Positions 1-64,000 are shown, numbered from the stretch's first letter. The stretch: 64,000 bases of DNA from Alkalispirochaeta sp. (GCA_965601925.1 OZ271854.1:3744001-3808000), one strand, 5' to 3'. Notes: generated from the letters alone by a model not told the origin. Program-made: numbers and translations.

Positions 1-1044
1 GTGCTCATGGCTAACAGGACCTTGCTATGGGCTCGCTTTGCTCTGACCCCGTTTTGCAACTTTCAATGCGAACACTGCTATGTTGGCGCGCGGTTCCCAA
101 ATGCGACGGGGCGGCGGCAACTCAGCACGGTTGAAGTTGAAAGTGTATTGACTCAACTGTCAAAGACGAGCTGTTTGTTTGTTTCCATCACCGGCGGCGA
201 GCCTTTGCTTCATCCGGATTTCGAACGCATCTGGAGGCACGCTTTTCGGTCGGGTCTTCGCCTTAACCTATTTACTAACGGCTCGTTGATCGATGATTCA
301 CATTTCTCGTTATTTAAGGAGTGTCCGCCTCATTCGATTCAGGTATCTCTATACGGGCATAGCGACGAGGCCTATCGGTTCTTCACGCGTTGTCGGGGAA
401 TGTCGGAACGCGTGTTGAATGCCATAGAAAGTCTATGCGCCGGCGGATTTTCGGTCACCGCTAGGTTCGTGGCTTCTAATATCACCGCGAAAGAAGCAAA
501 AGCGTCGCGGAACCATTTTTCCAGACTCCCGGGCGTTCGCTGGCTTCCACATCCAGTTCTGGATCCGTGTATGAGTGGCTGCGGCACTGATCCAAAGAAG
601 ATCCGGGTAGGTCTGGATGAATCCATTGAGATGCTGTTGGACGACCCCGATGCTCGACAGCAGCTATTGAACGACTATGACAGCCGTTCGCTGCCGAGAA
701 GCACGGAGTGGTACCATTGCTCCGCGGCCGATTTCTCCGTCGCTATCGATCCATTCGGCGGCTACAGCTTCTGCGATTACTCGATAGGTGACTTGGGTCT
801 CAATATTCGCGACGTAGATCTGTCGACCGGGTTCAACTCGATCATTCCTGACTGGATCGCGCGCGAGAACGCACGTAATCGAAAACCATCACAGTGTATG
901 GGTTGTGCCGCACGGGTGTTTTGTAAGAACTGCCCGCAAACTGCCAAGCTTGAATCCGGCCGCGACGGCGTAAATGACTATTACCATCAGTTCGCTTGTG
1001 CTCTTTACGATAGGCTTCGGGCACTGGACACGGCGAATGGCTGA
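1..1044 (+). CDS. Radical SAM/SPASM-domain protein (putative peptide maturase); may extend upstream of the window
   Basis: CxxxCxxC motif (CNFQCEHC), ITGGEPLL, FTNG, and a C-terminal SPASM Cys set (HCSA...SFCD...CMGCAARVFCKNCP...FAC). Confidence 0.9.
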   Translation: MLMANRTLLWARFALTPFCNFQCEHCYVGARFPNATGRRQLSTVEVESVLTQLSKTSCLFVSITGGEPLLHPDFERIWRHAFRSGLRLNLFTNGSLIDDSHFSLFKECPPHSIQVSLYGHSDEAYRFFTRCRGMSERVLNAIESLCAGGFSVTARFVASNITAKEAKASRNHFSRLPGVRWLPHPVLDPCMSGCGTDPKKIRVGLDESIEMLLDDPDARQQLLNDYDSRSLPRSTEWYHCSAADFSVAIDPFGGYSFCDYSIGDLGLNIRDVDLSTGFNSIIPDWIARENARNRKPSQCMGCAARVFCKNCPQTAKLESGRDGVNDYYHQFACALYDRLRALDTANG

Positions 1045-2002
1045 AGGTCAGTGGAAGCTACGGGCACTGCTGCCCGAACCCGAGCCTTCCCTTCGTGCAA
1101 TACTCCAAAGGCGCCCAGAGCGCGTTGTCGTGTTTTCGACAACACAGCGGTTCCGATGGGCGATTCACGACGGAAGCCGCTGGCGAGAGACGAGCTTCTA
1201 CCGCCATAATGACGAGTTGCGTGGCGTGTTGCACCACACGCGGATCGAGGAAGATAAGTGCTCCTGGTGCCTTTTTGAAGGTGTTGTTGGGCCGCAGGTT
1301 CCGGCAGCAGCAGGCCGATGGAGTTCAAATGCGGTCGATTTTATGTCGACCACCACCACGGCCGCCTGGGCAACGTTGGGAAGCGAGCCGGTAAATCTTA
1401 AGCGTCTTCACTTTCGCACGGCCGATCGGATCGGCGGAGCGGTTGGAACGATCCCTCGCGCACTGTCCGACTACTCCAACTTGCGTTTTGTAATCACGAA
1501 CGGAACTACGCACGAGGAGTTTGTAACATCGTCGCTCACGCCGGTCTCGGATCAATGGTTCGCAGACCGTTTGACACCTGATCTGTTCGTCTCGTTATGC
1601 GACTGGAATCTCATGCGACCCAATGAGTTGTCCAGCGATACGATCTGCAGAATCGGCCGCCTCGGGCGAGCGATGAGTGTTGGTGCCGAGTTCGAGTACA
1701 TTGATTGCTTACCTGCCCGTTCGGTGATCCGTGCGTTCTCAAAACACGAGATCTGGGAGTGGTCCGGATCAGATCGATTCGGGCTTGGAACGAGGTGTTG
1801 GATCGCCCTCCGCGAACCCGACTTGATCGCGAGTGTGACACCCGAGCTGCTGGCTGCTGGTGCCCTCACGCCAATCGGCAGTGTGGCGAGATTGTTGGAC
1901 GCGTTGTGCGGTTCGGACGAGTTCCCGGTTGGATTTACGTTAGGCGGTACGGTTGGAGTGATCTTCAGTTTCGATACCATCTTTTCTAGAGATGCGGGGT
2001 GA
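1037..2002 (+). CDS. Hypothetical protein in the RiPP-like cluster
   Basis: ORF of about 320 aa; the ATG at 1037 overlaps the rSAM stop (ATGGCTGA); no recognisable motif. Confidence 0.7.
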   Translation: MAEGQWKLRALLPEPEPSLRAILQRRPERVVVFSTTQRFRWAIHDGSRWRETSFYRHNDELRGVLHHTRIEEDKCSWCLFEGVVGPQVPAAAGRWSSNAVDFMSTTTTAAWATLGSEPVNLKRLHFRTADRIGGAVGTIPRALSDYSNLRFVITNGTTHEEFVTSSLTPVSDQWFADRLTPDLFVSLCDWNLMRPNELSSDTICRIGRLGRAMSVGAEFEYIDCLPARSVIRAFSKHEIWEWSGSDRFGLGTRCWIALREPDLIASVTPELLAAGALTPIGSVARLLDALCGSDEFPVGFTLGGTVGVIFSFDTIFSRDAG

Positions 2003-2006
2003 AGAC

Positions 2007-2372
2007 ATGAACACGGCGGTCGCCAACTATGAGGAACGTGGGATACGCGAGTACGCGAAGTTACTGCATCAGTGTATTTCTGACTTCGGGCGCGTTCGCA
2101 TGATCGCGTTCGGCAACAGCATGAAGCCGACGATAAGCAATCGTGACATACTCATCATTGAGTCTTGTAAGTTTGATTTTTTGAAAGTTAATGATATAGT
2201 GTTTTTTGTTCAAGCTAATTATAATATTCACAAAATACATAGAATTATACACAAGTATCAAGATTTCTTAATTGCAAAGGGCGACAACTGTGTACAAGAA
2301 GACATTCCAGTTCGACCCAACGAGATCGTTGGTCTTGTTGTCAAGACATACTCGGCAGGGACAAAGACGTGA
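2007..2372 (+). CDS. S24/S26-family (signal peptidase-like) serine peptidase
   Basis: GNSMKPTI (catalytic Ser), IHRII (His general base as in S26B), KGDN, and IVGLV motifs. Confidence 0.85.
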   Translation: MNTAVANYEERGIREYAKLLHQCISDFGRVRMIAFGNSMKPTISNRDILIIESCKFDFLKVNDIVFFVQANYNIHKIHRIIHKYQDFLIAKGDNCVQEDIPVRPNEIVGLVVKTYSAGTKT

Positions 2373-3520
2373 TCTTCGCAAGAATTGTCAATCACGCGGA
2401 AGCTCTACCCTTATGGCTTGCGCGTATGCGAAGAAACGATCCGTGCACCGTAATTCACGTTGACAAGCACTCTGACATGAGAGACCCGCTCAGCGAGGGA
2501 ATAAACTGCGGTACTTTTCTGCTAGCTGCGTTGCTCTCCGATCTGCCCATCCGCAAGGTTTGCTGGCTGTACCAGCCGGGCTTCATTCACGAGACATCGC
2601 TTGCCGTTTCGCGCGACGCACAGGACAGGTTCTGCAAACGGCTTTCGTCTCAGTTCGGAGGTGTCTCAGTTTCCACCGCTGGTGAAGCAACAGTGTTTGT
2701 GTTCGGTGGCAAGAAGATCGTCATCTTGCCGGTTTGGCACTTCAGCAGTGTTATGCGTGACGCGGCGTCCGACCCACAAGTCATAGTCGATATAGATTTG
2801 GACACTTTTGTGCGGAGTAACGGCGATCTCATACCAGAGATTGCCGGGCGTTCGCTTCAAGACGTAGTCGATGTCTGTGCTGCGAATCGCGATCAACTCG
2901 ATATTGTAACCCTCTGTACTTCTTCCGACTCTGGTTACTTCCCTTCATACTTTTCGTTTGTATCGGACTATGTGGAGAATGGCATTAAGAACACGACTGA
3001 CGCCCCACCCGGAGATCTTCGGCAAGTCGACTGGGAGTACCGGGCGGTCTCCAACACTGCGTCCGCAGAAGATCTCAGTGACGCGTTATCGCGGGCAGCA
3101 ACGCCACTATCCCACTGCGGGACTCTTATCAAGATCGAGCTTTCGCAATGGCTTCGACACGAGTCAGCACCTATTGAACCTGCGACGCGGCTCTTGGTCC
3201 AAGAACTGCCGCTGGGGTTGCGTCGGACAATGGGCTTTGGGTTTTTTCACGATCGAGAGGGGGGCACGCGGCTTGCCCTTCGAGCAGTCGTTAACAGCCT
3301 CTCAGTGGATCCCAACAACCCTTTCTTGATCCACAAGGCTGCCCAGCTTGCCAATGCGTTACTAGCACAGTTTAAGCAAACACAGTGTCGCGAAGGCACG
3401 AAATACAGTTTGGACGACTTTATTCATGATGGCTGGCAGGAAGACCCAGGGCTTTGGCAGTGGTACTTCGATGAGCTGTTGCAACAAGCCGCAATTGCGG
3501 GGGGACGAAATGCGGGCTGA
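2369..3520 (+). CDS. UPF0489 family / peptide arginase-like metallohydrolase
   Basis: HVDKHSD (DxHxD), INCGTFL, VDIDLDTF (DxDxD) and TLCTSSDSGY motifs; GTGA overlap with the upstream stop. Confidence 0.72.
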   Translation: MIFARIVNHAEALPLWLARMRRNDPCTVIHVDKHSDMRDPLSEGINCGTFLLAALLSDLPIRKVCWLYQPGFIHETSLAVSRDAQDRFCKRLSSQFGGVSVSTAGEATVFVFGGKKIVILPVWHFSSVMRDAASDPQVIVDIDLDTFVRSNGDLIPEIAGRSLQDVVDVCAANRDQLDIVTLCTSSDSGYFPSYFSFVSDYVENGIKNTTDAPPGDLRQVDWEYRAVSNTASAEDLSDALSRAATPLSHCGTLIKIELSQWLRHESAPIEPATRLLVQELPLGLRRTMGFGFFHDREGGTRLALRAVVNSLSVDPNNPFLIHKAAQLANALLAQFKQTQCREGTKYSLDDFIHDGWQEDPGLWQWYFDELLQQAAIAGGRNAG

Positions 3521-5216
3521 TCTAAATGGAGTCCAAGGTGAAAGGCTGTTCTCACTCCTTGAGTTCATACGGAATGCAAAGTCTTTGCGGCTTTTCCTAA
3601 CGGTTAGCCTACAGTTTATGTTTCTTATCGGGGTTTCCGTCGCAGCGTCGATGGTATTCGACTATGCATTTGTGCATGCCAACCGCTCGATGTTACTCCG
3701 CGCCTGCGCTCTCACGCTTGTCTTGTACTTTTGCTATGCTGTTGCGGACTATTTCTACAACCGGGTTGCGTTAACGGCAATCCATGAGTCTTTTGCGTCG
3801 ATCCTGCGGTCGCGTCTGTTGAGCGGCTTCATTAACGCGCCTTCATCGGCCTTTCATCAAATGTCCAGTGCCGAGGTGTCGAAATCGCTGACTACCGAAG
3901 TCAACCAGTACGCCGACTCTGTTCATCTGGTGGTTTCAAGCGCTGGCCAAGCGGTGCCGTTGGTTCTTGGCTTGGTTTACCTGTTGACTATTGCTCCGGT
4001 CTTAACCGTAGCGTATGTAGTAATCGGTCTCTTGCCGATAGTGATTATCGGTTTGTTGGCGAACAAGGAAGCAGAGTTGTCTTCACACCAGATTAAAGAG
4101 TATCGCCAACTCGCCGGTTTCTTGGAAGACGCAGTCGCTGGGTACACGGATATTCATGGTTTGAACCAGGTCGACAGTTTCGTTCGTACATTTGGAACTA
4201 CGAGCCGCAGGTTCGTTGTTCGTCGATTTCTTCGAAAGCAGAACATTGGTTCGGCCATCAACGCAGTTGGCTCGTTTTTCACTCGGATCGTCCCGTTGGT
4301 TGTTGCGGTCTGCTGGGCCCACCTGGAACTGTCAGACGTACAACCGGCGGACCTGGTAGCTTTTGTTTCTCTAACAATGTTGATGCCCTCGCTTACCGTA
4401 CTGGCGATATTGCGTCAGTCGCTTGTACGCTACCGCGTTCACGCAACGCACATCAAAGCTCGTCTAAAACTAGATCGCGAACTCTTCGGCAGTGTGGTAC
4501 CGACAACCGGTTCGGTCGAGTTCGCGGATGTTACGATTCGATCTCGCAACTCGACCATTGTTGCGGGCGTGTCGCTCTCAATTGAGGAGGGTGAAAAAGT
4601 TGCGATCTGCGGCCCGACGGGAGTTGGCAAAAGCCTCTTGCTGAACTGCCTGTACGATCCGGTCAGCGTTGAAGCCGGCGAAGTCCTGCTTGGCGGCGTC
4701 GATGCCAACGACGTCGATTGGAGTCAATTTCGCCGTCTTATCGCGTACGCCAATGACTCGCCGTTGATCCTCGACAGAACCGCGCTTGCCAATCTGTGCT
4801 TGGGCGTCGACATGCCGGCTTCTGAAGTGATCGCACGCATCACATCGATGAACCTCGGTGATGTAACTCGCACGATAATCGATGACGAGCATCAGATCGG
4901 ACAAGACATGCTCTCCACCGGAGAACGGCAAGCTCTCGGAATCTGCAGGGCGCTGCTGCGCAGATCGAAGTTGCTTTTGCTCGACGAAGCAACCGCCGCA
5001 CTGTCCTCCGATCTAGAACATGCACTCATGCATGAGGTACACAAATCTAACTCAACTGTCCTCTGTATCTCACACCGGATTGAAACAATTAGATCAATGG
5101 AAAGGCTCGTGTTGATTGTGGATGGTGGGATCGCGTTCGATGGTGACATGTCCCGCGCTCAAACGGTTCCCGTGGTCAACGAGTTTCTCAACGGAAACCA
5201 GGTGGTGAAATCGTGA
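3510..5216 (+). CDS. ABC exporter, TMD+NBD half-transporter (no C39 peptidase domain)
   Basis: N-terminal TM helices; Walker A GPTGVGKS, signature LSTGERQ, Walker B LLLLDE, ISHR switch. Confidence 0.88.
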   Translation: MRADLNGVQGERLFSLLEFIRNAKSLRLFLTVSLQFMFLIGVSVAASMVFDYAFVHANRSMLLRACALTLVLYFCYAVADYFYNRVALTAIHESFASILRSRLLSGFINAPSSAFHQMSSAEVSKSLTTEVNQYADSVHLVVSSAGQAVPLVLGLVYLLTIAPVLTVAYVVIGLLPIVIIGLLANKEAELSSHQIKEYRQLAGFLEDAVAGYTDIHGLNQVDSFVRTFGTTSRRFVVRRFLRKQNIGSAINAVGSFFTRIVPLVVAVCWAHLELSDVQPADLVAFVSLTMLMPSLTVLAILRQSLVRYRVHATHIKARLKLDRELFGSVVPTTGSVEFADVTIRSRNSTIVAGVSLSIEEGEKVAICGPTGVGKSLLLNCLYDPVSVEAGEVLLGGVDANDVDWSQFRRLIAYANDSPLILDRTALANLCLGVDMPASEVIARITSMNLGDVTRTIIDDEHQIGQDMLSTGERQALGICRALLRRSKLLLLDEATAALSSDLEHALMHEVHKSNSTVLCISHRIETIRSMERLVLIVDGGIAFDGDMSRAQTVPVVNEFLNGNQVVKS

Positions 5217-6907
5217 ACCTGCTTGCGAATACCTTTGGGTTGTACCGAAGCTACTACGTGAAGGATCGTGTGTGGCATGCGCTGTTTTTGGTCTTGATCG
5301 CTGTACGTGCGGCGGCCCTCTATGTCGTTAGTCGGTTGCTATGGGCAGGTACCGACACGCTGACTGATTTAGCGGTCGTTGCCGGCGCGATCGGATGCTA
5401 CTCGGTTTTGTCATTTCTCGGAGACATGGTCGCGTCCAGGTGGCTGATATACATGCCAATGAGTCGCATGATGGAGGCTCGATTCCGGGAAACCATCCGC
5501 ACGGATCACGAACAGTTCATGAACGACGGCCGATTTCGGGCCATATTTGCGACTCTCGAAGAGCCCCAGATGATCATCGAGCACGTTTGGGCCACATTTC
5601 AGTTGATTGGTCATGCCGCGGTTGCGTTGGTGATTACTGTAACGCTGCTGAGAGATTTCCCTTGGGCAACCCTCGCAGTAGCCGCGTTTGCGATAGCCTT
5701 TGAAGCGATGATCTTGCGGCGGACTCGGCAAGGCGAGCGCAAGTGGAGTGAGCTGTCCAGGCGATTTGAGTATTATCAGTCTCGTATCGTCGCTCGAATG
5801 CGAGCGATCCAGTCGATCAAAATCATGGGGTTGTCTCAAGCAGTCACCTCGGAGATTGAAAACGATGCCGGCGCATACACCCAGAGCGTCTCCAGAGCCA
5901 AAGGATTCGATGTGGAAATCAGAATTCTGTACGGTGTCAGGGCGTTCTTGGTTCAGATCTTATTCGTGTTACTCGCCGTGCTCTTTCATGCCAACTCGAT
6001 ACTCACGATTTCCATGGCGATAGCCGCTGTTTTTTTCGTCGACGCGTTTCAATCAAGCCTATCTACTGCGCTCGAATCGGCGCTTACATGGAACCGCACG
6101 CGTGGTGTCGTCAGTGAGTTTGTGACCCACTCTGACCAAGATCGTAAGCGAACGATCATCACACCGCGACCGTGGCAATCTGGGATTTCTGACACGTCGG
6201 TGGAGCTTCTGGATGTAACCGTGGTCGGAGGGCGAGATCAGGAACGAAGCCGTGTACTGGTGAAAGGGCTCAGTCTTTCGGCCAAAAATGGCGAGAACAT
6301 TGCGCTTGTAGGCCCGAATGGCGCCGGTAAGTCCACGCTCCTGCGAACCATCTTTGGCCTGTCAAACCCCGAGTGCGGTACGGTCGCGGCTTATGGTTCG
6401 GTCGGCGTCGGCCATTCGGAAAGTGCTAGTTGGGCTCTTTACATTGGCGATTCACCACATGTTTTCAACACCACGCTTGACGAGAATCTCAGGATGGGTC
6501 TCCCGGCCAGCGAGGGCAAAGTCTCCAATGTACTCCTCGGTCTCGAGCTCGGATCGTTAACCGACGGACTGTCTTCAGTTTCGACAGAGCGACTTGACCG
6601 CGATGCAAAAACGATTTCTGCCGGTGAGCGAGCCCGGGTTGGGTTGGGTCGTTGCCTGCTAAGAAGTAGTCGCTGCCGACTGCTGTTTGTCGATGAGACG
6701 TTGAGAAACTTAGACTCGAGAACTCGAATTCACGTACTCGAGTATCTGCTCTCAGCTTTTAGGGAAAGCACCGTGTTTATTGCCACGCATCAGGAAAACG
6801 TGATCGAGCGACTTGACGTCGTTTGGTACCTCGATCCGAATACCAAAGCGGTCGAGATCATGACGCCTGCCCAATATCTGAGCAGGTCGTTGCAAGCCAA
6901 TACTTAG
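5213..6907 (+). CDS. ABC exporter, TMD+NBD half-transporter
   Basis: TM helices; GPNGAGKS, ISAGERAR, LLFVDE, ATH; GTGA coupling to the previous gene. Confidence 0.88.
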   Translation: MNLLANTFGLYRSYYVKDRVWHALFLVLIAVRAAALYVVSRLLWAGTDTLTDLAVVAGAIGCYSVLSFLGDMVASRWLIYMPMSRMMEARFRETIRTDHEQFMNDGRFRAIFATLEEPQMIIEHVWATFQLIGHAAVALVITVTLLRDFPWATLAVAAFAIAFEAMILRRTRQGERKWSELSRRFEYYQSRIVARMRAIQSIKIMGLSQAVTSEIENDAGAYTQSVSRAKGFDVEIRILYGVRAFLVQILFVLLAVLFHANSILTISMAIAAVFFVDAFQSSLSTALESALTWNRTRGVVSEFVTHSDQDRKRTIITPRPWQSGISDTSVELLDVTVVGGRDQERSRVLVKGLSLSAKNGENIALVGPNGAGKSTLLRTIFGLSNPECGTVAAYGSVGVGHSESASWALYIGDSPHVFNTTLDENLRMGLPASEGKVSNVLLGLELGSLTDGLSSVSTERLDRDAKTISAGERARVGLGRCLLRSSRCRLLFVDETLRNLDSRTRIHVLEYLLSAFRESTVFIATHQENVIERLDVVWYLDPNTKAVEIMTPAQYLSRSLQANT

Positions 6908-7010
6908 TTAGGCGGCCGGAGGCTCGAAGAGCCGAGAAGCTCCGACTGATATCGGTGTTGATGTTCAGTGTGGACATCAATATCACGGACTTTGTTCCGA
7001 GGAGGCTGAC

Positions 7011-8738
7011 ATGTTGATACAAACCAAAGCAGTGAAGGATGCGTCTCCGGCGGATACACTGAGCCGGATACGCAAGGCGTTGTCCATTCTGAACCTCACG
7101 CCAGTGGAGACCAGTAACATGCTCGATCCAGCTGGCACGAGCTATTCCACTCGCATTGAACTGCCCGGTTTCCCGGTTGGCACCAATGGAAAGGGCGTTA
7201 GCCCCGAGCTGGCGCAGGCGAGTGCGTACGCTGAGTTCATGGAGCGGTTACAGAATCTGGCCTTGGCGTTTGCACCGTATATTGCGAACCCCCAAACCAT
7301 TGTGTTTCCGGATCAAGTGTCGTTGGCAATCGATCAGATTCCTGATTGGTGTTGGCAAGCGATCTCCGGAAGCTTAGATGTGAGAAACGAGCTTTTGACG
7401 ACTCCCGATTCCACGCACCGTGCCTGCGCGGTGCCGTACTACGATGTGTTTGGAAACCAGGTCGTGCACCTTCCTTTGGACTTGCTATTCTATGCTTGTG
7501 GTAGCAACGGGATGTGTGCCGGGAACACACCACAGGAGGCAGTACTTCAGGGGATGTGCGAGGTTCTTGAGCGGCACTGCGTGTCACGCGCGTATGAGCA
7601 ACGACTCCAGGTTCCGACGATCCCCCACAACCGCCTTCGCGGGCTCCATTCCTATGACATGATCAGTAAGATTCAGTCCCAAGGAATGGAAGTATTGGTA
7701 AAAGATCTCTCGCTGGGCGGCCGCTATCCGGTTATAGCCACGTATACCTTCGACTCGCGCACAGGTTTGGGTCGGCTGTGCGCAGGGTCGCACCCCTACC
7801 TCGATATTGCATTGCAGCGTTGCATCACCGAGACTTTTCAAGGCTCTGATGCGCCAAGTCAACGCGTCGATTGGGCATTTGAACCAGGCATGTCCCAACT
7901 ACACCTGGCCGAACGAATGAACTTTTTTGTAAATGGCTCTGGGTTTTTCCCTTCGTACCTGGTTCTTGACGACTCAGACGAGGGCCTGCCAGACGGCGCA
8001 TTCTTCGGTGACGCGAACGCAACGAACGCGGAGTTACTATCATGGGTTTCGCGGCGCTTGCAAGCAAGCGGGGCGAGAGTTTTTGTTCGCGACGTGTCGT
8101 TTTTGGGGTTCCCGTCGTACAACGTGTTCATCGATACCATGTCGGTCGTTCAACCCTTGGATACGCCTGGCGCATTTTTGGCATTGAACGGTGCAAGGAT
8201 ACGAGCGTCGATATCCAGGTTGGACGATGCCGACGTCGAGGCACTGTTAAGCGTTCAAAAGGGGCTCCGCCTCATAGCTGATCCTGCGTCAGGCGTTCGG
8301 GCTTTCGAGGATTTTCTTGCTCGGCGAGCAACCGCGGAGCGTCAGCAGACGATCGACTACCATGGACTGTCGGCTTGGACGTCCTTAGCAACCAAGGACT
8401 ATGCGCAGGGGGTTGTCGACCACTCAAGATACATGCAGACATTTGATACCAGCCGCCCGGACTACTTGATGCATCTTGCACTCGGATTGACACTAAAGAT
8501 GCTCGCCGAAGGTGCGTCAGACAAAACGATTCAGAGTTGTTTGCAGCGATACTACGGTGTACCCATCGCATTGTTGTTGTCCAAGTTTACGCGTGAGCCT
8601 CGTGCAGCATTGCGCTCTCTCTTTGTGGATAACCTGCTCCCGTTGGATCCGAAGTGTGAGCAGACGGTCCAGACTATTGTCAGCGCACTGCGCGATAACG
8701 CACTGCAGCAAGAAGACTTAGCAAACATATTCGCATAG
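7011..8738 (+). CDS. YcaO-family ATP-dependent peptide backbone-modifying enzyme
   Basis: NGKG...ASAYAEFMER, SNGMCAGNT..EAVLQGMCEVLERH, RCITETFQG; GGAGG SD; ends EDLANIFA (no PxP). Confidence 0.9.
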   Translation: MLIQTKAVKDASPADTLSRIRKALSILNLTPVETSNMLDPAGTSYSTRIELPGFPVGTNGKGVSPELAQASAYAEFMERLQNLALAFAPYIANPQTIVFPDQVSLAIDQIPDWCWQAISGSLDVRNELLTTPDSTHRACAVPYYDVFGNQVVHLPLDLLFYACGSNGMCAGNTPQEAVLQGMCEVLERHCVSRAYEQRLQVPTIPHNRLRGLHSYDMISKIQSQGMEVLVKDLSLGGRYPVIATYTFDSRTGLGRLCAGSHPYLDIALQRCITETFQGSDAPSQRVDWAFEPGMSQLHLAERMNFFVNGSGFFPSYLVLDDSDEGLPDGAFFGDANATNAELLSWVSRRLQASGARVFVRDVSFLGFPSYNVFIDTMSVVQPLDTPGAFLALNGARIRASISRLDDADVEALLSVQKGLRLIADPASGVRAFEDFLARRATAERQQTIDYHGLSAWTSLATKDYAQGVVDHSRYMQTFDTSRPDYLMHLALGLTLKMLAEGASDKTIQSCLQRYYGVPIALLLSKFTREPRAALRSLFVDNLLPLDPKCEQTVQTIVSALRDNALQQEDLANIFA

Positions 8739-8819
8739 TGTTGTCTCTCGGTTCGGTGAGCATCGGCGAAACGCAATGTACCAAGTGATCGAGGAAATGC
8801 GCGGCTGAAGAGGATAAGT

Positions 8820-9497
8820 ATGAGACCCTCAGACTATGCCGACTACAGCTCAATTTACGACATTGTTGGCGATAGTGCGTTAAATCCGGAAGTATCTTCA
8901 TTCGTGCGGAAACTCGCTGAGTATCTGCCGGCAGGTGCTCGAGTCGCTGATATCGGCGCCGGCACGGGATACTACAGTCGAATGCTGCTATCGCTGCGAG
9001 CCGACATATCCATAACACTCGTCGAGCCGAGTACACACATGATACGCGAGATTGAACGCAATCGTATCCCGCGGATGGATGTGCTGCAGCACACATGGGA
9101 GTCGTTCAGCGACCGCGATTGCCCAGTCTCGGTGATGGTGTTCATGTACTCCCTCTATGCGATCTTTCGCTCTCTTGAGCACTTGTTTGAGTCGTTGCGT
9201 ACCTATCTAAACGAACGAGAGTCCGTCTCTAACATCGCATTCTTCCTCATTGGTGGTCGGAGGGACCTGGCCGCCGCACGAACGAGAGTTGCTTCGGGGC
9301 TTAGGCGTGTCGGATACAGCTCCCAGGAGGTAGCAAAAATCTGGGCTCGTTACGAACGTTTGTTGCTTCTGTTTAATAGGCGCCTTGCTCACGGCGAGTT
9401 TTGCATATTCTCGCCACAAGAAATCACTTCGGTCATGCTACAGCTTGGTTTCAGTCTCTCGTGGATGGATACCCACGGGATGATCTGGTCCCGTTGA
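8820..9497 (+). CDS. Class I SAM-dependent methyltransferase
   Basis: VADIGAGTGY motif I, acidic LVEPS motif II; AGAGGA SD. Confidence 0.85.
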   Translation: MRPSDYADYSSIYDIVGDSALNPEVSSFVRKLAEYLPAGARVADIGAGTGYYSRMLLSLRADISITLVEPSTHMIREIERNRIPRMDVLQHTWESFSDRDCPVSVMVFMYSLYAIFRSLEHLFESLRTYLNERESVSNIAFFLIGGRRDLAAARTRVASGLRRVGYSSQEVAKIWARYERLLLLFNRRLAHGEFCIFSPQEITSVMLQLGFSLSWMDTHGMIWSR

Positions 9498-9804
9498 CTA
9501 AACCCGTCACGGCCATGTTTTGACCATCTCGAACTTGGCACGTTTTATCGAGCCATCGTCAACGACGGCCTACGATAGTTGTAAGGCAGCCTGGTAATCG
9601 CCGAAGACAACCTGCGGCGGCAAGAGCCAACCTGACGATAGCTGAACTGCATCGTTCAGTTCCACCGCCGAATCATGGGAAAACTTATCTCGGAGCGCAA
9701 CCGCAAAACGGGCGATCAGTGGCGAGATTTCGCAAAATACGGCAACGATCGCATGTAGCAGGCTTTTCGCCTCCCGGTAAGAGGGTGCAGGAGGGAGCCT
9801 GAGT

Positions 9805-11300
9805 ATCTATAGGAGAAACACGAGCGGTTTTGGCACTGTTTGAGCTAAGAAACAGACACACGTTGCCCGAAAAGCGTAACGGAGGAACGTGTCAGTTGAG
9901 GCGATCGAGGTCGATCCCAGGTGGTGACCGCCCGATCTTGACCAGATGTTGGAGAATTTTCCTGAGTTCGTCGGGATCCTCGATGATCGCAATAACCTTC
10001 ATCTCAGCGCCGCACTTTGGGCACACCAAGGGGTCAACCTCGTAGACCTTCACGAGAAGTCGTGCCCAGGCGCGTTTGCGCGCGTCGACGGTGACCTCAT
10101 CGGCGTCATCCGACAGCGGTTCGTACCCCAAGTCGTCACTGCCGGCATTGTTTTGATGAGTCGCTTTCCACCCGTCAGGTGCCCGCTCGGTGACCCAAGG
10201 CATCTGTTCCCGTCGCCTCTTCGTGCGCGAGGCATACAGTCCGTATCGTCGGACAAGCTGGAGTCTCCTCGGTGGTATGTGCTGCGTCAACTCAGCTAAA
10301 AAATCCAAGGCGTCGAACAGGTGGACGTTCTGCTTGAAGTACTTCAAGTACGTCGTGTGAAAAAGGACTCGCCCCTTGAACGGTTCGTAGCGGATCTTCT
10401 TCAGCGACAGCGGAGGCCGAGCGGTGTACTCGGCGAGACTTTCCTGGGAGGGGTCGTCGAGGATACGCCCGCTGTTGTCGATGCTGAACCCGGAATGCTT
10501 CCAGGACAGAAGGCTCCGGGCAAAATCTTCATTGAGTAGTTCGCGCTCCAGCAGGAGCTTGATCACCCGACGGCGGAAGACCTCAACCATGGATTGGAGC
10601 CCAGAGAACGGGATGTAAAGAAGGCACCCACTTCATCAAAGCCACCCTCGAGAACGATCGCGTGGAAATGGGGTTTCCACCGCAGCACGTCTCCGAACGT
10701 CTGGGGCGCGACGACTATTCCGGTAAGGAGCTTTCTGCCGGCGGCTTCGTGGTAGAACTCCCGCAGGATGTTGTAGATCATACGAGACACCCCGGCGAAG
10801 AGGCGGCGGTCGCGGCGAAAGAACGGGCGGAGCGCCTTGGGCATCGTGAACACGAGTTGTCGATACGGTAGCCCCAGGAGGACCTCGTTAGTCAGATGCT
10901 CCGCGAAGAGGATCGTTCGCTTCCGGCTGCATGATGGGCAAAGATAGAAACCCTTGCACGAGAATGGCCGGAAATAGTCGTGTCCGCATTCAGGGTTGGT
11001 GCAGCGGATGCGCGCCACGCCCTGGAGATAGTCGCCACACGTGGAGAACCGCTCCCCGACTTGCTGGATGAGCTCAAGGCGGTACATGCCATAGGTGGCG
11101 GCGTACTTCTCATCGTATTGCTCGCGGAAGTCATCGAAATGGCATTCGAAGATGGTATAGAGCTCGTTTCGACCGCGCGGGACGTACCGTTTCGCTCCCG
11201 ATATTGACGAGACAACTGCGGTGCTCACCTGTACTAAGACCAGAAAAAGAACGCGGTTGCTTCAGATGGGGCGCGTATTCATCGAGCGCCACATAACATG
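9805..11300 (-). mobile_element. IS91-family insertion sequence (ends approximate)
   Basis: Transposase as above; minus-strand TTTCTCCTATAG at 9807-9818 resembles the oriIS TTCCTATA motif downstream of tnp. Right end not identified. Confidence 0.55.
9892..11228 (-). pseudogene. IS91/ISCR-like rolling-circle (HUH) transposase, frameshifted
   Basis: Zn-binding FSCKGFYLCPSC, HUH motif KPHFHAIV, LAEYTARP, RRYGLYA, CPKCG. Split into ORFs 10563-11228 and 9892-10590 by an apparent 1-nt loss at ~10617-10619. Confidence 0.85.
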
Positions 11301-11692
11301 GCGCATGCACCATTCGCCTTCTCGGAGTTTTCGCTCCTGCGAGGGACTGAAGCGACGGTCTCGCGACTGATGCATCCATAGCTAATGCAACGGGCGTTCG
11401 GCTTTGATTCAGAAGGGGGAAAGATGGTTCGGGTTTCATCGGATCAGCCAATAATGGGCTGTAGCAACTTGTAATACGGATTCGCGAAAGCCGGCTGCGA
11501 CAACGAGACGGTTGCTCTGCTGTCTCATTTGTGTATAGCAAACTTCAGAACTGAAACGTAAACCCCATCTTGCGTGGTTACCATGCGTAGAGAGGTTGCC
11601 GAGCGAATATCACGAGGCCATTTCATGCAGACTGGCGGGGGTATCACTGATAGACTTGCCGGTACGTCTCATCGCTTTCGAGGAGAAATCAC

Positions 11693-12148
11693 ATGAAGGT
11701 TCGTGAAGCAACAGTTGACGACGTAAAGCCAATTGTTGGGCTTCTATCAGCCGATGAGTTGGGTTGCGATCGAGAAGACGCGGGCGAGGCTATCTCACGG
11801 GAGTACTACGAGGCGTTTCGGCGCATCGCCGCGGATCCGAATCAGGAGTTGGTTGTAGCGGAGGACGACAGGCACGTCGTCGTCGGAACACTGCAGATTA
11901 GCTACATCCAGTATCTTACGTATCGGGGTGGCCTTAGAGCGCAAATCGAAGGAGTAAGGGTTCGCGAAGACAAACGAGGCGGAGGTTTGGGAAAGCAGTT
12001 GCTCGAATGGGCGATTGGTCGAGCAAAAGAGCAGGGTGCACACGTCGTGCAACTCACGTCTGACAAGAGGCGTCCGGATGCAATTGCTTTCTACGAACGC
12101 CTGGGATTCACGGCTTCTCACGAAGGAATGAAGCTGCACTGTCATTAA
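11693..12148 (+). CDS. GNAT family N-acetyltransferase
   Basis: IEGVRVREDKRGGGLGKQL acetyl-CoA motif A, AIAFYERLGF; GAGGAG SD. Confidence 0.92.
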   Translation: MKVREATVDDVKPIVGLLSADELGCDREDAGEAISREYYEAFRRIAADPNQELVVAEDDRHVVVGTLQISYIQYLTYRGGLRAQIEGVRVREDKRGGGLGKQLLEWAIGRAKEQGAHVVQLTSDKRRPDAIAFYERLGFTASHEGMKLHCH

Positions 12149-12235
12149 TTGCAGCGCTGGTAAGGGACGGAGAGAATGACCGTCCAGGCGAAGTGATCAA
12201 CGGAATACTGCCTTGACACTTGGTGAGACCCAGAG

Positions 12236-12430
12236 TGACCGGACGGATAGGTCCTTTACAGAAGTCCGAGTAGATACTTTACACGCTACACACCGGTGAT
12301 GATACCGTCACGCTCATCGATACGGCCTAGCAAGGTCGTGTAATAGACGATGTTCCAGATACCATCGTCGACTTCTTCGAGACCGATATGTTCATTGGCG
12401 AGGGCATTCGAAAGAAACCGTGTATGCATG
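12236..12430 (-). mobile_element. IS481-family remnant (transposase C-terminus plus right end)
   Basis: FLSNALANEHIGLEEVDDGIWNIVYYTTLLGRIDER resembles IS481-type C-termini; followed on the minus strand by TGTAAAG...TGTAAAG subterminal repeats. Confidence 0.65.
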
Positions 12431-12478
12431 GCGATCGGTCGTCGTACGCTTGCGTGCTCGATCCCGATGCGCAACAGA

Positions 12479-14167
12479 CTACAACAGCCACCGTCCTCCC
12501 CAGGACAGAATCAGCGCGAACAGGACTGCGAATCCCGCCTGTCGTGCGAGGAGTGTGAACGTTGCCTTCCAGCCCGTCTCACGACCGATCGTCATTGCGG
12601 TCACCAGACACGGCAGAAGTACACCGGCCAGGTAAACCGCCGTGAGCGCTTGTGCCGCCGTCAGCGGAAAAGATGTACCGGCATTCGCCGCCAGTAAGAT
12701 GATTCCGTCTTTGCGCACCGAAGCGAGCACTACGGGCAGGGCTGCGTGCGGGGGAAGGTCGAATAGACCCATCACCGGACCCAGAAATCGAACGGCCAAG
12801 TCGAGGGCGCCGACGTGAGCCAATAGCGATGCAACGATACAGATCGCGATAAAGACCGGCATTGCCAGCAACAGGAACTGTCGAACCGTGCCCCGCACTT
12901 CGCGCCACAACGCCGACATCCCGGGCCATTGCATAAACGGTCGGCTGGGTGTCATCAGGATGTTCAGTGGGCTGCGTGCCTGTGCACTCGAGGTAACACG
13001 CAAGTACATGAGCGTCGTGACGAGCAGGTACGCCATGAACAGCCACGTCAGCAATGCGGCCGACCTTCCCGTTGCTGCCGCAGCCGCGGACAAGACGGCA
13101 AGGGTGGCCGGCAGTTGGTAGCTGCATGCCGACCCGAACGCGACGGCGGCAACGGCGGAGCCTCGCGAACAGGCTGAACAGGACCGCGTACCGATCACCG
13201 CCGGCACGTTGCAACCGAACCCCATCATCACGCGGGCCACATCTCGTCCGCTTAGGCCGAAGGGGCGCACGAGCGGATGGAGCGCGACGTTGATTCGCTC
13301 GATCAATCCGCTCGCCTTGTACGCGCCGAGAATCAACGCGAACAGCAGCACCGTGGGGAGCGCCCACACCAGCAGGAACGGTCCCATATTCAGCAGACCG
13401 TAACCGAACTCACCGTGCCGCGCCGTAAGCACGACGCGCAGCCAGCTCGGCCACGTGGTGTTGACGGTGGCGATAATCGATTCGAACCAACGTGCCACGA
13501 TGGGGTGAAGGAGATCGGCAACGGTATTCGCGCCGAAGATCGTCGCCACGAGGGGCAGGACGAGCAGCATAGTCGCCAGAAGCGGGCCGGCAATGCGATG
13601 TTCCAGCCACCCCGGCGTCGGCTCGATCCGCCACGTCGCCCGGGCCGTCAGCGATTCACGACGGAACGTCGACGGGTTGCGTGTCGCGTGGGCGATTCTC
13701 TGACGATCGCGACCGGAAAGCCTACGAGCGTCGAGGGGAATGAAGTCGACGCCCGCCTCCGCCTCGAGGCGTTCGATCGCATCTTGCGGCGCGTCACCCG
13801 GTTGAACCTTGTCCCAGTGCGTGACGACCACAGCGCCTCGTTTGCCGACAACGAGCGGCAACATATCGCGCAAATCCCGGTCCAAGTGTGTCGCTTGGAC
13901 CACCAAGAGGACGACGTCGTGTGCCGCCAGGGCATCCAGGGCCAGTCGCGTCGTCTCCGTGTCGGAGCTGCGGAGAATCCCCGGTGTATCGATGTACTCG
14001 ATGTCACCGGATCGATAGCGTTCGACCACGACGGTCGAGCCGCGGAAGTTCGCCTCACCTGCCGAGCGGCCCGACAAAGATGAAATTAGTTGCGATTTGC
14101 CCACACTCTCCTTGCCGACAACGAGGATGGTGCGCATTTGCGACGGCGCGAGTGCGGTACGCCTCAC
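12479..14167 (-). CDS. FeoB-like GTPase / nucleoside-recognition (gate) membrane protein
   Basis: G1 GKESVGKS, NFRGSTV, G3 DTPG, G4-like THWD; gate motifs MGFGCNVPA and LLPCLVT; GTG start after GGAG chosen. Confidence 0.85.
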   Translation of the reverse strand: MRRTALAPSQMRTILVVGKESVGKSQLISSLSGRSAGEANFRGSTVVVERYRSGDIEYIDTPGILRSSDTETTRLALDALAAHDVVLLVVQATHLDRDLRDMLPLVVGKRGAVVVTHWDKVQPGDAPQDAIERLEAEAGVDFIPLDARRLSGRDRQRIAHATRNPSTFRRESLTARATWRIEPTPGWLEHRIAGPLLATMLLVLPLVATIFGANTVADLLHPIVARWFESIIATVNTTWPSWLRVVLTARHGEFGYGLLNMGPFLLVWALPTVLLFALILGAYKASGLIERINVALHPLVRPFGLSGRDVARVMMGFGCNVPAVIGTRSCSACSRGSAVAAVAFGSACSYQLPATLAVLSAAAAATGRSAALLTWLFMAYLLVTTLMYLRVTSSAQARSPLNILMTPSRPFMQWPGMSALWREVRGTVRQFLLLAMPVFIAICIVASLLAHVGALDLAVRFLGPVMGLFDLPPHAALPVVLASVRKDGIILLAANAGTSFPLTAAQALTAVYLAGVLLPCLVTAMTIGRETGWKATFTLLARQAGFAVLFALILSWGGRWLL

Positions 14168-14222
14168 GCGCACTCCGAAAAGAGGTGCTTTCCGGTCGTG
14201 ACCTCGGACGGCGGATGCCGCG

Positions 14223-14438
14223 TCACGCGTCTTCGGAGATTTCCAGCACAACGTTGCTGATATGCGTGACGAACGACCGCTTGGCCGATGTATCGGATAT
14301 AAGCACATACCCACTGCTGACGCAGTACTCGACCGAAGCATTGAGGACTTCCGTCTTAGGGTGTCTGATCGTCGCCTTGGTCACCGATTTTTGCACCGTC
14401 GTGGCAAAGTGCGTCAAAGCGTTTGAGTTGGTCTCCAT
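14223..14438 (-). CDS. Small hypothetical protein (71 aa)
   Basis: AAGGAG SD; lies in operon orientation between the COG0523 genes and the feoB-like gene. Confidence 0.55.
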   Translation of the reverse strand: METNSNALTHFATTVQKSVTKATIRHPKTEVLNASVEYCVSSGYVLISDTSAKRSFVTHISNVVLEISEDA

Positions 14439-14585
14439 GATTCTGATCTCCTTCTAGAAAAGTCTGAATGAGGTTTTGTTTTGCAAATCGGTGATGGTAC
14501 GAAAGCGCATCGGATTCGGCACGAGCCGGTAGCCGGAGGCGCGGTCGCAGCCGCTGCTACGGGGGTGGAGAAGATCTGCAGGTCA

Positions 14586-14795
14586 TTAGAGCTCCTTTCC
14601 CAGGCGATCCAGCCACCTGAGCACCCGCTGTAGATGGTCCGAACCGTAGGATTCCACAAAGCGCTTCGTCTCCGGGAGGTCCGGGTTGCCGAGAGCGGCA
14701 ACTCGTTTCCGAACTGCATCTCTCGTATGTACGCCTCCGCCGGAGCTGATGCACGCTTTCCACTCTTCATAGGTTTGTACCGGTTGCGTCATCAT
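14586..14795 (-). CDS. Small conserved hypothetical protein (QTYEEWKACI...ETKRFVESYG..HLQRVLRW type)
   Basis: Overlaps the COG0523 3' end, GGGAGA SD; resembles small proteins I recall next to COG0523 genes. Confidence 0.65.
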   Translation of the reverse strand: MMTQPVQTYEEWKACISSGGGVHTRDAVRKRVAALGNPDLPETKRFVESYGSDHLQRVLRWLDRLGKEL

Positions 14796-15819
14796 GCTCT
14801 CCCTTTCTTCCCGCAATACTTCTCAAAGAAGTCTCGAATGAATCCTTGTCGATGCCGTTGGTGATGAATACAATGCGCGTCCGCATATCGCTATCCGGCC
14901 ATTGCTCCATCCGGTGAAGAGGATAGAAGATGTGCTGGACTCCATGAATGATAATGGGGCCATCGTACCCCTCGATATTCACAAGCCCTTTGATCCGCAG
15001 CATCTTTTCACCCATCAATATCAAGAGGGTGTCGATCCAAGCCATGAACCCTCTTTCCGGTAGGGGATCCTCACGGGTGATGCAGAATGCGGAAATATCC
15101 TCGCCATGCCGGTTCACATCGTGGTGATGGCCGTGGTGATCGTCGTCGTACGCCTCCTCATCGAGCCATTTTTTTACGTCCGCCTCCTTGTCGAGCGTAG
15201 AGAACGGCGGCGTCGCAAAAAGCGTATCGATATCCACGACACCTTTGACCGCATTCACGAGGGGCGCCGACCGGTTCACCGTGCGGACACGTTCTTCGGT
15301 CCGCATCCGTTGCTGCTCGTCAACAAGGTCGGTCTTTGTCACGATCAGGCAGTCGGCCACCGCGGCCTGTTTGCGCGCCTCAAATTGCTCTCGGTGCGTT
15401 TGCGTGAAGCAGGTGGCATCGATCGTCGTGATAATGGAGCGCAGCTCGTAATCACCCGCCAGTTCAGGAGAGGTCATAATCGTATTGATGATTGGTGCCG
15501 GATCGGCAAGGCCCGTCGTCTCGATGATCACACGATCGAATTGGCGTTTTCCCATCCTGGAAAATCGCCATTGTATATCCTTGAGCGTTTTTCTCAGGTC
15601 GCTGCGGATGGTGCAACAGATGCAACCACTGCTCATTTCGAGCACTGTCTCGCCGCTACTCTTTACCAGCAGATGATCCAGCCCGACTTCACCGAACTCG
15701 TTGACGATGACGAAGGTCTTGCTGAACTGCGGAGTGCGTATCAGATAATCGAGCACCGTCGTCTTCCCGCTGCCGAGAAAGCCGGTGAGGATATGGACAG
15801 GTATCGGTTCCTTCGGCAT
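14767..15819 (-). CDS. COG0523/CobW-family G3E GTPase metallochaperone
   Basis: TGFLGSGKTT, VNEFGE, SGCICC (CxCC), ETTGLADP, TKTD, His-rich HHGHHH, CobW_C (RIKG...IHGVQH). Confidence 0.95.
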   Translation of the reverse strand: MPKEPIPVHILTGFLGSGKTTVLDYLIRTPQFSKTFVIVNEFGEVGLDHLLVKSSGETVLEMSSGCICCTIRSDLRKTLKDIQWRFSRMGKRQFDRVIIETTGLADPAPIINTIMTSPELAGDYELRSIITTIDATCFTQTHREQFEARKQAAVADCLIVTKTDLVDEQQRMRTEERVRTVNRSAPLVNAVKGVVDIDTLFATPPFSTLDKEADVKKWLDEEAYDDDHHGHHHDVNRHGEDISAFCITREDPLPERGFMAWIDTLLILMGEKMLRIKGLVNIEGYDGPIIIHGVQHIFYPLHRMEQWPDSDMRTRIVFITNGIDKDSFETSLRSIAGRKGEHDDATGTNL

Positions 15820-15886
15820 GACTGGTTCCCTCCGACCGTTGATTCCCAACAAAGGGTCGATTTGTGTTAGAGATGAATCGTCTCAA

Positions 15887-17017
15887 CTAACATGCGCACT
15901 GCTGACCGCAACACGACAGGTCATCGAGATACATGCCCCAGTTGCGATACGCTTCCAGCCTCTCCGCCGGCAACATGAGTGAGCTCGCGACGGCTTTTGC
16001 GACGACGGCAAATCGTTGTCGATACTTATAGATAAAGCAGAAGATGTGATTGTTATGGCGAACCGCGGGACCGCAGAGAAACACTCCGGGTACGACGGTG
16101 GATTCATCATGGTCGCCGAGCAGCGGAAACCCATCGTCGCGTTGCTCGAATAAATGTGACACACTTCCGTATCCCCCTTCAAACCCACCCGCCAAGAGCG
16201 GCGGCGTGGCGGTTTGAAAGCAACGCCCGTCTCGGGTAGTAACCTCATACGCCGCGCCGGCGCGCTCGACCGATTCGACCGGCGCGTGTGGAAACAGTTC
16301 GACGTTCTCAACAAAACGCTCTTCACGCATCCGTTGGAGTGAGTAGGTGGACAGGGCGACGCTCGGATCGGAGCTTTCGCTGTCCCAAGGCAAACCCTTG
16401 TCGAACAACCGCGCGCGTTTCCCTCGATTCGCGAGGTTGTAGGCGGCGTCCACGCCACTCTCGTAGCCACCGATGACGACGAAGTCGGTACCTTGGAGAT
16501 CGTTGTAGTTTGAGATCGTTGCAGTGTGGCGACAGAGGTCGCTGCCGGCGAAGCCGTTCAGTCGAGGATATTGGAACTCTCCCGCGGCCCAGATAAGACG
16601 CCGCGCTCGCAAAACTCCGCGGTTCGTATCGATGCGAAAGCCGTACCGAGCCTCCGTTACCCGCCTCACGTCGGTGTGTTGGCGTATGGGTAGCTCAAAG
16701 AACCGTGCGACTGCACGCAGGTACATCGCGTACTCTTTGCCCGTCGGGTGCTCGACTCCTAAAACGTGCGCGGGCGAGCTTCCGATCGCAACCGCATTCA
16801 AATCGAGCATGCCGATCGAGTTGGTCGGAAACGAGGGCGTGATGAAGCGGGTCTCGGCCGGCCATGAAGCGAACGACGCGCCGACCCCGTGACGCTCGAC
16901 GACGACGAAGTTCTCGACACCGGCGTCCTTCAGAGCCACCGCGACACCCACACCCGCGGCACCACCACCGACGATTACCGCGTCGTGGATCTTCCGTCGC
17001 AACGCGGTACCCCTCAT
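15887..17017 (-). CDS. NAD(P)/FAD-dependent oxidoreductase (CzcO-like) with Cys-rich C-terminus
   Basis: IVGGGAAG FAD motif, WAAGEFQYP, IGGYESG, FCFIYKYRQR, terminal DLSCCGQQCAC. Confidence 0.88.
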   Translation of the reverse strand: MRGTALRRKIHDAVIVGGGAAGVGVAVALKDAGVENFVVVERHGVGASFASWPAETRFITPSFPTNSIGMLDLNAVAIGSSPAHVLGVEHPTGKEYAMYLRAVARFFELPIRQHTDVRRVTEARYGFRIDTNRGVLRARRLIWAAGEFQYPRLNGFAGSDLCRHTATISNYNDLQGTDFVVIGGYESGVDAAYNLANRGKRARLFDKGLPWDSESSDPSVALSTYSLQRMREERFVENVELFPHAPVESVERAGAAYEVTTRDGRCFQTATPPLLAGGFEGGYGSVSHLFEQRDDGFPLLGDHDESTVVPGVFLCGPAVRHNNHIFCFIYKYRQRFAVVAKAVASSLMLPAERLEAYRNWGMYLDDLSCCGQQCAC

Positions 17018-17331
17018 GTCGACTCCCTGGTCGCGGAGAGTTTTGCGGACGAGTTCCGCAGCGCTCCGGAAGCCCGGTAATCGGGGGAGGCCCGGTGCGT
17101 ATCGAGCAGGTAGGTACCGTCACGTCCCATGAGTGCCGGATCGATGTAGACCTCGCTGATGTTGCGCGTGATTACTGCGACTCGCCGACCGTCCCGGTTG
17201 TCGAGCCCGCGACTGAGCAATGGTGTCTTCCCGGCCCCGAGGAGGCCCGACGGACGGAGATGTCGAGGCGCGGACCGTTGGAACTGGACCGTCGATTCAG
17301 GATCATTACGGGTATCCCTTGATTCGTTCAT
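17014..17331 (-). pseudogene. Degenerate N-terminal fragment of a second COG0523 GTPase
   Basis: SGLLGAGKTPLLSRGLDNRDGRRVAVITRNISEVYIDPAL matches the SGFLGAGKTTLL..NREGRRVAVIVNDMSEVNIDA pattern, then diverges and stops. Confidence 0.65.
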
Positions 17332-17575
17332 AGATCGATCGCGGCGGGTTCTCGCGGTCAAAGGCGGTGGCCCGGGTTGCATCGGCAGTGGTCTCCACAC
17401 ATGTGGCCGGGACTGCTCTACAGGGTGATCACCTCGGCTCCGTGAAAGTCGCCGTAGAGTCAAGGCAGGATCGTAGTAGCAGGCGTAAACGTGGACGCTA
17501 TGTGGGACCGAAAGGCGTATGCAGCCGTCGCGTGTTTTCTCCTTACCGGTTGCGTGATCGCAAGCACGTCTCTCT

Positions 17576-17632
17576 TGCAAGTTGCTTGCACTAACATACA
17601 TGAAACCGGGTTGCACATGCAAGTGACTTTCG
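17576..17632. promoter_or_regulatory. Three TGCAA-N5-TTGCA-type palindromes, putative Fur/Zur-family operator
   Basis: TGCAAgttgcTTGCA (17576-90), TGAAAccgggTTGCA (17601-15) and TGCAAgtgacTTTCG (17618-32) in the divergent intergenic region. Confidence 0.6.
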
Positions 17633-17674
17633 ATAGAATCGGCTCGTACGCGTTCCCGGCGGCGGAGATCCATT

Positions 17675-18166
17675 ATGAGCATTGTTAAGCACGAAGCACG
17701 AAAGCTGCTGCACGACAGCGCGCTCCGAGCGACAGCGCCGCGGCTCGCGGTGCTCCGCGTACTCGCAGAGGCCCGTAGTCCGCTCTCCTACACCGAGGTG
17801 CTCGATCGCCTCGGCGAGACGGCCTGGGATCCGTCGACGATCTACCGTAATCTCGTGAAGCTCCGAGACGCCCGTGTCGCCTCAGTGGTCAGCCGTGCGG
17901 AGGGCATCGACCGCTATGTGCTCGCCCAACCACAGAGCGACGGCCACCGTCACCCGCACTTCATCTGCGAGGACTGCGGCCGCGTCGCGTGCCTGCCTGC
18001 GGAGCTTGTCGAGTTGATGTCGATGGAGGGTCCCTGGGCCGCCTCGATAAAAGGGGCTGCGGTCGAGCTTCGTGGGGAGTGCCCGGACTGTCTGAGTCGC
18101 ACCGACGGGACCCGACGATCAGTGGCCGCGTCCGAAAGCGAGTCCCGGTGGCTTACGGATGAATGA
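17675..18166 (+). CDS. Fur-family transcriptional regulator (Zur-like context)
   Basis: LRATAPRLAVL, STIYRNL, HRHPHFICEDCG, GECPDC. Confidence 0.92.
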   Translation: MSIVKHEARKLLHDSALRATAPRLAVLRVLAEARSPLSYTEVLDRLGETAWDPSTIYRNLVKLRDARVASVVSRAEGIDRYVLAQPQSDGHRHPHFICEDCGRVACLPAELVELMSMEGPWAASIKGAAVELRGECPDCLSRTDGTRRSVAASESESRWLTDE

Positions 18167-18300
18167 TCAGGCGTTGTTCTTCTCGGGAGAGATGGTGATA
18201 CGTCCTCACGCGCGCCAAGTTTCATATAAGAACGTGAGCGCGTGCCGGATCACCGCTCGCCAATGTATTAGCCGGAACCTCACATACGGCAGGATTTCCC

Positions 18301-19152
18301 GTGCACCCGCAAGATGATTCCACCACCGCCGACGGATGGGACGCGCATGCAGCGCAGTACGCGCGCCTCTTCGCGCCCCTTACCGGCCACATCGCTCGCT
18401 CGATGCTGTGTTTGGTGCAGGGTCGTTTACCGTCCGCACCGCGTATCCTCGACATCGCCTGCGGGCCGGGCGATCTCTCCGTTGCCGCAGCGAACCTTTG
18501 CGCCTATCGTGGCGGCGGTTCGGTCCTCGCTACCGATATTTCTCTTGAGATGGTAGCGCTCACCGAGCGAGCATTAGCCTCGATAGACGCCGATACCCGC
18601 TGCGAGGTGCGCGACGGCCAAGCGCTCGCGCCGGACGACGGAGCCTTCGATGCGGCTTTCTCGTGCTTCGGTATCTTTCTCTTCCCGGATCGGCGCGCCG
18701 CGTGGCGGGCGGCAGCCGACGCACTGCAGCCCGGTGGATATCTGGCGACCTCCGTCTGGCGACGACCCGAGTACAATGAACTTTCGCGGGCTCAGATAGA
18801 ACCGCTCATGGCCGCTTTGCCCACGCGCCTGACCGATCCACCTCCGCGACCTCGATGGGCCGAGATCACAACGGCCGACGGCTTGGTGCATGAGGTGACT
18901 CAGTCGGCGCCTGTGGCGGACGCCGAAATTCACGTCATCGACGCGACGCTCGCCTTGCCTACGCCGCGCGCGATGTGGTGCGGTATGGTCGGAAATCCTA
19001 TCACGGGCGCCCTCATTGCTCAGTGCGATCCGGTTGAGCGAGAAACGGTTGAGCGCGCCGTCTTGGCGGCTTTCGAGCGTCGTAGCGGTGGTGCCGACCG
19101 GCCACTACTTCTGGATGCTTCATGCAACGTGCTTGTCGCGCGCCGGGTGTGA
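18301..19152 (+). CDS. Class I SAM-dependent methyltransferase (UbiE-like)
   Basis: ILDIACGPG, TDISLEM, FDAAFSCFGIFLFPD, LQPGG. Confidence 0.88.
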   Translation: MHPQDDSTTADGWDAHAAQYARLFAPLTGHIARSMLCLVQGRLPSAPRILDIACGPGDLSVAAANLCAYRGGGSVLATDISLEMVALTERALASIDADTRCEVRDGQALAPDDGAFDAAFSCFGIFLFPDRRAAWRAAADALQPGGYLATSVWRRPEYNELSRAQIEPLMAALPTRLTDPPPRPRWAEITTADGLVHEVTQSAPVADAEIHVIDATLALPTPRAMWCGMVGNPITGALIAQCDPVERETVERAVLAAFERRSGGADRPLLLDASCNVLVARRV

Positions 19153-19401
19153 TCCGATGCTACCGCGAGCCATAAGGACTTCAGCCTCGCTTCTCGCTTC
19201 GCATACTCTAAAACGGCGGAGGAAAATCTCGAGCCGATACCTTCCCTCGGGATACACACGCCGAGTTTTCCATTCTTCGCCCCCCGGACGTCGTACGCAT
19301 CCGACAAAACCCATGCATCGATCACTTTTATCCCGGACGAACGCGGTATCCGCTCCTCGTTGATCGCGGAAAGCACGGCTTCGTCCGTGTAGGATACTCA
19401 T
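19150..19401 (-). pseudogene. Frameshifted, truncated GNAT acetyltransferase fragment
   Basis: One frame reads ...DRCMGFVGCVRR..., another REGIGSRFSSAVLEYAKREARLKSLWLAVASD, a motif A-like segment. Confidence 0.4.
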
Positions 19402-19456
19402 TTTATCTCGGCCGGCCCGTCTATTTCGGTGCCGATTGAATGAGTGAGATATCCCC

Positions 19457-20197
19457 GTGACCGGCGTCCGCGCTGGGCTTGGGAGTTCCGGAACTCACCG
19501 TGTTGTTAGAAGATCGATTGCCCGACATGAAGGTGTCGAAGGATCTGGGGTACACCACCGGTACGTGACGTCGTCCCGCTTCGATGGTTACATTGTGATA
19601 ATTATCGGTACGCACGAAATCCATCCTACTTTTTGCCGCGTCGCCGCCGTCGAGTTGGGTCTCACGGACCACGAGATCACGTACCTATGGTCTTGTGGCG
19701 AATCCCGCCATTTTGCGGGACGAGAACACCTCATACGACCAAACGTTGCACCGGATGGCTTTCATGTCGTGTTGGACGGCGTCGTGCGTGAGTACGTAAT
19801 CGACGACGGCCGTCTCATAACCGTCTACTTTTGCCCGGAGGGTGATCTCACCGGTACCGAAGCGATCATTGCGAGCGACGCCGCGCCGGTGGCCGCGGAG
19901 GCGATTGTGCCGGTAGTTAGTCGTTTTTTTCACCGGTCGCGGATCGACAAGCTGAAACGGACGTTCGCACCGTGGCCCTCGATCGCGCACCGTGTCGCCG
20001 AGCTGTCGTACCTCGCCGTACAGCGTCGCGTTCGACTGCTTCAAACACGACCGGCACGCCGCCGAGTCGAAGCATTTCTTGCGTCGCGGCCGTCGGTTAT
20101 CGCGCGCGTCCCGCAACACTTAGTTGCCGAGTACTTGAACGTCGAGCCGGAGACCTTGTCGCGGATTCGTGCCGCCGCCAACCGTTCTGTGGATTGA
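19457..20197 (+). CDS. Crp/Fnr-family transcriptional regulator (start uncertain)
   Basis: cNMP-binding-like VLDGVVREY...FCPEGD; HTH VPQHLVAEYLNVEPETLSRIR. Confidence 0.85.
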   Translation: MTGVRAGLGSSGTHRVVRRSIARHEGVEGSGVHHRYVTSSRFDGYIVIIIGTHEIHPTFCRVAAVELGLTDHEITYLWSCGESRHFAGREHLIRPNVAPDGFHVVLDGVVREYVIDDGRLITVYFCPEGDLTGTEAIIASDAAPVAAEAIVPVVSRFFHRSRIDKLKRTFAPWPSIAHRVAELSYLAVQRRVRLLQTRPARRRVEAFLASRPSVIARVPQHLVAEYLNVEPETLSRIRAAANRSVD

Positions 20198-20216
20198 GAC
20201 CCGACGCGCGCAACCG

Positions 20217-20258
20217 TTGACAATTATCAATGATCGCTGTGACCCATGCCGCTACCTT
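20217..20258 (+). promoter_or_regulatory. Fnr-type box and class II promoter for the MFS-hydrolase operon
   Basis: TTGACaattATCAA at 20217-20230; -10-like TACCTT at 20253-58; ATG at 20266. Confidence 0.6.
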
Positions 20259-20265
20259 GGCGGCT

Positions 20266-21687
20266 ATGTGTCGACTTAAGACGCGCACCAAAGTCGGATA
20301 CGGGATCGGCGAGCTCGGCGTGAGCATGATGTTCACGATGATCGGAACGTTTCTGCTGACCTACCTAACCACAGTCGTCGGGATAACCACCGCAGTTGCC
20401 GGAATCGTCTTAGGTGTCGGAAGGATCTGGGACGTGTTAATGGACCCCATGGTGGGTCATCTGTCGGATCAGACCCGCTCGCGGTGGGGGAGGCGACGCC
20501 CGTGGCTTTTCGGCGGGTCCTGGCTCGCGTTCGGAGCGATCGTATTGATGTTTTCTCCGCCCCCGATCGGGCTGCTCGAGGCACTCGGCATGTCGACTAT
20601 AGCCTGGGTCGTTGTTACCACGTGCCTACTAAACAGCGGGTTCTCCGCGGTCGTCATACCCTACGGCGCATTGACGCCGGAACTCACCGACGACTTCGAA
20701 GAACGTACGTCGGTGAACGGGTGGCGCATGTCGTTTTCGATCGTTGGAACGTTGGTCGGGGCCGGGGCGGTAGTGCAGCTGGTCGGCTGGTTCGGAGGGG
20801 GAGCGTCCGGTTGGCAACGCATGGCGATCGCGGCGGGTGCGATCGCGGCGGCCACCGCATTGACGGCGTTTGCGTCGGTTCGCGAGCGTCCGGCGTCCGT
20901 CTCTCACACCCGAACGGGGGCGTTCCGTTCGTACGCGCACGCGCTCAACCTCAGACCGTTTCTTCTGGTTTTGATTCCATGGACGCTCCACGTAACCGGG
21001 ATCTCTATCATTCAGGCAAACCTCTTGTTCGCATTCACCGCGATCTACGGCAGACCCCATGCGTTTTCGTTTGGATTTCTGGTGCTGTTGGCCGGCGCGA
21101 TCGTTGCGACGCCGGTGTGGGTTCGTCTGGCCGGCCGTGTCGGTAAGCGCGAGGGCTACAACATCGGTATGGTGTTGCTCGCGATCACGATGCTGCTCTT
21201 CTTTCTATTCGGTCCGGGTGAAAGCGTGTTCGCTATGTACATAACGATGTTCGCCGCCGGTTTCGGAGTCGCGGCTAACGACGTGCTTCCCGCCTCGATG
21301 CTACCCGACGTGGTTGAGTACGACTTTGCCGAAAGCGGTGTACGGCGCGAGGGCGTATTCTACAGCCTGTGGTCGCTCGCCGCAAAGCTTGGCCAAGGGG
21401 TCGGCTTGACGATATCGGGATTGATGCTCGGTTGGTTCGGGTTCGTCGAGGGCGCCGACGGTATCTTGCCGGCACAACCGGCACGTGCACTGTTTGGAAT
21501 CCGACTCTTGCTCGGACCGATCGCTGCGTTATTCTTCGTCGCGGGAGCCGTGGTCCTGCGCCACTATCCGATCACCCGCGATGCGTACGCGGCGATTCAA
21601 CACAGAGTTCGGGCCAAGAGGTCGACGGCCGCATCGGGCGGCGGGACCGCTGGCGGCTTTCAGCCCTCGAGGGGAGACAACGTATGA
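20266..21687 (+). CDS. MFS transporter, GPH/MelB (glycoside-pentoside-hexuronide:cation) family
   Basis: DPMVGHLSDQTRSRWGRRRPW, PELTDDFEERT, PDVVEYD...RREGVFY; about 12 TM segments. Confidence 0.92.
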   Translation: MCRLKTRTKVGYGIGELGVSMMFTMIGTFLLTYLTTVVGITTAVAGIVLGVGRIWDVLMDPMVGHLSDQTRSRWGRRRPWLFGGSWLAFGAIVLMFSPPPIGLLEALGMSTIAWVVVTTCLLNSGFSAVVIPYGALTPELTDDFEERTSVNGWRMSFSIVGTLVGAGAVVQLVGWFGGGASGWQRMAIAAGAIAAATALTAFASVRERPASVSHTRTGAFRSYAHALNLRPFLLVLIPWTLHVTGISIIQANLLFAFTAIYGRPHAFSFGFLVLLAGAIVATPVWVRLAGRVGKREGYNIGMVLLAITMLLFFLFGPGESVFAMYITMFAAGFGVAANDVLPASMLPDVVEYDFAESGVRREGVFYSLWSLAAKLGQGVGLTISGLMLGWFGFVEGADGILPAQPARALFGIRLLLGPIAALFFVAGAVVLRHYPITRDAYAAIQHRVRAKRSTAASGGGTAGGFQPSRGDNV

Positions 21688-22553
21688 GTTGGGACATTGC
21701 GACGTTGGATACGATCGGTCCTGGGCCGGTGCGCGTCGGTCGGTTCAGCACCGCCGAATCGAACGCAACGGGAGCGACCGTGCTCTTTGTACCGGGGCGA
21801 GGTGACAGTCTTGAGTTACGTACTCCGGTCGCTGAGCAACTAACCACGCGCGGAATGACCGTCGTGATGGCCGAACACCACGGGCAAGGAGGGTCCGGAC
21901 ACCTTGGCGTTCATACCGACGCCGTCCATATCGGCGACTTTGCGATACATCTCGCCGTAGTCGACGCGTTGGTCGACCACATCGAAGGTCCGCTCATCCT
22001 CATGGGACACTCGATGGGAAGCCTGATCGCGACGCACCTTTTAACACGTCGCCCCCATCGATTTCGGGCGGCGATCCTCATCAGTCCGATGTGGGGCTTT
22101 CCCCCGGGTTCACCGGCACGCGTGGTGCGGTTGGTGGCGCGCGGTGCGACGTGGCTCGGGGCGGGGCGCACCTTCGCGGCCGGTGAACGTCCCTTCAATA
22201 TCGAGACGTGTGTCGACATGCGTACGGGCGACGCGGCGGCCGGTAGGCGTTTGGAACACTTCGCCTCCGAACACCGTGACCTGGTGCGCGGAGGGTCCAC
22301 GTGGGGCTGGGCGGCCGCGGCAGCCGACGCGATCGTTGCACTCGACCGGCTGCCGTTGGATGCCGTGTCGTGCCCGGTACTGGTCGTCACATGCAGCGGC
22401 GACACAACCGTTTCACTCAAAGCGCACACGCGCTTCACTCCTCGTTTTGGAGAAGGGCGATTGTTACGGCTCCCGGGGCACCATGACGCGCTCTCGGAGG
22501 GACCGGAGATTACCAGTGTGCTGTGGCACGGTATCGATGCACTGTTAGGTTGA
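21684..22553 (+). CDS. Alpha/beta hydrolase (PldB lysophospholipase-like)
   Basis: PGRGD, HHGQGGS, nucleophile GHSMG, GDTTV, HHDAL; ATGA coupling. Confidence 0.88.
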   Translation: MSWDIATLDTIGPGPVRVGRFSTAESNATGATVLFVPGRGDSLELRTPVAEQLTTRGMTVVMAEHHGQGGSGHLGVHTDAVHIGDFAIHLAVVDALVDHIEGPLILMGHSMGSLIATHLLTRRPHRFRAAILISPMWGFPPGSPARVVRLVARGATWLGAGRTFAAGERPFNIETCVDMRTGDAAAGRRLEHFASEHRDLVRGGSTWGWAAAAADAIVALDRLPLDAVSCPVLVVTCSGDTTVSLKAHTRFTPRFGEGRLLRLPGHHDALSEGPEITSVLWHGIDALLG

Positions 22554-22967
22554 TGGACGTGAGCCAAGATGAAGCGCACCCCGAGGGAGCGATGATATGA
22601 TTCGTTTTCACCGTCCGGCATCGGTGACGCCGAGTCGCCTACCGCTATCAAGGAGGCTACAGAAATTTCGCTTGAGCCGACGCGTTCTCGACGCCCGTCG
22701 TCGGATAACTCGGCCGGGCCTCGTATCGGCTACGACACACGTCCGAACGCGGTGCACCGTGCACCAAGCACGCCTGTGATGGCTCAGCTCGGCGTCGTAT
22801 TGCGCAACTAAGAACCGAAGCCGTTACGCGACGTGGTACTATGTCGGTGCCCGCCGGCTCGATGTCGCGAGGTCGAAAAGGTGAAGTGCAGAGGCGTGCG
22901 ACGGCGCCGGCATGGGAGGACGGTCGTTGTCGAACGGGTCGTTCGGGCAAGGGACGCAGGACCGATC

Positions 22968-23825
22968 ATGGATCACGCGGAACGGATAAACGCCGCCTTA
23001 CGGTATATCGAGAATCACCTGGGAGACGCCGTCGATTTGGATTCGTTGGCGAGACAGGCGGCGCTGTCGCGCTTTCATTTCGACCGCATATTTCGCGCCC
23101 TTGTCGGACAGTCGCCCATGAAATATCTCCTGAGGCGACGGTTAGCTTTGTCTATCGACAAGCTTTCCAACACATCACTTCGTGTATTGGATATTGCGTT
23201 ACACTGTGGGTTCAACTCGCACGAGTCGTTCGATCGGGCGTTTCGGCGCGAGTTTGGACTTACCCCTTCGGCGCTACGGCATGGGGTCGCACCACCGGAA
23301 ACCCAGCCTCGCGTCATGGTCGGCCCCCTCGACACCAAGCTTTCCGACGGGCGGGTCGTCCCCGATCCACCTATTGTCGACCTTCCCAAGTGTACGATTG
23401 GAGCATACCGGTATCACGGACGAGACACTCAAGCCATCGGCCGCGTATGGGATCTCTTTTGGCAATATGCGAGTGAATCGGACCCCTTTCGAGATAGGTC
23501 CGAGTTCTTCGGCGTGTGTCGGCACGACGTCGAATCCGACGGCGAGCACGGGTTTGACTACTACGCGGGAGCGGTGCTGCATGGAGACCGCAACGTTCCG
23601 AAAGGAATGACGATGACGACACTTCCTTCGTCGTCCTACTTTCTGTTTTCCCATCGAGGAGGGCCCTCGACGATCGGCAACACGTACGAGAAGATCTATG
23701 GTTGGTGGCTGCCCCGTGCCGATCAGATACCAAGCGCGGCCTACGATGTATTGCGTGTCGACTCCAGGTTCCGTGGAGCGGACGACGCCGGAACACTCGA
23801 AATTCTCGTTCCCGTGTGCGTATAA
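22968..23825 (+). CDS. AraC-family regulator with C-terminal GyrI-like effector domain
   Basis: N-terminal double HTH (LSRFHFDRIF; CGFNSHESFDRAFRREFGLTP); GyrI-like C-terminus (FSHRG...IYGWWLP). Confidence 0.92.
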   Translation: MDHAERINAALRYIENHLGDAVDLDSLARQAALSRFHFDRIFRALVGQSPMKYLLRRRLALSIDKLSNTSLRVLDIALHCGFNSHESFDRAFRREFGLTPSALRHGVAPPETQPRVMVGPLDTKLSDGRVVPDPPIVDLPKCTIGAYRYHGRDTQAIGRVWDLFWQYASESDPFRDRSEFFGVCRHDVESDGEHGFDYYAGAVLHGDRNVPKGMTMTTLPSSSYFLFSHRGGPSTIGNTYEKIYGWWLPRADQIPSAAYDVLRVDSRFRGADDAGTLEILVPVCV

Positions 23826-23909
23826 AAAAAGCAAAAGCTGTCAAGAACTCTTCACTCGGGTCCCGATATCCTTCAGTCGGTCCACCACATGACAAGGAGG
23901 AGCGGGAGC

Positions 23910-24773
23910 ATGACGGACACGAAAAGGAGGGTCGCACTGGTGACCGGCGCCAGCAGAGGGGTCGGGAGGGGCATCGCACTCGGATTAGGCGAGGCCGGTT
24001 TCTCGGTGTACGTGACCGGTAGGACCTTGATCGCCGACGGCTCGGAGGGCATTCCCGGATCACTTGAGCGGACCGTTTCGGAGATCGCGGAGTTGGGCGG
24101 TATCGGCGTAGCCGTCAGGTGTGATCACACCGACGACCGACACGTTACGAACCTTTTTGGACGAATCGAACGCGAGTCCGGGCGGCTGGATCTTCTGGTA
24201 AACGCCGCTTGGGGCGGGTACGAGCACATGTTCGACAGCGGGGAAGGGTACATCTGGGAGCGACCGTTTTGGCGGCAGAACTCGGCGCAGTGGGACGGGA
24301 TGTTCGACGCGGGTGTGCGGGCGGCGTATGTAGCCAGCTCGCTGGCGGCGAAACGAATGACTCGAAGTCGCAGCGGCATCATTCTCAACCTCTCACACCC
24401 AGCTGCTCGGACACCCAGCGCGAATGTCGCATACGGCGTATCCAAGGCGGCGACGGACAAGCTGACCGAGGAGTGTGCGAGACATCTACACCCCTTTACC
24501 GTGGCGGTGCTTTCCCTCTATCCGGGACTGGTACGAACCGAACGCGTTATGCTCGCCGCTCAGGCGCTCGATCTCACGAACTCTGAGTCGCCGCAGTTCG
24601 TCGGGAGGGTCGTGGCCGCACTGGCCGGGGATCCGCGGGTGATGGAAAAAAGCGGTAAGGCTCACGTTATCGCTCACCTCGCGCGCGAGTACGGTGTTTT
24701 GGACACCGATGGATCCGGTCCGTCGCCGGTATTCGACGTGACCGGGCAACGTTCAGACAGTCGCGACAACTGA
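23910..24773 (+). CDS. SDR oxidoreductase (DHRS1-like)
   Basis: TGASRGVG, LVNAAW, YGVSK, SLYPGLVRTE. Confidence 0.92.
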   Translation: MTDTKRRVALVTGASRGVGRGIALGLGEAGFSVYVTGRTLIADGSEGIPGSLERTVSEIAELGGIGVAVRCDHTDDRHVTNLFGRIERESGRLDLLVNAAWGGYEHMFDSGEGYIWERPFWRQNSAQWDGMFDAGVRAAYVASSLAAKRMTRSRSGIILNLSHPAARTPSANVAYGVSKAATDKLTEECARHLHPFTVAVLSLYPGLVRTERVMLAAQALDLTNSESPQFVGRVVAALAGDPRVMEKSGKAHVIAHLAREYGVLDTDGSGPSPVFDVTGQRSDSRDN

Positions 24774-24964
24774 AGCTCGCAGTGCTTTTTGCGGCGCCGC
24801 ACATCGCACGCATCGGGCCGCCGTCGTCACGTAGCGATTTTCGCGCGGTTGAGGTTACCAAAAGCGGGTGTTTCGCCGTCGTCGTGCCGGAACGCCGCGT
24901 GGAGCGCCGACGCCGGTGCGCGAGATCGGGTGCGACGCGAACTGAGTTCAAGAGTACTGAGATA

Positions 24965-25840
24965 TCATCTATCCAAAAATTCGATATGGAGTCGTTGTAA
25001 GCGCTTCCGATCGGCAATCAACTCAATATCGACGATACGATCATCTCGAAAGGTGAAGCTGAAGGCGACGCGAAGCTTCCCGTTGGGAGCCCATGCCGCC
25101 GCTGCGACGCCGTTTATCGTCGCGCGGCGCGCATCATCGGCGCCCCCATTAAAGAAGTCGGCCACATTTGTACCGCCCGCGATCTCCTTCGGCGCTCCGA
25201 TCAAGGCGGCAAACTCGTCGGCCCGGAGGCGACATTCGGGATGCAGCACGCCGAGGAGTGTCTCGAGATCACCTTCGCGTGCCGCTTTGAGAAAAGCGTC
25301 GACGAGTCGTCGGTCCTGCCGTTGTCCGGTATCCGTTTTGTCGGCGAGCGCGCCGCGAAGGCGGCGACGGGCTCTGCTTGCAAGCTGTCGGGACGCCGTA
25401 GCCGTGCATCCGATGATGGCGGCAATCTCCTTGAAGGGCACGCCGAACATATCGTGCAGTACCAAAGCGACGCGCTCCGACGGACTGAGTGTGTCGAGCA
25501 CGATCAGGAGCGCCGGGCCGATTGAGTCTGCAAGAATTGCCGCCTCCTCGGGGTCGGCCGTGTCGGCATCGACCATTCGGTCGGATCCGCGTAGGTCTAA
25601 CGACTCCTCCCGTCGTGTCGTGCGCGAGCGGAGCATATCCAGGCAGATACGCGCCACCACCGTTGTGAGCCAGCCCGCGAGGTTGTCGATTCTCTCGGCA
25701 TCGATTCGGCTCAGACGAAGCCAGGTCTCCTGTACCGCATCATCGGCGTCCGCTTCGGAGCCGAGCATCCGAAACGCGATCTTCCTAAGACGGGGCCGAC
25801 TCTCTTCGAAACGCTGGGCCAGTCGGTGTTGCTCGTCCAC
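24965..25840 (-). CDS. ECF sigma factor with SnoaL-like C-terminal extension (ECF41/SigJ type)
   Basis: AFRMLGSEADADDAVQETWLR, WLTTVVARICLDMLRS, LHDMFGVPF, ASRARRR, VDAFLKAAREGD. Confidence 0.9.
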   Translation of the reverse strand: MDEQHRLAQRFEESRPRLRKIAFRMLGSEADADDAVQETWLRLSRIDAERIDNLAGWLTTVVARICLDMLRSRTTRREESLDLRGSDRMVDADTADPEEAAILADSIGPALLIVLDTLSPSERVALVLHDMFGVPFKEIAAIIGCTATASRQLASRARRRLRGALADKTDTGQRQDRRLVDAFLKAAREGDLETLLGVLHPECRLRADEFAALIGAPKEIAGGTNVADFFNGGADDARRATINGVAAAAWAPNGKLRVAFSFTFRDDRIVDIELIADRKRLQRLHIEFLDR

Positions 25841-25901
25841 CTATCGTACTCCTCTCGTTCGTTCCGGTATGGGGAGTCGCACGCCGAGGCGGGATTGACT
25901 C

Positions 25902-26237
25902 TCACCGCGCCTCGGCGACGGCGCCTGCCGCCGCGCGGAACGACGCGCGAAAGATACGGATCCCCCACAGGATGCTCCATCCCCAGACTGCAAAGATGAG
26001 AGGGGCGGGCCAGGAGACCGCCGAGGTGTAGACGAGCGCGACCGCGCCGAGATCGGCCGCGACGTGAGCAACGCCCACGCTAAGAGTGCCGTAGTGCTTC
26101 GCCTTGATACCGATGAGGACGCTGCCGAGTCCCGCGACGGGTACGATATTGAGTACGAGACCCGCAATGCCCCACGGGAGGCGCGGAACGGACGGTACGG
26201 CAAAAAAGCGTGCTGTGCCGTATAGCATATTGACCAT
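25902..26237 (-). CDS. Small membrane protein co-oriented with the ECF sigma gene
   Basis: Three hydrophobic segments; GGAGAG SD; downstream of an ECF41-type promoter. Confidence 0.65.
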   Translation of the reverse strand: MVNMLYGTARFFAVPSVPRLPWGIAGLVLNIVPVAGLGSVLIGIKAKHYGTLSVGVAHVAADLGAVALVYTSAVSWPAPLIFAVWGWSILWGIRIFRASFRAAAGAVAEAR

Positions 26238-26247
26238 ACTCTCTCCT

Positions 26248-26310
26248 TGTCACGATACATTGATTTGGTTCGTCACTCTATATGACGAATAAACAGCGAG
26301 GAGTGTGACC
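26248..26310. promoter_or_regulatory. Two opposed ECF41-type promoters
   Basis: + strand TGTCACG-N16-CGTC (26248-26274); - strand GGTCACA-N16-CGTC (26310-26284). Confidence 0.75.
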
Positions 26311-26311
26311 G

Positions 26312-28747
26312 ATGCATGATGGGAATGCGGAGAGCCGGTACGTACGAGACGTCGCCGGTGCGGAGATGGACGTACCGAACAGTTCCTCAAACGGGCACCC
26401 AGCGGACAGCCACGATGCGATTCACGTCCAAGGTGCCCGGGAGAACAATCTGAAAGACGTCACCCTCAAGATCCCTAAGCGGCGGCTCACGGTGTTCACC
26501 GGCGTCTCCGGCTCCGGCAAAAGTTCGCTCGTCTTCGGTACGATCGCCACCGAATCGCAGCGCCTGATTAACGAAACCTACAGCGCCTTCCTGCAGGGCT
26601 TCATGCCGACCGTGGCGCGGCCCAACGTCGACGTTCTCGACGGGATTACGACGGTGATTATCGTCGATCAGGAACGAATGGGTGCCAATGCCCGCTCGAC
26701 GGTCGGCACGGCCACCGATGCCGCCGCCATGCTCCGTGTGCTTTGGAGTCGTCTCGGCCGACCCGCCATCGGTCCGCCGAAGGCGTTCGCCTTCAACGTC
26801 CCGTCGGTACGCGGTGTAGGACAGATCTCGATCACGCAACGAGACGGGACGACAAAGAGAGAGAAACGAGCATTCTCAGTCGCCGGCGGCATGTGTCCGC
26901 GCTGCGATGGGATGGGCGCGGTAACCGACATCGATCGAACCCAGCTCTATGACGAGAACAAGTCGCTCAACGACGGACCGTTCACCATTCCCGGTTACAA
27001 AGCCGGGGGGTGGGAGGTCCGTATCTTCTCCGACTCCGGCTTCTTCGATCCGGACAAGCCGATTCGGGACTACACCGAGAGTGAGCTCCACGATTTTCTC
27101 CACAGGGAGCCGATCAAGGTGAAGATAAACGGTACAAACATTACCTATGAGGGGTTGATCCCACGGATTCAGAGAGCCTTCCTCTCCAAAGACAAGGAGG
27201 CGATGCAGCCCCACATCCGCGCTTTTGTGGAACGGGCCGTTACCTTCACGACCTGCCCGGACTGCCGCGGTACCCGTCTCAACGAGGCGGCCCGCTCTTC
27301 GAAGGTCAAAGGCATAAGTATCGCCGACGCGTGCGCCATGCAGATCAGCGATTTGTCGCTGTGGATGCGGGAACTTGATGAGCCGTCCGTCGCGCCCCTT
27401 GTCGACTCCCTTCGCCGTACCCTCGGCTCCTTCGACGAGATCGGACTCGGATATCTTACACTCGATCGACCGTCCGGGACGCTCTCAGGCGGCGAGGCGC
27501 AACGTACGAAGATGATCCGCCACCTCGGTTCCGCACTCACCGACGTCACCTACGTCTTCGACGAGCCGACGATCGGGTTGCATCCCCACGATGTCAGGCG
27601 CATGAACGAACTACTGGTCAGACTTCGCGACAAGGGCAATACCGTCCTCGTAGTCGAGCACAAACCTGAGGTAATCGCAATCGCCGACCACGTCGTTGAT
27701 CTCGGTCCCGGGGCGGGAACGGCGGGCGGCGAGGTCGTTTTCGAGGGGTCCGTCGAGCGCTTGCGGACGAGCGGTACTCTCACCGGGCGGCATCTGTCGG
27801 ACCGAGCTTCGGTGAAGAGAGTGGTGCGAAGACCCACCGGCGCGATCGAGATACGGGGCGCGGCGACCAACAATCTGCAGAACGTCGACGTCGACATTCC
27901 TCTCGGCGTGCTCGTCGTATTGACCGGCGTCGCCGGGTCGGGAAAGAGCTCGCTCGTCGACGGCTCCATTGTCGGTAAAGACGGCGTGGTGACCGTTGAT
28001 CAAACGGCGATTCGCGGCTCGCGGAGAAGTAACCCGGCGACCTACACGGGCCTCCTCGATCCGGTACGCAAGGCCTTCGCGAAGGCAAACGGCGTGAAGC
28101 CGGCGCTCTTCAGCGCGAACTCCGAAGGGGCGTGTCCGACCTGCAACGGAGCCGGAGTTATTTACGCCGACCTCGGAATGGTGGCCGGCGTTGCGACGGT
28201 CTGCGAGGATTGCGGGGGGCGGCGCTTCGACTCATCGGTTCTCGAATACCGTTTTGGAGGTCGCACTATCGCGGACGTCTTCGATATGCCCGTGGAGGAT
28301 GCGGTGCGCTTCTTCGGCGAGGGAGAGGGCAAGATCACCGCAGCCCACGCCATTGTCGAACGAATGGCCGACGTGGGGCTGAGCTACCTGCGTCTCGGTC
28401 AGCCCCTCACGACGCTTTCCGGCGGCGAGCGGCAACGCCTGAAACTCGCGACACACATGGGCGAGGAGGGCGGTATCTATGTTCTCGACGAGCCGACTAC
28501 CGGACTGCACCTAGCGGACCTCGTGCAACTCCTCGGGCTCCTGGACGGGCTCGTGGACTCCGGCAAGTCGGTTATCGTGATCGAACACCATCTGTCGGTG
28601 ATGGCTCACGCCGATTGGATCATCGACCTCGGGCCCGGGGCGGGCCATGACGGCGGACGGGTCGTGTTCGAGGGCACCCCGGCGGATCTCGTGGCGGCGA
28701 AATCGACGGTGACCGGAGAGCATTTGGCGGCATTCGTCGAGAGTTGA
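26312..28747 (+). CDS. Class II UvrA-like ABC ATPase (UvrA2/DrrC-like)
   Basis: Two NBDs (GVSGSGKS...LSGGEAQR...[11 protein letters not shown]...LSGGERQR...DEP), Zn-finger Cys pairs; 811 aa, shorter than canonical UvrA; no uvrB/uvrC nearby. Confidence 0.9.
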
Positions 28748-28803
28748 TCGAACGCCGTTCGATCGTCTTGAGGGACCGGATGTGCGGCCTATAGGAGTGC
28801 TGC

Positions 28804-28832
28804 TTGCAATAGTTACGATATGTAATTATAGT
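28804..28832 (+). promoter_or_regulatory. Sigma70 promoter with an overlapping inverted repeat (putative TetR operator)
   Basis: TTGCAA-N17-TATAGT; ATAGTTAC-gatat-GTAATTAT inverted repeat at 28809-28829. Confidence 0.55.
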
Positions 28833-28863
28833 GACGGATAGTAAATTCCGGAGGATGGCATCT

Positions 28864-29304
28864 ATGAAAGTCCGTGCATTTCAACGTTTCGCGCGATTCG
28901 GCGGCTTGTTCAACATCATCGCCGCGGTTCCCTTGGCGACACCGTGGACGATGGATGTGTATCTGCGACTCATCGGCGGCTTGAATCGGTCACTCGGCCT
29001 CGGGGGAACGCTTTGGCTCGATGTAAACCATCCGGTTCACCGCTTTCTGGTGATGACCGCGGGCATCGACTTGGTACTCGTGGGTGTCTTGGTGCTCTGG
29101 GCGGCGCACGTGCCGGTCCAACGCAAGAGCTTGTTCGTGTACAACGCCGCGGCGCGTCTGATATGGACCGCGTTCATGATCTACTTTGTCGTCGTGTTCA
29201 ACTTGTGGCCGATCTTTTTGGTGTTCGGGTTGACGGATATCGTCATTAGTATCGTGTTCTTGCGCTTCGCATGCTCCGGCCGAAGACGTATCGCGCCCGT
29301 GTAG
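28864..29304 (+). CDS. Four-TM membrane protein
   Basis: Hydrophobic helices; GGAGG SD at 28850. Confidence 0.7.
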   Translation: MKVRAFQRFARFGGLFNIIAAVPLATPWTMDVYLRLIGGLNRSLGLGGTLWLDVNHPVHRFLVMTAGIDLVLVGVLVLWAAHVPVQRKSLFVYNAAARLIWTAFMIYFVVVFNLWPIFLVFGLTDIVISIVFLRFACSGRRRIAPV

Positions 29305-29342
29305 AACGGTCCGGGCCGTGGTATGCTCCGGTAGATTGGTGA

Positions 29343-29924
29343 ATGGATTCGATGTCTACAGCGGATGAGTTGAAGCGACGGCGGAAACGCCACCGTATCG
29401 AGCGCATACTGGAGGCTACGTGGGCCGTAGTGCAGGACCACGGAGCGCGCTATCCCGCTCTGTTCGAAGAGGTCGCCGCGCGGATAGCGGTAACGAGGCC
29501 GGCGCTGTATCGCTATTTTCGCGATCGCGAGAGTTTGCTCCGTGGGGTCGTCGAGTGGAAGAGCAGCGAGTTGACCGCGATGTTACGCGCCGCGGTTGCT
29601 CCACACGGCGACGTCACCGCTCGTGTCGGCGCGGTCGTCCGCGAGGCGTTGGCGTTTCAAATCGCCAATCCATCGTATGCGGAGCTCTTGTTGAGTGGGA
29701 GTCAATTGAGGTACCCGCGCGATGAGCACCCCTTCAGACCGATCGTGGATTTAGTGGCCGAACAGTTCTTTCCGAACGATACGAGCGCCGGTCGAGATCA
29801 TGCGGTAATGTTTCTCAGCATACTGTTCTCTCCCTCGTTTCGCAGCCGGATGCACCCCGAACTGGATGTCTCGGTAACGGACGAGGACGCGTTGCGAAGC
29901 TTTGTGCTTCGACTGATAGATTGA
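29343..29924 (+). CDS. TetR/AcrR-family regulator
   Basis: EEVAARIAVTRPALYRYFRDRESL HTH. Confidence 0.88.
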   Translation: MDSMSTADELKRRRKRHRIERILEATWAVVQDHGARYPALFEEVAARIAVTRPALYRYFRDRESLLRGVVEWKSSELTAMLRAAVAPHGDVTARVGAVVREALAFQIANPSYAELLLSGSQLRYPRDEHPFRPIVDLVAEQFFPNDTSAGRDHAVMFLSILFSPSFRSRMHPELDVSVTDEDALRSFVLRLID

Positions 29925-29980
29925 TATCGGTAGGCGTTGCCTTCGAGTCGGCGAGGGGCATCGCGTTCTCCACCGCCCGG

Positions 29981-30928
29981 CTACGCCGCACCGCCGCCAC
30001 GGTTCGAGGTGCGGCCCGTCGGCGACTCGTCGACATCCGCGGCGAGGACGTCCCGATACCGCCCCGGGGGCAGTCCGTACTTGCGTTTAAAGAGACGTAT
30101 GAACTGCGAGACGTTTTCATATCCCAAGTCGAGGGCGATCGAGGAGACCTCGGCACTTCTTGATCGCAGTAGACGTTCGGCATGGGTGAGCTTGCGATCG
30201 ATGAGCCATTGCTTGGGCGACGTAGCGTATCGCAACCGAAACTCCCGATTGAACGAGGTCTTGCTCTTGCCGCTTAGGGCGATATAGTCGTTAACGGTAA
30301 GGTCCGTATCGAAGAGGAGATCCATGATCTTCACAGGGTCGCGCGTCTGATTGGCGCGCGGACCGGCAAGCCAGCGTGAGAGACTCGGCGCGTCGTCGTA
30401 AAGGCGTACCAGCTGGAGGAACTCCATGAGTTGTAGCTCCATGAGGTGGTACGCACCGTCCGGCACCGCATCGAGAAGAGCTTTCGCGTTGCTGCAGAAT
30501 ATCCGGATCGCGTGAGACGTCGGGAGTACGAGAGGTGCGAATGCTCCATCGTCCTCGCTCGATCGACTCGCGCCGCCGCCGTCGCGAACGGCTCGTCCGG
30601 CGCGCGGGAGCCGAAAGAGTAGATCCTCGTGTAAGAAGAAAACATAACTTTCGAAGGGCGCGCCGGAGCCGGCAAAAAGGTCGCTGATCCAAAAGATATC
30701 CCGGGGGAGGAGAAGCATTTCGCCGGCAGTCGCCCGGTACTCCCGCCCGTCCATATCCCGTACGATCTTGGCACCCTGCACCACAACGCTGGCCGACGCC
30801 GTCGTTGCCCGGATGCGCTGTTCCAAGAGGGGACGAGCCAGGCGTTTGTAGACGATGGCGTTGCCCTTCCAGACCGATAGCGCGGTCGCGTTGGGATCGT
30901 TTTTCAGTGCTCGCGGTACCGTTTTCAT
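29981..30928 (-). CDS. AraC-family regulator
   Basis: C-terminal SGKSKTSFNREF...LGYENVSQFIRLFKRKYGLPP. Confidence 0.88.
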   Translation of the reverse strand: MKTVPRALKNDPNATALSVWKGNAIVYKRLARPLLEQRIRATTASASVVVQGAKIVRDMDGREYRATAGEMLLLPRDIFWISDLFAGSGAPFESYVFFLHEDLLFRLPRAGRAVRDGGGASRSSEDDGAFAPLVLPTSHAIRIFCSNAKALLDAVPDGAYHLMELQLMEFLQLVRLYDDAPSLSRWLAGPRANQTRDPVKIMDLLFDTDLTVNDYIALSGKSKTSFNREFRLRYATSPKQWLIDRKLTHAERLLRSRSAEVSSIALDLGYENVSQFIRLFKRKYGLPPGRYRDVLAADVDESPTGRTSNRGGGAA

Positions 30929-30997
30929 ACACGTCGTCTCACGAATGTCGATATCGAAGCGACGTCGGCGTCGCCTCGAAAAAGGTAGCTCCTGTCG

Positions 30998-31711
30998 TCA
31001 CATCGAGGCAAATTGTCTCTCTACGGCCTTGTGATCGGCCCTCCATTGGGCGTACACCGACTGTGACATCGGGTCCGGAAATACGTCGGCCTCTTCCGAC
31101 TCTATTCCGCGAAGAATACCGGCGGCGACGTCCCCTGGGCTCGTCTTCGGAGCATCGACGCCGGCGAGCATGTCGGTGTCCACACCGCCGGGGAATACGT
31201 TTTTCACGGTGATACCATATTCTTCCACGGTTCCTCGCAGCGACAAAGCGAGCGACCATGCGGCCGCCTTGGACGCACAGTAGGCGGCCATGCCCGGCGC
31301 GCTCACGAGGGAAACGAGGGTAAGAATGTTTACCACCGTGCCGCGATTCTCGCGCAATACGGGCGTGAAGGTACGCACCATACGCAGCAAGCCGTAGAAG
31401 TTCACGTCCATGTCCCGTCGAATCGACTCCTCATCGACGGTGAGAATGTCTCCAAAGGTGAGCACGCCTGCGTTGTTGACCAGAAGGGTGACGTCGCGGG
31501 CCGACTCGGCGGCCCGCCGTACGTCATCCGGTGAGGTGATGTCGAGGCGTAGCGGGACAATCCGGCCGTCCGACGCCCACGACGGATCCGCTGCGTTGCG
31601 ATATCCGGCGTATATCTTACCGGCCCTCGACGCGGTAAGCGCCTCGACCAACGCTTTGCCGATACCTCGATTCGCTCCGCTCACCAGTACCACTGAATCC
31701 TTGATCGTCAT
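30998..31711 (-). CDS. SDR oxidoreductase
   Basis: SGANRGIG, NNAG, YCASK, PGGVDTDM. Confidence 0.92.
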   Translation of the reverse strand: MTIKDSVVLVSGANRGIGKALVEALTASRAGKIYAGYRNAADPSWASDGRIVPLRLDITSPDDVRRAAESARDVTLLVNNAGVLTFGDILTVDEESIRRDMDVNFYGLLRMVRTFTPVLRENRGTVVNILTLVSLVSAPGMAAYCASKAAAWSLALSLRGTVEEYGITVKNVFPGGVDTDMLAGVDAPKTSPGDVAAGILRGIESEEADVFPDPMSQSVYAQWRADHKAVERQFASM

Positions 31712-32082
31712 ACCGACTCCTCTCTCAGGTTTTTGTGCAGTATGGGCATTATGACGGGCGGGCGTTGCCGTAAACGGTCCGGCGTTAGCAGAAACGGCCC
31801 GGAATGATAGAAAGGGAGTCGTTGAACGGTCGAAAGGAGACGTGCGCGCGTTGAGCCGAACGCGCGTTCGACAACGCTCTTTGTGTCATACCCGATGTGA
31901 GAAACGCCAAACTCGCGGAGGCTCTCGCGATCGCCGCACGCAACCCATACATTTTGAGTGCCGCTCCTGCGAGAACTCCGACGTTGCCCGAGACTGGCGT
32001 CACCGAACGCGACGGTCCGGGAGCGCGCAATCGGCGCTCCCGGACGTGTCGCGGCCGGCAGTCTGCTATTTGGGCGACGGAA

Positions 32083-33285
32083 CTACCACGATGCGGCAAC
32101 TCGCGTGCTTGCCGAGTTGTACAGGTCGATGGGGAATACCCAGCCCAGCCCGATCGGAACCATGTTGATACCCACGCCTTGGTGCCAGGACCGAAAGACG
32201 AGAACCGAACACACGAAGGCGCTGTTATTGATCGCAAATCCGTAAGGCTTACCAAGCTGAGCGCGCGCCCAGTTCGCCGCCCGAGTGTGATCCGTGCCGT
32301 TCGCCTCCGTCCATACCTGTCTCCACGCGATCGGTATTCCGAGAAATCGCCTTGTGACGACGGACGTTACTCGACCGACTTTGAGGATATCCGCCTTTTG
32401 CGGAGTATTTATCCAGAACTCAGCGGGTTCGTACTGCACGTTGTCGTTGGGCGGCCGATTGACACCGTTCACGATCGTGTAGCCCCACGGAGCCATCGAT
32501 CCTACCCCCCACGCGGTGATGTTCAGAATGTTGTGATGTCCCGCCGGCGGTGAGCTCTCGCTCATGATACTCGCGTGCCCGAAGTCAAACCAAAATGCGG
32601 CGAACGATGTCGGAACGGTACCGCTGCTTCCACTCCCGTGCCCCGGACGGTGCAGAATGATACGTCCCTGACGATGCGCTCCTCGTATGATGGAAAACTT
32701 CTGCGCCTCCGAAAGCGCTGCAGTTTCCACAACAGAGGAGTGCTCGGCCTCGTATGCGGCCACGTACCGCTCGAGAGAGGGCATTCGCTCTTCCATTACC
32801 GCGTGCATCTCCGCCACGGCTGCAGGATTCCGACTGTCGAATGCACGGTCGGGAGATCGACGGAAGAACTCTCTCATGCTGTCGTTACGCCACGCATAGT
32901 ACGCCATGTCGCGTGGGGCCGTGCGTTCGCGTATGGTGTCAATCTGCAGATCGACCAGCGACTGCACCAGCGCCTGTTGCGACTCAACGGGAAGCTCGGC
33001 GAACACTAACGGATTGCCCTCTTCGTCCCGCAGATCCATATCGTGAAAACCCTCTGCAAAGGGATTATCCGCCGGTGCGGCACTCACGTGGAGTTCCCCC
33101 GAGGGATGCCCGTAGTAGACCAGCGAGTACAGATTTTCCCGATACGCTTCGAGCACCTCCTCGGAGTGCTGCACCTCAACATCGTCCGGGGACTCGTTCA
33201 GTAACCCCTGACATCCAGCCGTCGCGAGAACCAAGACCGCGATACCTAACGCGCGGACCACGCCTACGCTTTGTTTCTGAAACAT
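32083..33285 (-). CDS. Lipoprotein with C-terminal permuted papain-like NlpC/P60 (YiiX/YaeF-like) domain
   Basis: Lipobox-like LATAGC; FGHASI precedes AQLGKPY...FVCSVLVFRSW (His before Cys); GGAGGAGG SD. Confidence 0.75.
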   Translation of the reverse strand: MFQKQSVGVVRALGIAVLVLATAGCQGLLNESPDDVEVQHSEEVLEAYRENLYSLVYYGHPSGELHVSAAPADNPFAEGFHDMDLRDEEGNPLVFAELPVESQQALVQSLVDLQIDTIRERTAPRDMAYYAWRNDSMREFFRRSPDRAFDSRNPAAVAEMHAVMEERMPSLERYVAAYEAEHSSVVETAALSEAQKFSIIRGAHRQGRIILHRPGHGSGSSGTVPTSFAAFWFDFGHASIMSESSPPAGHHNILNITAWGVGSMAPWGYTIVNGVNRPPNDNVQYEPAEFWINTPQKADILKVGRVTSVVTRRFLGIPIAWRQVWTEANGTDHTRAANWARAQLGKPYGFAINNSAFVCSVLVFRSWHQGVGINMVPIGLGWVFPIDLYNSASTRVAASW

Positions 33286-33712
33286 GAAAACAACCTCCTC
33301 CGTGTTTCATTTATGGTGTTCTTCAATAAATAATTGTATGAATACTCAATTTTTTTGCCATAGTTTTTTCAATAAAAAGCCATTTTTAATCTATTATTCA
33401 CTTCAATCACATATTTCAGGCTGTACGGTCTTTTTTTGGAAGAATGGCAGTTTTTCGTGATCGTTTTCTGATTGTGTTGGAGTGGTGCTCTTCAACGCCG
33501 TCTGATCGAACGACGGATGGTGCAACCGAAGCGCTCGGGTCGTGGCGTCGCCGATCCCGAACCGGAGCGTCCCCTCGGTTGATGTCGCTCCTCGCGGTCC
33601 TCCTGCCAAATCGACAAGATCCGACACCTGCCACAATCGAAGTGCTTTTTGTTGCAGTACGACCGCGTCGGGCGCAGCATGGTTGCAGAACATAAACGAG
33701 GAGGTCGTGAGA

Positions 33713-35116
33713 ATGGCTGCAACCGTTACGCAGGCGCGCATTCAGCGCTTCGGGCGCTATCTGAGCGGCATGGTTATGCCCAACATTGGGGCGTTTATCG
33801 CGTGGGGACTGATCACTGCGATGTTTATCCCTACCGGATGGATTCCTTCGGAACGACTATCCGCGTTGGTCGGTCCTATGATCCTATATCTGTTGCCCTT
33901 GTTAATAGGATTCACCGGCGGCCGCATCATGTGGAACATCCGCGGCGGTGTCGTCGGAGCGATTGCGACCATGGGGGTTATCGTCGGCGCCGATATTCCG
34001 ATGTTCATCGGTGCGATGATCATGGGCCCGCTTGGTGGGCTTGCGATCAAGAAGTTCGACGAGTGGGTCGAGCCCCATATTCCGGTGGGTTTTGAGATGC
34101 TGGTTAACAACTTCTCGGTAGGCATCATCGGTGGTTTGATTGCCGTACTGTCTCTGGTGACCGTCAATCCCGCCGTTCAGGCGCTGACGACGGCGTTGCA
34201 GACCGGAGTCGAGGCGATCGTGCGTATCGGTCTTCTGCCCGTCGCCTCCGTCCTTATCGAACCCGGGAAGATCCTCTTTCTCAATAACGCGATCAACCAC
34301 GGCATTCTCGGTCCTCTCGGCGCGGCGCAGGTTCAGGAGCTGGGCCAATCCATATACTTTCTTCTGGAGACCAATCCCGGGCCGGGACTCGGTATTCTAC
34401 TTGCGTACCTCGTCTTCTCCAAGGGAGCGATCAAAGACTCCTCAACCGGATCGATCATCATTCACTTCTTCGGCGGTATTCACGAGATTTACTTCCCCTA
34501 TGTGCTCATGAATCCCATATTGATTCTGGCGGTCATCGCCGGCGGCGCCTCGGGCGTGTTGGTGTTCGGAATTCTCGGCGCCGGCGCCGTTGCGACTCCG
34601 TCCCCAGGAAGTATCATCGCCCTCATGGCGGTGGCGCCGCGGGGAGGTCACGCGGCGATTCTCGCCGGTATCATCGTGTCGACGGCGGTGAGTTTTATCG
34701 TCGCCATGCCGTTTATCAGACGCTTTACGAAACAACAGGTCGACGGTGCAGAGACGCTGGAGCGCGCCAAGGAGCAAATGCGGGCGATCAAAGGTATGGG
34801 AACCGTCAAAAAGATCGTCTTCGCCTGTGACGCCGGCATGGGTTCCAGCGCCATGGGAGCCAACCGTCTCAAGAAGAAACTTCGAGCGGCGGGAGTCGAG
34901 GTCTCCGTCGAGCACTCCTCGGTCGACGAGGTGCCCGGAGACGCGCAATTGGTGATTTCGCATGTCAATCTCACCGACCGTGCCAAGGTCGCGGCTCCGC
35001 ACGCCCGGCACTTCAGCATCACCAATTTCGTAAACGCCCCGGAGTACGATGACATCGTGCGCGAACTGTCCGAAGGAAACGGAGCGAACCGGACCGAAAC
35101 CCATACGAGTGTATAA
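33713..35116 (+). CDS. mtlA: PTS mannitol-family EIICB
   Basis: LSGMVMPNIGAFIAWG, LNNAINHG, HFFGGIHEIYFPY, EIIB FACDAGMGSS. Confidence 0.9.
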   Translation: MAATVTQARIQRFGRYLSGMVMPNIGAFIAWGLITAMFIPTGWIPSERLSALVGPMILYLLPLLIGFTGGRIMWNIRGGVVGAIATMGVIVGADIPMFIGAMIMGPLGGLAIKKFDEWVEPHIPVGFEMLVNNFSVGIIGGLIAVLSLVTVNPAVQALTTALQTGVEAIVRIGLLPVASVLIEPGKILFLNNAINHGILGPLGAAQVQELGQSIYFLLETNPGPGLGILLAYLVFSKGAIKDSSTGSIIIHFFGGIHEIYFPYVLMNPILILAVIAGGASGVLVFGILGAGAVATPSPGSIIALMAVAPRGGHAAILAGIIVSTAVSFIVAMPFIRRFTKQQVDGAETLERAKEQMRAIKGMGTVKKIVFACDAGMGSSAMGANRLKKKLRAAGVEVSVEHSSVDEVPGDAQLVISHVNLTDRAKVAAPHARHFSITNFVNAPEYDDIVRELSEGNGANRTETHTSV

Positions 35117-35191
35117 GCGTGAGGCCGGTGGGCGCTGTGTCACAGCTCCTCCCGGCCCTTTATCGTATCCCGTTAGAGTGTAAGGAAGACC

Positions 35192-35680
35192 ATGTCGAGT
35201 TTTGTTCAGCAAATACAGGAAAGCAACACGATCGCGGTGGACCGTCGGGCGGTCGACTGGGAAGAGGCGGTGCGCCTCGGCGGACGGCTCATGGTAGACG
35301 CCCAACTGGTAGAATCGCGCTACATTGACGCGATCGTACGAAATCACCGCGAAATCGGGCCGTACTTCATTATCGCGCCGGGTATCGCTATGCCCCACGC
35401 CAGGCCGGAAAACGGCGTCCTGTCCACCGGCTACGCTTTGGTGACCCTATCCGAACCGGTGGAGTTCGGCGATGAGGAGAACGATCCAGTGGATATCTTG
35501 ATCTTTGCCGGGGCGACCGACCGCGAAAGGCACAACCAAGAGGTCATACCGCAGATCGCAGAGTTGTGTGACAGCGAGGACGTCATCGACGCGTTACGAA
35601 ACGCCAGAGACGTTGCCGCGGTACGATCGATACTTACGGAATTTGAACGGGCGTTGGAAATGGGAGAGTCGGACCGGTGA
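35192..35680 (+). CDS. PTS EIIA (fructose/mannitol family, CmtB-like)
   Basis: GPYFIIAPGIAMPHARPE phospho-His motif. Confidence 0.9.
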   Translation: MSSFVQQIQESNTIAVDRRAVDWEEAVRLGGRLMVDAQLVESRYIDAIVRNHREIGPYFIIAPGIAMPHARPENGVLSTGYALVTLSEPVEFGDEENDPVDILIFAGATDRERHNQEVIPQIAELCDSEDVIDALRNARDVAAVRSILTEFERALEMGESDR

Positions 35681-36948
35681 AAAGTATCGGCGCGCGACTC
35701 TACGGGAAGATGGACATTCGCGTCGAGGAGTTTGAGCTCCCGGCGATCGAAACCGACGAGATCCTGGTGCGAGTACACGCCGACAGCTTGTGTATGAGCA
35801 CGTTCAAGGCGGCAAAGCTCGGAGCGGACCACAAGCGGGTACCGGACGACGTCGCACAGCGACCGATTTTGGTCGGTCACGAGCTGGCCGGTGAGATCGT
35901 GGAGGTCGGGCACGCGTGGAAAGACCGATATGAGGCGGGGCAACGGTGTACCATACAGCCGGCGATCAACTATCGGGGCAGCATGGACTCGCCGGGGTAC
36001 TCGTATCAACACTGCGGCGGCGACGCCACCTACATCATTTTGCCGCGGGAGGTCATGGAAATGGACTGTCTGTTGACCCATTCCGTCTCGGACCATTTCC
36101 GGGCCGCCCTGGCGGAACCGTACTCTTGCGTGATCGGCGCCAGCCGCAGTCTATTTCGTACCGACCGGCGCAGCCACAACCATTACATGGGCATTCGCGC
36201 CGGCGGTACCATGGCCATCCTCGGCGGCGGGGGACCCATGGGACTTGCCGCGATCGACTACGCCCTGAGCGGCCCTCAACGGCCGGCGCGCCTTCTCGTC
36301 ACCGACGTCGATCAGGAGCGCCTGAGTCGGGCGCGACGTATCTTTCAACCTGTGGCCGCGGAACGCGAAATCGAGCTCTTTTTCTTCAATCCGGCCTCGT
36401 CCGACCACGCGGAACGGGATATGCAACGGATCGGTGGAACGGACGGCTACGACGATATCCTCGTGATGGTTCCCGTTGCAGAGGTGTTGGAGCAGGCAGA
36501 TCGACTGTTAGCGTTTAACGGATGTATCAACTTCTTCGCCGGGCCGACCGATCCGGCTTTCGTGGCGCGCATCAACTACTACGGCATACACTATCTCGAG
36601 CACCACGTCATCGGCACCACCGGGGGTACCGTGGACGATGAAAAAGAGGCGTTGGAGCTCCTGGAGCGCGGCCTTACACGTCCTCAGGCACTCGTGACCC
36701 ACATCGGGGGGCTCAACGCCGTACCGGATACCACGATGCGCTTAGCCGAGTTACCGGGCGCCAAAAAGCTGATGTACCCGGGTATCTATCTACCCCTCAT
36801 CGCTCTTGATGATCTGGAAGAAAGGGCTCGCGAGGACGAGTGGTATCGTCCGCTGGCAGATATCGTATCAAGCGCCGGTGGACTGTGGAGCGGCGACGCG
36901 GAGCGCTGGTTGCTGGAGCACGCGCCACGAATAGAGGACAGGGTCTGA
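35677..36948 (+). CDS. Zn-dependent polyol-phosphate dehydrogenase (SorE/YggP-like)
   Basis: DSLCMST, GHELAG, LAEPYSCVIG, GGGGPMG, FFAGP, THIGGL. Confidence 0.85.
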   Translation: MKSIGARLYGKMDIRVEEFELPAIETDEILVRVHADSLCMSTFKAAKLGADHKRVPDDVAQRPILVGHELAGEIVEVGHAWKDRYEAGQRCTIQPAINYRGSMDSPGYSYQHCGGDATYIILPREVMEMDCLLTHSVSDHFRAALAEPYSCVIGASRSLFRTDRRSHNHYMGIRAGGTMAILGGGGPMGLAAIDYALSGPQRPARLLVTDVDQERLSRARRIFQPVAAEREIELFFFNPASSDHAERDMQRIGGTDGYDDILVMVPVAEVLEQADRLLAFNGCINFFAGPTDPAFVARINYYGIHYLEHHVIGTTGGTVDDEKEALELLERGLTRPQALVTHIGGLNAVPDTTMRLAELPGAKKLMYPGIYLPLIALDDLEERAREDEWYRPLADIVSSAGGLWSGDAERWLLEHAPRIEDRV

Positions 36949-36950
36949 TA

Positions 36951-37889
36951 ATGATTCTATGCGTGGGGCTGAGTCCCGCCCTTGGCCGCGTCGTTACACT
37001 TTCGCAGTTCGATCTCGGGGCGGTCAATCGAGCGACCGGATATCTGGAAGTCGCCGCGGGCAAGGCGTGCAACGCGGCACGCGTAGTAAGTCAGTTGGGG
37101 TACGAGGCGACCCTCGTCTCTCCGATCGGCGCCGAATCGTTAGCGCAGTACCGTAGCTTTGTAATGGAGGACGGGATACGGCTTCGTGCCGTGCCGTATC
37201 CCGGTAGGGTTCGCTGGGCGATCACTCTCGTAGATCCCAAACACGGCGCGACCGAGGTCGTGGTAGGAGAGCCGCAGACCGTGCCGAAGGAGGTCGTCGG
37301 AGAGCTCGTATCCGCCGTGGAGAACGAGATGTCGGGAGCGAGTGCGTGTCTTCTCGCCGGTAGCCGTCTTGCGGATATTCCGCGAGAGATCGTGCCCGTC
37401 GTAGCCCGGAGTGCGCAGGCTGCCGGTGTTCCCCTTTTTCTCGATATTCGAGGCGGAGATCTCGCGGCGGCCCTCGCTGCGATGACGCGCGAAACGGGTT
37501 CGGTAACCGTCAAAATCAATGAAGAGGAGTTTACGACCCTCGGAGCGGAAAACGGCACGTCGCACGCCCGCGGGGTACGCTCTCGGACGAGTCCGGCGTT
37601 CGACCTTTCCGAGTCGATATCGGCCTTTGCTCGGCATCACCGGTGCAATGTGGTGGTGACCCGTGGAGACCGTCCGGTGATTTACGCCGAGGCGAACGGC
37701 GACGGATACGCATACCCGGTACCGAAGGTCGAGGCGGTCAATCCGATAGGGAGCGGCGACACGTTTTTGGCCGCTCTGGCAGTTCGTCATGTAGAGAGGA
37801 ACTCATTAGAGAGCGCCGTTGCAGACGCGATCGAGCTCGCGAGCCGCAACGCAACGCTACTGCGGCCCGGGACGATACGGACTCACTAA
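36951..37889 (+). CDS. PfkB-family 1-phosphofructokinase-like hexose-phosphate kinase
   Basis: AAGKACNAARV, KINEEE, NPIGSGDTFLA. Confidence 0.88.
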   Translation: MILCVGLSPALGRVVTLSQFDLGAVNRATGYLEVAAGKACNAARVVSQLGYEATLVSPIGAESLAQYRSFVMEDGIRLRAVPYPGRVRWAITLVDPKHGATEVVVGEPQTVPKEVVGELVSAVENEMSGASACLLAGSRLADIPREIVPVVARSAQAAGVPLFLDIRGGDLAAALAAMTRETGSVTVKINEEEFTTLGAENGTSHARGVRSRTSPAFDLSESISAFARHHRCNVVVTRGDRPVIYAEANGDGYAYPVPKVEAVNPIGSGDTFLAALAVRHVERNSLESAVADAIELASRNATLLRPGTIRTH

Positions 37890-37913
37890 GCGGCCGTCAC
37901 TGAGGAGCGTGGT

Positions 37914-38162
37914 ATGGTGAAACGGACAATCGTAGTGCATAACAGCGAGGGACTTCACACGCGGCCGGCCAACCGGTTCGTGAGGCTCGCCAAGCAGCAC
38001 GACAGCGATGTCACCGTCGCCAAGAACGGCACAGAGGCGCCGGGGCGGAGTCTGCTCAAGATTATGAAGCTGGGGGTGGTACAGGGCGATACACTTGAGG
38101 TGCGATGCGACGGGCCGGACGAAGCGGCACTCCTTGCGGCGATCGAGGAGCTTCTGTCGTGA
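37914..38162 (+). CDS. ptsH: HPr phosphocarrier
   Basis: GLHTRPA (His15), GRSLLKIM (Ser46). Confidence 0.92.
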   Translation: MVKRTIVVHNSEGLHTRPANRFVRLAKQHDSDVTVAKNGTEAPGRSLLKIMKLGVVQGDTLEVRCDGPDEAALLAAIEELLS

Positions 38163-39889
38163 TCCACGGAGTGGCCGCGTCAAAGGGGGTGGGTGTCGGC
38201 GCTGCATATCTCATACACGAGCCCGAGATCCCGACGGACCATATGACGCGACGTTCGCGGCACGGCGCATACGCCGATAGCGCGGCCGGTGAGATGGACC
38301 GTTTCTACCGGGGACGAGAGGTAGCGGTGGCCTACTATCGTGCCATCGTAGAGGTGGTGAAGACGCGCGCCGACGGCGACGAGGCGGAGATCTTCGAAGG
38401 ACATATTGAGATACTGTCCGACGATGAGCTACGGGATGCGGTCAGCCACGCGGTGCATCACACCGACGTCTCGGCGGAGCGGGCGGTCTTGAACTTTGCC
38501 GAGAAGACCGCAAAGGAGTTCGAGGAGCTCGACTCTGAGTATCTGCGTCAGCGCGGCAACGATATTCGTGACATCGGCAATCGCCTCGTGGAGGCGATGT
38601 ACTACGGATCGATCGCCGATCCGGGGCAAATTCCCGAACAGAGCGTCGTGGTGGCGATCGAGCTAACGCCGTCTGCGACGGCCCTCCTGGACGCATCACG
38701 GGTTGCAGCTATCGTCACCGAACGGGGAGGGCGCACCTCGCATGCGGCGATTCTGGCGCGTTCGCTCTCGATACCCTGCGTCACCGGCGCCGATAACGTC
38801 ATGAGGCGCGCTCGGCCCGGGGCGTGGATCGTGGTCGACGGCGGTGCGGGAACGGTTGTGTTCGACGCCGACGAGGCGACATGCGAACGCGCTCGCCGAC
38901 AACAGGACTCCGAGCGCGCGCAGCGAAAAAAGCAGGAACGGTGGGCTCGAGAGACGCCGGCGCGTCTCGCCGATGGACGGCCGATCCACCTGTCGGCCAA
39001 CGTCAACGGCGCGGCCGAGGCCCGTCGGGCCGTCGAGGTCGGAGCCCGCGGCTCAGGGCTCTTCAGAAGTGAGTTCTTTTTCACGCGATGCCCCGACTTT
39101 CCGAATCGGGATCAACAAGCCGCCGAGTATCGCGCGGTGTGCACGCTTCTTGCGCCCTATCCGGTGGTGGTCCGACTCTTAGATTGCGGAGCGGACAAAC
39201 CGCTCCCGTACGTCGACCGGCCGCCGGAGGACAATCCGTTTCTGGGAGAACGGGGAATACGATTCTTAGCCGCGCACCCCGATCGCCTTCGCGATCAAGT
39301 AGCCGCTATCGTGCGGGTGGCGTCGGAGGGGTACGCGATTCGACTGATGATTCCCATGGTGATCGATCGCGCGGAGATTGAGTCGGTACGGGCACTCGTT
39401 GATGACGAGCTCGCTCCCGGCGCCGCCGCCCCGCAGGTCGGCATCATGGTGGAGACGCCGGCGTCGGTGTTGCGTATCGCCGCACTTATCGAAGCGGTGG
39501 ATTTTATCAGCATCGGTACTAACGACCTCACGCAATACCTTTTGGCGGTGGATCGCGGCAACGCCGGGGTCGGACGCCTCTACGATGAGTTTCATCCATC
39601 GGTTATCACGGCGATCGACAGCGTTGCCTCAGCGTGTCGCGCCTCAGGCGTCCATGTGGCGGTCTGCGGCGATATGGCGAGCCACGCTGCGTCGGCTCTG
39701 GCGCTCCTCGCCCTCGGCGTCGACGAGTTAAGCGCCACCGGCTCGGCGATTTCCGACTTGAAGCGGCTGTTCTCCCGGGTTCGGAGCGACGATCTGCGCA
39801 AACTGGCGCGTCGTCTGAGAAACGCCGGGTCAGCCGCCGAGGCTCGGCGTGCGGCGGACGACCTCACCCGGAGTACTGAGGGGGTATGA
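38159..39889 (+). CDS. ptsI: PTS enzyme I
   Basis: GGRTSHAAILARS, EDNPFLGERGIR, MVETP, SIGTNDLTQY, VCGDMA. Confidence 0.95.
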   Translation: MIHGVAASKGVGVGAAYLIHEPEIPTDHMTRRSRHGAYADSAAGEMDRFYRGREVAVAYYRAIVEVVKTRADGDEAEIFEGHIEILSDDELRDAVSHAVHHTDVSAERAVLNFAEKTAKEFEELDSEYLRQRGNDIRDIGNRLVEAMYYGSIADPGQIPEQSVVVAIELTPSATALLDASRVAAIVTERGGRTSHAAILARSLSIPCVTGADNVMRRARPGAWIVVDGGAGTVVFDADEATCERARRQQDSERAQRKKQERWARETPARLADGRPIHLSANVNGAAEARRAVEVGARGSGLFRSEFFFTRCPDFPNRDQQAAEYRAVCTLLAPYPVVVRLLDCGADKPLPYVDRPPEDNPFLGERGIRFLAAHPDRLRDQVAAIVRVASEGYAIRLMIPMVIDRAEIESVRALVDDELAPGAAAPQVGIMVETPASVLRIAALIEAVDFISIGTNDLTQYLLAVDRGNAGVGRLYDEFHPSVITAIDSVASACRASGVHVAVCGDMASHAASALALLALGVDELSATGSAISDLKRLFSRVRSDDLRKLARRLRNAGSAAEARRAADDLTRSTEGV

Positions 39890-41892
39890 AGGCGCGGTAT
39901 CGAAGCATACTACGGCAACTCGCCGGTCGCGAAGGGTATTGTACGGTGGAGGAGATCGCCAACGCCTGCGGCGCCGGAGTACGGACGATCCATCGCGATC
40001 TTCAACACATAGAGCGACTATTGGCATTAAGAGGGGTTCGCTTCGAGCGGCGGCGGGGCCACGGGGTGCGCCTCCTGGACCCGCTTCCGGATGGACTCCC
40101 CGATTCGCACGCCTCCTCGAGCAGCATGGACGTCCACGGTGCGGCCGACCGTCCTTTCTTACTACTCCTCTATCTGATCGCCAACCCCGGGTGGTGCAAA
40201 CTCTCGGAGCTCGCGCACGTGTTTTTCCTAAGCGACTCCTCGGTGAGCACGGCTCTCGGGCACCTCGACGAATATCTGCCGACGGGTTTGGAGTTGGAGC
40301 GGCAGAAAGGCGTAGGCGTACGCATGCTCGGCGATGAGCACGCAGAGCGGCTCGCATTTATGGCCGTCTTCGCCCGCTTCTTTCCGCGCTATCTGCCGAA
40401 CACGCCCGATTCCGACGGACCGCGTCTACTCCGGTCGCTTCGCATCGGTAACGCGGGGCACCTCATTCTGCGCAGTATCACCGCCGCGGAAGAGACGTTG
40501 GGGTACCGCTTCGCGCCCGGGTACTCCAGCATGCTATACAGTTACCTGTTTCTCGTACGGCGACGTCTGCCGGAGGGGCGCTCCCTGGTCCGCCTTCCCG
40601 ATTTTCATACCGATCTTCCCGATTTGGTTTCTCGTGCCGCTCACGCCATGGAGCGGGCGGCCCTCGCCGACGGTATTGTCGGAGTCTTTCCGGAGACCGA
40701 GAAGATCTTCTTGGCCCGCGTGCTTGCCGCGTGCGAACCGTTGGAGCCGCCGAATATCATATCGGGCGGCTTGATCGGCGCGCTGGAAGTGTCCATAGAG
40801 CATACCATCGAGCGCGCTCTGACGCGGGTGGAGGAGTACGAGCACGTATGGCTCCACGATGACCCCAAACTCCTCAACTACCTCCGGCTGACGTTGGCCG
40901 CCACAACGCGGCGATTGGACCTCTTTCACCGCTGGTTGGGAGGATGGCTGCCTCACACTCACGGTGGTATCAAGCGCGGCGACGACACTCATATCGATAT
41001 TCTCGTCGACGAGTATCGCACGGCGCTCTCCCATACGTTCGGCGACCGCGTCGGGGGCGCTAACGGTGGAAACAACGACTTGTATCGGGAGCTTCAGGAA
41101 CCCTACCTTGCGATAGACGCTCGGTTAACTCACGTTCGGTTGCGCCGGGGTGCGGGTATGGCCGTCAAGGTTTTGTGCTACGAGGGCCTCGGTATGTCGG
41201 CGTGGCTGGGATCGATCGCGGAGAGCGTTCTCCCATCCGGCGCGACCGTCGATACTCGCTGGGAACCGGTGGACACTCGCGATTGGGATCTCATCATCGC
41301 CACCTATCCGATCACCGCGGACGATACGCCGTGCGTCGTCATCGATAGCGACAACTCGCCGGAGACGATTCGACAGCGCATCGATGAGGCGGTTCAGTCT
41401 ATCGTACGCGACGGTCCGAGCGAGCGCGCCGGCGAGCCCGCGACAACTTCCACGTCTGGACTGTCCCTGCCGGTGATCATGGCGGTGGTACGGACGTTCT
41501 TCGTCGCACCGTTGGAAGGCTCGGAGGAGGCGATGATACGCGCCGTTGCAGAGTTGGACCGTGGAGACTGCGACGCGCGGCAGCTTCTCGCCGATTTTCG
41601 GCGTCGCGAAGCGTACGGATCGCTCGTATTCGAAGAGGTCGGTATCCGACTTCTGCACTGTCGCTCCGATGGAATCTCGGAGCCGCGCGCCGGCGTCCTG
41701 CGCCCTCCGGACGCGCCGACGATTTTGGTCCTGGCGGCGCCGCGAACCGCGCCGCCGGAACACACCGGAGTCCTCTCCGAAATAGTAGTGGCCATCCATG
41801 ACGAGCCGGGATTTTCACGCCTTCTTTCGGTCGGCGAACCGGTTCGTCTTCAGGCTGCATTGATCGAGTTGTTCAACAAGCGGCTTGTATAG
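39886..41892 (+). CDS. MtlR/BglG-like PRD-containing transcriptional regulator
   Basis: N-terminal HTH (RTIHRDL), Mga-like HTH, EIIB-like VLCYEGLGMS, C-terminal EIIA-like domain. Confidence 0.72.
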   Translation: MKARYRSILRQLAGREGYCTVEEIANACGAGVRTIHRDLQHIERLLALRGVRFERRRGHGVRLLDPLPDGLPDSHASSSSMDVHGAADRPFLLLLYLIANPGWCKLSELAHVFFLSDSSVSTALGHLDEYLPTGLELERQKGVGVRMLGDEHAERLAFMAVFARFFPRYLPNTPDSDGPRLLRSLRIGNAGHLILRSITAAEETLGYRFAPGYSSMLYSYLFLVRRRLPEGRSLVRLPDFHTDLPDLVSRAAHAMERAALADGIVGVFPETEKIFLARVLAACEPLEPPNIISGGLIGALEVSIEHTIERALTRVEEYEHVWLHDDPKLLNYLRLTLAATTRRLDLFHRWLGGWLPHTHGGIKRGDDTHIDILVDEYRTALSHTFGDRVGGANGGNNDLYRELQEPYLAIDARLTHVRLRRGAGMAVKVLCYEGLGMSAWLGSIAESVLPSGATVDTRWEPVDTRDWDLIIATYPITADDTPCVVIDSDNSPETIRQRIDEAVQSIVRDGPSERAGEPATTSTSGLSLPVIMAVVRTFFVAPLEGSEEAMIRAVAELDRGDCDARQLLADFRRREAYGSLVFEEVGIRLLHCRSDGISEPRAGVLRPPDAPTILVLAAPRTAPPEHTGVLSEIVVAIHDEPGFSRLLSVGEPVRLQAALIELFNKRLV

Positions 41893-41981
41893 GCGAACCT
41901 GGGAACGCGCCGTCACCGCACCGCTTGGAGAGTCGTGGGCGACGGTGTGATCAGTTGGAGTAGCGATCGCGATCTGCGGCG

Positions 41982-42659
41982 TCAACGGTGATCCACGTCC
42001 GCCTCAACGACGGCTGAGCTCGAAGACGAGGTCGTCGCCGGTGCTATCGTGGTCTCGTCCTGAAAATATTTTGCAAAAAGCTCCGATATAACGGCATTCA
42101 GTTGCATCGTCGCTCTTACCGCCGAGGCGATGAGTCTGATTTGGTCCGGTTTCAGATTCTGGCTGAGGAGGAGATCCATCGCGCTCAAAATTACCTGGAT
42201 CGGGTTCTTCGTTTGATGCGACATCTCGCCGAAGAACTCCACCTTCGTTTGCTCCAGAGACATCTCGCCTACGATATTTTTCACCTCTACCGGCACCGAG
42301 TCGAGTGCGAGGGACTGACACAGATATTCAAAGGCGTGTTCAATCGTGACGACTCCCAGGAAACGCCCATCGGCGTCGAAACACGGTAGGGCGCGATATC
42401 CCGTTTCGATGAGAAGCCGCGTCGCCGTATCGATCGAGTCGCCGATTTGGATCGAAGGTTTTGCAACCATACAATCGCCGATCAACGTCTTCTTGTGGGT
42501 GAGATCCTTGGGAGTGAGCAACCCGACGAAGCGCGACTCGTCTCGGATTACGATGCACGTGTGGTTGGAGAAAAGCTTCTCGGCGGCTCGAACGGGAGCA
42601 ACGGCGGGTAGGGTGACGAGGTCGGTGACAATGATCTTCTCGACCGTTTCACCTATCAC
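41982..42659 (-). CDS. CBS-pair protein with C-terminal HisKA-like dimerisation domain, no ATPase domain
   Basis: Two CBS repeats (FVGLLT; LPCFDADGRFLGVVT); H-box EMSHQTKNPIQVI. Confidence 0.75.
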   Translation of the reverse strand: MIGETVEKIIVTDLVTLPAVAPVRAAEKLFSNHTCIVIRDESRFVGLLTPKDLTHKKTLIGDCMVAKPSIQIGDSIDTATRLLIETGYRALPCFDADGRFLGVVTIEHAFEYLCQSLALDSVPVEVKNIVGEMSLEQTKVEFFGEMSHQTKNPIQVILSAMDLLLSQNLKPDQIRLIASAVRATMQLNAVISELFAKYFQDETTIAPATTSSSSSAVVEADVDHR

Positions 42660-43000
42660 TACAACTCGATACCTTCCGTAAAACGTCGAACGGTAAAATT
42701 GACGTTTACCGCCTCGCTCTCGTCGAGAAAGGGGAACACGTGCTCGGCGAGCACCTTCTCGACCTGCGGATACGCCAAACGTCTCACTACCTGCTTACTG
42801 ACGACCACCGAACCGATGTTCGGATGCTTGGGATTGTCCACATCATAAAAGTCGTACTGATCCGGTACCAAGAATCTGAACGACTCAAAGATGCCGAGTT
42901 TGCCGTGTGTATAGCGACTCCCGAGCACGAGTATGTCGGTCACCGGCGGCAACTTAACCGCTTCAAAGTCCAATCTCACCTCGTATCGATATTGCGGCAT
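42659..43000 (-). CDS. Hypothetical protein coupled to the CBS gene
   Basis: GGAGG SD; stop overlaps the next start codon. Confidence 0.7.
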   Translation of the reverse strand: MPQYRYEVRLDFEAVKLPPVTDILVLGSRYTHGKLGIFESFRFLVPDQYDFYDVDNPKHPNIGSVVVSKQVVRRLAYPQVEKVLAEHVFPFLDESEAVNVNFTVRRFTEGIEL

Positions 43001-43161
43001 TATCGACGACCTCCATAGCGCGCAAGATACTCAGTTATTCCACTTATCCGGGCAACGTAAACAGTATTTCATACTAAGCATAGAATTGTAAAATGATAAT
43101 AAAGAGTTTCATATTATGAAATGTTGTCTACGATCGGTATCGATCCCTCGCAGATTGCTTG

Positions 43162-43191
43162 TTGACACGTCCCGCGACAACGTGGTAATTT
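43162..43191 (+). promoter_or_regulatory. Sigma70 promoter of tRNA-Tyr
   Basis: TTGACA at 43162 and extended -10 TGgTAATTT (TAATTT at 43186). Confidence 0.65.
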
Positions 43192-43206
43192 CCGCGTCGA
43201 CTTTTT

Positions 43207-43288
43207 GGGGAGTTTCCGGAGCGGTCAAACGGGGCAGACTGTAAATCTGTTGGCTACGCCTTCGCAGGTTCGAATCCTGCACTCCCCA
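43207..43288 (+). tRNA. tRNA-Tyr(GTA), CCA not encoded
   Basis: GGGGAGT/ACTCCCC acceptor stem, anticodon arm GCAGA-CTGTAAA-TCTGT, long variable arm, GGTTCGAATCC T-arm. Confidence 0.97.
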
Positions 43289-43290
43289 TC

Positions 43291-43329
43291 TCCTTCGCGA
43301 TCACACGGCGTCGCGAGGGATTTTTTTTT
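43291..43329 (+). terminator. Rho-independent terminator
   Basis: TCCTTCGCGA...TCGCGAGGGA hairpin followed by T9. Confidence 0.88.
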
Positions 43330-43341
43330 GCCTCTTATGGT

Positions 43342-43821
43342 ATGATGGCGGTGATGATGCAACCTTCCTTTTGGAATCGCGGCCTCCGTTTCGTATGTAC
43401 CCAATGCTCTCGATGCTGTCGGCATGACAGCGGGTACGTCTTTCTATCCGAAGACGATCTGAAACGGTTGTTGCAGTTCACCGGTCTTATGCGGGAGGAG
43501 TTTATCGTCCGTTACGCCGCGTGGGCCCCATTCGGTATTGAGGACCACCTGTCGCTTGCCGAACAAGACAATAAAGATTGTGTCTTCTGGAAGGACGGTG
43601 GATGCTCCGTGTATCCCGCGCGACCCTTGCAATGTAGGACGTATCCGTTTTGGTCGCATATTGTGGATTCCGAAGAGCATTGGGCGCGTGAGGCGTCCGA
43701 ATGTCCCGGAATAGATATCGGGCCGTCTCGTAACGGCGAGGATATCTCTGCGGCACTGCATGCGCGTCGCGCCGCGCCGCCGATCCATCGTCCGCGTGAG
43801 ACCGGATGGAGAGGCGAATGA
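43342..43821 (+). CDS. YkgJ-family Cys-cluster (CxxCxxCC) protein
   Basis: FVCTQCSRCC, DCVFW, CSVYPARPLQCRTYPFW, CPGI. Confidence 0.9.
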   Translation: MMAVMMQPSFWNRGLRFVCTQCSRCCRHDSGYVFLSEDDLKRLLQFTGLMREEFIVRYAAWAPFGIEDHLSLAEQDNKDCVFWKDGGCSVYPARPLQCRTYPFWSHIVDSEEHWAREASECPGIDIGPSRNGEDISAALHARRAAPPIHRPRETGWRGE

Positions 43822-44762
43822 AGTTTACCGTGTGGGGTGCACGGGGTTCTCATCCCGTTCCGCTCACCCCTCAAGCTATACGAAGCAAGATCGCGACCGT
43901 CGTACAGCGCATCCGTCCCGGCGATCTGGTGAACTCCGATTCGCGCGAGCGTTTTTTGGCCTCGCTCCCGGCGTGGCTGTTCGGTACTACGAGCGGCAAC
44001 ACGGCGTGTGTGCAGCTGGAGTTGGACGAGTCCGGTCGACAGTTCATTTTCGATGCGGGAAGCGGCATCATCGGGCTCGGTTCGTCGCTGACTCACGCTG
44101 CGGTGATGCCGACCGAGTTTCATATCTTTTTCACCCACTTCCACTACGACCACGTGCAAGGATTGCCGTTCTTTATGCACGCGTACAATCCGAGCATACC
44201 GATACACTTTTACAGTCCCCTCGACGGCCTCGAGGCGATTCTGTCGCGCCAGATGCACCATCCCTATTTCCCGGTTACGATGGAAGATCGAATGTCCAAT
44301 CTACATTTTCACCAAATCTCTCCCGACGGGGTCGATTTGTACGACGCGGCCGTCCGGTGGAGGGAGCTTAACCATCCGGGGCGCGCTTTCGGATATCGCG
44401 TCGACTACCGTGGTCGCAGTTTTGCCTACGTAACCGACGTAGAGCTTCAGGAGGGCGATTTCACAAAGACCGCTGAAAACGCGCGGTTCTTTCGAGACGT
44501 CGATGCGATGATCCTCGATACGCAGTACACTCTCGATGAGGCGATCGAGAAGTATAACTGGGGGCACTCATCCTTTAGTTTGGGTGTCGACTTTGCCGTC
44601 GCGTGGGGAGTAAAGCGACTGTTCATGTTTCACCACGAACCGACGTACGACGACAAGAAACTCGACCAGAACGTGAACTCGGCGCGGTGGTATGCCAACC
44701 GGAGCGGTGGAGATACACTCGAGATCGACTTGGCGCGGGAGGGCGTTACCATCGATGTCTGA
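43818..44762 (+). CDS. MBL-fold metallo-hydrolase
   Basis: WGARGS, DAGSG, THFHYDHVQG, YVTD, WGHS, FHHEP. Confidence 0.9.
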   Translation: MKFTVWGARGSHPVPLTPQAIRSKIATVVQRIRPGDLVNSDSRERFLASLPAWLFGTTSGNTACVQLELDESGRQFIFDAGSGIIGLGSSLTHAAVMPTEFHIFFTHFHYDHVQGLPFFMHAYNPSIPIHFYSPLDGLEAILSRQMHHPYFPVTMEDRMSNLHFHQISPDGVDLYDAAVRWRELNHPGRAFGYRVDYRGRSFAYVTDVELQEGDFTKTAENARFFRDVDAMILDTQYTLDEAIEKYNWGHSSFSLGVDFAVAWGVKRLFMFHHEPTYDDKKLDQNVNSARWYANRSGGDTLEIDLAREGVTIDV

Positions 44763-44946
44763 CCGAGCGCCGTCGGAGTTTTCCATGGACGACGGGGAGC
44801 AACGAGAGCTGTTCGTTTTTTTGAATCGAAGTTGTGAAACCCTTAGTCCTACCCTGTGCGAGGTACTGCGTCGCCTCGAGCGCGAGCTCTACCGCCGACT
44901 CTCGATCGCCGACATGGAAGAGCTCATAAAAAAGTCGACCGAATAA
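44755..44946 (+). CDS. Small hypothetical protein
   Basis: Overlaps the MBL gene stop; helical sequence; operon orientation. Confidence 0.5.
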   Translation: MSDRAPSEFSMDDGEQRELFVFLNRSCETLSPTLCEVLRRLERELYRRLSIADMEELIKKSTE

Positions 44947-45028
44947 CGTGTAGTTCGACGCGTGGGGAGGGGAAGCGCCGAGGAATGATAACACTCGCCG
45001 GGCGTGATACATATCGGGAACGAGCGCT

Positions 45029-48000
45029 ATGAATACATCGATAGTGAAGCATACTTCGACCGTTGTCCGTCGTATCGGTCTTCTCATGATTGCGATCCTC
45101 GTGGGAGCGGCTTCCCTTGCGGCCGATGAGTCGGACCCCGCGGAGACCTACCGACCGACGTTGTGGCGGCCCCGCACACTGGGCGCTTCGGTCGGCTCGT
45201 TCGCAGGAGACGATGATCCACTTTCGATGTTGTGGCTTCCCCATCTCACCGCCGGTACGCGGGAAACACGTGTCGCCGCCTCCGGAGGGATAGCGCTCGG
45301 CGACGGAACGACGGGCGGTGCAACGGCGATTACGGTACCCGGTCGGCGCTTCGCCTGGACCGGCGGAGTAGGATTTCTCGGTGACGACGACGGCACAATC
45401 GTCCACGGATCGGTCGGCGGTGCGCGTCCGTTGGGCGCTCGCCTGAGCGCCGGCGCCTCTTTCGGTGCAACCGTTGCCGCCGGCGACGGCGCCGCCGAGG
45501 TAGGCCTCGGTATCGATGTCGGAGCGCGATACCGACTACCGCCGGTCGGTGCGATCTCGCGTGTCGAGGTGCACGCGGCGATGCTCGATATCGGAACCGC
45601 GGCGCGTAGAGAGCCGTTTGAGCCGCTTATTGCACCCTTCACGCCCTACGTCGGTGTGCGTGCCCGCATCGTAGAGAACGAATCACTTGCGATCGACGTA
45701 TCCGCGGCAGTGCGTTCGGAGAGCTTTGCGCAAACGTGGATCGAGACGGTCGGCGCGATCCATATTGCTCGCCGTGTATCGGTTACGATGGGCCTCAATA
45801 CGCCGCTCGAAACGGATGCTGAACGTGTGTGGCCGGGAATCTCGGTCGGCGCCGCGATACCGCTCGGCACCGGCGAGACGCGCGCTTCGGCCGCGGCGCA
45901 GCCCACAACCGACGGGTCGGCCCTCTTGGCCGGTGAGTTCGCGGCGGTATTTCCGTCGACCGATCGCGCCACACCCGAAGCGCGTTTCGCGGTGGTCGAG
46001 CCCGATTCGGATCGAGCGAGAATCGGAGTCGGGGCGTCGCTTCGAGGGGATGTCACACGCGTATACTTGGCGCCCCTTTCCGGTCTGGAGCAGGTCGTCG
46101 TCGAGGTGAGCACGGAAGACGACTTGTGGATCGGCGGTATCGAGGCGGCACTCTTTGCATCGGACGGGACTGAGATTCGCACTTGGAGCATGCAACCGCT
46201 GGGAGATCCGACCGTCCTCGGTGATATCTCCGAACGATTGACGTCCGATCTCAACCATCGCTCCTTTTCCGCGGAAGTGGTGTGGGGTGTCGCCGACGCG
46301 CCCTCCGACGGACGCTATCGTCTCGAGTTGTCCGCGTTCGATGCGGCGGATAATCGTCGCGATATGCCGGACATCGAGATCGTCGTCGATCGTACGCCGC
46401 CGAGCCTTTCGATGCATCTTGACCTTCTCGCCGCGCGCGACAACGAGTCGTCGAATCCACTCGTCTCGGTGATTGTCACCGATGACGTAACCGGAGAAGA
46501 GGTGCCGATCGCCTTGGACCCCGATGGGGAGCTCTCCGTCGAGTTGCACTATGATGACGCCGAACGAATCGAAGTCGACGTCGTAGATCAGGCGTATCGC
46601 CGCCTCTTTTCCCTTCCCGTCGTACCCGAGACGAACGGTAGGCACGACACGCTGGTGGCGGTGTGGTCGGGGCAGGATGAACACGGACGTCGCCTCGTCG
46701 AGGGAGTATATCGTATCCGTGCCGTTGCGAGGGACCGTATCGGCAACACCCATACCGTCACGAGTCCTCCGATCATCGTACGACCGCAGCCCGCCCGATT
46801 CAGTCTGGCCGTCTCCGATCGCATCGTCTCACCGAACGGAGACGGACTGAGGGACGCGTTGACGGTGCTCCCGGAGCTTCAACCCATCGCGGGTCTTTCG
46901 GAATGGAAAATCGAGTTGCGTCGCATCGACGAGGAAACGAGCGTCCGCGAATGGTCGGGGATTGACCTGCCGCCCGAGCGACTCTCCTTGGACCGACGGA
47001 TATTGCCAGCCGACGGAGAGTACTATCTCCGCGGGGTCGCGCGCTACCGAAACGGCATCACGGCCGAAGACGTAACCGAACGCTTTATCGTTGACAGCGT
47101 GCCTCCGTCGGTCGATTTGGCCCTATCGAGTCCGATCGTCTATCCCGATCGGCTGCGGGAGCTCGGGATTTTCCTCGAAGGGGACGACACGATCATTGAG
47201 GGCAGACTGGTGCTCCTCACCGACGACGGGCAAGCGGCGGTCACGATCAGCGAGTTCGGCGCCCTACCTGAGTACGTTCCGTGGCAGCTCAACGCTCCGG
47301 ACGGGTCACTATATCCTCCGGGAGAGTACGGTATATACGTGGAGGTCGCCGACAACGCCGGAAACCGGGCACGCTCGGTCACGCGACGGTTTGAACTGAC
47401 CCCGCGCCTCGAGGGCGCCGACCTCGTAGTACAACGCCCCTTTTTCAGCCCCAACGGCGACGGACGCTTTGACGACATCGTCTTCGCCACCGAAATTTCC
47501 GATCGCGCCGGTGCGGGCTCGTTTTCCATCGAGATATTCCGTGACGGATCGGGTGACGCGCGTTCGGTACGCCGATTTTCCGGAAGCTTACCGGCTCCCC
47601 AACGCGTGACATGGGACGGCCGAGACGATCGGGGACTCCCCGTGGAAGACGGACGGTATTACGGCGAGCTCACCGTCGCCTCCCAGGGGCGAGGCGAGGT
47701 CCGTGCGCGTTCTCAGACGTTGACGGCCGATACGACGCCGCCGGCAGCCGGACTGCGACTCGTCGGACCGGATCGAGTTTCGCCGGACGGAGACGGAGTG
47801 CAGGACGAATTGATGCTCAGGATCGATCGCGGCGACGCATCGCGCGTGAACGTCGAGGTTACCGCCGCGTCCGGAGGGACGCCGATTGCACTCGTCGAAA
47901 ATCTCGCCGGCGACGGTATCTCCTGGCCGCCTCTGACGGTCGACGGACGCCCGCTCTCGGACGGAGAATACCGTGCGGCGATCGTCGCCGTCGACCGCGC

Positions 48001-49081
48001 CGGCAACGCGGCGCGTAGCGAGGCGATCACGTTTACCGTCGATACACGGCCGGTCGGCGGGTTCATACGGTTGAGCGCCGCCGCGATTTCACCCAACGGC
48101 GACGGCATAGCCGACGCGGTAACGGCACATCTCGTCGTACCCGATACGATCGGTTTAGCCGAATGGCGTCTCGTGGTGGTGCCGATCGGCGGCGGGAGTG
48201 AATCGTTCGTTCTCGACGGTGCATCGGGTGATATACCGAGCGCCGTTACGTGGTCCGCGGATGAGGTGCCCGACGGGGAGTATGTGGTTCGCTTCACCGG
48301 TCGGTTCGATCACGGGCCGGTACTCGATATCGAGTCGCCTCCGATCGCGGTAGACGGCGCCGGACCGGTGGTTGAGGCGACGGTCACACCGCAGCCGTTC
48401 TCTCCCGACGGCGACGGACGCGACGACACACTGTTGATCGCCGTAGACGTGAGCGATCGGTCGCCGGTTCGCTATTGGCTCCTGGAAATCTTCGATCCGA
48501 CCGGCGCGTTCTTCTACGATATGGGCGGCCGCGGAGAGGTCCCCGAGCGTATTCGGTGGGACGGCAGGGCAAGAAACGGAGAGCGTGTCCTCTCGGCCGA
48601 GGAGTACGCGTGGCGTCTCGAGGTTGCCGACGACCTCGGCAATATCTCAGTCAGCGAAGGCTTCATCGAGATCGACGTGCTGGTCGAGCCGTTCGACGGC
48701 GGCTATCGCATACAGATTCCCAGCATCGTTTTTCAGCCGAACTCGGCACAGCTCATTCTCGCCGAGGACGACCAGCGCGGCATCAATAATCGTGCGGTTC
48801 TCGCCCGATTGGCGGAAATTCTGGGGCGTTTCCCCGACTACTCGATCGAAGTCGAAGGCCATGCGGTCAATATCACCGGTACCGAGCGCGAACAGGAGGA
48901 AACCCTTATCCCGCTCTCCCGCGCGCGCGCCGAGGCGGTTCGGGAGGCATTGATCGACGCCGGCATTTCCCCGCGATTGCTCTCCTCGCGCGGGCGCGGG
49001 GGCGCATCGCCGATCGTGCCTCACGATGATGAGGAGAACCGCTGGAAAAATAGACGCGTGGACTTTATTCTTCGTCGGTAG
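45029..49081 (+). CDS. Large exported protein with FlgD/CHU_C-like Ig repeats and C-terminal OmpA domain
   Basis: Signal peptide; five SP(N/D)GDG motifs; WDGRDD..G..V.DG.Y repeats; IEVEGHA...LSRARAEAV...NRRVDF. Confidence 0.88.
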   Translation: MNTSIVKHTSTVVRRIGLLMIAILVGAASLAADESDPAETYRPTLWRPRTLGASVGSFAGDDDPLSMLWLPHLTAGTRETRVAASGGIALGDGTTGGATAITVPGRRFAWTGGVGFLGDDDGTIVHGSVGGARPLGARLSAGASFGATVAAGDGAAEVGLGIDVGARYRLPPVGAISRVEVHAAMLDIGTAARREPFEPLIAPFTPYVGVRARIVENESLAIDVSAAVRSESFAQTWIETVGAIHIARRVSVTMGLNTPLETDAERVWPGISVGAAIPLGTGETRASAAAQPTTDGSALLAGEFAAVFPSTDRATPEARFAVVEPDSDRARIGVGASLRGDVTRVYLAPLSGLEQVVVEVSTEDDLWIGGIEAALFASDGTEIRTWSMQPLGDPTVLGDISERLTSDLNHRSFSAEVVWGVADAPSDGRYRLELSAFDAADNRRDMPDIEIVVDRTPPSLSMHLDLLAARDNESSNPLVSVIVTDDVTGEEVPIALDPDGELSVELHYDDAERIEVDVVDQAYRRLFSLPVVPETNGRHDTLVAVWSGQDEHGRRLVEGVYRIRAVARDRIGNTHTVTSPPIIVRPQPARFSLAVSDRIVSPNGDGLRDALTVLPELQPIAGLSEWKIELRRIDEETSVREWSGIDLPPERLSLDRRILPADGEYYLRGVARYRNGITAEDVTERFIVDSVPPSVDLALSSPIVYPDRLRELGIFLEGDDTIIEGRLVLLTDDGQAAVTISEFGALPEYVPWQLNAPDGSLYPPGEYGIYVEVADNAGNRARSVTRRFELTPRLEGADLVVQRPFFSPNGDGRFDDIVFATEISDRAGAGSFSIEIFRDGSGDARSVRRFSGSLPAPQRVTWDGRDDRGLPVEDGRYYGELTVASQGRGEVRARSQTLTADTTPPAAGLRLVGPDRVSPDGDGVQDELMLRIDRGDASRVNVEVTAASGGTPIALVENLAGDGISWPPLTVDGRPLSDGEYRAAIVAVDRAGNAARSEAITFTVDTRPVGGFIRLSAAAISPNGDGIADAVTAHLVVPDTIGLAEWRLVVVPIGGGSESFVLDGASGDIPSAVTWSADEVPDGEYVVRFTGRFDHGPVLDIESPPIAVDGAGPVVEATVTPQPFSPDGDGRDDTLLIAVDVSDRSPVRYWLLEIFDPTGAFFYDMGGRGEVPERIRWDGRARNGERVLSAEEYAWRLEVADDLGNISVSEGFIEIDVLVEPFDGGYRIQIPSIVFQPNSAQLILAEDDQRGINNRAVLARLAEILGRFPDYSIEVEGHAVNITGTEREQEETLIPLSRARAEAVREALIDAGISPRLLSSRGRGGASPIVPHDDEENRWKNRRVDFILRR

Positions 49082-49083
49082 CC

Positions 49084-50847
49084 ATGCGCTTTTCGCAAGA
49101 GACGCTGCAGAAAATCAGAGATCGCCTCGATATTGTCGAGGTTATCGGTGCGTACACGAAGCTTACTCCTCGGGGAGATCGCTGGTGGGGACTCAGCCCG
49201 TTCAAGTCGGAGAAGACGCCGTCCTTCACCGTCAAACCCGACCAAGGCTTCTACTACTGTTTCGCGACCAACAGGGGCGGCGACATCTTCAAGTTCATCG
49301 GCGAAATGGAGGGACTCTCGTTTCCCGAGGCGGTTGAATATCTCGCCGAGCGCGCCGGCGTCGAACTCCAGGGCGATAGCGGGCCGAGCAAGGAGGATCG
49401 TGACCGCAAAGCGTTGTATGAGCTCTACGAACGGGTAAGCGGCTCGTTTCACTATCTCCTCACCGAGGACACCCGTGGAAAGGTCGCACTCGATTACGCG
49501 CTGGAGCGCGGGCTCTCTCGTGAGTTGATCGACGAGTTCAATCTCGGGTACGCGCCGTCGCAGGGTAGGTGGCTTCACCGGTTTCTTCGGAGTAAGTCGT
49601 ATAGCGGCGATTTCCTCTCTTCGAGCGGACTCTTTTCCCGGCGTGCCGGGGAATACGCGCTCTTTCGCCACCGCCTCATGTTTCCGATTTGGGACGACCG
49701 AAAGCGAGTCGCGGCGTTCGGAGGACGGGCGCTGTCGTCGGAAGAGCGTGCAAAGTACATCAATAGTCCGGAAACGGCAATCTACAACAAGCGTCGAACG
49801 CTCTACGGCATTACACAAGCTGTGAGTAGCTTTCGTGAGACGCGGCGGGCCTATATCGCCGAGGGTTATCTCGATGTGATCGCGATGCACCAGGGCGGCT
49901 TTCCGAACACCGTCGCACCCTTGGGAACCGCCTTTACCGAGGAGCAAGCAAAGCTTCTTCGACGCTGGGTCGACGAGGTCGTACTCGTTTTCGACGCCGA
50001 CAATGCGGGAGTAAATGCGAGCTTCAAGGCCGCGATCGTAGCCGAGGGAGCGGGGCTGGGATGCCACGCTCTGGCACTTCCTCCCGGTTCCGATCCCGCG
50101 GATCTCCTCCGGACCGGCGGCGGCGCGCTGACGCGCGCGGTCGAAAACACCCGACCGGTGCTCGATTTTCTCCTGGACGCCGCCGCTCGAAGCGTCGATC
50201 GCGATGTCCCTCACAGCGGGGAGTTGCTGTTGCGCAAACTCTTTCCCTATATTAATATCATCAATTCCGAGGTACGGCGTGAGACTGCTCTTGAGCACAT
50301 GAGTGAGACGCTCCGAGTTTCGTCTCGAGCGGTCAGGTCGGACTTCGAACGTTGGCGGAGAGGAGAACAGCCACAGCGAGTTGAGCGGGACACAGGTTCA
50401 AAACCGGGACAATCTCTGAGTCGAGAAAGTATACTAATGCTCGCCGTCTCGCAAGACAGCGAGCTATTTGCGTATTTACGCAAGAAGCTGACATCGGACG
50501 AGTTGTCCGACCCCGGCGCGCGGCGGTTATTCCTCTTGATGGAGGACGCATTTCGTCACGAGGAGCCGCTCCCGCGAGGAATGGTCGATCGTCTCACAGA
50601 CGAGACGTTACGAAATCTGATTCTCGAAAAGTTAACATCCGGCGAGTACGTCGGCTGGTCGAACGACGATATCGATAACGCATTGGCGCTTATCCACATA
50701 CGTTCATTGGAGGGAGAACAACGCCGTTTGGAATCCGAATTGAAGCATATCGGCGACGATGACCCGCGGGGTCTTCGGACCCTCCTCGAAGAAAAGATGT
50801 CGGTCGACCAAGAACTTGCAAAATTGAAGGTGAGGGCAGATGACTGA
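49084..50847 (+). CDS. dnaG: DNA primase
   Basis: [46 protein letters not shown] motif. Confidence 0.97.
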
Positions 50848-52657
50848 ATTGCAGAACGACCCTGCAATCGCACGTTTAATAGACTACGCCAAGTCAAAAA
50901 CGACGATAAGCTACGACGAAGTGCACGACTTCCTCCCCGATGCAATCGTCAACTCCGATAAAATCGAGGAGGTGTTGAGCCTCTTGGCGCGACATAACGT
51001 CATCCTCGAGGAGTCGAGCGAAGAATCTCAGGAAGAGCGTGACGAGGACGACGACGGCGAGCTGGAAGAGCGCGACGAGTCCGACTCCTCCGGTGAGGGG
51101 GCGGACTCCGAAACCCCAACCCATACGGCGGCGGCGGCCACAGTCGATCGCACGAAACGAGTTATCGTGGGCGACAAAGATGCCGCAGTCGACGATCCGA
51201 TCCGTCTGTATCTCAGAGAGATCGGTAAGGAGAATCTGCTTACCGCCGAACAGGAGGTAGAACTCTCCAAGAAGATGGAAGAGGGCGAGCAGATCATAAA
51301 GGACGTGATTCGCGGCAGCGGGATGGTTATCCCCGAGTTCTTCGACCTCGCGGAGCGGACCTTTCGGAAGGAGGACCCGCGCGAGCTCGGACTTTCGAAG
51401 AAAGAAATCTCGGAGTATCTCGCCGAGCGCCGCCGGTTGAACCAATTTTATCGCGAGTCGCTCCGGGAACTCTTACCGGAGCTGCGCGCGTACATGGATC
51501 TCAAGCAGCGTACCTTTGAAAAAGGGATCGACATTCTTACCGACAAACCCCTCGCGCAGAAGAGCGAAGGGCTTTTGGAGAAGTTGAACGAGATAGAGAT
51601 CCATCAGGACGAGATATTGCGGTTCAGCGACCATTTTTCCCGCGCCGCGCGCCAAATTCACCGGTATCGTGACGATCAGAGCCGCGTCGAGAAGCGCCTG
51701 CGCGTCTCCAACCTGCGCGAGCTGCGAAATCTCGGCCGCGGTTTGGCGGTAGGGTCGCGTCGGGAGGAAATCGAAGACGCGCTGGGACTCTCGGCCGACC
51801 AGATCAAGGAGAAGATCCGTCACATTCAAATGACGGAGAAGAAGCTGCGCGAGCTCGAGTTCCGTTTCGAGAACTCGATCGACGATATTCTGCGCATGTC
51901 CGACGAGATTGAGCGCGGTCGGGTAATGATGCAGACTGCAAAGGACAAATTGATCCAAGCCAACCTGCGGTTGGTCGTGAGTATCGCGAAGAAGTATACC
52001 AATCGCGGACTCCACTTTTTCGATCTCGTGCAGGAGGGAAACATCGGCCTCATCAAAGCGGTCGAGAAGTTCGAGTATCGGAAGGGGTACAAGTTCTCAA
52101 CCTACGCGACGTGGTGGATCCGTCAGGCGATCACACGCTCCATTTCCGACCAAGCGCGCACCATTCGCGTACCGGTACACATGATCGAGCAGATCAACAA
52201 GGTGGTGCGCGAGTCGCGGCAACTGATGCAGGTACTCGGGCGCGAACCGACCGACGAGGAGGTCGCCGATCGCCTGGGATGGAACGTCGCCCGCGTAAAA
52301 TCGGTGAAAAATGTGGCCAGAGAACCGATATCTCTCGAGACACCGATCGGCGAGGAGGAGGATTCGCTCCTCGGCGACTTCATCGAGGACAAGGAAGTTG
52401 AGAATCCGGCTCATCAGACGGCATTTACCCTTCTTCAGGAGCAACTGCGCAGCGTCCTTGATACGCTGCCCCCCCGCGAGCAAGAGGTGCTGAAGATGCG
52501 TTTCGGCCTCGAGGACGGGTACTCCTTGACATTGGAGGAGGTGGGACTGTACTTCAACGTTACGCGTGAGCGGATTCGCCAGATCGAAGCCAAAGCGTTG
52601 CGACGACTGCGCCACCCCAAACGAAGTCGACGGCTCAAAGACTATCTTGATAATTGA
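50840..52657 (+). CDS. rpoD: RNA polymerase sigma factor RpoD
   Basis: [50 protein letters not shown]. Confidence 0.98.
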
Positions 52658-52674
52658 GAGGTGTAGATAGCGAT

Positions 52675-53658
52675 ATGATCCAGGATACGATCGAAAAGCT
52701 AAAGGTGCTCCAGGATATTCTCTCGCAGAAGTTCAGTATCGAGCGCGAGATTGACGAGCTGCCGCGTACGCTGGCGACCAAGAAAGAACTGGTTAGCCGC
52801 CTCAAGAAGTCGTTTCTCGAGAAGAATGAGAAGTTTGAAGAGACGCGAAAAAAGGTCGCGGAGCTTCGTATTCGTCTCCAGGAGTCGGAGTCGGATCGCG
52901 AGAAGTACGAAGGGCAGATGGACCAGATTACCACCGCTCGGGAGTACGACGCGCTGGAAAAGGAGATCCGCGACGCCTCCGAGCGCGAGCAGCAGTTCCG
53001 ACGCGACCTCCAACGGGAGGAGAAGGACCTTGAAGAGCAGCGCCAACGTCTGGAGCGCGAAGAGGGGATGATCAAGACCGAGGAAGAAGAGCTCGAACAG
53101 GAACGCGCGAAGATCGACAGTGAAACGAGTCAGCGTAAAAGCACCCTCGTCGACTTGAAGAAGCAGGAGAACGAGACCACACCGAATCTCGACGAGGAGC
53201 TTCTGTTCAAGTTCGAGCGAATCATCAAGAGTAAGCAGGGCGAGGGTATCGTCCCGGTGCGAAACGGCGTGTGTACGGGATGCCAGATGATTCTTCCCAG
53301 CCAGTTCGTCAACGACGTACGAGCCGGTGAGGATATTCTCTTTTGCCCGTACTGCTCGAAGGTCGTCTTCTATACCGACGATGCGAGCGATGCCAACGAG
53401 ATGGGATTCTCCGAGTCCGACGAGGAGGGATTGGCCGATCTCGTGGACGACGACTTCGACGAGGATCTGTTCGACGAGGAGGAGCTCATCGGCTTTTCCG
53501 ACGAGGACGAACTGACCCCGGAGGAAACGGCGGAGCTCGAGGATGACGAAGCGGATGCGTCGGACGATGAAGACGAAGAAGAAGAGGATATGCTGGACGA
53601 CGAGGACGACGACATCGGAGACGGCGAGTTCGATGATGAAGAAGAACTCGATGACTGA
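52675..53658 (+). CDS. Coiled-coil C4 Zn-ribbon protein with very acidic tail
   Basis: Long coiled coil, CTGCQM...FCPYC, about 90-aa Asp/Glu-rich C-terminus. Confidence 0.9.
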   Translation: MIQDTIEKLKVLQDILSQKFSIEREIDELPRTLATKKELVSRLKKSFLEKNEKFEETRKKVAELRIRLQESESDREKYEGQMDQITTAREYDALEKEIRDASEREQQFRRDLQREEKDLEEQRQRLEREEGMIKTEEEELEQERAKIDSETSQRKSTLVDLKKQENETTPNLDEELLFKFERIIKSKQGEGIVPVRNGVCTGCQMILPSQFVNDVRAGEDILFCPYCSKVVFYTDDASDANEMGFSESDEEGLADLVDDDFDEDLFDEEELIGFSDEDELTPEETAELEDDEADASDDEDEEEEDMLDDEDDDIGDGEFDDEEELDD

Positions 53659-53677
53659 CGTCGTCGTACGGTGAGTG

Positions 53678-54048
53678 TGGAGGGGCCAGGTTATCGCCGC
53701 CGACTTCGTTCGGCGGAGGAAAGTCCGGACTCCGGAGAGCGCGGTACCGGGTAACGCCCGGCTGCGGCCGCTACGGTAGCCGCACGAGAAAGTGCCACAG
53801 AAACGACACCGCCCTCCGGCGTTCGACGTTGTCAAGCGTCGGGGGGTAAGGGTGAAATGGTGGGGTAAGAGCCCACCGGGTTCCCGGTAACGGGAATCGC
53901 CGAGGTAAACCTTGCCGGGAGCAAGACCAAGCAGCAGAGGGATGGCTCGTCCCGGTCTCTGCGGGTAGGTCGCTACAGCCGGCTGGAGACAGACGGTAGA
54001 GATAGATGATAGCCCAAGACAGAATCCGGCTTACCGGCTCCTCTTCAC
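53678..54048 (+). ncRNA. rnpB: RNase P RNA (type A)
   Basis: GAGGAAAGTCC (53716), AGTGCCACAGAAA, GGGTGAAA..GTGGGGTAAGAGCCCAC, GAGCAAGACCAA, ACAGAATCCGGCTTA (54019), P1 complementarity. Confidence 0.95.
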
Positions 54049-54067
54049 GCACCGCACCGTTGAATGT

Positions 54068-55021
54068 ATGAGACTACCGGAATCGCGTTTTCGAGTACAC
54101 AAAAGCACCGGTAGAACCGGCTCGCGGCTATTCACCGTCGTACTGTTAGCGATCGTTGCCGGAATCATCGGCGCGGGCGTGGTATTAGTGCTGCGCTCGC
54201 GCGTACCGATTCTTCCGATTGCGGCGACCGCGAGGCCCCAAGACGCGATCGAGTTGTGGGGGACAGGCGACTACGAGGAGGTGGTGCGTGTCACTACCGA
54301 GCAACTTCTCGAGTTTCCTTTGGACGCCGCCGCGCTTGCGCTCCGCGGATTCTCATATTTTTACTTAGCGGTGCAGATGGTCAATCTCGACGAGCGCAAC
54401 GATCTACTCTTAGGAGCGATTCAGGACCTGCGAAAGGCGCTTTTGCTCGAGAACAACGAATTGGAAACCGAAATTCGATATGTGCTCGGTAAGGCGTACT
54501 TCCATCGCGGACCCTTTTTCTACGATTCGGCCATTGAGGAGCTCCAACGGGCGCGCGAGCTCGGTTTGGAACAACTCGATCTGTTCGAGTATCTCGCCTT
54601 GACACACCGCGACCTTGGACGTTTCGAGGAGTCGATCGAGTACTTTCAGATGGCGATCGCTCTCGCCGACGAGGCGATCCATAAGGTGAGTCTCGCCGAT
54701 ATTTTCATCGACCTTTCACGCTACGACAACGCCGACCGACTGCTCGCGGAGGTTGTCGAAGAGGCCTCCGACGTGACGCTTCTCCAAGACGCATTGTTGT
54801 CCCAGGGGTTGTCGTACCGCCGCCAGGGACGGCACCCCGACGCGCTATTCGCGTACGAGCGCATTTTAGAGTTAAACGAGTCGTCGGCGGAAGCGCACTT
54901 CGGTATGGGAGAGGTCTATCTCGCACAGAACGAGACCGATCGAGCCCGTTTCGAGTGGCGAGAAGCGATTCGCCTCGACCCCAACCATATTGAATCTTTG
55001 CAGCGTTTACAGGATTATTAG
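54068..55021 (+). CDS. Membrane-anchored TPR protein
   Basis: N-terminal TM helix, multiple TPRs (AEAHFGMGEVY...AIRLDPNH). Confidence 0.88.
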   Translation: MRLPESRFRVHKSTGRTGSRLFTVVLLAIVAGIIGAGVVLVLRSRVPILPIAATARPQDAIELWGTGDYEEVVRVTTEQLLEFPLDAAALALRGFSYFYLAVQMVNLDERNDLLLGAIQDLRKALLLENNELETEIRYVLGKAYFHRGPFFYDSAIEELQRARELGLEQLDLFEYLALTHRDLGRFEESIEYFQMAIALADEAIHKVSLADIFIDLSRYDNADRLLAEVVEEASDVTLLQDALLSQGLSYRRQGRHPDALFAYERILELNESSAEAHFGMGEVYLAQNETDRARFEWREAIRLDPNHIESLQRLQDY

Positions 55022-55048
55022 CCACATCCCGGGAGGAACACACATATA

Positions 55049-56086
55049 ATGGCCGGCAAGTCTTTTTTGAGCGCCTTTTCTTCAGATATCGGTATTGATC
55101 TGGGCACCTGCAATACACTGGTGTTTATTCGAGGTAAGGGAATCGTAGCGAGCGAACCCTCCGTCGTAGCGGTGGAGCGAGGTACCAAGAAGGTCGTCGC
55201 CGTAGGCGAAGAGGCGAAGCGAATGCTCTGGAAAACCCCGGGCGACATCATCGCCATTCGTCCCCTACGGGACGGCGTCATCGCGGACTTGGAAACGACG
55301 GAGAAGATGATTCGGTACTTCATATCGAAGGTGCTTCAGCGGCGCTGGTTCGTGAAACCGCGCATGGTAATCGGAGTACCATCTTGCATTACCGACGTTG
55401 AGGAACGCGCCGTTATCGAGAGCGCCGAGAAAGCCGGTGCACGCGAGGTGCGCGTTATCGCCGAGTCGCTCGCTGCGGCAATCGGCGCCAGTATTCCCAT
55501 CTTTGAGCCTGCGGGACATATGATTTGTGATATCGGCGGCGGTACCAGCGAGATATCGGTCATCTCCTTGGGTGGCATGGTGGTGACGAACGCGATCCGC
55601 CTGGGCGGCGATGAGTTCGACGAGGCGATTATCAAGCACGTTCGCACCGTCCACAATTTGATCATCGGCGAAGGCACCGCCGAGGAGTTGAAAAAACGTA
55701 TCGGGAACGCTACCGCGGACAAAAAGATCGAGAAGATGGAGATCAAAGGTACCGATGCCATCACCGGCCTCCCGCGTCGGCTCGAGATCGATAGCGTCGA
55801 GGTTCGGGATGCGCTCCAGGAGCCGATCACGGCAATCATTGAAGAGATCAAACGGACGCTCGGCCAGACGCCTCCCGAATTGGCCGCCGACATCGTGGAG
55901 CGCGGTATTGTGCTTACCGGCGGCGGCTCACTCCTGAAAGGGTTGGATACGCTTATCGCAAACGAGACCGGCGTACCCGTTTTTCTCGCCGAGGATCCGA
56001 TGAACTGTGTAGCTCTCGGTGCGGGCATGTACTTTGAGTACGAAAAAGGTCGGCGGCACGAGAACAACGTATATCGTAATCTGTAG
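55049..56086 (+). CDS. mreB: Rod shape-determining actin homologue MreB
   Basis: [37 protein letters not shown]. Confidence 0.97.
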
Positions 56087-56088
56087 GT

Positions 56089-56928
56089 ATGGCTCCTTCG
56101 CGCCGAACGATTGTCACAACCGTAGTCTTAGTGATAATCGGCCTTATCGGTACGGCCGTCGGTTCCGGCGGCACCACGGTGTATCCGGAGCGTCTTGGAC
56201 GACGACTCCTTGCCGGAGTGCAGCAGCTCTTCGGCGGTATCGGTCGCGGGGTCGGTAACACGATCCGCTCCGTCGCCGAGTTGCGACAGTTGCGCAGCGA
56301 CTACGAAGGTCTTCTCACCGAAGTCGAGTTGTATCAACGCCTCGAGGGTACCGTGCAGGATCTGGAGCGCGAAAACCAGCGTCTCAGAGAGCAACTGGGA
56401 TTTGCGGCGCGTACGGAGCAGCGGAGCCTTGCGGCGCGTGTCATTGCCAAAGAGGGCGCCGGCGCACTCTTTTCTTCCTTTACGATCAATCGAGGAAGCC
56501 GACACGGGGTAGAACGAAATCAGGCCGTCGTCGCCTTCATCGCCGGGCGCGAAGGCCTCGTCGGTCGAGTAGCCGAGGTTTCCGGCGGCACGGCGCTCGT
56601 GATGCCGATTTTTTCCGCCGGTTCCTACGTTGCGTCTCGCCTCGATCGATCACGGTACGAGGGGCTGGTGCAAGGTACCGGCGACGGAAGCGACGCGTTA
56701 CTGCTTCGCTACATTCCCCGAGAGGCTCGCAACGAGATCAGCTATAATGATTTAGTGATTACCTCCGGATTGCAATCCATGTTTCCCCCCGGACTTCCGA
56801 TCGGGCTCGTGCGGGGGGTTGAGTCTCCATCGTTCGAGACGGCGCTGTTGGTGAATGTAGAGCCGATCGTCGATTTTTCACGGCTGGAGTACGTGTTCGT
56901 CTTATTGCAGGCCGGCACGTCTCGATGA
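56089..56928 (+). CDS. mreC: Rod shape-determining protein MreC
   Basis: TM plus coiled coil ENQRLREQL, GLVGRV, ITSGL..FPPGLPIG; synteny. Confidence 0.93.
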   Translation: MAPSRRTIVTTVVLVIIGLIGTAVGSGGTTVYPERLGRRLLAGVQQLFGGIGRGVGNTIRSVAELRQLRSDYEGLLTEVELYQRLEGTVQDLERENQRLREQLGFAARTEQRSLAARVIAKEGAGALFSSFTINRGSRHGVERNQAVVAFIAGREGLVGRVAEVSGGTALVMPIFSAGSYVASRLDRSRYEGLVQGTGDGSDALLLRYIPREARNEISYNDLVITSGLQSMFPPGLPIGLVRGVESPSFETALLVNVEPIVDFSRLEYVFVLLQAGTSR

Positions 56929-56944
56929 CCTATGGAGTGATCTG

Positions 56945-57445
56945 GTGACGACGGCGTTTTTTTTCGTTACGTCAGCCCTACTGGCGATCCTGCAAACGAC
57001 GTGGCTCGCGAATTTTACCGTAGCCGGCGCTCGCCCGGATCTGGTATTGATTGTACTTACACTTTCGGCGCACACTCAGGGAGTGCAAAGGGGTCAAGTT
57101 TCCGGTTTTCTCGTCGGTCTCGTGGAGGATGTGATGAGTTTGTCTCCCATGGGATTCCACGCCGTGATACGCTTGTCTCACAGTGCGGTCGTCGGTCTGA
57201 CGCGGGGAGCGGTCCAGACACACCCGTTACTTACACCCGTTTTGTTGGTCTCCCTCGCCTGGGTAGTCAAGCACCTTACCGCGCTTCTCGTGTCGCAGAT
57301 TACCGGAGTTGAAGGCATAGCTCCGCGGCTTTTCACCGCTGCTACGGGTGTCGAATTCTTACTGACCGTCGTCGCGGCTCCTATCGTGTTCATCATCACC
57401 GACCGGCTTCGACGACGTTTCGATCATGGTAGGAGAGTATCGTGA
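56945..57445 (+). CDS. mreD: Rod shape-determining protein MreD
   Basis: RPDLVLI, GFLVGLVED, hydrophobic; synteny. Confidence 0.9.
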   Translation: MTTAFFFVTSALLAILQTTWLANFTVAGARPDLVLIVLTLSAHTQGVQRGQVSGFLVGLVEDVMSLSPMGFHAVIRLSHSAVVGLTRGAVQTHPLLTPVLLVSLAWVVKHLTALLVSQITGVEGIAPRLFTAATGVEFLLTVVAAPIVFIITDRLRRRFDHGRRVS

Positions 57446-59301
57446 GCCCTACTCAAAGAAGACCCTTCGTCCGGCCCGGTCGCGCGCTCTTTCTTGTCGG
57501 GGTCATGGCGGTGGTGCTGTTACTCTACATCGTACGCATCTTTCAGATGCAGGTCCTGGACGGATACATCTACCTCAATCGGGCGCGACAGACCGCTCTG
57601 CGCAGTGAGCCGGTGTTTGCCCAGCGGGGACAGATACTCGATCGCGATATGGAGGCGATTCTCGCGACGAATACGAGTTCGTTCGCACTCACTATCGTTC
57701 CCGGAGAGGTTCCTCGGGGAGAGATGGCGACGCTCCTCGGTGATCTGAGTGTGCTTATCGGCCGCGATGAGGCGGTCATGAACGAGCGTTTGCAACGGCT
57801 GCGCGGCGGTAGTTTTCAGGCGGTGGAGATCGTTGACGGACTCTCTCTCGAGGAGCTCACGCTCGTAGCCGAACGCATCGAACATTTTCCCGGCCTCTCT
57901 TGGTACAGCAAACCGGAACGGATTTATCCGACCGGCGAGCTCTTGGGACATCTCATCGGGTATGTAGGAGACATCACGCCGGAGGAGCTGCAGGTGCTCT
58001 TCAACCGAGGGTATACATCCGCGAGTATCCTCGGGAAGGCGGGAATCGAACAACGGTATGATCAGATGCTCCGCGGGAACGACGGTCGACGATTCCGTAC
58101 CGTCGATGCTCGGGGGCGACGAGTCGGAGATGAGGATGAGTTGGTTCCGCCGGAGCAAGGCATGAACCTGGTGCTTACCATAGACCACCAGCTGCAAGCC
58201 CTCGCCCAGGAGTCCCTCGGTCCCCGAATCGGATCGGTGGTCGCGCTGCGACCTCATACCGGCGAGGTGTTGGCGATGGTCAGCTATCCGCGGTTCGATC
58301 CCAACGACTTCATAGGGTTTGATTCACAACGGTCGTTCCGTGCCTTGGCATTGGATCCGCGCTCTCCATTTCTCAATCGCCCGATTCAGTCGGTTGCAGC
58401 TCCGGCATCGACGTTTAAGGTTCTCATGACCACGGCGATCCTCGAGGAGGGTGCATTTCCACCCGATGAGACGATTCAATGCACGGGGCAGTTCTCCTAC
58501 GGTAATCGAGTGTTTAACGATTGGTTGAGTTACGGTCACGGCCCGGTCAATCTGGAGGCGGCGCTGGCGCAGTCATGCAACATTTATTACTGGACGATCG
58601 GCGCCAACCATCTCTCGGTGGACCAAATTATCGATTACGCGTCGCGTCTCGGGTTGGGACGTCCTACCGAGATCGATCTCCCCGGCGAGGTTAGCGGACT
58701 CATTCCGTCTCCCGCCTGGAAAGAGCAAACGTTCAACACTCGCTGGGTCGGTGGCGATACGGTAAATATGTCGATCGGCGAGGGGTTTCTCCAGGTAACG
58801 CCGATGCAGATCGCCAATATGGTCGCCACGATCGCCAACGGTGGTACGGTGTATCGTCCGTATCTTCTGAAGGAGGTACGCGATCCCATCACCGGCGTTG
58901 TGGTGGAGCGTACCGAACCGTATGTGTTGCGGGACTCGTCGATCGGCCACGCAACGCTGCGTGAAGTTCGTCGGGCTATGCGCAGTGCAATTACCGAGGG
59001 AACGGCCAACGTAGTAATAACGACCGACGCCGTCGAGGTTGCCGGCAAAACGGGAACGGGGCAGGTGAGTCGAAGCGACGAGAACTTCACCAGTTGGTTC
59101 GTGGCCTACGCTCCGTACGGCGACGCCGTGCCTCCCGAAGAGATGATCGCCTTGGTCGTGATGGTGGACGCCGCCAACGATTGGGAATGGTGGGCGCCCA
59201 AAGCGGCCAATATTATTCTCCATGGGTATTTCCGCGGACTGAATTTCGAGGACGCAGTCGCCGATCTCCGCCGCGGCCCTCGGCCTCTGTGGTATATGTA
59301 G
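57442..59301 (+). CDS. mrdA: Penicillin-binding protein 2
   Basis: RGQILDR, STFK, SCN, KTG motifs. Confidence 0.95.
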   Translation: MSPTQRRPFVRPGRALFLVGVMAVVLLLYIVRIFQMQVLDGYIYLNRARQTALRSEPVFAQRGQILDRDMEAILATNTSSFALTIVPGEVPRGEMATLLGDLSVLIGRDEAVMNERLQRLRGGSFQAVEIVDGLSLEELTLVAERIEHFPGLSWYSKPERIYPTGELLGHLIGYVGDITPEELQVLFNRGYTSASILGKAGIEQRYDQMLRGNDGRRFRTVDARGRRVGDEDELVPPEQGMNLVLTIDHQLQALAQESLGPRIGSVVALRPHTGEVLAMVSYPRFDPNDFIGFDSQRSFRALALDPRSPFLNRPIQSVAAPASTFKVLMTTAILEEGAFPPDETIQCTGQFSYGNRVFNDWLSYGHGPVNLEAALAQSCNIYYWTIGANHLSVDQIIDYASRLGLGRPTEIDLPGEVSGLIPSPAWKEQTFNTRWVGGDTVNMSIGEGFLQVTPMQIANMVATIANGGTVYRPYLLKEVRDPITGVVVERTEPYVLRDSSIGHATLREVRRAMRSAITEGTANVVITTDAVEVAGKTGTGQVSRSDENFTSWFVAYAPYGDAVPPEEMIALVVMVDAANDWEWWAPKAANIILHGYFRGLNFEDAVADLRRGPRPLWYM

Positions 59302-59311
59302 GGAGGTGCCG

Positions 59312-60625
59312 ATGATCCAGTCACGGTCGGTTTTTGAAATGGATCTCTATATACTTGCCGCCACGATCTCGCTGGTCGTGGTAGGAGTTCTATTCATTTT
59401 TTCCAGCGGCGTTACCGCAACCGGGCAGATCGTAAGTCGCGAATACATACGGCAAATCGCGTGGGCGATAACCGGCCTGGTGCTCATGTTCGTCGTGACA
59501 TTCCTCGACTATCGCCTGTTCAATCGGCTGTCGATCATTCTGTTCGGTACATTGATTTCATTGTTGATCGTCACTGCGCTCTTCGGCCGCGTCGTCAACG
59601 GCGCACGGAGTTGGCTGGGAGTCGGCAGTCTGGGCGGTCAGCCCTCGGAGTTTGCAAAAATCGGGCTCATCATCATGCTCGCCCGTTACTATTCGGAACG
59701 CGATCGCGGAGCGAGTCCGTTGCTCGGTTTTTTAGGCGGTCTCGGCTTAGCGCTAATTCCGACCGCGTTGGTGCTCAGTCAACCGGATCTCGGGACCGCC
59801 TTGGTGTATCTGCCGATCTTTTTGGTGATGGCTTTTGTCGCCGGCATCGACGAGCGCTATATCGGTTTTATCGTCGGTGTGGGAGTTCTTACCGGCATCT
59901 TTACGGTGTTACCGGTCTGGCAGAGCCATTTAGCCGATCGGCACATTCCGTTCATCGCCGTGCTGACGTCGGGCGATACGATGGTGTTCCTACTTAGCGG
60001 ATTGGGCGCGGCGTTTCTCGTGGCGGGAGTCGGGTTATGGATCACGCATCGGCGCCTCTTCTTTTGGATCATGTACGGCCTCGGTATCGTATTTTTATCC
60101 GTGCCTATGGCTTATGCGGCGCGAACGGTGCTTCAAGACTATCAAATCATGCGATTAATCGTTTTCATCGATCCGTACGTCGATCCACGCGGTGCCGGTT
60201 GGAACATCATCCAGTCGGTCACCGCGGTCGGATCCGGTGGACCGTTCGGTAAGGGTTTTTTGGAGGGCACGCAAAGCCATTACCAGTATTTGCCGCAGCA
60301 GAGCACCGACTTCATCTTCTCTATTCTGGCCGAAGAGTGGGGCTTTGTCGGCGTGCTCGTCGTGTTTGTTCTGTTCGGCGTTATCTTCGGCCGTGGAATT
60401 TACATCATGGCTACTGCGAGGGACCGTTTCGCCGCACTCATCGCCGCCGGCGTCGTGGGAATGCTCTTTTTCCACTTCGTCGTAAACGTCGGGATGGCGG
60501 TCGGGATTATGCCTATCACCGGTATACCGCTCTTCTTGCTCTCCTACGGCGGTTCGTCCTTGTGGACGGCGATGGTGGGTATCGGGCTTATCATGAGCGT
60601 CTATCAGCACCGTTATCAGTATTGA
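59312..60625 (+). CDS. rodA: SEDS protein RodA
   Basis: GARSW, QPSEFAK, QPDLGT, TDFIFS..AEEWG, PITGIPL..SYGGSS. Confidence 0.95.
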   Translation: MIQSRSVFEMDLYILAATISLVVVGVLFIFSSGVTATGQIVSREYIRQIAWAITGLVLMFVVTFLDYRLFNRLSIILFGTLISLLIVTALFGRVVNGARSWLGVGSLGGQPSEFAKIGLIIMLARYYSERDRGASPLLGFLGGLGLALIPTALVLSQPDLGTALVYLPIFLVMAFVAGIDERYIGFIVGVGVLTGIFTVLPVWQSHLADRHIPFIAVLTSGDTMVFLLSGLGAAFLVAGVGLWITHRRLFFWIMYGLGIVFLSVPMAYAARTVLQDYQIMRLIVFIDPYVDPRGAGWNIIQSVTAVGSGGPFGKGFLEGTQSHYQYLPQQSTDFIFSILAEEWGFVGVLVVFVLFGVIFGRGIYIMATARDRFAALIAAGVVGMLFFHFVVNVGMAVGIMPITGIPLFLLSYGGSSLWTAMVGIGLIMSVYQHRYQY

Positions 60626-63204
60626 TGCACACATCTCGACCACATATCGTTCCCCACCGCGATCTCTTTCATATTCTCAACCAAGTTGAGCTGCCGGGAC
60701 GCTACGTCGGCGGTGAATACGGACAGACTATAAAAGAGGGCTCGCGCCTTCTGCGTATCGCCCTGAGCTTTCCCGATCTATACGAAATCGGCATGTCCAA
60801 TACGGCGATAAAGTTGTTGTACGGCATGCTCAACGCTCTGCCCGATGTCGCCTGCGAGCGCGTCTTCGTACCGGGGCCCGATTTTGAAGACGCTTTGCGT
60901 GAGAAGCGCGTTCCACTGTACACCTTGGAGACCGGTACGCCCCTCGGCGACGTGCAACTCATCGCCGTTTCCTACGGATATGAGTTGCTAGCAAGTAATC
61001 TTCTCACCCTGCTGACGAGCGCGGGCATACCGGTTCGACGTTCCGAACGGGGGGATCGCGATCCGATTGTAATCGTCGGTGGGCCGGGAGCAACGAATCC
61101 GGCGCCGATTGCACGATTTGTCGACGCATTTTTCATAGGTGAGGCGGAGGCTGCCCTTCCTCCCACGATCGAGCGCCTGAAGAACGCGTATTTGAACGGC
61201 GCCGGGCGCGACGATATGATATCCGAGCTCTCCCGGGAGCCGGCATTCTGGATGCCAACGGCCCGCCGGCCGGCGCGTCGCGCGATTTGGACGGGATTCG
61301 GAAAGGGAGAGAGCCCCGTTGGCGTCGGTGCGACTCCCGGTGTGCCTGCGAGTTTCGGCGCCGGATTTCCCGTGCCGAGCATACCCGTGGTTCAGGATCA
61401 CGGCGTCGTGGAGATCATGCGCGGCTGTCCGCAAGGGTGTCGCTTTTGCCACGCCGGCGTCTACTACCGCCCGTATCGCATGAAGCCGATTCCCCGTATT
61501 ATGGAGGAGCTTTCGTGGATGGTGCGTTGCCAGGGATATCGCGACATATCGCTGAGCTCTCTCAGCTCGGGAGACTACGGGGAACTCATTCCTCTTCTCA
61601 CTCGTGTCAATGCCGAGTATCTATCGCGGGGAATCGGAGTGCAGTTGCCTTCGTTACGGGTCAATTCTCTTACCTTGCCGCTCATGGAAGAACTGTCGCG
61701 CGGGAGACGGTCGGGTCTCACATTTGCCGTAGAGAGCGCGTCGACGATGTCGCAGACGCGTATCAACAAAATGGTACCGCTGGAGCGCACGATCGCTCTG
61801 GCCGGTGAGGCGTATTCTCGCGGGTGGCGGCGAGCCAAGCTGTACTTCATGATCGGGTTGCCGGTCGGATCACACGCCGACGAGGCGACGGCCATAGCCG
61901 ACTATGTAAGGAGTCTTCGCAAAGCCGTGCCGATGGAGTTTGTCGTGAACGTCGGTACGTTCGTCCCCAAGCCGCATACGCCCTTCCAGTGGGAGTCCCA
62001 GATGGCACCCGATGCGGCCCTGAAGGCCTTCGACCTCATCCGAGATCATCTACCTAAAGGCGCGCGGCTTCGCCTTCACGACCCGTGGCTGTCGTGGTTG
62101 GAAAGCATTCTCACCCGCGGTGATGAGGCGATGTCCGAGGTCATCGAGGAAGCGCACGGCGAGGGAGCGCGTCTGTGTGCATGGCAAGACCATGTTCGGC
62201 TCGACACGTGGCGTACGGTCGTGGAGCGCCACGACGGCGCCGAGCGCGGTCTTGGGCCGTTCTCTCTGGACGACCCGCTTCCGTGGGACGGAGTCCAACT
62301 GACTACCTCAAAGCGGGCGCTTCGTCGCGAGCGGGAGCGTGCCGTAGTGGGAGAGCTTACGCCTCACTGTGCGCCCGATTGCACCGACCGGTGCGGGGTC
62401 TGCAATCGTTCGGTCGCGGTTGCCGATCTCTCATCGTCCCGATCCGAAAACAATGCGCACTCACCGGTCGATTATCGCGACAGCGCACATGCGGAAGAAC
62501 AGCGCGAAGACGCGGTGCATCGGGACACGCGGAAACAAGGGCAGGGGAGGCGCTATCAGCTGCTCCTTCGATATACGAAGACCGGTCCGGCGGTGTTCCT
62601 TTCGCACTTGGCCATGGTGCGCACATTCGAACGATTATGGCAGAGACTCGACATACCACTTCGGCTTTCGCAGGGGTTCCATCCCAAGGCTCAAATGAGC
62701 TTCGGGCAGCCGCTTCCCATCGGAGTTGCAAGCGATGATGAGCTTGTCTGTGTAGGTGTACAAAAAAACGTACAACTTGAGACGTTTTGTCACACTGCAT
62801 CGGTGCTATTACCGGCAGGAATGAACGTTTTGGGTGTGGCAATGCTACATCATGAGGATCAAACGCCGCGCATTCCCGCGCCGATGCAGCGTTATGAAGG
62901 ATCGGAGTTCAGTATCCGCGCGGCGGACGGCTACGGAGAAGACGGCGGAGCTGCGATTGTTGAGCGCTTCATCGCGGGAGCCGTTGAGCGCGGCGCCGAG
63001 ATTCTCCCGTGTGCCGACACGGTATCCCGATCGCTGTACCTTCCGCATTCCGCTCCGGGACTGGGTCGACTCTTCAAGGAGGCCGAGGCTCGAGGTATGG
63101 TACGCGCTCGACGTACGCGTATGATCGACCGCGCCGGAGGAGATCTCTTTGACTTTTATGCCTCTCTCGAAAACTGCGTCGATTCTCGGCGCGGAGCCGG
63201 GTGA
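60625..63204 (+). CDS. TIGR03960-like radical SAM protein fused to a DUF2344/TIGR03936-like domain
   Basis: PGRYVGGE, FPDLYEIGMSN, RGCPQGCRFC, KLYFMIGLP, FVPKPHTPFQW; C-terminal YTKTG..FLSHL..SQGFHPK..SFGQPLPIG. Confidence 0.9.
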   Translation: MHTSRPHIVPHRDLFHILNQVELPGRYVGGEYGQTIKEGSRLLRIALSFPDLYEIGMSNTAIKLLYGMLNALPDVACERVFVPGPDFEDALREKRVPLYTLETGTPLGDVQLIAVSYGYELLASNLLTLLTSAGIPVRRSERGDRDPIVIVGGPGATNPAPIARFVDAFFIGEAEAALPPTIERLKNAYLNGAGRDDMISELSREPAFWMPTARRPARRAIWTGFGKGESPVGVGATPGVPASFGAGFPVPSIPVVQDHGVVEIMRGCPQGCRFCHAGVYYRPYRMKPIPRIMEELSWMVRCQGYRDISLSSLSSGDYGELIPLLTRVNAEYLSRGIGVQLPSLRVNSLTLPLMEELSRGRRSGLTFAVESASTMSQTRINKMVPLERTIALAGEAYSRGWRRAKLYFMIGLPVGSHADEATAIADYVRSLRKAVPMEFVVNVGTFVPKPHTPFQWESQMAPDAALKAFDLIRDHLPKGARLRLHDPWLSWLESILTRGDEAMSEVIEEAHGEGARLCAWQDHVRLDTWRTVVERHDGAERGLGPFSLDDPLPWDGVQLTTSKRALRRERERAVVGELTPHCAPDCTDRCGVCNRSVAVADLSSSRSENNAHSPVDYRDSAHAEEQREDAVHRDTRKQGQGRRYQLLLRYTKTGPAVFLSHLAMVRTFERLWQRLDIPLRLSQGFHPKAQMSFGQPLPIGVASDDELVCVGVQKNVQLETFCHTASVLLPAGMNVLGVAMLHHEDQTPRIPAPMQRYEGSEFSIRAADGYGEDGGAAIVERFIAGAVERGAEILPCADTVSRSLYLPHSAPGLGRLFKEAEARGMVRARRTRMIDRAGGDLFDFYASLENCVDSRRGAG

Positions 63205-63998
63205 GATGCATCCTTGGCCTCGTTCCAGAGTGCATCGAGTTCCGTAAGCGACATGTTCTGGAGCGGTATGTTGCGGGAGCAAGCCGCTTCCTCAATGTAT
63301 CGAAAGCGTGACATAAACTTTCTATTCGTGCGCTCCAGGGCTAGGGACGGATCGCTTTTTAGGTGACGCGAGAGGTTGACGACCGAAAAGAGGATGTCGC
63401 CCAGTTCTTCCTCGATTTTCGGGTTGTCCTTGATCCGCTCTTCGGACTCGGCGGCGGCGCGAAGTGCCTCGCGTAGTTCTTCGATCTCTTCGGTTATCTT
63501 GAGAAACACCGAGTCTATCTCCGGCCAGTCGAATCCGACCTTGGCGGCCTTCTTTTGCATCGCATAGGCGCGCTCAAGGGGTGGGAGGCCGCCGCCGGCC
63601 TCCACGATAGAGGGTGTCTTTCCTTCCTGGTCCTGCTTGATGCGGTGCCAGTTGGCGACGACTTCGTGTTCATCTTCGACCTGGACGGAGTCAAAGACGT
63701 GGGGATGGCGCCGCACCAGTTTCCGGCCGTTCTCCAAAAGGATGTCGGAGAACGAAATCCCGGACTCGGCCTCGAGGGCGTCGGCGAGAAGGAGTGTAAT
63801 TAAAACGACGTCGCCGAGCTCCTCCGTCACATCGGAGTACGCGTCTCGGTGAGTAGGAGCGTCATGTAACTCATTCAATGCCGCGAGCGTTTCGAAACTC
63901 TCTTCGATGAGATAGCGTCTCAAGGAATGAAGAGTTTGCTTGCGATCCCACGGGCAGCCGTCGGGGGCGCGTAGTCGTCTGATAATTGCCGCGTATCG
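63156..63998 (-). CDS. mazG: Nucleoside triphosphate pyrophosphohydrolase MazG (5' end beyond the window)
   Basis: LRAPDGCPWDRKQT, EELGD twice, RRHPHVF, GFDW. Confidence 0.95.
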   Translation of the reverse strand, partial: RYAAIIRRLRAPDGCPWDRKQTLHSLRRYLIEESFETLAALNELHDAPTHRDAYSDVTEELGDVVLITLLLADALEAESGISFSDILLENGRKLVRRHPHVFDSVQVEDEHEVVANWHRIKQDQEGKTPSIVEAGGGLPPLERAYAMQKKAAKVGFDWPEIDSVFLKITEEIEELREALRAAAESEERIKDNPKIEEELGDILFSVVNLSRHLKSDPSLALERTNRKFMSRFRYIEEAACSRNIPLQNMSLTELDALWNEAKDASHPAPRRESTQFSREA

Positions 63999-64000
63999 TT

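Follow-up and report, generated by a model that had tools for sequence, protein, structure and literature searches.

A compact operon of eleven genes, all on the plus strand, was identified at the left end of the analysed stretch of Alkalispirochaeta sp. DNA (64,000 nucleotides, hereafter the window). Eight of the genes lie in the window at positions 1-9497 and the rest within 1.63 kb upstream of base 1. The features of the operon and its borders are given below, those upstream of base 1 by their genome coordinates (G000:C1) and their positions in the extended locus L002.

G000:C1 3741890-3741941 (L002 7890-7941; 2110-2059 bases before base 1), minus strand: att-like relic made up of the 3' half of a tRNA-Val(CAC), bordering the low-GC block on the left
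G000:C1 3742371-3742583 (L002 8371-8583; upstream of window base 1), plus strand: predicted precursor peptide, 70 aa; match to a peptide of the second locus, L012; GGAGG just 5' of the start
G000:C1 3742591-3742621 (L002 8591-8621; upstream of the window), plus strand: 12-bp hairpin with a T-rich tail, between the precursor and RRE genes
G000:C1 3742652-3742945 (L002 8652-8945; upstream of the window), plus strand: stand-alone PqqD/RRE, 97 aa; PF05402, 33.2 bits (cut-off 23.4)
G000:C1 3742920-3744014 (L002 8920-10014; last 14 bases are window 1-14), plus strand: radical SAM enzyme rSAM1, 364 aa; PF04055, E 4e-17
7-1044, plus strand: SPASM-type radical SAM enzyme rSAM2, 345 aa; PF04055, E 1.4e-21
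1037-2002, plus strand: conserved protein without an assigned family, 321 aa; counterpart at the same position in L012
1992 (or 2007)-2372, plus strand: soluble SEC11-like S24/S26 peptidase; TIGR02228, E 3e-12
2369-3520, plus strand: peptide arginase of UPF0489/PF12640 type, TPR-like in its C-terminal half; motifs, profile search and fold search
3510-5216, plus strand: ABC exporter subunit 1, membrane and ATPase domains, no C39 domain; PF00664 and PF00005; 22% identical to its L012 counterpart
5213-6907, plus strand: ABC exporter subunit 2; PF00005, CydC-like match from residue 135; 20% identical to its L012 counterpart
7011-8738, plus strand: stand-alone YcaO, 575 aa, of E. coli YcaO-like (EcYcaO-like) architecture; PF02624, E 8e-49; NF040716 over residues 8-517
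8820-9497, plus strand: accessory class I SAM-dependent methyltransferase; PF13489, E 2e-8; GC3 of 0.60, as elsewhere in the block
9892-11228, minus strand: IS91-family transposase, two ORFs; PF04986, PF14319 and NF033538; right border of the block

The initial annotation had described positions 1-9497 as eight co-oriented genes with five overlapping or nearly abutting junctions, a reduced GC content and an insertion sequence at the border, in a probable spirochaete. This description was borne out: all eight genes are on the plus strand, the five junctions are correct on the ORF coordinates, the GC content is 0.43-0.57 per gene as against 0.601 for the genome, an IS91-family transposase lies to the right of the methyltransferase gene, and three FlaA matches above the cut-off in the genome are consistent with the proposed host. 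The GC3 values of the block genes (0.50-0.63) likewise fall low in the distribution for 1450 long ORFs of the genome (median 0.736, 5th percentile 0.622). The earlier gene set did not include rSAM1, which lies almost wholly before base 1, and the conserved unknown gene at 1037-2002 was unflagged there. Two sequencing runs each yielded a 13,739-base read contig that spans the whole operon with zero differences, an agreement which provides no independent support because both runs derive from the same sample.

A second locus (L012) carrying ten of the genes in identical order was found in one other spirochaete, a metagenome-assembled genome (MAG) of a different class. Its proteins are 19-41% identical to those of the window, the best match of each window protein being its positional counterpart, and its GC content is about 20% (19.6%) as compared with about 53% for the window operon. 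Conservation of the gene set in other genomes, proposed earlier as a check, was thus observed, in this one other locus only. Only two complete loci were found, the searches retaining at least one among the 80 YcaO loci kept out of 500 relatives; none was present among 60 relatives searched by YcaO. The order-wide search returned the source genome only, among 99 genomes of its order, and in the class of the second genome the locus occurs in one of eight genomes.

Broader searches gave the same picture. A profile of rSAM2 matched 6 of 401 genomes in a sample of the phylum, two of them the sources of the profile itself, and in the other four (100.5 bits or less) no cluster genes were found within about 4 kb, or within 14 kb in the two for which the wider interval was covered. 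PF12640 was detected in 3 of the 401 genomes, a count to be read with the fact that it missed the window's own arginase. A degenerate pattern of the nine-residue motif shared by the two precursors gave 108 metagenome and 2 viral matches, none of the 110 being a precursor or lying beside cluster genes; the translated motif matches were look-alikes of methyltransferase motif I and chance occurrences. Scanning viral sequences with the precursor and rSAM2 C-terminal alignments gave no match, and tblastn against plasmids returned only generic radical SAM proteins, the 15 records listed of 167 reaching about 27% identity at most.

The surroundings of the block, namely IS91, IS3-, IS481- and IS1182-type elements and the tRNA relic, which shares 49 of 52 bases with the 3' end of an intact tRNA-Val(CAC) elsewhere in the genome (3456232-3456305) and may have served in integration, could be taken to indicate a decaying or chance set of acquired genes in an IS-rich island without a working pathway, as could the absence of the operon from every close relative searched. 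Against this stand the intact state of all 11 reading frames, the overlapping or abutting arrangement of the middle genes, the retention of catalytic motifs, and the maintenance of order and content in another class at 19-41% protein identity. Synteny with L012 largely refutes chance assembly, which was rejected and is scarcely credible.

The precursor and the PqqD/RRE protein had been expected upstream of base 1, and both were located there, the former as a 70-aa ORF with a conserved core Arg. It aligns with a 54-aa peptide of L012 in an ungapped match from -20 to +9 (E 3e-9), with a score of 96 that was equalled in none of 1000 shuffles. The leader carries YEAP at -20 to -17 and Thr-Ala at -2/-1, and the cut site is predicted, from spacing alone, to follow Thr-Ala. 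The resulting core of 28 aa would begin CGSGLLTNR and have its second Cys at +16. The two precursors (n = 2 loci) agree throughout TACGSGLLT and at Arg+9, and two core cysteines, C+1 and C+16/17, are common to both. As only two complete loci were found, inferences from these motifs rest on n = 2. Between -20 and +9, 16 residues are identical, and 13 of the 16 show synonymous codon changes, including Ser TCC versus AGT; as judged from codons that differ between loci of about 53% and 19.6% GC, the peptide appears to be under selection. A leader/core pattern derived from the precursor retrieved no short ORF of the 5.05-Mb genome other than the precursor. The hairpin following the gene (z -4.2) has an equivalent at the same place in L012 (z -5.1) and is likely to be an attenuator or mRNA stabiliser. 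The counterpart of the RRE in L012 matches PF05402 at 25.3 bits, and YxxP is a characterised RRE recognition motif in the available text of PMC12710340.

The sequences LTAC and ITAC at the predicted core start resemble a lipobox, and residues 33-54 gave a weak PHROG 'lipoprotein' match (E 0.16), raising the alternative that the short ORF encodes a small lipoprotein whose Cys+1 is lipidated and whose membrane-anchored product is modified on its tail by the enzymes. Such a role is very unlikely, since a hydrophobic signal region is not seen in either peptide (best 19-residue hydropathy 1.24 and 1.25 in the two loci, the window peptide having a Lys at -8 and that of L012 an Asp at -9), while the fixed-spacing YExP motif, the RRE, the soluble protease and the dedicated ABC pair point to a cytoplasmic leader.

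Both radical SAM enzymes carry a SPASM-type Cys pattern. rSAM1 has CxxxCxxC and a C-terminal Cx2Cx5Cx2C, a pattern retained in its L012 counterpart at 29% identity, and rSAM2 has C238-x12-G-x4-C256 followed by Cx2Cx5Cx2C and is 35% identical to that of L012 (E 6e-92). The SPASM assignment of the initial annotation therefore holds for the Cys pattern, whereas the Pfam SPASM profile matches neither enzyme. Scores against the NCBIfam radical SAM models were all far under their cut-offs (best 64.8 bits), and the best PDB match was SkfB (E 1e-14, core domain only). The association of SPASM-type enzymes with core cysteines that characterises sactipeptides and ranthipeptides was found here, as two enzymes and two shared Cys. 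A triceptide or other cyclophane was rejected: provided that the cut site is right, the window precursor has none of the residues W, F, Y and H beyond Cys+1.

The arginase was assigned from motifs, profile search and fold search because its library scores are far below the cut-offs (PF12640 E 0.036, 14.9 of 27 bits; PF00491 E 0.012; NF052474 E 5.7e-5, 22.7 of 350 bits). Its motifs VNHAEAL, DKHSD and VDIDLDTF correspond to the PF12640 set EEH(N/H)EAF, DXHXD and LDIDLDYF, and all six Mn ligands (His9, Asp32/His34/Asp36 and the two Asp of DIDLD in the window protein), by comparison with the metal ligands defined for OspR (PMC10028609), are present in it and in protein P0123. Among PDB sequences, OspR (8BRP) gave the best match to a five-row arginase profile (E 7e-11), and it also led the Foldseek results for the structure model (E 3e-4), which is weak (mean pLDDT 59.7, TM about 0.34-0.42). 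Word-index homologue searches returned only the arginase itself, and the Atlas leads were UPF0489/TPR proteins, all below 0.9. The earlier reading as an OspR-type arginase stands on the six ligands and on OspR being best by both profile and fold, but not on the library scores, nor at OspR Glu11, proposed to stabilise the guanidine (PMC10028609), which is replaced by Asn8 (Asn in all five aligned rows). Close behind OspR, the Foldseek search ranks HDAC-like and other ureohydrolase folds, and the enzyme may therefore catalyse a different hydrolytic reaction; as far as sequence and model indicate, the protein is likely to be a divergent relative working like OspR.

The YcaO protein retains the ATP-site motifs. 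With the profile of its family, E. coli YcaO (4Q84) was matched over residues 7-546 (E 2.5e-92), and the L012 YcaO has the lowest E-value among the 80 loci kept. A C-terminal Cys motif found in 76 of 111 YcaO relatives, of the Fe-S type looked for as a mark of ItfB-type enzymes, is absent from both cluster YcaOs. In a FastTree phylogeny these two are long branches and do not group in a supported clade. Relatives often occur in RiPP clusters: among the 20 of 80 loci listed, a GG-leader with a radical SAM enzyme was observed in L010, L019 and L039, Nif11/NHLP precursors in L014 and L036, a lanthipeptide locus in L026 and DD(I/V)LF in L013.

Three chemistries may be considered for this enzyme. 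A stand-alone cyclodehydratase would form a thiazoline or oxazoline at Cys+1, Ser+3 or Thr+7, with the RRE or the 321-aa protein as partner and the radical SAM enzymes acting elsewhere. Thr, Cys, Ser and a further Thr occur among small residues in TACGSGLLT, ACGSG resembles an azoline substrate, and the conserved 321-aa protein is available as a partner. However, neither the E1-like (ThiF) C protein nor the flavin dehydrogenase that, singly or together, accompany YcaO in LAP/TOMM systems was recognised among the 11 window-operon and 10 L012 genes. A C-terminal PxP, a marker of azoline-forming YcaOs, is lacking here and in all 111 family members, and the family profile fits LynD, TruD and MusD (E about 1e-16) far less well than EcYcaO. 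Bottromycin does have stand-alone D proteins without a C protein (PMC4603692). The PxP marker does not appear in the available text of that paper. An azoline product is, overall, unlikely.

The second chemistry, a backbone thioamide installed without TfuA, giving a thioamidated ornithine peptide, would follow E. coli YcaO, the closest solved structure, which acts in this manner on uL16 (PMC13063428, available text). TfuA (PF07812) is present in neither of the two genomes carrying the operon; a YcaO-TfuA thioamitide was rejected on this count, yet the absence is compatible with a thioamide because EcYcaO makes thioamides without TfuA (available text of PMC13063428). No sulfur-carrier gene was recognised in either operon, and an unusually low pI, given in the same text as a mark of uL16-modifying YcaOs, is seen in the window enzyme (5.2) but not in that of L012 (8.5). 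This outcome is regarded as rather more unlikely than the azoline. The third chemistry, preferred here, is the amidine. ItfB of Bacteroides thetaiotaomicron is a characterised stand-alone YcaO which makes a backbone amidine from ammonium (available portions of PMC11002830 and PMC10352776).

The protein encoded at 1037-2002 has no family or database homologue in family-library and homologue searches; the word-index searches returned only itself and the Atlas search nothing usable. It matches the 315-aa L012 protein at 19% identity over 88 aa (E 2e-5), a level reached in none of 300 shuffles, and its structure model from a two-row alignment was unusable (pLDDT 28.9). It could be the carrier of the defining chemistry. 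The adjacent protease has Ser43 in GxSMKP, His83 in HRI and Asp98 in KGDN, all kept in L012 (41% identity) and presumably acting as the Ser-His-Asp triad of S26/SEC11-type peptidases; its best PDB matches are SEC11C and SEC11A. Thus, of the signal-peptidase-like S26 protease annotated initially, the SEC11-like character and Ser-His-Asp set stood, but a membrane anchor was found in neither copy (best 19-residue hydropathy 1.17 and 1.33) and the enzyme would be soluble. It is a candidate leader peptidase. The two ABC subunits are likely to form a heterodimer. The methyltransferase is absent after the YcaO in L012, and methylation is thus not a family feature.

The recovery of a precursor, an RRE, a conserved core Arg and co-conserved maturases upheld the reading of the block as a RiPP cluster, and comparison with known systems was used to place it. 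The flm and ohk clusters (DD(I/V)LF orphan RiPPs; FlmR, OhkR) share a radical SAM/SPASM enzyme, a PF12640 arginase, peptidases, an ABC transporter and short precursors with a core Arg; unlike the operon, they have S41/S8 rather than S26 peptidases, an unrelated precursor and arginases that are about 310 aa long and lack the TPR-like half (PMC12703449, as far as available). YcaO, PqqD and methyltransferase have no occurrence in the supplement of that paper. The biphenomycin-like pbs cluster shares a TPR-containing PF12640 arginase (PbsE) acting on one conserved core Arg and a radical SAM crosslinker, and also has a further enzyme modifying the new ornithine; its own features are an MNIO, a B12-dependent radical SAM enzyme, aromatic crosslinks and a TldD protease, and YcaO does not occur in the available text (PMC12257519). 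The itf cluster (ItfB YcaO, ItfD radical SAM) shares the stand-alone YcaO and SPASM radical SAM enzyme, a layout also seen among the YcaO relatives at L010, L019 and L039; it has a C39-peptidase transporter and a C-terminal ITF motif in the precursor, with no arginase named in the portions available. The operon differs from it in the YExP leader, separate RRE, two radical SAM enzymes, soluble S26 protease and lack of a shared core aromatic residue, ItfB having been compared by description only.

The initial annotation had drawn on enteropeptin (kgr) logic, which indeed combines a radical SAM enzyme, an arginase and a methyltransferase in one cluster with core Cys and Arg. The parallel fails at the level of enzyme families: enteropeptin has a PF00491 arginase (KgrD), an Fe-S-dependent methyltransferase and a Cys next to the Arg (available text of PMC12703449), whereas the operon has a PF12640/OspR-type arginase, a non-conserved class I methyltransferase, and Cys+1 and Arg+9 eight positions apart. 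The enteropeptin type was rejected on all three points. Lasso peptides resemble the operon in the YxxP leader motif and stand-alone RRE, and their precursors also in having Thr at -2 and a small first residue. A lasso peptide was nevertheless rejected, as no cyclase or B2 protease was recognised in either operon, PF00733 (Asn-synthetase-like) matches are more than 100 kb distant in G000 and absent from G061, and the precursors share no Asp/Glu at +7 to +9, the +9 residue being Arg in both and Glu occurring at +10 in the window precursor only. Bottromycin clusters encode methylating radical SAM enzymes, their precursors carry a follower peptide, and they have, to our knowledge, no arginase. They share with the operon a stand-alone YcaO, radical SAM genes, methyltransferases and amidine chemistry but have two YcaOs (PMC4603692, available portions).

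Clusters pairing a radical SAM enzyme with an arginase, and with a YcaO, have each been published already. The three together, such a precursor and such a protease pairing were not found in the literature searched, although larger surveys of arginase clusters and RaS-RiPPs could list the combination; arginase, UPF0489, PF12640, Spirochaet, Brachyspira and PF05402 are unmentioned in the supplement text of PMC13063428. The enzyme combination, unrecognised at first sight, has no matching characterised cluster in that literature, and the operon is a real, rare and apparently undescribed RiPP family.

Gene content, order, motifs and conservation are established from sequence, and the reactions are predicted. 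With a probability of about 0.62, the 70-aa precursor is matured by the enzymes of its own operon into an exported RiPP with Cys-thioether crosslinks, ornithine at core position 9 and a backbone altered by the YcaO, in all likelihood order first to an amidine. The following grades apply on condition that the operon is a RiPP pathway. The hairpin would let precursor mRNA exceed enzyme mRNA, and the stand-alone RRE would, with high confidence, bind the YExP leader and present the peptide. On slightly better than even odds, the two SPASM-type enzymes would join C+1 and C+16/17 to carbons of the backbone or of side chains; instead of making thioethers, they may form aliphatic C-C bonds or epimerise residues. 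The crosslinks are placed on Cys because the window core has no aromatic residue for a cyclophane. The Mn-dependent arginase would probably hydrolyse the sole shared core Arg (+9) to ornithine. The YcaO, with ATP, would activate a backbone amide in CGSGLLT, amine attack then giving an amidine, tentatively and at somewhat below even odds; at this step an azoline is doubtful, a thioamide slightly more so and any other outcome improbable. The soluble S26 protease would, by a narrow preference, cut after Thr-Ala and free Cys+1. The ABC pair would export the product, and the methyltransferase would add a methyl group, possibly on the ornithine, in the window genome only. A bolder and speculative version, itself unlikely, is a new RiPP class in which the side-chain amine of the arginase-made Orn9 closes an ATP-dependent amidine ring on the CGSGLLT backbone, at the place of the lasso macrolactam and behind a lasso-like leader, with two radical SAM thioethers as a brace, release by the soluble SEC11-like leader peptidase and the protein of unknown fold as an added catalyst.

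The reach of the finding is limited by rarity, with two loci, one of them from a MAG. Within this limit the operon represents a complete RiPP pathway, open to direct testing and built on a new family of spirochaete precursors. Its enzymes all stand far from the other members of useful families, as do the TPR-bearing Asn8 arginase and the TfuA-free EcYcaO-like YcaO; the two SPASM radical SAM enzymes lack a shared aromatic substrate, and the soluble SEC11-like protease would be unusual in the role of leader peptidase. Should ornithine be the nucleophile of the YcaO reaction, the pathway would provide a new way of cyclising ribosomal peptides; otherwise the operon would still be a new hybrid family, one that includes a conserved protein of unknown fold.

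The initial annotation of eight co-oriented genes and their junctions is borne out by the ORF coordinates, and the precursor and PqqD-type RRE protein that it had predicted upstream of base 1 are both present there, together with a second radical SAM gene (rSAM1), making three further operon genes. Features in the window were assigned by family scan; upstream coordinates are those of L002, the adjoining stretch of the same genome (L002 10014 is window base 14).

Operon genes and the following element
L002 8371-8583, + strand: 70-aa precursor ORF, found by reading the genome leftwards, and lying 1629 to 1417 bases upstream of the window
L002 8652-8945, + strand: PqqD/RRE, above the Pfam cut-off
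L002 8920-10014, + strand: rSAM1, overlapping the start of rSAM2
7-1044, + strand: radical SAM enzyme (rSAM2)
1037-2002, + strand: unknown gene without family match
1992-2372, + strand: S24/S26 peptidase
2369-3520, + strand: arginase/UPF0489, weak match
3510-5216 and 5213-6907, + strand: two ABC exporter subunits
7011-8738, + strand: YcaO
8820-9497, + strand: class I methyltransferase
9892-11228, - strand: IS91 transposase, split over two ORFs, after the methyltransferase

It is very probable (about nine chances in ten) that a RiPP pathway acts on the 70-aa precursor, and a second locus carries the same arrangement. A YcaO scan with a 49-row alignment against species-representative genomes matched at least 615 stretches, 500 of them relatives, and among the best 80 of these 500, which were examined, one (L012, part of a MAG that bears the title 'uncultured Brachyspira sp.', of the same phylum and a different class) carries the cluster in the same order: precursor, PqqD, rSAM1, rSAM2, unknown gene, S26, arginase, two ABC subunits and YcaO. 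Its YcaO has the lowest E-value within those 80, its arginase (P0123, recorded on 10 contigs) is the best non-self match among 1.84 billion representatives, and the locus has a GC content of 19.6%. Protein identities between the two clusters are 19-41%, with 46% (local match) for the precursor. A methyltransferase was not found in the 1 kb separating the L012 YcaO from the contig end, nor elsewhere in that genome beyond a 42-residue generic match; methylation would be local to the window genome. The arginase fragments P0124 and P0125 may belong to additional members of the family, and none of the 108 matches in a metagenome scan for the precursor motif was a member. A 104-aa ORF upstream of the L012 precursor (L012 62-376) has a QGLDTSCG stretch that resembles a C39 peptidase motif, and no C39 Pfam match; it is possibly a remnant.

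An ungapped alignment of the two precursors runs from Tyr-20 to Arg+9 (the shared Cys, the predicted first core residue, being +1), with a score reached by none of 1000 shuffles. Common to both are YExP, Leu-10, Phe-7, Val-4, TACGSGLLT and Arg+9, and a second shared Cys (+16 or +17), which precedes Asp/Glu-x-Gly; since the family consists of two loci, each residue called invariant is so in two sequences (n=2). Different codons are used at 13/16 identical residues, and therefore conservation acts at the protein level. A 12-bp hairpin lies 3' of the window precursor ORF, before the RRE gene, and L012 has one in the same interval; both are strong (z -4.2 in the window operon, -5.1 in L012). The fixed spacing, together with general rules for leaders, predicts cleavage after Thr-Ala. 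YxxP has been characterised as a motif recognised by RREs (PMC12710340), and there are known cases of lasso-type RREs that adjoin rSAMs where no cyclase is present (PMC7470986).

The cluster arginase lies below every library cut-off; it nevertheless holds all three PF12640 motifs defined in PMC12703449 and the full set of six Mn ligands given in PMC10028609, and profile and fold searches of the PDB both rank OspR first. It differs from OspR in having Asn in place of Glu11 and in bearing a TPR-like half, in which it is like PbsE, described as TPR-containing in PMC12257519. Canonical PF12640 proteins also occur in two other spirochaete genomes (L206 and L207), in open frames some 380-390 aa long. 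In the S26 protein the SEC11 Ser, His and Asp positions are retained, and neither copy has a membrane anchor. SPASM-type Cys sets are present in both rSAMs, neither of which attains the cut-off of any characterised family. For the unknown gene, the match to its L012 counterpart is genuine though faint; sequence searches returned no family or other homologue, and the fold prediction was unusable.

A profile of the YcaO family aligns with E. coli YcaO across most of its length. A C-terminal PxP occurs in 0/111 family members and a C-terminal Cys motif in 76/111, the latter being absent from both cluster enzymes; TfuA was found in neither host genome. Many of the relatives whose loci were listed sit in RiPP clusters, and the window and L012 enzymes are not joined in the YcaO tree. 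The window enzyme is stand-alone and in broad kind like ItfB and EcYcaO, whose outside nucleophiles are ammonium (ItfB; PMC11002830, PMC10352776) and sulfide (EcYcaO; PMC13063428); it may group with ItfB.

Among the relatives, a Bacteroidales MAG (L013 7850-21492) has a same-family YcaO beside three DD(I/V)LF-type precursors (12611-13603), with an rSAM, two B12-binding proteins and peptidases of the S41 and S8 families, and no arginase among the ORFs scanned. Of the published members, flm and ohk contain the arginase and no YcaO. Because this YcaO adjoins precursors of a family described with arginases, the two enzymes may occur together in DD(I/V)LF clusters. In a Marinifilaceae MAG (L026 2775-21661), four YcaO genes share one locus with two GG-leader precursors that are nearly identical, an rSAM, LanC and a LanB N-terminal domain; in relatives of Desulfotomaculum and Desulfoscipio (L014, L036), YcaO genes stand in tandem pairs, accompanied by short proteins of the Nif11 type, a B12-type rSAM and a methyltransferase (Pfam run on L014).

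The proposed pathway, taken as a whole from RRE presentation to ABC export, is somewhat more likely than not. The precursor would be presented by the RRE, and the rSAMs would use both shared cysteines to make thioethers, which is likely because aromatic residues are absent from the window core. Arg+9 would be converted to ornithine by the arginase, and a backbone amide in the invariant stretch would be activated by YcaO, with an amidine as the single most likely outcome, the YcaO product being the least certain step. The soluble S26 protease would free Cys+1 and the ABC pair would export the product. Lasso peptides close their ring at the +9 position. The boldest reading, that ornithine itself is the YcaO nucleophile, draws on the shared Arg at +9, the lasso-like leader and the absence of a lasso cyclase, and is unlikely.

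The host genome is one 5.05-Mb contig (60.1% GC, FlaA genes present) with a median GC3 of 0.736, against 0.50-0.63 in the cluster block, which is compositionally foreign to it. The 3' half of a tRNA-Val lies about 430 bases left of the precursor ORF, matching an intact tRNA-Val gene 285 kb away at 49/52 bases, with IS elements beyond it; therefore the cluster looks like an acquired island. A search of 60 relatives did not find its YcaO, nor was rSAM2 found in the 98 other genomes of the host order. The nested IS elements at L002 3037-6977 comprise, judged by Pfam domains, IS1182-type and IS481-type transposases and an IS3-type element with ORFs on both sides of the IS481-type gene. Adjoining an IS3-type element, a 47-base IS91 transposase piece (L002 7060-7106) is identical to window 10219-10265 at 43/47 positions, so IS91-like sequence flanks the cluster on both sides; further IS91 fragments occur elsewhere in the genome. 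A GNAT acetyltransferase past the IS91 element (11693-12148), without counterpart within the L012 contig, is probably outside the cluster. Farther left are an AAA_13 protein (797 aa, L002 500-2893, about 38-47% GC, PF13166 E 3e-132), a possible defence gene of a family that includes RloC-like anticodon nucleases, and a phage-like run (L204, G000 ~3714000-3731000) of portal-, protease-, capsid- and tape-measure-like genes, judged by eye, whose right end is about 11 kb from the precursor.

Pairings of rSAM with a PF12640 arginase (flm, ohk, pbs) and with a stand-alone YcaO (itf, bottromycin; PMC4603692) are already published; the abstract of PMC13174530 and a passage of PMC10288494 have no bearing on the cluster. 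In full-text literature that covers few subscription papers, none was found to combine a peptide arginase and a YcaO with radical SAM and RiPP, or to contain the precursor motif, and titles and abstract openings of literature listings gave no such cluster for looser enzyme combinations. Calling the cluster undescribed is provisional, because subscription papers and supplements were incompletely covered by the search. It is a real, intact and rare RiPP operon; class-defining new chemistry is improbable, and its novelty lies in an enzyme set not found in the literature searched and in a new precursor family.
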